Shown here: positions 1 to 34,570 of the stretch, piece by piece
How positions within the stretch are numbered: the first letter of the stretch is position 1
Layout of the letters: each line of letters opens with the position of its first letter
Source of the DNA: Catajapyx aquilonaris
Lineage: Eukaryota
Assembly: GCA_000934665.2 (NCBI GenBank)
Contig: JYFJ02004130.1
Coordinates: 1-34,570 of the forward strand
Length of the DNA: 34,570 nucleotides
Direction of reading: 5' to 3'
Program-made: the position numbers and the translations under genes
Notes under the pieces: generated by a model
The model's database searches: none
The model's input: only the letters and a program-made list of their open reading frames with translations
What the model was told of the DNA's origin: nothing

Positions 1-333
1 CCGTACTTATATTATATACTATCTGCTTTTAACTGAAACACTTCAATTTTCGCACAAATTGTAGCCTATCTGCCTTTAAAATTCCAGAATGTCTGTCTAA
101 AGTAGCCACAGGATGCTCAACTATGCGAAATGTCATGCAAGGGGAGAGCCTGTTTTTAAGAGCAACCTTGGGCTATTTTTCATGTGCAATTATTGTATTA
201 ATATACACATACACTACACAGTGAGAAGTCATTTGAGTACAATGTGGATGCACCACATTTTAATGATGATTATGATTATCAATTATTTATTTAAAAAAGG
301 AGCTCAATCATGATATAATTATGACCTGTTAGG

Positions 334-648
334 TTGGTTGGTTGGTTGGTTGGTAGGAAGGGTTACCCAGCTTGTATGGCTCTGTCTGAGTCGAGCCTTG
401 GCAGCCGGGGGTAGGAGAGGAAGGTGTGGGATTGCAAGGTAGGGGTGGAGGAGAAGGGTGGGGGAGAGGAGGGCTGGCCCCGGCTGTACTGCAATGCCGG
501 GTCCAACCCAGGGACGGGGGTGGGATATTCTCCCAAGCACCCCGTCCAACCAAGAAATGCGAGTCAGGTCCGAGGACCGCTCGAGGAAGAGAGTACCGTC
601 GCTGGCGAACCAGCCGGGCCTCATACAACCATTGTAATATTGAAATAA
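334..648 (-). mobile_element. Short non-LTR retroposon (SINE or 5'-truncated LINE 3' end) with (CCAA)n tail, copy 1
   Basis: A 14-bp direct repeat TATGACCTGTTAGG at 320-333 and 649-662 acts as the TSD. A (TTGG)n tract lies at the left end. The body is the reverse complement of ~1920-2115. Confidence 0.8.
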
Positions 649-935
649 TATGACCTGTTAGGCAGTTTGGGCCTCTACTTGTGGAGCCATTACAACCTAC
701 CCGTCTGCGGCGATAAATGGGAAAAATGAATTTACGGATTGTGCCGTGTTCCAGACTGCAGGCATTTGGCAGTCTGAATAAGATACTTGTCCATGTTATT
801 AGTGGGGTAATGCAACTATTAACGATAGGCTTGTGACATCAGTATTATAAATACTATACAGGGTTACTATAAAATAAATAGACACTTTCAACGTTTGATA
901 GAAACCAAAGTAATATTGATAGAACCAAATACTAA

Positions 936-1459
936 AGGCGGGTTCACACTAGCTGACGGGAGCATACGAAAAGAACGATCCGAAAGAGTGGACCAATCAG
1001 AGTCCACTTGAGGATGACGAAAAGTGAAAGGGATTACGAAACGGAAAATACGGGAGAAATGAACTTCTGACGGACACGGAATACGGAATACGTAGGCTTA
1101 CGGACCTATCCACCAATGGAAGAGCCAGGAAAGCGGCAGGGGTGTGGCGAGCGAAAGTGAAAGGGAAAGCCGGCAGCGCCTCAGGCGGGGACAGGACGAA
1201 GGACATCAGTCGGGAGTCGAGACCCAGGGGGAGCGGGCCTCGGGAGATGGGAGAAGAGAAGGGTATGATACCGGTCCGAAGGGAGGGAGAGCCCGAGGGA
1301 GATCCGGCTTCCACCCCGAGAATTCAAGCACAGCGCATATGCTGCGGGATACGGAGGCTAAAGCCACGACACTCGCTTTTGTGTCTGAACACCTTTCCCC
1401 TCTTTCCGTTCGTTCCGTCATACCGTTCCGTTCGTTTCGTAGCTAGTGTGAACGCGCCT
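936..1459. mobile_element. PIF/Harbinger-type MITE
   Basis: TIRs AGGCGGGTTCACACTAGCT (936) and AGCTAGTGTGAACGCGCCT (ends 1459). Flanked by TAA at 933-935 and 1460-1462. No transposase. Confidence 0.85.
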
Positions 1460-1770
1460 TAAGTCCATAAAGTGGGTAAATTAAGTAACGGGCGGAAGAC
1501 AACAAGCTTGTATTGCGGAATTTTATGCTGAAATTAAAATTGTCGATAAAAAATGCCTAAGTCAAGTTCCCACCTCCTTGCAAAAGTGGAACAATTATTC
1601 TTGAGCAGGAAGAAGCACCCAAGTCAGATGCAGCCAATGAGGCGGCTATTTCGGAGCACGTGACAAAATGGCGGCGTCCATCGGCCTGCTGTCGGACGGC
1701 TGCCTTCCTCTGGCAGAGTAAGGCGCCGAAGGCCCTAAAAGTGTGATGCAAAGGGACCTGCGAGGCTGGC

Positions 1771-3683
1771 ATGGACTTAAATAGGACGACAAGAGATGTC
1801 CCGCGTGCGCGTGGTCGAAAACGGCTACGAGAAGAGAGAAATTGGAAGGAAAATGTCCGGAAGACACTCAAACCCAAAGGTAATATTAGGCCTCTCTGCC
1901 TCCGAACAAACATCGAATGGTCGGACGGAGTTCTTGGGAGAATATCCCACCCTCGTCCCTGGGTTGGACCCGGCATTGCAGTACAGCCGGGTCCAGCCCT
2001 CCTCTCCCCCACCCTGCTCACCCCTCTACCTTGCAATCCCACACCTTCCTCTCCTACCCCCGGCTGCCAAGGCTAGAGCTGGGTAACCCTTCCAAACCAA
2101 CCAACCAACAAACCAATGAACAAACAGTGCAGCATAAGAGAGTTGGTTTGTGCATGCGTGAATAATATAGACACACTGACACTATAAATGCGCAACTCTC
2201 AGGTCAGGTTTACGTCCCCAAAAGAGCCTCGAAAAACACCTGTAGTTGCTAGGACACTCCAGGAACTGCCAATGTGTCGGTGTCATTGCTCCTAGAAATT
2301 TTCACTTGAAGAACGAGGAGCAGTACTACTGCAACGTTTCAATGACATTGGCGACCATGTGAAACAAAACGTCTACCTACAGGGATGCTTGCAGTTACAT
2401 GAGGTAGGTAGGCCTACACTGCAATTGAGAATGAGAAGGTCATGCTTCTGGTACTGCAAAAAAAATAATGCTGTTGTATCCAAGATAACTTCCTGTGACT
2501 ATAGTCTGAAATATTTTTCATTACCTATATATCTTTAAAGGTGAAACAGAGGCGGAAGCGGGATGTCCCTGAGGAAAAAAGAAGACAGCCCAAGACGTGC
2601 TCATACAAGTACATTGTTACTGTCAACAACATATCCACCACAGTGTGCAAGAAGTCATTTTGTGCACTTCATTGTATCACGGATGCACGCGTACGCAAGA
2701 AGGTACAAGGTGGTGAGGCACACACAGATAAGAGAGGATCAAAAGTACCACCAAATAAGACATCTTCTGACATGTTAGAAAGGGTGACACAACACATCTC
2801 TAGCTTTAAAGCACGTGAGTCACATTATTCCAGAGCCAAGGCAACTAACAAGCGGTATTTAGACGCGAAACTGAACATTTCAAAAATGCACAGCATGTAT
2901 AATGCAGAAAACTGTGGATTCAAGTGTAGCTACCGCTTCTACCGTCATGTATTCAATCATGAATTTAACATCAAATTTGGGTTTCCTCGAAGCGACATAT
3001 GTGCCACTTGTGAAAAGTTGGCAGTTGATATTCGTGACACAGAGAGGACAATCACGTCAACATCAAATGCTAAAGTTAAGTATATGATGCAAAAGCCCAT
3101 TTGGGAGAAGTGACAAAACTGCTTGACATATACATCACAGGAAAGGAGAGGCGTTTTATACCACACGTAGAGAACTTCGTGACAAAGCAAAACTTGATAA
3201 CACATACTGTGTTATTGCTATGGATTTTCAAAAAAACCTGCCACTGCCAGTAACTAATGTTAGTGTGGAATATTACAAGAGGCAGTTATGACTTAATGTC
3301 TTCAACATCCAAGACATGGGAAATGATAAAGCTATCATGTACACATGGGCAGAACACTACACTGGAAAGGGTCCTGACCAAGTCATATCATGCTCAGAAA
3401 ATTATATTTTAGAGAAAGTGGGTGAAAATCCAGACATGACACATGTAGTCATTTTTGCCGACAACTGTGCTGCTGCACATAATAAGAACATGTACTTTTT
3501 TGGTTTCCTGCATTCTATTGTAAATAGGCTGAAACTACATTCTGCAACTGTTCATTACCCTATTCCTGGGCACAGTCGTCTACCTTGCGATGCAGACTTT
3601 GCCCTTGTGGAAAAAAGGCGGCGAAAGATAGATAAAGTCTACACCGCCGAAGATTGGATAGAGGTCATTGAAGAATCTAGGCA
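1771..3683 (+). pseudogene. Decayed, intron-containing Sola1-like DDD transposase
   Basis: Motifs RKRLREERNWKENVRK..G-Q-V-Y, VCKKSFCALH, HISSFKARESHYSR, FGFPRSDICATC, MDFQKNLPLP..YYKRQL, YTWAE..GPDQVISC, FADNC..HNKN and GHSRLPCDADF..E match remembered Sola1-type transposases. Putative introns are 1880-2202 (phase 1) and 2404-2540 (phase 0). There are in-frame stops and frameshifts near 2240-2295, ~3110 and ~3290. A palindromic insertion at ~3684 truncates it. Confidence 0.75.
1913..2117 (+). mobile_element. Short retroposon with (CCAA)n tail, copy 2, more 5'-truncated, inside the transposase intron
   Basis: Near-identical to the reverse complement of ~340-550. Direct repeat GAACAAACA at 1904-1912 and 2118-2126. 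Confidence 0.75.
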
Positions 3684-4498
3684 AATGTTGCTAGCTAGAC
3701 CATCTCGGATTTTGCTGAAAATAATCACAATTGTACACACCTATGCCATAACACTGCATCTCAAGTTTCAGCCAAATTTCTAAATACCGTTGGGAGGGAA
3801 AAAATCGTGAAACTTTGGAAATTGGGACTTTTTTTGGATAATTTTGTTCGGTTGTTGGAAGTGGTCAAAACCCAATCAACGTATACATCAAATGAGATGA
3901 AAGAGAGAGGAACAAGGAAAATGTGGCTATATAATTTGTTTTTACGAAAATGCACCCAGAAAAACCTGTGGAGCATTCCATCGGTCACATGCTCAGCACC
4001 ATGTCCAAGTATTTAGACCCCAATAATAAATTAGTGATGTATTTTTGTTTAAGAGCGGCCATATTTGGTGACAGGAGTTGTTACCCGCACAAGATTTAAT
4101 ATGTTCAGATTCAATTCTGGGTCATGCATGGCTCGCCAGAACATAATGGATATATGTTTTGCCGAATTACCATTAATTTTGATGGAGCAAAATTCTTGGA
4201 CATGTGACTGATGCACACACGTTTTTCTGGTTACATTTCAGAGGAAAACAAATAATTCCATGCGCGCATTCTCCTGGTATTTCTCTTTCATTTGATGTAC
4301 TGTATATGTAGATTGGGTTTTGACCACTTCCACTAACCGAAAATAATTATCCAAAGGGCCCCATTTTCAAAGTTTCGCGATTTTTTCTCTCCCAATGGTA
4401 CTTAGAAATTTGGCTGAAACTTGATAGGCAGTGTTGTGGCATAGCTGTGTACAGCTGTGATTATTTCCAGCGAAGGTCGAGATGGTCTAGCAACATTT
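3684..4498. mobile_element. Foldback/MITE-like element with long imperfect inverted arms
   Basis: ~3684-3960 is the reverse complement of ~4250-4498. Example: AAATGTTGCTAG..CAAGTTTCAGCCAAATTTCTAA versus TTAGAAATTTGGCTGAAACTTG..CTAGCAACATTT. Confidence 0.75.
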
Positions 4499-5256
4499 AG
4501 GCCCACTTGATTGGGAAAAACTGCTATATTTGAGGATTTAGGTTTTTTGACTGCCCCGAGGTCAAAAAGAAATCGAAGACGAAATAAATGGTCATTAATA
4601 TGAGTTACGAGTGACCTAAGGAACATGGAAATAGCGATAAATTTCCATGGACAAATATCGTGTTGCATAGTGTAATAATCAGAAGAAAGCCATAAAATAG
4701 TTCCCTTACGCCTATACTGCCTTATTTTTTAATGGGGCCGCCACCTATGGAACACAGAGATAAGAAGCTCGCAAAGGCGTGCCGTTGTCATGCCACTCAT
4801 TTGACACAGGGTATGCCTACTTCAATAATTATCAATGCTAACATGACAACTTGTCTTTGCTTCTAAATATTATCGCCGTTTGGGTTTCAGTATAGGAATG
4901 ACATTAAAATATGGCGGTGGTCTACAGCTGTCTTGTAAGTCTTAACGGAATACTGTATAACTTACACCCCCTTCTTGCACTACCCAACCTCTCAATTTAC
5001 CAGTGTAGGCAGTGTTGTGTAAGTGAACAAAGTAATTATCGGGAGTAATAATATATTGACTTTCCCATACACCCCTGTGATGTGGTAACAACCAGTTGGA
5101 TGCAGTACCATTTGGCGTGTATTTTTGTTCGTAACCTTTGACCCCATACAATCTACCACTTTTTTTGATGGTCCATCCCATTGTATTCACATTTTGAAAG
5201 TGTCATTTGTCTGCGAAGCATCGTTTAATCGTTTAATCAAAATAATGCTTCCTCCA

Positions 5257-5257
<1 letters not shown>

Positions 5258-5292
<35 letters not shown>
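5258..5292. repeat. (CAA)n microsatellite
   Basis: Read directly from the sequence. Confidence 0.95.
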
Positions 5293-5487
5293 CTTAGCAA
5301 ATGTAACCTCTCCTCTGTCACCACCTACCAGTAATAAAGGTTTTCTTTTACACCTAAAAAGTGTTCTAAAAGGTCTGTTAGTCTGCATAAATCATATTTA
5401 GGTCTGCTTTCAGGTATTTGCTTCGCCTTTTAAACCTTAAACATCCACAAAATGCTACAGTTGCGACTGAAATGTTACAAAAGATAA

Positions 5488-5609
5488 TGGGTCGAATTTT
5501 CGTCCCATCGCACTGATGATATAGTTATACTGCTAACTTTGCAGTGCCATTTCCAACGCTGGTACTGCTAAGTTAGCAGTAACTAGCAGTGGGACGAAAG
5601 TTCCACCCA
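5488..5609. mobile_element. Small palindromic MITE
   Basis: Termini TGGGTCGAATTTTCGTCCCA / TGGGACGAAAGTTCCACCCA, plus an inner inverted pair ACTGCTAACTTTGCAGT / ACTGCTAAGTTAGCAGT. Confidence 0.6.
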
Positions 5610-6602
5610 ATAATTATTACTTCTGTAAAAGTAGAAATCTGCGAGTAAATTGCGGTCGCCATCTTTGTGCTCATAATGACGTCATTTTGGATTCACTTAA
5701 TTGATTTTTCTACCCCTCTCGCCTGCATCACATAAAAGTATTATTTGCTAATATTAGGCGGAACAGAATCATGAATTCCAGCTATAAATTATAATGAATT
5801 TGAGATTTCAAAATAATTATTGTCAATATTGTCATCAAACGTGAATGGCATAATCCACACTACTTATACGTACTCCACCGTACCGTATGATTGATGATGG
5901 AAACGGATCTCCCACTTCCATCCCGTTATATGTAACAGTTTATTTTTATTACTCTGTAAGAGCGCATTAAAGAACTCAATACAAAGTTATAAGTTACTGT
6001 ACTTGCGGAGATGCTTAAAATGACCTATTTTGGCTATTTTAATATAACTTTAGTTATAATTTCCAGGCTGTTCTATAACTATTTTAAATTATTTAACTCT
6101 CAGAAACACAATCAGAAAATACACAATTTACAATACGTATTTAGATCATAATTACGAGGACCATAACATATAGTACAATGGAAAGTGATACAACTGTTAG
6201 ATCAAAATAATATTCCATTGTGCTGCATTATTCTGCACACATCACCGCAGAGAAAATCCAAATAAAAATGTATTATAATAATGTCCATACGAAATGTTTG
6301 TGATCTCATTATGCTCTCAACTAACTGTAAGTGCATCTGTTAATTACAGTGCCCATACTATCGATGTGTACTTTACAACAAACAGGCATGAGGTTTGTGA
6401 GAGATCTATACAATCTAGTGCATTTGTACTGTTCAAGGTGTTCCAATTGAAATGTCCTTAGTGGTTAGAAATTTTTGGCACTAAGCTGCTTATTTTAAGT
6501 AGTTATTTTGTACAGTTACTGTAGTGGTACCGTTACTAAAAGTATTAGCTACAAATATCAGGCCGAATTGAATCATTTATGCGAGTTCTTAATTGCAATT
6601 AT

Positions 6603-6608
<6 letters not shown>

Positions 6609-6692
<84 letters not shown>

Positions 6693-6950
6693 GATACCTC
6701 CTGGATAAGCCTCCTTGGGATTTTTAGGGGATCATCTTTTAATTGACCGACTTTAATCATTGCCTTTGATGTGATGGATTTTGATTGCGGGAGGAAACGG
6801 GAGAACCCCGAGAAAACCCACGCGAACACGGAGAGAACCCATCGAAACTCTATCCAAATAAGTATCCTCTGTCCGATCCGGGGATCGTACTCGGGACCTT
6901 AGAGGTGGAGGGCTGCGGCGCTAACCACTCCGCCACTGTGTCGCCCTCGA
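6609..6950 (-). mobile_element. tRNA-derived SINE with V-domain-like core and (TTA)n tail, copy 1
   Basis: On the minus strand: A box TGGCGGAGTGG, B-box-like GAGTACGATCC and core GCGTGGGTTTTCTCGGGGTTCTCCCGTTTCCTCCC. (AAT)n tract at 6605-6690. TSD AATTATGTAATA at 6597-6608 and 6951-6962. A second copy lies at 32161-32420. Confidence 0.9.
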
Positions 6951-7081
6951 AATTATGTAATATTTCCGATCTGGAATGGCCCTTTGGAACAATATATTGG
7001 TATCAAATGTCAATGACAGAACGCATTTTATTATGCGGGCTAGACTCTCTTGCAGGCTTTAAAAAGGATGGGCCCACACAA

Positions 7082-7690
7082 CCGTAAAACTTCTATAAGT
7101 CGAACTTCCCTAAGTCGAAGTTCTCTATAAGTCGAAGAAATTGATGAGCTTGGTTGGTCACAATGTAAAAGAATAGGAAATAAACTTCCCTAACTCGTAT
7201 TTCTATTACTCGAAGTTCTCCATAACTCGAAGTGCAGGGAGTGCCTTACGATATGGGATATCAATGCATTTTCAGTCTCCCTAAGTCGATGTTCATGTTG
7301 GCGAGTACGGAAAATTTCCTAATTTCCCAGCCGAAGGGTCGAGAGTAGGCCACATGTACAGAAAGGCTCAATTTCCTGATCTACCTCTACCAGACGTACT
7401 ACCGAAAGAAGTGTTTGACTCGATTGTGACAATTGAATCCTTGAATCTAAGAGTAGCCAAATGTCCATAATGGACATTTTATTTTACAACAAAACAACGA
7501 GGAACAGTGTAAGTTAGTGTGATAGTGACAGTTAATTTTAAGTTTTGAACACCTTTCGTTGCTGGATATAAAGGTAGGCTTCCTTATAGAGTTATGTGCT
7601 TAAAAATTTCAAACTTCTCTAACTCTAATCTTCTATAACTCGAAGTTTTTTCCCGGTTCCATGGAGATTCTACTTATAGATGTTTTACTG
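7082..7690. mobile_element. pogo/Tigger-like MITE
   Basis: TIRs C(C)GTAAAACTTCTATAAGTCGAA / TTCTACTTATAGATGTTTTACTG. Repeated subterminal TTCYMTAASTCGAA motifs. Confidence 0.7.
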
Positions 7691-7875
7691 GATTACAAAT
7701 TAATAGTCTACTGTTAATAAGTAAGTAAGAATGCAAAATATTTGCTTAAAAATATGCAGCTTCATGCAAAAAATGTTAACCAAAATACAGGATCTTTCAA
7801 CTGGAACTCCCTACATACCCGCAGGACGATTATGGGTTGATTAAAGGCCTTTAATGAATATGACTAATCCACAAA

Positions 7876-8024
7876 GGAGCCGTACGCATATTACGTCATC
7901 ATCGCGGGGGGGGGGGGGTCCAGATTGGGATGAATAAGCCAACGAAAAACCGGGGNGTGCCAAATGATGAGGGGGGGGGGGTCAAAATGTCAAAAATGTG
8001 ATGATGTAATATGTGTACGGCCCC
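7876..8024. mobile_element. Small Harbinger-like MITE
   Basis: TIRs GGAGCCGTACGCATATTACGTCATCA / TGATGATGTAATATGTGTACGGCCCC, with internal poly-G runs. Confidence 0.7.
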
Positions 8025-8340
8025 AAAAACTTTTAACTCATTATTAACATAGCCTATTGGGGATTAAATCACACTGGCATGAACCTTTTCAACCTACTAT
8101 ACTATATAGTACGAGCAATATATACGGTACAAGATGTCAGAAACAGTGTAGTTCTACTACTTTGTCATTACAAGTATAATTATATATAAAGAAATGAAAC
8201 CACATTGACTTTCATCATCTAAAATGCATAATGCATTTTGTAAAACCAGAAGACTAGAAGAACTGCCTAGCAGCTCATAGTATCAGACGGAAAATGAGAC
8301 CATATCTCTCCGTGAAAATATTATGCCCTGGTGGCACCTG

Positions 8341-11300
8341 TTAAATAGACACTGGAGATCGTGAAGGGGCAATCCGTCGACGTGTGCCTGTGCCTGTTCC
8401 TAAGAACACGTTGAAATCATTCTTGATGATCTGAGGCATATCCGCCTTTCGTCTACGATGTCCATACATGGCCTGTACCAAATCAACATACATCATTATT
8501 AAATTGAGGTTAAACACCAATGGATTGTAAACTCACCCATATCTGTTCCACAATAAGAAAAAAAGTGCTGAGAACGAGTCCCGTACATAGAAAGATATAG
8601 AGGAAAAGTACCTCCCCAAAGGAGGCAGAAATGGCTTTGTCTCTGGTACATCTCTTCAGCTGGGGAAGGAACCTTTTCCTCATTTCGTGCACCAGACCGG
8701 ATTCCCTCAACCTCAGGATTCTGAAGAGAGAATTCAGGAACGCTTTACCGGCGACAGGAATAGTTCTGGCTGTCAAGTCAGTATGAATAAGTTTCATTCA
8801 CAGAAAAAATATAGGCTACCAGATTTCCAGTAAATAAAAATTAACAAATTTGAAGAGCAGTCTCAAAAATTTAGTGATTCATCAATTTACCATTTTAAGC
8901 CAGTGCAGTAGTGGACTTACGCAAAATTGAGCATATTTCGATAAGGCCAGTTCTTTTTAATGGCAAATGCCAACCCTCCCGGCAAGTAGTTTCCAGGCAG
9001 TTCGATTATGGAGCAACTCAGGTCAGTGGGAAGCTGCTGAAGATAGTATCGGACCCCGTCTTTGACGCCCATAAACACGTAGTTGTCACCAAGAGCTTTC
9101 TGTACTCCTTCCGAGTACGACGACACCAGATTATCCGGACTTCTGCTGACTATCCTGTCCCACAGCTCCATCAACCAATAACATTCGGATGCTGGGTCTG
9201 TTTCTCCTCGGCACAGGCTCTGCCCAAAAATGGTTACAAAATCATACTCACGAGTAAGGGTTATTATGTAATCTGTTCTAAATAATAATGTAGCAATGAA
9301 AAAGTAGGTTCTCAAATAAATTATGTCAATAACGATTTCCAATAGATTGTTCTATGACACAACACAGAGCACAAAAATATGTTATGGTCCACTAAGCTTT
9401 TAGTTCCAATAATAACTGTTAATAACACCTGCATTATGCTCTGAATCTACATAAGGATATACCTCCATGGCAAGATTGGCCAGGTCTCCTCGAATGGGAC
9501 CTGCCTTCCACTCCTTGCTTTTATGCACCAGTCCTTCAAGATCACGAAAAGGCCAGGCAGGTTTCAGCGCTACGGCTAGATGAGAGGTCAGAGTAGCGGA
9601 GTAGCAGTTGAAAATAATGAGGAAGGCAACTGCTCCCAGCCAAAATAGTCCCCGACCTAACAGAGACTCAGGCAATGTGGCGGAACCTGAAGAATATTAA
9701 TTATGACACTGTTATGTAACCACATCATGCCGAAGAAACACCTATAGCAATTAGACGCATACCTGTTTGACAGAATGCTGCAATCACACTGATATAGCTG
9801 TCAGCAACTGTAAGGGGAGGCTCCTTATCATTGGGTTTCCTTCTTCTTCTCTCAACTAGCCATATAGTAGCCCCGATGCTTACGAACAGAAGAAGAGTCA
9901 TCAAGTATACCACGGGCGATAACGGATTCACGTAGAACCACCATTTAGTCTCAAACAGTCCTTGTGTTCGCATGTACATGCGACGGCTGAAAGATGATAG
10001 AAATTACAAGTAGTTTGACACTATACTGATGCGCCATAGTGTAATACCTTGTAAAAATAATTGATTGGCTGAAATCAATGGCGTCGAGTCTGTCGGTCGT
10101 GACGGACACTTCGCTGGATGTGATGTCGGCTTCCCCACGGTTCAGCATACCAATCATGCCAGTCCAGCTGCCGTTCACCATATTTCCGTAGGCGTATCCC
10201 TCCAGAATGGTTATGTTGTACCTGAATTAAAACATAGCACATTTCAGATTTGAAAGGCAGAAATTAATGAGCAAGCAAGCATACCTGAAGTTCAGCTCGT
10301 AAGCAATGAGCTCGAAGAGACTGGAGAACATCCCTCCAGAAATGTTATATCCGTTACTGGTATTCGCGTATTCCCCGTAAAATGGAGCTACCTGCGAGAA
10401 CATGTAGTTGAAAAGGAGTGCCTATTCACTATTCGAACTGACTCATTGTAATGGAGAGTGTGGAAGATTATCACTAGTGATTAAGCAGCCATCACAATCC
10501 AAAAGTTCTAAACTGGATCGTTGTCTTGAAGAGGACAACTGGGGTACGATTGTGCATTATCAGGCAATGTTGCATGCCTGTCCTCGAAGATGCCCTTGGA
10601 CTCACTCCTTTCGCTAACAGATACCTGATGATCCCATGATGAGCTCTGTTAGCCACCTCCACAAAATGCAGCATACTCTGAAGCGACTGATTTATTTATA
10701 AACCCGATGAATGTGAGTACAGTATTATACTGTCATATATACTGCTTGCGACATTTTGTGATGCGGAAGAAGTGAAAATCGAAATGATAGTGTGAGCCGT
10801 GCGAGTAAGAAAAGGTAGGCCTTGAGTGACGTCACCGGCTGGTGGGCAATGGAGAAAAGGCGTGTCCCCAGCTAGTGACCTCACCCAAGGGCTACCACTT
10901 CTTACTTACATGTCTCGCATTCTATCACTTCGATTTGCACGTCTGCCGCATCGGAAAATGTCGCTAGCAGTATGACGGAATTAATGTCCAGCACTGTATA
11001 TACATGGTAAGAAGGGGCCAGTTAGTAACGTTATATCAGAGTCTCCTCCGTTTCTCCTATTCTTCCTCACTCTCCCATATAGCCTACATGGTGACACTTG
11101 CATTACCTGGATTCCCACCGCTTTAACCATCGCTCCTTGCAAGTCTTTTCTTCTGATCAGCTTATTTTGAATTTGAGACAGATCCCAGCCGGCAGACTGG
11201 TTCCAGAATCCTCGTGGGGAGAAGCTTATGTTGCACATGTCGCACACTCGGTACATGTCGTCAAGCTGCGTGTATTGGTGCATTAAAGTGGGTTCACATC

Positions 11301-12370
11301 ATTGTAGGATTACAACATAAACGACCCAAAGGCAATGGGCATTGACTCCCGTGTGAACCCAGCTAAATTACACACAGATATATGCTTGAAAATGGTTCAT
11401 CAATTACTGATACCTGAATTCCTTCAAACCATCCCACAGACGTGGCGGAATAAAGGTTGCTGTCTACATAGGCCGGGATGTTGTTCAGCAGCGTCTGGTT
11501 CAGATTCATACCTTCCTGGACTACCAAAAACCATCTCATGGTGTTACCCAGAGCAATCACTTCTTCGTCACTTCCCTGCTCAGAACAACAACATACGTAA
11601 TTAAGTGACAGTACACAGTAGTAGGCTACTATATTTCTTACAAAAAAAATTATTAATCCTGTGGAATGCTCAAACACACTTCGAGTTGATATACCTGTAT
11701 TTATACATTTTTGCAGCAGGTTTTTAGCACAAAATCAGCCCCAAAAAACTATCATTACATTAAGTATGCCTGACCTTCAAAGGAAGTTGGTAGTGCGGCC
11801 TGTCCTGATTGGTGAGGACCTGCAGCGCTTCATTAGGGTTTCCAAAACAAATAAAGTTCCCCCTGGAAGCGAATCTGGAGAGATCAGTGATGACTTTTGG
11901 AATATCTTGAATCCTGCGCAAGATGGTCAGGTAGATTAGCCTGGCCGAGAGCTCCCTGCTTAGGCATCCCCTCATGATGCATCTCCATGGATATTCACCT
12001 GCATACACCCAAACATTCATTTAGTGTGGGTCATTATAATGTACCATTCCGAGGCAGAGAAGACAACGATGTCATGGCATGTGAATGTGTGGATGTTTTG
12101 ACTCATGCGTAAACATTGTTGTCTTCTTTCACCCGGTCAAATATATTCCGACCTACCTGGTTCACCAGTGACAAGAATCAAGTGCTTCATCTGGAATCTG
12201 ACGACCATGTCCACTATAAAGCGAAACATGGGCATGCAGTAATGGTGCATGAGTGCATCTTCAGAATGCTGCTGCTGCGCAGCACATCTTTTATCAAGCT
12301 GACCAATGCAGAGTCGAAAGCAACATGTGAGCACCAAGAGGCACATGCGAAGAAAGCTCCACAGGTCCAT
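8341..12370 (-). CDS. Ionotropic receptor (IR; variant ionotropic glutamate receptor family chemoreceptor), ~700 aa, 11 exons
   Basis: Phase-consistent GT-AG exons: 12370-12157, 11998-11775, 11575-11414, 11265-11107, 10391-10285, 10221-10048, 9986-9763, 9686-9463, 9219-8921, 8720-8537, 8472-8341 (2103 nt). Features: signal-peptide-like start MDLWSFLRMCLLVLTCC; LDDMYRV..G.W..RRKDLQG; S1 NGSWTGMIGMLNRGEADI..TDRLDAIDFS; M1; pore AFCQTG; M2 YSATLTSHL; S2 LAFAIKKNWPYRNMLNFAILRLRESGL; M3. The N-terminal exons are less certain than the core. Confidence 0.9.
10732..10976. mobile_element. MITE in IR intron 4
   Basis: Inverted arms TACTGCTTGCGACATTTTGTGATGCGG / CCGCATCGGAAAATGTCGCTAGCAGTA. Confidence 0.7.
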
Positions 12371-13509
12371 CCAGGTAGCTTCAAACAGCGTCTTTGCTCC
12401 TTTTAAAAAGCCTTGTGTATTGGCTCTCACGAGCTTTAGTGGCCTTCAGATGTTTTTCCTCCCTTTGTTATTGCAAAATCTTAAGGACACTGAGGAGCAA
12501 GATAAATCGTCCACTGTCTCAATCCTGTCAGCGGGATTTGCCACATAACAGATACCTTCGTGCGTCCACAGCTTATTGATCCTGCATTTTGTCGATGATC
12601 AACAATGTTGCACAACAATAATTATCTTGCCCATTACACGAATTGCACGAACTACCTGTCTTCCTGGCTGAATCCCCGCAAATGCACTTATCAAAATAGC
12701 AGGATCTCCCACAGCACCCTGGTACATACTCTTTTGTCCAAACACTTAACCCTGGACAATGAACACGTGGTGTACAATGTGACGTGTTCTGACCAAGTGC
12801 ATTCAGTAATAGAGGGCAATATATCATTTTCTTCATGTATAAAAGCGATGACTACAAGTGAGTTATTGCAAATCTGACAATCGACATTAATATGCAATAC
12901 TTACAGTACTTATTGCAGGTCCTAAAATCGATTGCAACAAAATTACGAGCAAGACCTATAAGCTTAGTTATATTAGGCCATTTCCTTCCATCTGCAGTGT
13001 CACGTCCATTGACCTTCTCCGATCCTCTGCGGACCTACTGTAAATAGCATGCAAAAAAAGTTCGTATTTGCCCACGTCAATTAACTGCATGGACCGTGTG
13101 CGAGCTTGAAACATAAATTATAGCCTTAGTTGCGTGGTACTTGTTGTCGCATGCAAGATAAGATGACCCCACCGCCAATATTTCATGGCTGGCCTATTGT
13201 AATTACAATGACGGGGGGCTTCAGTATAGTCTAGTAGAGACAGCTGCTACATTAGTAATGTGCTCTGGAACGTTTAGAGGTCATACGAGGGTCTCCACAT
13301 ATTGTATCCATTGATGTATACAGTTGCAGTTAATGTTTCGGGGAATAAAAGACAAACATGAACTGTGAATATTTCATATCTTTATTATCCCCAGGTTACT
13401 TTGGGTAGTAAATACTGTTTATTTATACTGGATTGTATATTCTAGATATACATACTACAGGCCACCTGGGAAATAATTTCGTCGATAGGTGATAATGTCT
13501 GCAGAAATT

Positions 13510-13743
13510 GAGGGTTGTCGTTTCAAAGCGAATTTGTCCGTTTATTTCGGAATGTTACGCGCTAATAAAATTAGTGCCCATAGTGAGAACTGTGCAGCCA
13601 AAATAATTTTCGTTACAGTATTCCCTGGAGCAATTTTTAAAGGTCAAAGCACATAATATTATATAGAGCAAAACAAACTGTACCCTTCCTTAAATTAAAA
13701 TATCCCACATTACGGGAACAAATTGCGTTCTGAAACGACACTC
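13510..13743. mobile_element. Degenerate MITE with GAG...CTC termini (Sola2-like)
   Basis: GAGGGTTGTCGTTTCAAAGCGAATTTGT versus ACAAATTGCGTTCTGAAACGACACTC. Flanks are AATT / ATTT. Confidence 0.5.
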
Positions 13744-14896
13744 ATTTTCGCATCACATGAATACACCACGAAAATCGTTAGCCCTACTTCAATTCATCAT
13801 TGTCATTCCATTGCTGTCAATTTATCGCGTCAGCATCGACCCATCGCAATATGGAATATATTATGATGCGAATATTAATTTTGACGTTATAACAGTCACA
13901 ATGAACTGAAGCAGCACTACTAAATGATGAGAACTGAGGGGGAAAAAATAGATATCAATCTGGTATCGTTGCCCAATAAGGACATCTACCATCTACCCTG
14001 ATTATACAGTACACCACCAGCAACCTGTCACTTTTGTAACAGTACCTCGAAGACGGTTAACGTTCTTGTCAATGCGGTATCGATGTAGGTCGCCGAAAAG
14101 AACTTCTGGGAACTCCCTGAAGAAAAATTACCTGTTGGCATTTGCTCGGCCAGCAAAGCCCCATAATGCAAGCCTAAAACGCCATCTGTGATCCCAGCAG
14201 CTCCATTACTTTGGAGCTGAAGTGGAAAAAGCGTAGTAAAAAATTGACCAGCACCGCATAGGCTCTGTATATTTTCGTTGTGACCTCTAAAATCGTTTAT
14301 CCTATCAACCTACATCACAAGCATTCATCGATTCTTTATTTCGTAATCAATTACTCTGCTAGACTTTTTGATTCACATTCAAATGAGGATTTTACGACCT
14401 GTTTCGTGTGTCATGAACGAACGTTATTTTAATTTGACCAATTGCAGACTTGACAAGGACAAGTCAGACTCACACGCAATGTGTGATTCAAATGGGTTAA
14501 AGTGCAACTTATTTAGAGTTCCAATTATTTTCTCTCTTATCCATATCTTGTTCTCATGACGAAACAAAAGGCACTTGTCACCATACAATTCACAGCCAGT
14601 CCACCTTATTCATACACACTACTAAAACCTCTCTGCTGGAGATACATTATACATATACAGCTACGTATAATACGTATTGTATGCATTATCGGGTGGAATA
14701 AAAAGTCAGTCCACATTCGTATCAGTGCAGTGTAGCAAACCATTCACTTCTCAGATGGGTGAATCGGGTGTGAGGTTGGCGAAGGTCATACTTGATCAGC
14801 CAATCAGTAGCATGCGAGCCCTGTCCGCACTCGAATAGTTAGTTGATAAGAAAGCGGTCCACCGATTTCCATCGATAAGAATGCAAGCTGACATTT

Positions 14897-15146
14897 GAGG
14901 GGTGTGGTGGAAAAACATGATAACTGACATAGGTGTAGTTTTTCAGGAGAGCGAATTGAAGTTTGCATTTTCTTAACAAATCATACAGAATTCTGGTTTT
15001 GATCTAGTCCGTGTGGCCGTCTCGTGCATGATACGTGAACTTGGAGTATACCAAACTGTTTGTCATGTCTTATACATAGTTGCTAGGTGTTGCTAGGTAA
15101 AAAATGACAAAAATGTCAGTTATCATGTTTTTCCACCACACCCCTC
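14897..15146. mobile_element. Sola2-type MITE (250 bp)
   Basis: Perfect 34-bp TIRs GAGGGGTGTGGTGGAAAAACATGATAACTGACAT. A 4-bp TSD ATTT lies at 14893-14896 and 15147-15150. GRG termini with a 4-bp TSD are typical of Sola2. Confidence 0.85.
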
Positions 15147-16613
15147 ATTTGTTCCACCCGAGATTAAGGCGTCTATTACGGACGGACTCGTCCATAGTCA
15201 ATATCACAATGACTGCATGGATAGGTTTTCTTATTTAAATGTGCAACAATAATTTTTAGGCAGCACCTACAGAAATGTGTGGTACTCCATTTCGCCTTAA
15301 AATTCGAGTGATCATTTAGACTTAAGTGTAACGTTTTCCCTTCTGTGAGACCTCGTCTGGAAGAATGAAGTTTTCTTCACTTATTTTTGCATAACCACAA
15401 ATGCTTACTTCCCAACCAAGTTTCTTTTTTGGAAAAAAAAGGTGTAGATACGTCAAATATTTAGTGATGGCTACAATTTTCTCACGCCATTATTTCATAT
15501 GTACTAACAGTTATGGTAGTACTTGTGTTACAGCTGCCTTTTAATTCACGAAACTTCTGCTTACATAATATGATACATAAAATGGTGCGACGAAGGAATA
15601 ACAAGTGCACAGTTCTCAGTCTACGAACTTTCTTGGCTCTGTGGTTTGATATGCGTTTCTTTCTCAAACAGACTTGTCTGGGAGAGAAAATGTTTTGCTG
15701 TGGTCAAAAAAGTTTGACAACTTTAGAGAAACAAAAAGAAGTTTGAGAAGGCCAGATCATCAATTGATTTTTTCAATCGAGGATTTGCATGTCATCTCAG
15801 GGTCATGTCACGTTCAAAACAAGGTATAATAACGCGAAATTGCTGGCAATGGAATCGCCCTCCCCCCAGACATGCTAGTCGCTGTTAAATTGCGCGGTCA
15901 CACCACTTTCTAAAAACAGCTAATATTACCTACAATATAGGATTCATGCTTGTTGCGACATTGTGCAGTTGCATGATTCAGTAAGCCCCCCCCCCCCCCA
16001 CCCCATTGCTTCGTCCTTTATGAACTCTCAGAGAAGTAGAAACTAGGAAATACAGCTTGTTGAGATACGCCATATAATCATCCTGCCATATGCTACGTGT
16101 AGTCTCGGGCAGGAGGAAAAGGCGTCACAACACATCCTCCACACACTAAACACTTATATTGGGTCGCAGTTGAGGTGCTGCTTCTGGAAGCATCTCGACG
16201 ACTCCAGTCCTGCCAAAAGAAAGAGTGCACACATAGTCATCTCCTGTCGTTAAAATATTTGCAATCTTTATTATTACAATATTGTTTGTTTGTTTGTCCT
16301 GGTTTGGTTACCATGCTCAAATAACTATTTAAAAACACAGTACTCCTATTTTGAGTCAGTGCCCTTGAATCAGGGGCGACATCCGCATTGGGTACTGCAG
16401 TAAACCCTCAGAGCCCCACCTCATATAAAATTACGTAATATCAATTCACCTTATCATTTGTTGAAATTTTTAGATGAATGGCCCCTATGGTCGTAAAAAG
16501 TACTCATAAAAATTTCTTAGCTCTGCATAAAACAATCGCGTGTCCAAAAGTAGGCACGGATATATGTTCAACCACAAGTTTGGATACTCACAGAGTCAAT
16601 ATGGTTCCACACT

Positions 16614-19519
16614 CTAATCAGCGGGAGGGGCATCATCGGCATTCCCTTCCCCATCAATTGGAGCTGCTTCTTCTCCGTCACCTTCCGGAGGTGCACCTTC
16701 TTTCTCTTCTTCTTCTTCAGCAGGTGCTTCTTCCTCCTCAGCCGGAGCCTCCTCCGACTCTTCCTCAGCAGGGGCTTCCTCTTCAGCGGGAGCTTCTTCT
16801 TCATCTGGGGCTTCTTCGTCTGCTGGTGCTTCTTCTTCAGCTGGAGCTTCCTCCTCCTCTGCAGCAGCGTCTTCGCCTTCAGGTGCTTCTTCCTCAGGTG
16901 CCTCTTCCCCTTCCTCGGGTGCAGCTTCTTCTTCTGGTGCCGCTTCCTCCTCCTCGGGTGCAGCCTCTTCTTCAGCAGGTGCTTCCTCTTCCTCAGCACC
17001 TCCTTCCTCAGGCGCTTCTTCAGATTCCTCTGCAGGAGCTTCTTCTGCAGGAGTCTCTTCCGTCTCCTGCTCTTCCTCTTCCTCGGGAGGAGGAGGTGCT
17101 GATGGAAGGTGATCTTTTGGTGCCATGTTTCCGTTTCCCTCTTCTTCTGCTAGAAAAGAATGCATAGAAGGCCTGTAGCTTCCTGCTGGCTACCTACCGT
17201 CAGTCGTGACCAGGCACTAATGAGGTCTTTGCGGTATGCGGCAGAACCTACGGAGGACACCACAGCAGTGCGCAGACGTTGCCAAAGAAACACGAGGCGA
17301 TATCCAATCAGAAAAATGTATTGTCGTTTTATGGTTGTCACTGGCTTGTTGGCCCATCGATTACCTATTAAACTACTGCACAATATCGCTGCAGTATACA
17401 GTGCCGGTAGGCGTTACTTGAAATGCAATGAAAGTCGTTCGCATGCGGGTTGGAACCAAAGAAGATCGGACATGCACTAGGAACTGTCTCGTCATGGTAT
17501 ATTGCACTAGTATATAGCATTTCCTGGAAATTCCCTTAATGGCCATTACTGCAGAAACTATTGAGTCATGATGTTCCACGATTCTGCATTATAGTAACCA
17601 TGGATGAGCAAATAAAGTACATGATTAAGCAACCAGGAAGCCTGTTTCTCAATTCAGGTCATTTCTTTGAAACAACGGAGTTGTTGGGTGATGCCTGTCA
17701 GTGATATTTTTTTTTAAAAAAAAAACTTGTAGCGTGCAAGAGAAGCAAACATAAAAAGAAGTATAATCTATCGCGCAAGTTTGATGAAATAGAGGGCAAT
17801 AATAGTGGGTCATGGAACTCAATCGCGCACGACATTTATTTCAAGCATTTCTCCAAGAAATATGCAAAGAGATGCCAAATTATGATGTGTACGGTACACA
17901 GCGCCAGTGCACGGGACTTGTAAACACGAATCTAAGCAGCCTAGGTAAGGATCATGACACGTGATGGACACGAATCCTATTAATAGTGCATAGCTGGCGC
18001 GCGACAGGTAGAGTTCGTGACCCCTTATATTCCGGAGCTCCCTAGATGGTTTGCTAGGCCGATCGATTTCAATGGTCATCGCCCACAAGCTTCTACGTAT
18101 ACAACAGCAATGACAACAACATTTAGGTAGTTTTGTGTCACTAAGGTATTTTCTACGCACGCAATGTGGTCAAAGTGGCATCATTTTGGCGATAGTTATG
18201 GTGGAATTGGCCCGTTCGCATATTTTTTGAAATACAGTAATGTTTTACGGAGTATTGGACACCTGTACTAACAGCTGCTCTTTTCCACGCCCTTAGAAAG
18301 AGTCCATAAGGCGCAATAGGGTATTGAAAAATTAGCAACCTGTACTATGTGGGCTGGTCTGACTACTCGCTCGGTTGGAAATGAGTGTGTCATAAATAAT
18401 GCGAGGGACTCTGGCTGACCATCACACGCAGAGTCCAGTCAATAGCGGAGGCTTATTTGGGCACTTATCGATAGTTCATACAGGGTGGAGCAAAAGCACA
18501 GAAGGCTGGTTCTCTAGCATACACACTCGATATGTTTCTTGCACACAAGTGTTTGCTGACATCTGCATTTTAGAGCAACTCAGATGCATTTGTGTCAAAT
18601 TTTTAACAAACTTGCAATGTTGTGTTAAACTACTCATTAATTGAGTAGGATATGAATAAATTTGACTCTACAATACGGTATTGACCAATTCCACTGAAAA
18701 CACGTGAAATGCTTTATAAAGTGACACATTGCTAATGCACCACCCTGTATACCCCACTGTCGTCATGGCGCACAAGCCTTTTTCCCGGAGGCCCACGTAA
18801 TACCTTCTCACTGTTCTCGGAAAGGCCTTAGTTACTTCCACGTCTCTAGCGTGACAACGTGTAAGTTTCACGACATGTCGCCTGTGGGTCCATTTCACCC
18901 GTATCCTGAATCTAAGGTGTCGTAACATTTATCAAATCGGTTCAGGGCTACTTGAATCATTACTACAATGCATTGGTGTCACACTTTCTTGGAATCATAT
19001 ATGGCCCACAATAGTATGTCAAATGGGTGAATAACCAAAATTGCTAGTTTCGAGATGATGATAGTTTATATTATGCATGCTCAATGAGCTTTAGATAGGC
19101 TTTGACGTCGATACAAGAAAGATATTTCCTACCAGCTCAGTGCGTCATTGATCCTTTCAAGGAAACCCATATACGATCAAACTGATATATCCCTGGCCTG
19201 GATGTTGATTTTTTTTTTTTTTTTTGGGGGGGGGGGGGCTACACTGTGATGAATCCGCACCTGAATTTGGCTGCTCCTCCGGAAAGGCCTGAAGTTTGGC
19301 GTTGGGGGCGATAATATTGGCAAAGTGCTGATGGTTATCCGGAAAAGGATTCCCGTACAGTTCGTCCGGTCCAGGTACCCTCTCCTGTTGAAGCAATCTT
19401 CTCTTACTCCTAGGACTTAAACTTTGACGAAGATGCTGCTGAGGACCAGCCTGTCCTCTTGTCCCCTCCGATAAAGAACCGTTGAGGTGCAATGCAGGAG
19501 CACTGCTCGCACAGCCCAT
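16614..19519 (-). CDS. Uncharacterised, probably lipid-anchored acidic disordered protein (MGCASS leader plus Glu/Ala/Pro-rich repeat tail), ~264 aa
   Basis: Exon 1 is 19519-19261 (MGCASSAPALH..RQSLSPRSKRRLLQ..QPNS; donor G|GTGCGG, phase 1). It joins exon 2 at 17149-16614 (acceptor TTCTTTTCTAG|, phase 1; AEEEGNG..(EEEAPA)n..DAPPAD*). The repeat units differ at synonymous positions, consistent with coding. Additional internal exons cannot be excluded. Confidence 0.7.
18481..18747. mobile_element. Degenerate Tc1/mariner-type MITE in an intron
   Basis: TA|CAGGGTGG ... CCACCCTG|TA, with partial further complementarity. Confidence 0.45.
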
Positions 19520-20417
19520 CGCTCGGCAGGCCAAAACCCTGCCTGCCTGCCCCAACCGACCGACGTCGACACGCACTCCACTATAACTAGTGCATGCTAC
19601 CCATACCCCTGTTATACCCGGCCGGCCGGCCATCGATCTCGAGTCTCGCTCTTCGGTGTTTCTCCTCCGCGCCTCAAAGGGCATAGTTGGGACAAATATG
19701 CATCAGTTTTCTCGCAAGGAGTGATTATGATCATTGGTCAAGTTGGTGGGGGAATTACTTGATGGACCATCTGGTGCTGGAAGAACTTGTCTTAACCAGT
19801 GAGAGTGTGTCGAGATGGTGATAGATTTTTCGTAGTTTATTGAATGTAAAGCCAAACGTTTAATTTCTTTTCCCGCTTAGCAGGTATTTTATATCACCGT
19901 GTATTGTTGTAAAATTTAGAAATGTCATTTATAATCATTCTCGAATTTTGTGCAATAATGCCAATCATGTGTTGATTTCCTGAGTTGCAAATGTTCATGT
20001 CTGCAAATTGATATTATTGAATGTGACATAATGAACGTGTACAAAACAAATGCAATACACTGGATTTGATTATGATAAGACACCACCGTAGATCAAAAAA
20101 TATGTCATAAAGTTTATTGATTAAATATTTCAGAAAAATCTTCGAGGATGATTGGTTAAGGACGGAATCATGTTTCTTTCATATTAAATTTTATCATTAC
20201 AGTAGAGCGGGGCAGGTAACGGTGATTTAGGATATATGTGAAATAATTTTTTCACTTGCTCAAAAAAAGTTTTTTGTATGAGTGCCGTATAGAATGTCAA
20301 CATTTTGTGAAGCACTTATCCGCGGTCGTTATTCATGCTGCAAGTATACTCTAACTATAGCTATTAATAGCAATCCGGCCGGATTTGTTTTCCAGAGTTC
20401 GGTACTCCCCACCCTTA

Positions 20418-20548
20418 TGGCCGGTTTCACCAAGCCCGGTTTTCATTTAAAAAAACCCAGTTCTTTCGGAAAATCCCTGCAAATAGAATATAGATTTTCC
20501 GAAAGAATCGGGGTTTTTATGAAAACCGGGCTTGGTGAAACCGGGCCA
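20418..20548. mobile_element. Small palindromic Harbinger-like MITE
   Basis: TGGCCGGTTTCACCAAGCCCGGTTTTCAT / ATGAAAACCGGGCTTGGTGAAACCGGGCCA. Confidence 0.75.
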
Positions 20549-22269
20549 TTGATGTAGATTTCAGTACCGCCTCTTCAAAATGTCTATGCTCTCTGGGTGG
20601 AATTATTCTCATGGTTGATAAGGGCCTTCTGGAGGATATAATATTATTTACTGTCATCTGCAGGGATAGTTAGTTTATAAAGTGATGCTATCATCTGTAT
20701 ATATAATCAGGTAAATATCAGATACTCGTAGTCTGGTACCAATAAAACACTGTATGTTGGATAACCTTGAATCAACTTGAATACTATTGTGACTATACCT
20801 GAGTGGGAGGCCTATTTCTCCATGCGTCTAGGCTCTAGGCCTTTGTTACCTCGGCTTCTCCAATAAATGAACACCCAATTCATTAGAAAATCAGACAGCC
20901 TCAGTGAGTTTTATTCCGTGAACGTGCATCATTAAAGTTACCACAACACGTTTAACCATTCAACAGTATAGGTCTTAAACGGTTTTGATTTGCTTATTGG
21001 TTCGGGCCTGACTCAATGTACTTGTAGATATGACTCATTTATCTTCATGACCGTCGTTATGTACAGGCGGCACTTTGAATGTCATAAGCTGATTGGTAAT
21101 GATAACGAAACAAAGTATCTTGGAATAATTTTTTTTTTATCGGGCTGCCACAAGTTTTAGTGCTGCAAATTGCTCGCATAAGAATGCCAGATCAATTAAA
21201 ACTCATGTCAGCGGTTTCGTTCTACAGATTTTGATGTTACTTTTTTGTCTGACATTATATTACGGCAATTTAGTTTTAGCTGTCAGGGGAATACACAACG
21301 GTATCAGGGGCTAAAATAATGTATAACAACGTTAACTTCAACAAAAGTTTCTTGGTTCAACTGGAATAATTTCGTGGAAATAATTTGTTACCCTCCCTCC
21401 CCACAGTTTGTTAACTCCTGTCGTTATAGTGACCGAACAATGCAGATATTCGACAATAATATTACGATTGTCATGTTGGTGCTTGGTGGATCAAAATGTG
21501 CATGCCTCCACACGTCCATACCAGCATCCATACCAGTCCATACCAGGACGTGTGGTGGTTAAATTTCAAAGTGGGGGGGGATATTATTTTCTGGGGTCAC
21601 CAACGAAAAAGACTGGGAAGCACTGCCATAGATGAATGTACAAAGAGCGGAGCAATTCCTGTTTGCAGAATTTCATTTGACACTTGTTAGAGCTACGTAC
21701 TGTACCGGAAACACTATTGTGATGGAAAGTGAGAGACTTTATGGTAGTCATACAAAAAGAAACAAAAGGAAATATTACAAACTTTTCCATAATGAAAATG
21801 CACTTCATGAACATAAATTACTTGTGCTGAAATAAAATCAACTTTGACAAGTTCTTCCTTATGCGGTTTGGCTGTAACAGCAATGTTTGCTTTTTAGCAA
21901 TGTTGTGCTGACAAACCTTTGCATACACTTCTTATATAACTTTGACCAACCGATGTACATGATTGTTTTCAGGTGGGCTATCAAACATAATTATGACGGT
22001 ACAATTCAGGAAAAGCATTTTTCCTGCATGTATCATTCAAAACAGCAGTAGGCTACATATTGCAGGTACTATTCCCGACATATGCACAGCAAGTTGGCAT
22101 TGTTGTGTGAGCAAGAGTAGGTTAATAATATACGTATATTATCATTATCGCACTTGCTCAGACTAAGCACGGTACCATGGCGGACAATCAATGCCAGGTT
22201 CTGGCCAATCCCTAATTCCTCCCACCAGCCACCAGATGGTGCAGCCCAGGTGCAGCCAGCTATCGTAAT

Positions 22270-22686
22270 ATTTTATTATTATTATTATTTTTAGATATAC
22301 CCCGTGCTAGAGCCATGGGCTCTCTTAGGGGAGTGGAATACCACTATATGTGCAGGGACCGGGTGGGGATAGGAGGGGGGGACACTGGTGCATGTGCAAT
22401 GTCATCAAGTTGGGGGTCGTGTGCAGTCCCTCAGGGGGCCCGTTCGCCAAGATGACTCCCTAGATGCGAGTTAGAAACCCCCGACTAACCCGCACCTCCT
22501 CCAGGACAGGGAAAGGAAGGAAGCGGCTGTGGCCTATTTTACGGTACGATCCCGGAAATTATTCCTGGGCCGACCTTGGAAAACCACAGAAAACCAAGGT
22601 CAGGACCGCCGGCCTCCGGGACTCGAACCCAGGACCTCCCGATTAGCAGTCGGATACCAAATCCCCTCCGCCACTACTGCTTCGGT
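22270..22686 (-). mobile_element. tRNA-derived SINE, second family
   Basis: TSD CAGCTATCGTAAT at 22257-22269 and 22687-22699. On the minus strand: A box TGGCGGAGGGG, B box GGTTCGAGTCC and core GGTTTTCTGTGGTTTTCC..CCGGGATCGTACC..AGGCCACAGCCGCTTCC, which resembles the locust Lm1-type body as remembered. (TAA)n tail. Confidence 0.85.
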
Positions 22687-22863
22687 CAGCTATCGTAATT
22701 AATTCTTATTTAACAATTTGAAAACACTTTCTGTTGCCTGGAAGAGGCCTGGAAGAGTGTGGGGAAAAAGGACTATGAAATAGTGCATTAGGATTCATTA
22801 CATTTAGATTGCCGCGTAAGATATTAGTTACTTCACTCTTACTTGAGCTGATTGAAATAACAT

Positions 22864-23128
22864 GAAGGGGAGACAATGCAAAGGTCCTAAATGCCAAACC
22901 CCTGATTTTGAGTTATGCATGTTTCTTTCTCCTCAACAAAACAAAACAACATAGGCAAACTCCCCATCTACTGGCCAAATGCAGAACCTTAATGATTTTT
23001 CTGGCACTTGGGACTTCTACCCAACATTGGTGATGGTGATGGCCAGGTGATGGCACTAGGATACCTTGACACTCATAACTCAAATGAGGATTTTTTGGCA
23101 CTTAGGACCTTTGCATTGTCTCCCCTTC
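22864..23128. mobile_element. MITE with ~33-bp TIRs
   Basis: GAAGGGGAGACAATGCAAAGGTCCTAAATGCCAAA / TTTGGCACTTAGGACCTTTGCATTGTCTCCCCTTC. Confidence 0.8.
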
Positions 23129-24031
23129 TACTGTTACATGAAAAATCGCGGGTGACATGAATATATCATTGGTGGCATCAGATTTAGAAGTATATTTTCC
23201 AGATAGGGACTCATAAACTGAGACATAAAGCACTTTTTGGATGTAAGTTACTCACAAGAAAACATTACATTTGTAGTGCTTGTGTTGAAAGGGCGTAGGG
23301 TTGTGAACTTGTGATTATAGTATGATCATTCCTCTACGCAATCGCACACTATAATCTCAAGAGTGGCAAGTCACCAAAAGTTTTTGGAAGCAGTAAATGA
23401 ATTTTTAACATTTCTGACAATGCATGTGCCAGTAGGCAATAGATTGACACCTCTCTAGCAGTGACTCATAGCTAATAATTTTTTAACTGATAAAGGTTAA
23501 TCAGATGTGACAAAAAATATATATTTAAAAATATCATCCACCAAGAGGAAATGAAAGTTCGGCAATTGGCATATTCCTGCTGTGCAGGATTCCCTACCAA
23601 CACGTTTTACTGTATAAATATATACGTACACACATGATGAGTACAAAGGTGACAATTATCGTACCAGTACCGGAAATGTGAATAATGGTTTCAGGTAGTG
23701 ATGCCTTGATAATTCAAGTTTTATTGAGAAACATGAAGAAAGAAATAGTCATTTTCATTATAAAGGCAGGTCTGATTAGTTCACTGAAAAATAAACCTTG
23801 ATACCGGTAGTGTACTTGAAAGTCCCATCCTACAAAAAAACATAAAAAATCCATCTGACCTAATTAAACTGGCTATGTAACACATTCCTCACTTTTTTTA
23901 AAAAATCACCAGCTAGCCCATGAAAACAATATTTCAAGATCATAATAGAAAACGTCACCCAAAGTGTTTGGAAACTGTAATATATTATGCAAAAAAAAAA
24001 AAAATCAAAGCACAAGTCTTGCTGTTTCATA

Positions 24032-27000
24032 CTAAAGAAAATACATGGGGAAGTTTTTAGACAGGCGCTGATGGACAGCTGTTGCCGATTCCAGAGGTTT
24101 CAGATCCTCTCTGTTGTAGGGCACTCCATGAGCCATGGCACTGGAAAGGACAAGTCTGAATTTAGTCCACATAATAATTATTATGCACAGGGCACAACAC
24201 AGTGTAATTTTTGCATCATTTCCACAATCGATGCTGAGAGAAGGGCAGTTGGTATGAAGAAATATTTTCAGCATTTTTACAAACACGCTGTAACCCCTCT
24301 AAAAGTAAGAACGTGGAAGTTTCGCATTGTAGACTTGTAGTGCAGCCCAGCCATTACCTCAGAGGCGAATATGTAAAGGGGGCGAAAGCTCCGGGAGGCA
24401 TAAAAGTATGGGCCACGACTCCTGATCCAACCCTTGTATGAGCACAATTTATTCAAAAACGATTACGCTTGCTGACTTTAAATTTGAAAATTGATCAGGT
24501 CAGCCAAAGAGAGTGCAGTGAGAGAATAAAAAAGCCATTTCTATTTAATTCTAAAAGTTCAGAGATAGGGAGGTTTTGAAGATATTACAGTATTATATCG
24601 GAAACAGACCATCATGGTAATCTCTGAAAACATGTTCACTGGGCTACACTGCCGTCCCATAGAGAAACACCGTAACTCAAAAACCAGTGAGGGTGAAAGT
24701 CGTGTGCATGCCCTGCACTAATCCCCCCTGACTCAGGAAGGATTAGTGCACGACCAAGAAGGTAATGTGTAAATAACTGACCACTTTATGAGTCTCAACC
24801 TCCTTTTGGTAGCCTTCACTGCATAGTAGTAAGGGGCAGTGTTGGCTTGCACATAACCTCCTCTTTTAGCGAAATTGACTGGAAAGCACAAGTGGATGCC
24901 TATTTGTACAATGTCATCCACAGAGAAGTCACTGTCGTCCAAAAGAATAAAATAATCCACTGGTTTCAATAGGCCCTGGAAGGAGAAAATCAGGAATTAG
25001 CATACCAGGTTATATCATTATCATTCTACATTGACCATGAAAGAAATAACATAGACTGACTTTCAGGGAACACATACACATTCACATGAAAAAAGTTCAT
25101 GAAACAGTGAGTGTCGTGGTGGTGGGGCTCGCATTTTTCCCGTGACCCCAAGAGCTGTGCCGGTGGTACATTTGTCTGCTGGCATGGCCACCCAATTTGA
25201 ACATGCCTTTGGGATAGGAAACAGACTAAGAGAGATACCACTCTGTCCTCCCTTCTTTTTACTCGTCTTTTCTCTCTCCATCTGTCCCACCTTTGTGTCT
25301 TCTCTCTCTCTCCCTCTCTCCCTCCTAATAAACCTAAACCAAACCATGAAACATTGTGGGGTTGGCCACTACTCTTTGAGTGTACACCTTTTTGTGGTTA
25401 TCCCTAATTACATGCACTCTTTGTTAGGAAACACATGAGAATTCTTGTGATCAGGTGTGATTACATGACAGTAGGTGAATGGATAAGTATTTACATTTCC
25501 TGGCCGGTAGGGCACATGGAATCTAGTCGTCCTTGTGGGGGTCAAAGTGTAATTCACTACTGTTCCTCTTAATCCATGGTTTATAAGCTGCATCTCATTT
25601 TTCTTGACTTGTTGCCAGGAAGGGACATCAGTGTTAGCCACCATGAAAGTGATGGCTGGCTTGTAGTCAGGGTGGAGGGATGTGCAGGCACCACGTATTG
25701 CTAGAAGCCAGTTGTGCAGTATATCGTAGAACTGATTGTCAGTCAGTTCTTCCATCAAGACTATTACTCGGCATGGCTGCTTTGTAGTACTCCTGAAAAG
25801 CAGTTCATTAAATACATCTTTATTCTTCATTTAAGCACAGCTTTATTTAGGAGCAGTTATTAATTTTATTATGATACTTGTTTGGTTCATGCTGGGCATC
25901 TTAAGCTCAGTACAATATTTAACAGTTTAAATCTTACTTAGACCATACCTGAAAAACATATGAAGCATGTTCTTCACAATTTCCTGAAGGTCTCTGATAT
26001 TTTCTTCCCCACTAGGCTGCAGCCAAGTGGTTGTGGTGAATCTGGTGGCTATCAAGTCTGTGGAGGCGCATATGGCTGCCACTGACGGGAAGGTTGGCGA
26101 CTCCAGCGTATTGGTGTGTGCACTCAGAATGATGGTTGGCAACTCGGGCCTAAATATCACACGATCTACAGCAAACTGGGCGCCATATGACAGGTTTGTC
26201 ATACTGGATCCTGCCATCATGGCACTTATATCGTCAGACAGCTGAGACAGAAACTGTACTCGCCTTGCCATGACATTCTTTTTGCTCACACACTTGGTCA
26301 GCACTCCCACTTTTGTGTCAGCTGCAAGCTTGACAGATGATACCATGTCCTTGACACACATAACTACCAGCACAATTTGCAGATCACACATCTCTGCCAG
26401 GTCATTCTCCAGGTTTTGGAAGAATTGTATGGTGGTAGGTTGGGGTAGTTCCAGCCCATGGCCAACACAACTGATTGAACGCAGTTGTTGGATGAATCTC
26501 CTGGGGAAGTTATGAAATATGAGTAATTGACCTCTTAATAATTCATTCACAAAGTAATTGACTCTGACAGGTGAGTGGAAAGTAAGGATGGGTTCAATCT
26601 TGACAAGTACGAAAAATGACTCATTACTCACTCTACGTCATTGTTGCTGATCTCTCCCACGATATATACACCCCAGCTGTTAACAGTTAGCTTATGGTCA
26701 GTTGACATGTCCAAGTAGTCATTTCGAAGTCCACCTGCAGTCATATCAGAGCCCTGCACGCATTCAGTGGCAAGCTCCTCACCTTCTCTATATACAATCT
26801 GTAAGCCTGGAAAAAATGAAATGTGCATGAACATTTATATGTAATGTAATGGTACACAACTATCAAAATTACTAATTATTAATCCAGGATGTATCCTTAA
26901 TATAATGTATAATATTAATAACATTAATCCAGCAAGGGAATGATGGAAGTCAGGATCACCTGAAGCTTTGGAGTCAACCGAGGATCCGGAATCAACCTGC

Positions 27001-27068
27001 TGTGTGCGGGATGTGGCAGGCTCAGCAGGCTGAGAAGCTGATGGGAGAGTGGACATTATCGCGCCCAT
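24032..27068 (-). CDS. Divergent Argonaute-derived protein with L2 end, MID and PIWI only (no N/PAZ seen), predicted slicer-dead, ~478 aa, 6 coding exons
   Basis: Phase-consistent GT-AG exons: 27068-26960, 26806-26632, 26500-25949, 25792-25495, 24975-24782, 24140-24032 (1437 nt, no stops). The translation is collinear with AGO-clade motifs: IVY..LATECVQGSDM, SWGVY, ERFIQQLRSIS, LQIVLVV, VKLAADTKVGVLTKCVSKKNV, PSVAAICASTD, EENIRDL, STTKQPCRVI, LLAIRGACTSLHPDYKPAITF, KPVDYFILLDDSDFSVDDI, APYYYA and C-terminal VHQ..PMYFL*. Confidence 0.85.
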
Positions 27069-28184
27069 TTCGGACGGACGCCGGACGGGAGGTCCACACA
27101 GGGAGCAGCGTAGCACTGTCAATGGGTAAGTACCGATTAAGTACACAACAGTCAACAGAGAATGTCTTATCTGTGTGTCCAAGTCACTATACCAAAGAGA
27201 TGGCCTTTCACTGCTCTTTCCAATCCCTGGTGTAGTCTCCACGTGATTGCCTCCTATCGACTATATAACCTAACCATATGCAGTAACCAGCCTAACACAA
27301 ATTAATTCCCCCCACCAGCCACCAGAGGATGCATCCAGGGGTTCAAATAAGATTAATAATTTTTTGCACTTTTAAAGAGAATTTCAGTTGCTAGGAAGAG
27401 TGTGTTGGATAGGACTCGAAAATATGAAGGCTAATTAGTATGATTAGTATAATAAGGTATAGTGTGATATTAGTTATTTGCAGGACTTAGCAGCCTTAGA
27501 ATAACTGTTATACATTTTTAAAAAAACTGCTGGCGATGTGAAATCCATAGGCAATGTTCTCCACAGATTCTCCAGATATCTACGGATGAACCGAAATGAT
27601 AATTATGAGTTATTGATAAGAATTAATTATTGATTGAGAAAAACAGTAAATGCGGTTAGAAGAACTAGTCACAAGTGCACATTAATTACAATTACCTGAA
27701 GGGTCTCCATGTTGTTTAAAATTATAGAAATGCAACATACAGTAGGCTACATTACCTGCACAAAGTTTTGCATCAATCTAGCCCATCATCTTCACTTATT
27801 ATTGTCATTATTGCTTTTGTTAAAAACCTGGATGCTGAAGCGAACAATCATTAACTTAATTCATTCTGTCCTAACTCTCCTCTGCATTCATCAAAATGGT
27901 TATGTGCAAGTTCCAGACACATGTTTCAGTTACATCAAATAATGCTGACCAACCCCCGGACACTACCCCTATAATCTTATCTTATCGCCTGAGTTTTGTA
28001 TGAGGTGCTCACTTGAGACCGCCATGAGACCGCCTTTCACTGACATTATGTGGCGACCCTACCGGACCGCGCTGAACTTAGGTAGAAGAGAATAAGCGAT
28101 TCGAGTCGATGCCATCGATCGAAGCACCTATCCGCACGTATAACAATATCGAAGCCTGCCAATGCGCTAATTCAAATCTAGTCA

Positions 28185-28260
28185 GGGAGGCGGAGTGGTG
28201 CTGCGGTAACGTATGCGCCCACGGATGTTAAGGTCCCGGGTTCGATCCCAGCCCGGGGAC
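28185..28260 (+). repeat. tRNA-like SINE head fragment
   Basis: A-box-like TGGTGCTGCGG and B box GGTTCGATCCC at tRNA spacing. There is no convincing acceptor stem. Confidence 0.55.
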
Positions 28261-29248
28261 ACCCCCTTCAACTCGTGCAAAGAGCAAAGAGCTTAATAAT
28301 ACTAGGAAGAGTGGAAAAAACAGCTGGAAGCATAGCAACCGTGTCTCCAATCGACTGACCTGCCACCTGGCGAGTCGACAACCAAACTCGATACTGTATT
28401 GTACAATACGGTAGATCGAGGCAGTGCCGGAAATATGGCAATAAAAGCCCCAGAGGTTGGAAATAAGTCATAAGTACTAGTATACTCCCGTAAAATTGCC
28501 GACAAAACACGTTGCAGAAGACCTGTGAATAAAAAACCATCACGAAAAGCAAATATTATTTGCCAGAAGTTTATTGATTTCCACTACAATTCCACACTCT
28601 GCTCTATACAATACACACCAAGGTACACACTGATAATGATGCTGAACATGGTCATATGACAGGAAGATATACCCCCCGCTGCTATGTCCATCTTGTCGTG
28701 GCGGGACGGGCTTGTTCTTCTTCCCGTGAACTCCAGAACCGTGGAGGGCCCTTTGGTAACGAAAAGAATGTGATCCGAGACCCTGTGCGCGAACAGTAGT
28801 AGCACGCGGCACCCGAACGTCTACGCCACACTATGCCGGCAAAGGAACTTGTTCAATTTCGAAATTCGAACGTGATTTCTAAGCAACGAGGTGATTATTT
28901 GTATTGTTAGGTGCAGAGTGGCCAGCTGCGCAGAATATCAGTTTCGGGTCCAATATTAGTTCGTTCCCCGTACGACCTCATATTGGTCAGTTTTTAGATT
29001 TATAACTCGTAATTATGTGCCTCTTGATATTAAATCAACACCGTGTATTGAAATTCCTCTCGACAGCACTCGACGGTGGCGCCGCGTAGTGGCCGACAAC
29101 CAAACACGTTGACCAAACAACTGGCCAAAAAGTGGCGACGCTTGGAAACCGTTTTTTCCACTCTTCCTAGTATTAAGCTCTTTGGCCCGGGCATTTCAAA
29201 TGAATAGCCTCCAAATGTACCATCTAATATATATAAAGCCCCACGCCG

Positions 29249-29281
29249 AGGATATAGGATATAGGATATAGGATATAGGAT
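29249..29281. repeat. (GGATATA)n tandem repeat inside a probable TE remnant
   Basis: Read directly. Preceded at ~29223 by TCTAATATATATAAAG, which resembles a Helitron-type 5' end. Confidence 0.7.
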
Positions 29282-29786
29282 GGAAAAGATCTCCCACTTC
29301 CCGACGTCGTAGAGGACTGGGAATGGTCTTAAAAAATAGGTCCAAAAATTAGTTGGGAATCGAAAAATCCTCAAAACTGCAAATTTCCCAGCCGTTTTCG
29401 AGCTATGGCCCAAAAACCAAATTTTTAATTCCCGACCTTGCCCAGAAGTTCGTTACAGCCCGAGAACAATAGCCCTATCCATCACCCGCTGACAGGTCCA
29501 TTCACTGTAATCCCACCAAGCCTTTTTCATGATACGCCACCTGGGGCGCATTCTAATACTCCACAACTTTGTGGACCGTGACGTCACGGGTTCTGTAAAC
29601 GGATGGATTTCTGTAACCGGATGGATTAGGCGGAACACGGGCACCGCGCCGAAGGCGCGCACGTGGGGCGCAGCCCCACGGGGGGGGTCCGGGGGGGCGG
29701 AGCCCCACCGGCTCGCAAAGCGAGTCATCAAATAAAGGTCCGTGCGATATGCCCCCAGGTGCGGGGGCGAAAGTACATTACCCCTG

Positions 29787-29787
<1 letters not shown>

Positions 29788-29853
<66 letters not shown>
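29788..29853. repeat. (ATT)n microsatellite
   Basis: Read directly from the sequence. Confidence 0.95.
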
Positions 29854-29855
<2 letters not shown>

Positions 29856-29914
29856 AATCTAGTCTATTTTCCAGCAAGGCCATGACCATGGCCATGACAC
29901 TTCAAACCTAAAAC

Positions 29915-30060
29915 TTACACAACTCTTACCTGACATATAAACCCACTCTGAATATTCAGTATTCTATTCTCTGACGTGTGACCCTCTTAACTCTTTTTAT
30001 CAAAACTTTAGCATACACTTTCCCTGGTACACTTAACAGACTAATGCTACGATAATTCTT
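29915..30060 (-). pseudogene. Fragment of a non-LTR (RTE-like) reverse transcriptase
   Basis: The minus strand translates as KNYRSISLLSVPGKVYAKVLIKRV, followed by a disrupted SGF..GKSC. This is the start of the RT domain. Confidence 0.8.
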
Positions 30061-30066
30061 ACATAA

Positions 30067-30107
30067 TGATGATGATGATGATGATCATCATCATCATCAT
30101 CATCATC
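30067..30107. repeat. Head-to-head (TGA)n(TCA)n microsatellite palindrome
   Basis: Read directly from the sequence. Confidence 0.9.
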
Positions 30108-31596
30108 ACAAATTCACTACCTCGTTATGGTAGCGTGTCCTACGTGTCCCCACCTTTGTCATGATAGCCACCTTGTGAATGGCAGTGTCGACCTTGTTGA
30201 CATTATGGTGTTACAACAATGTGCGCGCCATCTTCTCTGGTTGAATAGGAGATACGATAAAAGCGACATCTCAGAACCAACAGTATCGTTACTCCTGTGA
30301 TTTTGCCAGCATGTAGGTTGCAGCAGATACGACATTATGATATCAAATTGCACCAAAATTGGAGTTACGACAATACAGCACGGAGCCCTCGAATATTAGA
30401 GTTGCAGACTTTTTACACCCCTGCAAGTTAATAGTTATACGTAACCGTAGCAATTAACCCCCGTACCCATACCCATTATTACCCGTACTCCAGCACATAC
30501 CTATATGAGACGTGAGTACACCGCCAGTGAACGCGAGTGGCCGCTTCTCTGCAGGTGGCACCAACCCTTGGACAGATGACACTTGCTCTCTCCTCTCGGA
30601 TGGTTGTGATTAACTGGAAATATGCTCCGATGTGGATGGAATGGGTATGACGGCCATGGTGATGCTGCACAACCCAATCGACCGCAACCGACACAGACCG
30701 ACACGCGAAAAGCCGGAAACTGACGTGTTTGTCATAGTTACCGTATCCGGGTAAGTGAGATTTATTTATTTTGTCAAACGGGAATTGAATTAATATCCGT
30801 ATGTGCCCTATCCATGTACTTGTCGTCACATGAAAGGCACAGGCGACTCCGGAACCGCATAATAAATCAGCTGACTACCTGGACGAAAATGGCAACTCTG
30901 TAATGAGCTTGATTTGAATTGTTCAGGGCGGAAAAATTCAATATGTGCCACACCCATTTGCTGGTCATTTAAAAATAATTGCGCAGGTAGTTCAAAGACA
31001 CTGCAGAGCATTATTGTGGCACGCAAACAATCGGAATGCCAACAGAAAGATGGTCATCTGCGGTTGCACCGGTCGCGGTATGGAAAACGGCGGGTTTTCA
31101 CTCGATATACCGCGAGAAGTGTTGCACCACCTACGGTTTTTCTAAAACGGCACGTTCTCCCTCCCATTTACCGCCCGATCCATCTACCCGCCTGCAGCGC
31201 AAGTTGCTTCCGCGGGTTTATAGGTGTTGTCAATATGGTTGCGGACTGGTGCTAGGGATTTCGTGTAGCCTACTGTGTGACACCGTGTGGCAACCCTGTC
31301 ACATGGTTGCCGTAGATACTAGACGACTACCCATACTTCCATGACGTCACGGGTGCTGCGATCCAATCAGCGCTCTCCTAAATTTTTGCCCGCTTACGTC
31401 TCTCATGGGCAGTAGTAAAGTTAATAATAATGTTAATAATAATTAGTCCAAAATCAACAAGTCAAAACCACGTAACTCGAATAATACTAATTTTTCAGGA
31501 GAGCAAAAAAACTGAATAAAAAATTACACTTGAATTGAGATTTAATCGGATTTAATCTTTTAACCTGGCCATATATAATATATAAATAATAATATA

Positions 31597-32158
31597 CAGG
31601 GTGTTTATTGTAACTCTGCAAAGACTTTCAGGGGTAATAGAGGGGACCAAGACAAGTATTTTTGACATAGGAATCTGTGTCCGGAAACGCCATCTAGAGG
31701 GGGTTCATAGACAAGGAACGGGTGCGCTCAGACGCTTCATGCGGGAGGAGCTAGGTGAGGTGACTGTTTTGTTGATAGATAGCGCTCGGATAGTAAACAC
31801 TAATTGGATGTGCCATAACCTGGCAACAGCAGAGTCATCTAGCAACTAAAGTCCGCCACCTAGGAGACGCGCGGATAGTCAACAGCGGTTCTGTTGTTGC
31901 CAAGTTATGGCGTATCGCGTTGTTGTTTACTTACTACGACGCGATACGCCATAACCTGGCAACAACTGCGCGCCACCTATCAACAAAACAGTCCGCTCTC
32001 CTAGCGCCTCTCGCCTGACGCGTCTGAGCGCACCAGTTCCTTGTCTATGAACCCCCTCTAGATGGCGTTTCCGGACACGGGTTCCTATGTCAAAAATACT
32101 TGCATTGGTCCCCTCTATTACCCCTGAAAGTCTTTGCAGAGTTACAATAAACACCCTG
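31597..32158. mobile_element. Tc1/mariner-type foldback MITE with ~190-bp inverted arms
   Basis: TA|CAGGGTGTTTATTGTAACTCTGCAAAG ... CTTTGCAGAGTTACAATAAACACCCTG|TA. The arms produce the mirror-image ORFs 31601+ and 32154-. Confidence 0.9.
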
Positions 32159-32160
32159 TA

Positions 32161-32420
32161 TAATGGATACCCCGTGATAGGCCCCTTGGGCCTCTTAGGG
32201 GATCATCTTTTGAATACCCGACTTTAATCATTTGCCTGTAATGTGATGGATTTTGATAGTGGGAGGAAACGGGATAACCCCGAGAAAACCCACGCGAACA
32301 CGGAGAGAACCCATCGAAACTCTATCCACATAAGTATATCCTCCGTCCGACCCGGGGATCGAACTCGGGACCTTAGAGGTGGAAGGCTGCGGCGCTAACC
32401 ACTCGGCCACCGTGTCGCCC
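32161..32420 (-). mobile_element. tRNA-derived V-domain-like SINE, copy 2, with its tail split by the MITE
   Basis: Highly similar to 6690-6947. A box TGGCCGAGTGG and B box GAGTTCGATCC. TSD ACCTGGCCATAT at 31563-31574 and 32421-32432. Confidence 0.9.
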
Positions 32421-32734
32421 ACCTGGCCATATCTACGCTCCTATTGGGCAAAAAATTACGCCGTTTTGATGGCAGATGCAGCGCAAAATGCCCGATTTTC
32501 ATAATCAAAAAGCTGAAATCGGCCGAAAAGCGAGTTACGCGGTTTTGACTCCACGGCGACATGGCAGTACCAATAATGTAAAGATATCGTTATGTAAAAC
32601 AGCAGCAGCAGTTTCAAGTCTAAAATGTCAACCAACAAAAGCATAGTCAACTATGCCTTAAAATATATATTATCATTAGATAATATAGGCCTACATTTGG
32701 AAAAAGATTAAGATGATGTTGGCTCTGAAAACTC

Positions 32735-33506
32735 TAAGTGAGTAAAGTGCCACTTTGCAGGCTTGTTTCATTTCCTTTCCTGTCAGATGATGCCTCAGCC
32801 ATTTTATTTTTTGTTTCATTTTCCCTCTTTGATTCTTTGTTAATGATGCATCCTCATGTTCAAGTAGTATCGAACAGCAAAAGCCATAATGTCCTCTTTA
32901 TGATATAGCATGGAAAGCTGAGGACAACTGTGCTCATTACCTCTTCTACTGTCCTGTCATATGCATTGGCCTTCATACAGTACTCGCAAAGCATGTCTCT
33001 ACAAACCTGATGAATTCAAAGAACTGCCTATTCGGATGAATCAACCCTCCACGGGTCTTCATGTTCACTAGTTTCGCTGACACTTGCTGCGAAAATCTGA
33101 CTGGTGATCTCAAAGCTGATTTGCATTTTGCCCACTTTGTGTGCTTGACGATTTGCTTGACCAAATATCCCGCAACATAATATAATGCACAGTCAATTAC
33201 AGGTGCACAATTGTAATCATGTTCCAATGTGTCAGTGAACTCCCACTCCGTTGTCTCGATAAGTTCTGTGAATTTTTCATTCAATGCTTCAACAGCTGAC
33301 GGTTCAGGAGTGCCCGAGAATATTTCCTGTAAATCACCCAGTTCATATAGAGGTTCTGTTGGTGTGTCATCGTTTGCACTGCAGTTGCCATATTTTGGCG
33401 GTTTAAGAAAACTGTAAAAAGACAAAAGCTTGTAATGCTGCAGAAATGTTGGTGTTGCTGGATGCTGCTAGCCCCCTGCTGCCAGCCTGATTACACCAAA
33501 GAAACA
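32735..33506 (-). pseudogene. Decayed P-element/THAP9-like transposase, C-terminal exon
   Basis: After the acceptor TTTCAG| at 33506 it reads CFFGVIRLAAG (frameshift) HPATPTFLQHYKLLSFYSFLKPPKYGNC..ALYYVAGYL..KTRGGLIHP..HKEDI-like..YYLNMRMH, with several stops and frameshifts. Confidence 0.8.
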
Positions 33507-33898
33507 CTGAAACAGAAACATTAGCTCATCACTGGCAGTAAGTCCGAAGGGATTAAAAATACTGTGTCCGCCGAAGTCCGAAGCAATTAACAATATGGCC
33601 TCCACCACCACAGGGCGCAGGCCTAGAAAAAAAGCGAGCGAAGCGAGTGACTTTCTTGGCCTGCTTCATAGAAAAATTCGAGCGAAGCGAGAGTTTTTCT
33701 AGTAAATGCTTAATTACATAAAAAGTGTGAGATATTAGTTTACAAATTTATTATCATTTGGTGAACAGTGACAATATTACAAATTGTTTACACAAAGTCT
33801 CAACAATGGCATGGGAAGTAGCTATAGTACGTGACATTCTCAAATGTAAGGGCAGTACAAGGCCATCATATACTTGACAGAAACTTGATCCAGTTACA

Positions 33899-33960
33899 CA
33901 GTGGCGTAGGCAGGGGGGGGGCCCGGGGGGGCCGGGCCCCCCCCGAAATGTTGAGAAAAA
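33899..33960. mobile_element. hAT-like terminal sequence of a non-autonomous element (other end not identified)
   Basis: CAGTGGCGTAGGCAGGGGGGGGGCCCGGGGGGGCCGGGCCCCCCC resembles common hAT MITE ends. A similar CAGGGGCTGATTTAGGGGGGG occurs at ~34235. Confidence 0.45.
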
Positions 33961-34570
33961 TCAAGGGGGCCCCCGAATTTTCCGACGAGTTTTAGAAAAT
34001 TTTGAGGAAACCCACAAATCCATAATAGGCCTAACGTCTATAACCTATATTCTCTATTCTATAAGACGTAAGAAAGCGGGTTCGATCCAATCAATTCGAG
34101 GTCTTAGCTCGTATTATCTCACTGTCAGACTCTCGCAGTCGCAGTGTCAGTAATCAGTATGGCACAAAACAATGAAAATGAGAAATCATTACATTAATAC
34201 TGTAGTTAGCCTATACGTAATCATTACGTATTACCAGGGGCTGATTTAGGGGGGGCAAAAAGGAACAAAAGAAAAAAAAACGGGTGGAAAACTCGCAAAA
34301 ACCCTCGAGAACAGTGCAATTTTGCTGTCGTGACTCCAAATTTGGGGTCGCGAGGAAGGGTTGTGACCTTGAACCGAAAAAAGTTTCGCCTGCGGCGGGC
34401 CCTGATCGCCCCCCAGTAGTATAAAAAGGGGCGTTAAGAGACAATGGGTCATCAATCACTCGTTGACAGCTCACTTCCGGTCTAATCCATTGTTCTCGAA
34501 CACCTGCTTCCGGTCTGCTTTTTAATTGGAATGTAATTAGCATAATGAGAAACCGTGATTTTTCGTCACC

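Follow-up and report, generated by a model that had tools for sequence, protein, structure and literature searches.

To our knowledge, animal Argonautes are all full-length, and they are regarded as invariably four-domain, guide-loaded proteins. The nematode WAGOs retain PAZ and the guide pocket, PIWI-tryp of the trypanosomatids has, as far as we know, no recognisable PAZ, and the short prokaryotic Argonautes still bind guides. The latter, of the SPARTA, SPARSA and SPARDA type, are described as MID-PIWI-only proteins with an inactive slicer (PMC6299218; bioRxiv 2025.04.08.647717; 10.1101/2024.10.10.617571). A further MID-PIWI protein, AfAgo, is described as having long been considered truncated (PMC10954474); this archaeal protein binds guides, and the gene of its partner, AfAgo-N, is adjacent, the two forming a split long-B pAgo. 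MED13, in the Mediator kinase module, is described as having a eukaryotic Argonaute fold in which the nucleic-acid interface is no longer used as usual (10.1101/2024.10.10.617571), and PIWI-tryp has been named as a trypanosomatid Argonaute (PMC9935688). A limited full-text search of the literature, which is no proof of absence, turned up no short Argonaute in an animal or other eukaryote.

Here we describe an Argonaute-like gene on the minus strand of a contig of Catajapyx aquilonaris, within a window (the whole stretch of DNA that was analysed) of 34,570 nucleotides. Like human AGO1-4 of the animal AGO clade, it encodes MID and PIWI collinear to the C-terminus, a MYF end, the Glu of the glutamate finger and equivalents of C691 and P700; unlike them, it is without N-L1-PAZ-L2 in the window and without the slicer tetrad, KRHH.R and most pocket residues. 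With the short prokaryotic Argonautes it shares the MID-PIWI-only layout and an inactive slicer site, but it differs from them in its five spliceosomal introns, in having eukaryotic AGOs as its nearest relatives and in its degenerate guide pocket, and no APAZ or effector-like partner was found among the neighbouring ORFs of the window. The original prediction had drawn this parallel, and in architecture it holds within the window. Since slicer and guide-anchoring residues are lost, however, the comparison with short prokaryotic Argonautes, which use guides, is weak, and the likeness would be at most convergent. The gene resembles AfAgo as a MID-PIWI protein, but has no partner in the window. 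It resembles MED13 in carrying an Argonaute fold with an altered nucleic-acid interface; MED13, in contrast, retains every Ago domain and has a long disordered insert as well, whereas the gene here is a recent AGO-clade derivative, and no Med13 family of Pfam matched any of its six translated exons at E <= 1. Finally, it is lineage-specific and fast-evolving with an incomplete slicer site, like the WAGOs and PIWI-tryp, neither of which is of the animal AGO clade in the sense that this gene is.

The Argonaute-like gene is real. It extends from 27068 to 24032 in six exons (Table 1), and, as had been predicted, every intron is GT..AG and the phases match. Splicing of the six exons gives a product of 1419 nt, or 472 aa rather than the 478 aa first reported, with no in-frame stop; the other two frames have 30 and 28. 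Relative to an Argonaute profile of 850 positions made for this analysis, all indels in the spliced product are in frame and each MID-PIWI block is represented. The marks of a decayed pseudogene are absent (0 stops in 472 codons, 5/5 introns GT-AG, no frameshift, no missing MID-PIWI segment). Introns range from 131 to 659 nt. Intron 1 is similar in size and AT-richness to introns 2 (131 nt, GC 0.36) and 3 (156 nt, GC 0.30), and retention of intron 2 would bring a stop codon right at the donor. The product ends in the conserved hydrophobic terminus of eukaryotic Argonautes (MYF plus one residue, then a stop), here ...KNFPMYFL followed by TAG, which agrees with the terminal MYFL noted before; the profile alignment reaches residue 471. 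Two other splicing patterns were considered. For exon 4, a donor 33 nt further downstream was examined by eye and rejected, as it would extend a loop whose present length suits the family, and read-through of the exon-5 donor was rejected because the conserved C-terminal motif would go. The candidate poly(A) signal is weak evidence, the AATAAA motif occurring 55 times in the window.

Table 1. Features of the Argonaute-like gene and its surroundings (positions in the window)
Feature	Position	Strand	Details
CpG-depleted domain	22701..28000		CpG o/e 0.37-0.38; TpG o/e 1.31, CpA o/e 1.32
34-nt direct repeat, upstream copy	27303..27336	+	30/34 identical to partner
34-nt direct repeat, downstream copy	22213..22246	+	pair brackets the gene
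Putative exon 1	26960..27068	-	ATG 27068-27066, G at -3 and +4; phase and GT donor fit
Intron 1	26807..26959	-	153 nt, GC 0.28
Exon 2	26632..26806	-	phase-1 acceptor TTTTTTCCAG; C-terminal 18 aa (TVNSWGVYIVGE..) correspond to MID strand 1
Exon 3	25949..26500	-	remainder of MID and first part of PIWI; degenerate 5'-phosphate pocket; D597-equivalent is His
Exon 4	25495..25792	-	PIWI core; YRDG -> LMEE; QKRHHTR -> ANTDVPS
Exon 5	24800..24975	-	C-terminal part of PIWI; YYAH -> YYAV
Exon 6	24032..24140	-	C-terminal tail ..VHQRLSKNFPMYFL; stop TAG 24034-24032
Candidate poly(A) signal AATAAA	23720..23725	-	first one 3' of the stop, ~310 nt off

Against the profile, the spliced product scores 194.2 bits (E 1.8e-61), with profile positions 441-849 aligned to residues 77-471. 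Among the 1503 ORFs of the window, the separate ORFs of exons 3, 4 and 5 match at E 1.6e-30, 1.5e-8 and 4.7e-8; the splicing is supported because the 194 bits of the product exceed the sum of these parts (102 + 30 + 28). Exon 6 aligns to profile positions 816-849 within the spliced product and is not significant alone (E 13). The best-conserved stretch, LLAIRGAC..DYKPAITF, is in exon 4. A search with Pfam models had been proposed as a check. Among the exon translations, collinear matches to PF02171 (Piwi) were obtained for exons 3, 4 and 5 (profile 11-139, 145-229 and 243-296) with 28.1, 21.3 and 18.6 bits, each under the 28.9-bit cut-off (E 1.5e-6 for exon 3 and 1.2e-3 for exon 5), but the ArgoMid and ArgoL2 models miss exon 2 and the MID region. 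The MID region is aligned to positions 441-580 of our profile, and matched AGO2 MID-domain chains at E ~2e-4 among PDB sequences. Human AGO2 504-654 was matched there by exon 3 (E 1.3e-9) and AGO2 657-708 by exon 4 (E 2.1e-8), and the AGO2 residue numbers used below are taken from these alignments; exon 2 alone and exon 5 alone gave no Ago match in PDB sequences. The chains matched by exons 3 and 4 were human AGO1-4, plant AGO10 and yeast Ago, with none from the PIWI clade. Thus, the AGO-clade affinity proposed earlier stands, and at the sequence level a derivation of the gene from the AGO clade is supported.

The point at which homology begins had been placed at the start of exon 2, as the end of L2, and this did not hold up: detectable homology begins at residue 77, the first MID strand, with the final 18 residues that exon 2 encodes. 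The first 40 aa of this exon have no detectable Ago likeness. Against an L2/MID sub-profile the isolated exon reaches -0.5 bits, a value matched by 299 of 2000 shuffles, and neither PDB nor Pfam gave a match for it.

Putative exon 1 encodes 36 aa that are rich in Ser, Ala, Pro and Thr and begin MGAIMS. Its GC content is 0.57 compared with 0.28 in intron 1, and the exon-intron GC contrast of the gene is intact with this pair included. Consistent with its earlier description as unlike Ago, it has no Argonaute similarity; it has no Pfam match either, and none of 24 candidates was related to its ORF. It is one among 19 comparable phase-compatible ATG..GT candidates, and an alternative in-frame ATG at 26834-26832 is inside intron 1, immediately after a stop codon. 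Because its frame is open upstream as far as 27260, the putative exon 1 is possibly an internal exon; given the strength of the exon 2 acceptor, at least one exon upstream of exon 2 is expected. A CpG island at the putative promoter was rejected, CpG o/e around putative exon 1 being no different from the window median.

The gene lies in a CpG-depleted domain whose borders come from a three-segment split (log-likelihood gain 30.7). Its upstream border is ~0.9 kb from the proposed ATG. In the flanks, CpG o/e is 0.70-0.72 downstream and 0.93-0.95 upstream (28.0-34.5 kb). The reading of CpG depletion as germline methylation of a transcribed unit is taken from PMC8857923, and on that reading the domain suggests a self-contained unit that has long been methylated, and hence presumably transcribed, in the germline. 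A recently copied segment would inherit the depletion, and the young TEs upstream may have yet to lose their CpGs. Around the locus there is TE debris, comprising an RVT fragment, a foldback and SINE-like copies. TE copies within the window differ by 6-7%, and scanning it for tRNAs and Rfam families gave no matches.

Coding sequence for PAZ, ArgoN, L1 or L2 was found neither in the 7.5 kb upstream of the gene nor elsewhere in the 34.5-kb window. There was no N-lobe signal in any of 76 upstream minus-strand ORFs or 128 further ORFs; tblastn with 54 Agos gave no HSP outside the gene below E 0.083 in the window; and none of the 1503 window ORFs on both strands scored positive for profile positions 1-440, the N-lobe. 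This bears out the earlier statement that the upstream part of the window shows no recognisable PAZ or N exon. In a leave-one-out calibration with 23 full-length Agos, the N-lobe scored 0.42-1.2 times the C-lobe, so an equally decayed N-lobe should score roughly 80 bits or more here. The N-lobe is the faster-evolving half, and in a protein so diverged its detection might fail. These searches support the view that the MID-PIWI lobe is probably the only Argonaute part encoded within the window.

One could instead propose a full-length but very diverged Argonaute, with N-L1-PAZ-L2 exons more than 7.5 kb upstream across a TE-swollen intron, or in the window and diverged beyond detection. The exon 2 acceptor is strong, internal-type and phase 1; the TE-rich upstream DNA could be a large intron; the failure of ArgoMid and ArgoL2 on exon 2 and MID points to limited sensitivity; and the animal Argonautes we know of are full-length, our literature search having found no animal gene without the lobe. 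We nevertheless regard this as improbable, since the known introns are so short, N-lobe signal is absent at any threshold although the N:C ratio is at least 0.42 in 23 Agos, and CpG o/e upstream is more than twice that in the gene, unlike what would be expected of an intron in a methylated unit as described in PMC8857923. It is less probable still that we are looking at a split Argonaute, in which the short MID-PIWI protein would pair with a separately encoded N-L1-(PAZ)-L2 protein, like AfAgo with AfAgo-N, and function as a two-chain long Argonaute. There is a described precedent for an apparently truncated Ago whose "missing part" is encoded separately (PMC10954474), and the fold residues of MID-PIWI are retained here. 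However, an N-lobe-like ORF is absent from both strands of the 34.5-kb window, and the loss of guide-binding residues would make a PAZ-bearing partner pointless.

AGO2 has functional residues for slicing, for the 5'-phosphate pocket and for the guide backbone, and most have changed in this protein. At profile positions 596, 636, 668 and 805 the slicer tetrad D,E,D,H, which is present in active members only, now reads H,E,E,V (in AGO2 numbering, D597 to His, D669 to Glu and H807 to Val, with the glutamate-finger Glu retained). In the 5'-phosphate pocket, Y,K,Q,K,K has become V,K,K,D,M, with 1/5 retained (Y529, Q545, K566 and K570 lost), and the basic guide-backbone motif K,R,H,H,.,R has become T,D,V,P,.,gap. 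In contrast, 73/84 hydrophobic-core columns are hydrophobic, versus 24/195 surface columns, and among invariant positions Gly/Pro/Ala are retained at 9/11 and hydrophobic residues at 11/13 (together 20/24), versus 7/21 for polar or charged residues (Fisher p = 0.0009). Also retained are the equivalents of AGO2 C691 and P700, described as part of Trp pocket 3 (PMC9262622). We infer that the protein probably cannot slice and would lack the canonical means of anchoring a 5'-phosphorylated guide; more generally, its sequence argues against canonical binding of a small guide RNA. The pattern of kept and lost residues argues for long fold-preserving selection over decay, in keeping with the original prediction of a maintained gene.

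A dead copy that is still young would also have an intact frame, too little time having elapsed to break it. The locus would then be the 3' half of a full-length, diverged, catalytically dead Argonaute from elsewhere in the genome, with "exon 1" a chance ORF. Its position amid TE debris fits such an origin, as do the many alternatives to exon 1 and the absence of relatives of the exon-1 ORF. A 34-nt direct repeat, whose 16-nt core occurs at two places only in the window (0.02 expected), encloses a 5.1-kb gene-bearing segment, and the CpG-poor domain is of roughly equal size, as expected if the segment had been imported from a methylated locus; the borders of repeat and domain are, however, offset by ~0.5 kb. 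The copy would also require an unseen parent, and neither the five splice-site pairs nor the GC contrast between exons and introns shows any damage. At an intron-derived rate of 0.056 stops per codon, we estimate that the open 436-codon homologous frame tolerates ~2% neutral divergence, below the 6-7% between the TE copies of the window. We consider a young copy unlikely, though a serious contender.

The protein is also highly diverged. An exhaustive phmmer search of 1.84 billion representatives found at most 36% identity to any protein, matching 54 distant Agos, and identity to 41 Agos across MID-PIWI is 21-28.5%. The terminal branch, at 2.0 substitutions per site, is three times the median of 0.65. 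In a word-based search with exon 3, none of 513 candidates among longer proteins was a close relative, and neither the 210 pattern matches in metagenome contigs nor the 20 in viral contigs included a related sequence. As a control, a neighbouring iGluR exon is likewise missing from the protein collection, and the absence of the Ago-like protein from it is thus uninformative on annotation.

The explanation we favour, with a confidence that falls just short of even, is that the gene is a lineage-specific, fast-evolved offshoot of the AGO clade, a fold-preserving "pseudo-Argonaute" that is probably truly short and MID-PIWI only. The lobe would sit behind ~76 non-homologous residues, and slicing and canonical 5'-phosphate guide anchoring would have been given up. 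If no guide is held, PAZ and N would be unneeded, so loss of the front lobe fits the loss of guide residues. We imagine that such a pseudo-Argonaute might act as a guide-independent protein-binding module, for instance as a scaffold or decoy for Argonaute partners that dock on the outer surface of PIWI. If exon 1 is correct, a membrane tether is possible through its MGxxxS start, which we take to be an N-myristoylation-type motif. Both ideas are speculative, their basis being the retained C691 and P700 equivalents and the MGxxxS start. That the gene is an expressed, selectively maintained animal short Argonaute working without guide RNA, as a guide-independent and possibly N-myristoylated, membrane-tethered scaffold or decoy for Argonaute cofactors, seems to us somewhat doubtful.

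Were the locus a young partial duplicate, the case would be ordinary. The approach taken here, comparing retention of fold and function residues and combining this with a CpG-depletion domain, offers a way to judge an orphan gene model. A truly short gene would be the eukaryotic counterpart of a truncation that prokaryotic Argonautes have undergone repeatedly, though its outcome would differ. If it is maintained, the PIWI lobe would be reusable in animals as a stand-alone protein module that has shed its guide-binding chemistry, and RNA-silencing cofactors would have a naturally occurring competitor or regulator that could be studied.

Our preferred, still tentative, reading of this locus is that the six-exon Ago-like gene encodes a truly short, fold-preserving pseudo-Argonaute that would no longer slice or anchor a guide. 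Reading of the minus strand and scripted joining gave the same six exons as the original prediction, with GT..AG introns throughout, pyrimidine-rich CAG acceptors, and matching phases. The reconstruction is 1419 nt, or 472 aa plus TAG, rather than the 478 aa first proposed. In the spliced sequence the coding frame is free of stops and the two alternative frames contain 30 and 28; per-frame stop counts for the introns, which total 1618 nt, are 24 to 35. GC content is 43 to 57% in the exons and 28 to 36% in the three short introns. Exon 2 is required in the model: a retained intron 2 would bring in a stop right at its donor, and no ATG lies upstream in the frame of exon 3. Intron 4 contains a (GA)n-rich stretch (about 25250-25330).

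Exons of the Ago-like gene encoding a MID-PIWI lobe
Exon	Position	Strand	Basis
1 (putative leader)	27068-26960	-	minus-strand reading, scripted exon joining
2	26806-26632	-	minus-strand reading, scripted exon joining
3	26500-25949	-	minus-strand reading, scripted exon joining
4	25792-25495	-	minus-strand reading, scripted exon joining
5	24975-24800	-	minus-strand reading, scripted exon joining
6	24140-24032	-	minus-strand reading, scripted exon joining

In the putative exon 1 the start context is good and the donor usable, and its GC content contrasts sharply with that of intron 1, which is 153 nt long and AT-rich, like introns 2 and 3. This exon is one of 173 upstream phase-compatible ATG..GT combinations and one of the 19 with a comparable donor. 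Its frame is open upstream to 27260, an in-frame ATG at 26834 provides an alternative start, and no relatives of its ORF were found. The first residues, MGAIMS, match the MGxxxS/T myristoylation pattern; we speculate that such a start might be N-myristoylated.

Pfam Piwi matched three of the six exon translations (exons 3, 4, and 5), collinearly on the profile, each singly below the gathering score. Among PDB sequences, human AGO2 was matched by exon 3 over residues 504-654 (E 1.3e-9) and by exon 4 over residues 657-708 (E 2.1e-8); the match lists for both contained AGO-clade proteins and no PIWI-clade chains. An exhaustive search gave 54 matches, and the 23 that are full-length Argonautes went into a custom profile of 850 positions. 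Of 1503 window ORFs of at least 15 aa, it was significant only for those with exon 3 (E 1.6e-30), exon 4 (1.5e-8), and exon 5 (4.7e-8); the exon-6 ORF was correctly placed (816-850) with a non-significant score. The spliced product scored 194.2 bits (E 1.8e-61; profile 441-849 to residues 77-471), more than the sum of the separate exon scores, supporting the splicing model. A match to L2 at the start of exon 2, also proposed originally, lacked statistical support, scoring -0.5 bits on an L2/MID sub-profile, a value equalled by 299 of 2000 shuffles. Exon 2 alone had no match among PDB sequences and enters the profile alignment only with its last 18 residues (TVNSWGVYIVGE..), MID strand 1. Overall, then, the six-exon gene with MID-PIWI only in the window stands, while the length and the L2 match do not.

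The exhaustive search, across 1.84 billion representatives, returned the 54 proteins at E <= 0.001, the best 36% identical; the eight inspected were all ordinary Agos or Ago fragments. Word-based and contig searches found no closer relatives. A neighbouring glutamate-receptor exon is likewise missing from the protein collection, which therefore simply does not cover this genome. A FastTree of 42 MID-PIWI sequences, which left out 13 of the 54 matches for having <300 aligned positions, gave the Ago-like protein a terminal branch of 2.0 (median 0.65); its identity to the Agos was 21 to 28.5%. Our literature search, within a limited collection and with few phrasings, found no described animal short Argonaute.

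Where at least 90% of 41 Agos have a hydrophobic residue, the Ago-like protein does so in 73/84 columns; where at most 20% of them do, it does so in 24/195. Retention is 9/11 for invariant Gly/Pro/Ala columns and 11/13 for invariant hydrophobic columns, but only 7/21 for invariant polar or charged ones (structural versus polar, 20/24 versus 7/21; Fisher p = 0.0009). With AGO2 numbering taken from the PDB-sequence alignments of exons 3 and 4, the slicer tetrad D597, E637, D669, H807 (consensus D, E, D, H) reads H, E, E, V. The 5'-phosphate pocket Y529, K533, Q545, K566, K570 (consensus Y, K, Q, K, K) reads V, K, K, D, M, the Y529 position being a gap, not Val, in the pairwise AGO2 alignment; the basic motif KRHH.R reads T, D, V, P,., gap. 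The losses are concentrated at these functional sites.

Judged from the alignment, this pattern is that of a pseudoenzyme, with the fold still selected and the chemistry released, and is unlike uniform decay. The indels against the custom profile, about ten in number, all preserve the frame. Together with the absence of coding-frame stops, these features favor the earlier argument for selection over decay. Given 0.056 stops per codon, the density seen in the introns, the probability that a frame of 436 codons stays open under neutrality is 1.5e-11, and we estimate that neutral drift would be limited to no more than about 2% divergence. Within that limit, the gene could instead be a recent partial duplicate, still intact, of an unseen diverged parent, which we consider somewhat unlikely.

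A front lobe (N-L1-PAZ-L2) was sought throughout the window. PAZ, ArgoN, ArgoL1, ArgoL2, and ArgoMid (E <= 1) matched none of 76 minus-strand ORFs of at least 30 aa at 26.8-34.6 kb, and no Ago family matched 128 further window ORFs of at least 62 aa. Outside the gene, tblastn with 54 Agos gave only noise (best E 0.083), and profile positions 1-440 scored positively for no window ORF. In leave-one-out calibration on 23 Agos, the N-lobe score was 0.42 to 1.2 times the C-lobe score, so a front lobe that had decayed to the same extent as the back lobe would be expected to score about 80 bits or more. Within the window, the predicted lack of an upstream PAZ or N exon was borne out by Pfam, tblastn, and the custom profile. 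This argues for absence of the front lobe here, short of proof since that lobe evolves faster. A split Argonaute, its front half encoded separately, would have a precedent in AfAgo (PMC10954474) and seems very improbable here.

CpG content bears on whether N-lobe exons lie far away. CpG o/e across the gene is 0.35, which ranks within the bottom 5 of 127 sliding 3-kb windows. A three-segment fit (log-likelihood gain 30.7) gave a discrete CpG-depleted domain around the gene at 22,701-28,000 (o/e 0.37-0.38) and flanks of 0.70 and 0.93 that are not vertebrate-like; TE-rich DNA upstream is at 0.93-0.95. The domain is enriched in TpG (1.31) and CpA (1.32), in line with methylation-driven decay, and no CpG island marks the start of the gene. 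Methylation centers on transcription units, not TEs, in most bilaterian invertebrates; CpG depletion is a product of historical germline methylation; and stable expression is typical of highly methylated genes (PMC8857923). By its composition, the window is a mosaic of apparently invertebrate-type historical methylation. We infer a long-methylated, germline-transcribed unit whose 5' border would fall some 0.9 kb before the proposed ATG. That distance is too short for the roughly 1.3 kb needed to encode an N-lobe, and such a border argues against a large intron upstream. That the gene is full-length, with its N-lobe exons far away, is improbable. Upstream TEs, if young, may still retain CpGs, and depletion would pass to a recently copied segment.

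Elsewhere in the window, a 34-nt direct repeat (22213-22246 and 27303-27336, plus strand; 30/34 identical; spacing 5090 nt) flanks the gene; its 16-nt core CCCACCAGCCACCAGA, which resembles a CTCF-type motif, occurs only at those two sites (0.02 expected). The repeat could represent TE ends, insulator-like sites, or segmental-insertion marks. The TE debris predicted upstream finds support in a weak RVT_1 fragment (E 0.024; 29959-30084, minus strand). Also upstream are a foldback element (31593-31785/31970-32162; 193-nt arms, 93% complementary, 184 nt apart, the same frame open in both) and, on the same strand as the gene, a 164-aa ORF (32976-33467, minus) with no Pfam match, which to us recalls P-element/THAP9-type transposase C-termini. 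A dispersed, roughly 190-nt element (6760-6946 and 32232-32420; 93-94% identical) resembles a tRNA- or SINE-type sequence; ARAGORN and Rfam made no call at either copy. Long (AAT)n/(ATT)n microsatellites occupy 6604-6692 and 29787-29853. Pfam DUF7869 matches an ORF at 3292-3780 (plus; E 1.4e-9) that adjoins a 152-nt inverted repeat (3694-3845/4340-4491; 84% complementary), together probably a transposon remnant. At 16760-17063, an 18-21-nt unit is repeated 13 times in tandem inside ORFs (16478-17189) that occupy several frames of both strands; these have no Pfam match, and the minus strand would give an acidic Glu/Ala/Pro-rich repeat. Ionotropic glutamate receptor exons at 9403-10226 (minus; Lig_chan-Glu_bd E 3.4e-11, Lig_chan weak) are animal-type and kainate/delta-like, the best solved relatives being kainate-5, kainate-4, delta, and NMDA-3A ligand-binding cores; the large protein collection held no near-identical protein.

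For a short pseudo-Argonaute, other activities can be envisioned. PMC9262622 describes Trp pocket 3 as formed by AGO2 C691 and P700, and in the AGO2 alignment the equivalents of both are located in the best-conserved stretch of the Ago-like protein. The protein may plausibly work via protein contacts on its PIWI surface.

Follow-up and report, generated by a model that had tools for sequence, protein, structure and literature searches.

A divergent AGO-clade Argonaute paralogue in Catajapyx aquilonaris with predicted loss of slicing and of the canonical 5'-phosphate pocket

The window analysed here, a stretch of 34,570 nucleotides of Catajapyx aquilonaris DNA (GCA_000934665.2 JYFJ02004130.1:1-34570), carries on its minus strand the rear half of an Argonaute gene in which residues of both the catalytic tetrad and the 5'-phosphate pocket have been replaced. 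Four GT-AG exons with consistent phases were joined by script into a frame of 382 codons, and the spliced sequence contained no internal stop. Tentatively, we read the gene as a lineage-specific, fast-evolved AGO-clade paralogue, the MID-PIWI half of which has been kept by selection and the predicted product of which does not slice and may act as a scaffold or competitor for Argonaute partners.

Exon A (26500-25949, minus strand) lies between the acceptor ...ccccag and the donor gtatgg and encodes the C-terminal two thirds of the MID domain and the start of PIWI, with V/K/K/D/M at the pocket positions, IILSAH at the D597 position and SGEENI at the E637 position. Exon B (25792-25495, minus strand; acceptor ...ttttcag, donor gtaaat), continuous in phase with exon A, covers mid-PIWI and contains LMEEL at the RDG strand (D669), the well-kept segment LLAIRGAC..DYKPAITF and ANTDVPSW at the stretch corresponding to QKRHHTR. 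The C-terminal part of PIWI is encoded by exon C (24975-24785, minus strand), which follows the acceptor ...ttccag, has a weak but phase-compatible donor (gtggtc) and includes GLLKP at the GTSRP position and YYAV at the H807 position. The last exon (24140-24032, minus strand; acceptor ...tttccag) fits exon C in phase and ends in ...PMYFL, with the stop codon TAG at 24034-24032. The MYFL C-terminus given in the preliminary description is thus present, but in this fourth exon, beyond the interval 24782..26500 to which it had been assigned; the three exons within 24785-26500 contain, in frame on the minus strand, all the other motifs quoted there. A possible polyadenylation signal, AATAAA (23720..23725, minus strand), lies 306 nt past the stop codon and is a consensus pattern match only.

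All four acceptors consist of a pyrimidine tract followed by AG. The other two frames of the spliced sequence contain 16 and 28 stops, and the introns 68 stops per 1317 codons. Moreover, the G+C fractions at codon positions 1, 2 and 3 are.50,.38 and.52, compared with.41 in the introns. The window as a whole is eukaryotic DNA of about 42% G+C with scattered repeats and split genes, and a glutamate-receptor-like exon neighbours the Argonaute gene. Scans of the window for tRNA genes and Rfam families returned no match.

Searches with a profile HMM built from 27 full-length AGOs recovered exon A (100.9 bits, E 5.6e-30, profile positions 460-652 of 849), exon B (29.0 bits, E 3e-08) and exon C (25.6 bits, E 3.3e-07). 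The last exon, searched alone, matched weakly at profile positions 831-848 (E 0.022); its PMYFL-stop resembles the PMYFV end of the library protein P0007, and the conserved hydrophobic C-terminal tail is therefore present. The Pfam Piwi model gave 27.9, 25.3 and 18.1 bits on the three exon pieces, below its cut-off of 28.9, because the introns split the domain. Among solved structures, phmmer placed human AGO2 first for both exon A (E 3.6e-10; 31 sequences at E ≤0.01) and exon B (E 4.4e-10; 24 sequences), the best matches for these two exons being human AGO2, AGO3, AGO1 and AGO4 and plant AGO10. Exon C alone had no solved-structure match at E ≤1; at E ≤10 all six of its PDB matches were Argonautes, aligned at the matching place (E 1.1-1.3). 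In addition, phmmer extended exon B into the intron, pairing NVNTYPFTYCHVITPDHK with GTSRP..WDDN. We treated this extension as chance, as the profile search did not make it and exon C fits the stretch better.

In a protein language-model atlas, exon A falls among Piwi clusters (0.95). An exhaustive comparison of exon A with 1.84 billion representative proteins found 66 at E ≤0.001, the best with 35% identity (E 6.5e-9) and none at E 1e-10; the eight of these that were inspected are all ordinary Argonautes. A word-indexed search of exon A against longer proteins returned no close relative, and a scan of metagenome contigs gave 210 pattern matches, none of which was confirmed. By its PIWI and MID homology and its C-terminal tail, the predicted protein is an AGO-clade homologue, with a 5'-phosphate pocket that departs from that of the family.

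The phase in which exon A begins, phase 2, requires at least one further coding exon upstream. On the minus strand between 26600 and 34570, tblastn with the 66 library hits detected none of the N, L1, PAZ and L2 segments or the first MID strands; nor did Pfam on 78 frames or the full AGO profile with filters off. A sub-profile of the N-terminal part of MID likewise found nothing resembling them in these ~8 kb. This upstream stretch contains weak reverse-transcriptase matches and internal repeats. Just upstream of exon A, an open frame at 26632-26806 (minus strand) shows an AG with a strong pyrimidine tract and, in the phase that suits exon A, the consensus donor GTGAGT, and an in-frame ATG is seen in the sequence further upstream, at 26834. 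A by-eye match of 26632-26806 to the first MID strands was set aside: hmmsearch --max with the full profile, the MID-N sub-profile at E ≤100 and Pfam found no homology there, the Atlas gave no usable match, and the segment is kept as a candidate exon only. The gene may be truncated; its N-PAZ half may be absent, may have diverged too far for detection or may be situated past the end of the window.

The catalytic DEDH tetrad defines slicers, not the Argonaute family. Aligned by phmmer with human AGO2 chains, the D597 position is occupied by H (in IILSAH), the E637 position by E (the second E of SGEENI) and the D669 position by E (the first E of LMEEL), so that RDG reads MEE. The H807 position is V (YYAV in place of YYAH) when exon C is aligned with the library hits by MAFFT and hmmalign, and a gap when it is aligned with AGO1 by phmmer (E 1.1, alone not significant); the histidine is absent under both alignments. 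Within the 66 library hits, D597 is retained as D in 59, and D669 as D in 54 with a gap in seven. Apart from gaps that some of them place at the D597 or the H807 position, the computed alignments (phmmer, MAFFT, hmmalign) thus reproduced the reading H-E-E-V that had been made by eye, and no alignment restored DEDH. With such a tetrad the protein is predicted to be unable to slice, a loss that is well supported.

The position equivalent to K566 is one that we take to be a 5'-phosphate contact in human AGO2. For the other four residues, Y529, K533, Q545 and K570, PMC4390867 describes a pocket that holds an obligatory 5' phosphate and is conserved from archaeal to eukaryotic Argonautes. In the present protein the Y529 position is V when aligned with the library hits by MAFFT or hmmalign and a gap by phmmer, and all three methods give K for K533, K for Q545, D for K566 and M for K570. 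Apart from the phmmer gap at Y529, this is the V/K/K/D/M that the preliminary description had proposed. Lysine occupies the K533, K566 and K570 positions in 66 of the 66 library hits; the tyrosine of Y529 is found in 63 of them and the glutamine of Q545 in 62. Those hits that have lost catalytic residues all still carry both the K566 and the K570 lysine. Since these two lysines are present in every hit, including those with catalytic losses, it is the change of the pocket that is unusual here, whereas the loss of slicing is ordinary. With four of the five named residues changed, loss of the canonical 5'-monophosphate pocket is supported at the sequence level. Without the stacking Tyr, the Gln and two of the lysines, and with an Asp at one of the lysine positions, canonical anchoring of a 5' phosphate is unlikely.

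Two further guide-contact motifs were said to have been replaced. The change of GTSRP to GLLKP was found again in the MAFFT alignment. At the QKRHHTR stretch, phmmer gives ANTDVPS, one residue out of register with the NTDVPSW proposed earlier, and MAFFT instead introduces gaps and pairs KK with KR. KRHH is absent either way, but the replacement itself depends on the alignment, because the two methods disagree. The R812 position is basic under both. A clear loss of positive charge, which would have been expected, was not found: the MID-PIWI part carries a net charge of +5, and canonical Argonautes range from +3 to +20.

The excess divergence is unevenly spread over the protein. In columns conserved to at least 80% in the 27 full-length AGOs, the query shares the conserved residue at 19 of 29 hydrophobic positions (with some hydrophobic residue at 26 of the 29), at 11 of 14 Gly/Pro positions and at 13 of 33 polar ones; the contrast between polar (13/33) and hydrophobic or Gly/Pro positions (30/43) gives a Fisher P of 0.011. 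This class-specific retention, in which hydrophobic and Gly/Pro columns are spared, bears out in sequence profiles the earlier statement that the fold core is kept, a conclusion we regard as supported. Identity reaches ~0.8-1.1 of the canonical level over query residues 41-85, 116-195 and 201-245, whereas it falls to 0.25-0.5 of that level over residues 71-120 (the K566/K570 helix), 176-220 (the RDG strand), 231-300 (QKRHHTR to GTSRP) and 301-335 (before YYAH). Simulated uniform decay matched this unevenness in 0.2% of 5000 runs and 0.7% of 1000 runs (P 0.002 and 0.007), and in a leave-one-out comparison of 28 sequences the query had the highest unevenness score. A P of 0.002 was obtained for one canonical control, P0013, as well, but with the unevenness in the opposite direction; calibration of the test is therefore imperfect, and its P values are to be read loosely. 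Furthermore, retention at columns at least 70% conserved was 0.61 for the query, the lowest of 28 (the others 0.77-1.13), whereas at weakly conserved columns it was normal, at 0.96; divergent canonical AGOs show the opposite pattern.

The terminal branch leading to the query is 2.0 substitutions per site long; those of the 27 AGOs have a median length of 0.59 and reach at most 1.11. Of the 3438 possible single-base changes in the coding sequence, 124 create a stop, or 0.049 per non-synonymous change. Had the whole branch been neutral, 37 stops would be expected, and the probability of none is 5.5e-17; this probability rises to 0.009 for 0.25 and to 0.15 for 0.1 neutral substitutions per site. 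On this expectation the open frame fits only ~0.1-0.15 neutral substitutions per site, and a branch of 2.0 substitutions per site without a stop speaks against long neutral decay. The locus does not resemble a pseudogene that has been decaying for long. There is reasonable support for the view that selection was maintaining frame and core while most of the extra divergence accumulated, and that the changes were aimed at the RNA-contact and catalytic segments.

Several known systems resemble the predicted protein in part. Nematode WAGOs contain PAZ and PIWI at full length, and their binding of 22G RNAs has been shown; prokaryotic short Argonautes consist of MID-PIWI only and are inactive. Human AGO1 and AGO4 share with it an AGO-clade MID-PIWI of the same fold and the loss of slicing, which they reached by changes in or near the tetrad (PMC4174435) and which is here a prediction from sequence; they keep the full 5'-phosphate pocket and load miRNAs, whereas here four of the five pocket residues are changed. 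The WAGOs, likened here by their published description, do not slice and are confined to one lineage; they are reported to carry divergent residues where Y529, K533, Q545 and K570 would stand and yet to bind 5'-triphosphate small RNAs (10.1101/2022.08.08.502013). They differ in being full-length with PAZ, whereas no PAZ was found in the window for the present protein. A precedent for decoy-like behaviour is AGO1x, the read-through form of human AGO1, in which a disturbed composite 5'-end site makes a competitor rather than a silencer, as described in part of PMC9262622. AGO1x, however, comes from a canonical gene as an isoform whose pocket is intact and whose C-terminus is blocked, whereas the present protein has a canonical tail and replaced pocket residues. 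The short Argonautes, compared from recall, offer a likeness as a catalytically dead MID-PIWI if the gene is truly without N-PAZ, but the present gene is spliced and belongs by its best matches to the AGO clade. A keyword search of the open-access literature for a described Argonaute lacking both tetrad and pocket returned none but the remark on WAGOs, a result that is not proof of absence.

A rival reading, which appears rather unlikely to us although several observations fit it, sees in the locus a partial duplicate that is dead or dying: an Argonaute 3' half separated from the N-PAZ exons (repeat-rich DNA upstream being one possible cause), unexpressed and recently inactivated. In the ~8 kb upstream, which carry internal repeats and weak matches to reverse transcriptase, no Argonaute exon was detected; exon C has a weak donor, and the 1.84 billion representatives hold no close relative, as the best-match values given above indicate. 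Against this, long neutral drift would be very unlikely to leave 382 codons open, all four acceptors intact and three donors with GT. Neutral decay would also predict equal loss across columns, and not a retention of 0.61 at strongly and 0.96 at weakly conserved ones with hydrophobic and Gly/Pro columns spared. The frame and the selective pattern of loss limit this explanation to a recent death, following a long functional phase in which the catalytic and pocket residues had already changed.

A similar, rather low probability attaches to a non-slicing Argonaute that still loads small RNAs through another 5'-end chemistry or another mode of anchoring, as nematode WAGOs do. The MID core around the pocket stands at 0.8-0.97 of the canonical level and the C-terminal PMYF tail is kept. 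Moreover, some RNA binding may be retained, given that the net charge is in the canonical range, that the K533 and R812 positions are basic and that WAGOs bind 5'-triphosphate RNAs with divergent pocket residues (10.1101/2022.08.08.502013). What tells against such loading is that the exchange of two invariant lysines for Asp and Met, and of Tyr for Val, reduces the positive charge of a site that would have to be more positive to take a triphosphate, and that by phmmer the basic stretch QKRHHTR has been lost. The preliminary description had gone the other way, proposing a protein that neither slices nor takes up a canonical 5'-phosphorylated guide, and so a scaffold, a decoy or a binder of some other ligand. 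The alignments support its loss of slicing and of the canonical pocket; a scaffold or decoy free of small RNA goes a step beyond them, and the basic charge and the WAGO precedent count against it. In the strict form of that idea, the gene would encode a guide-independent animal protein of Argonaute fold that no longer slices or anchors a 5' phosphate but retains the outer PIWI face with its F653, R688, L694 and Y698 equivalents; it would be a constitutive decoy or scaffold for GW-type partners and possibly MID-PIWI-only from the ATG at 26834. We consider this form quite improbable. In human AGOs a formed composite 5'-end site is essential for TNRC6 binding, as a passage of PMC9262622 has it, and this dependence argues against a guide-free GW decoy.

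In our tentatively preferred reading, that of a fast-evolved, non-slicing paralogue, at least the MID-PIWI half would have been retained by selection as a spliced open reading frame. We infer that a guide 5' phosphate would not be anchored canonically, and that the protein would act without slicing and without a canonically loaded guide. It would act through the parts conserved at a normal level, namely the MID core, the outer PIWI face, which in human AGO2 bears the Trp-binding pocket residues, and the C-terminal tail, probably as a scaffold or competitor for Argonaute partners and possibly with weak, non-specific RNA contact along the still-basic channel. Key residues of the Trp-binding pocket of human AGO2 have been named (10.1101/2025.10.18.683247); in our alignments to human AGO2 the positions F653, R688, L694 and Y698 are kept and the K660 position, in Trp pocket 1, is Q, a change that counts against this reading. 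As four residues kept of five is not above the overall retention, this pointer to partner binding is a lead only. Present function and mechanism, in this reading as in the others, are what we infer from the residues replaced and retained.

Inactive Argonautes are common, and the sequence facts reported here are solid. The 5'-phosphate pocket, by contrast, is near-invariant from archaea to humans, as stated in part of PMC4390867. Genes of this kind would easily be missed, or labelled ordinary Argonautes, because their per-exon Pfam scores are sub-threshold and they have no close relative in the searched libraries. A paralogue kept open by selection with this pocket replaced would allow two questions to be tested in nature: whether there are guide-independent roles for the Argonaute fold, and whether the fold has another way of anchoring RNA.

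Directly after exon B, the minus-strand exon encoding the middle of PIWI (25792-25495), the reading frame stays open for a further 28 codons into the intron (25408-25494, minus strand). Using phmmer, these intronic codons were paired with the stretch of human AGO2 that is encoded by exon C, the exon for the C-terminal part of PIWI, a pairing that is probably due to chance. The open codons themselves could be what is left of a former end of the exon, or could belong to an alternative, truncated isoform. Directly upstream of the candidate exon (26632-26806, minus strand) lies an open frame of 141 codons, partly rich in Ser, Pro and Ala (26838-27260, minus strand). This frame has no Pfam family and was not matched by the AGO profile (an HMM built from 27 full-length AGO library matches), and self-comparison of the window revealed no other copies of it.

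Pfam searches indicated exons of an ionotropic glutamate-receptor-like gene on the minus strand (9400-10226), with Lig_chan-Glu_bd at 9951-10226 (E = 3.4e-11) and a weak match to Lig_chan at 9400-9696. The gene probably spans ∼8900-12900; its frame at 8917-9351 gave no homologue in a word-indexed search. A 191-residue open frame at 16614-17189 (minus strand) consists almost entirely of Glu/Ala/Pro repeats (EEAPAEEE-like), is internally repetitive in the self-comparison and has no Pfam family; the repeat also keeps the remaining frames and the opposite strand open.

Copies of short interspersed repeats were found at 394-552, 1918-2116, 6604-6946, 29787-29858 and 31970-32420, some ending in long AAT/ATT-type microsatellites. 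Translated fragments turn up repeatedly. In the self-comparison, 6604-6946 and 29787-29858 showed up to 20 internal self-matches. Transposon-like frames lie on the plus strand at 2505-3783, together with 3694-3970 and 4216-4491, with a Pfam match to DUF7869 at 3292-3783 (E = 1.4e-09) and a repeated segment of ∼276 nt nearby. On the minus strand, a frame of 164 codons that matches no Pfam family (32976-33467) and two weak reverse-transcriptase-like fragments (29959-30084 and 32694-32897; E = 0.024 and 0.086) suggest that old mobile-element debris lies upstream of the Argonaute exons.
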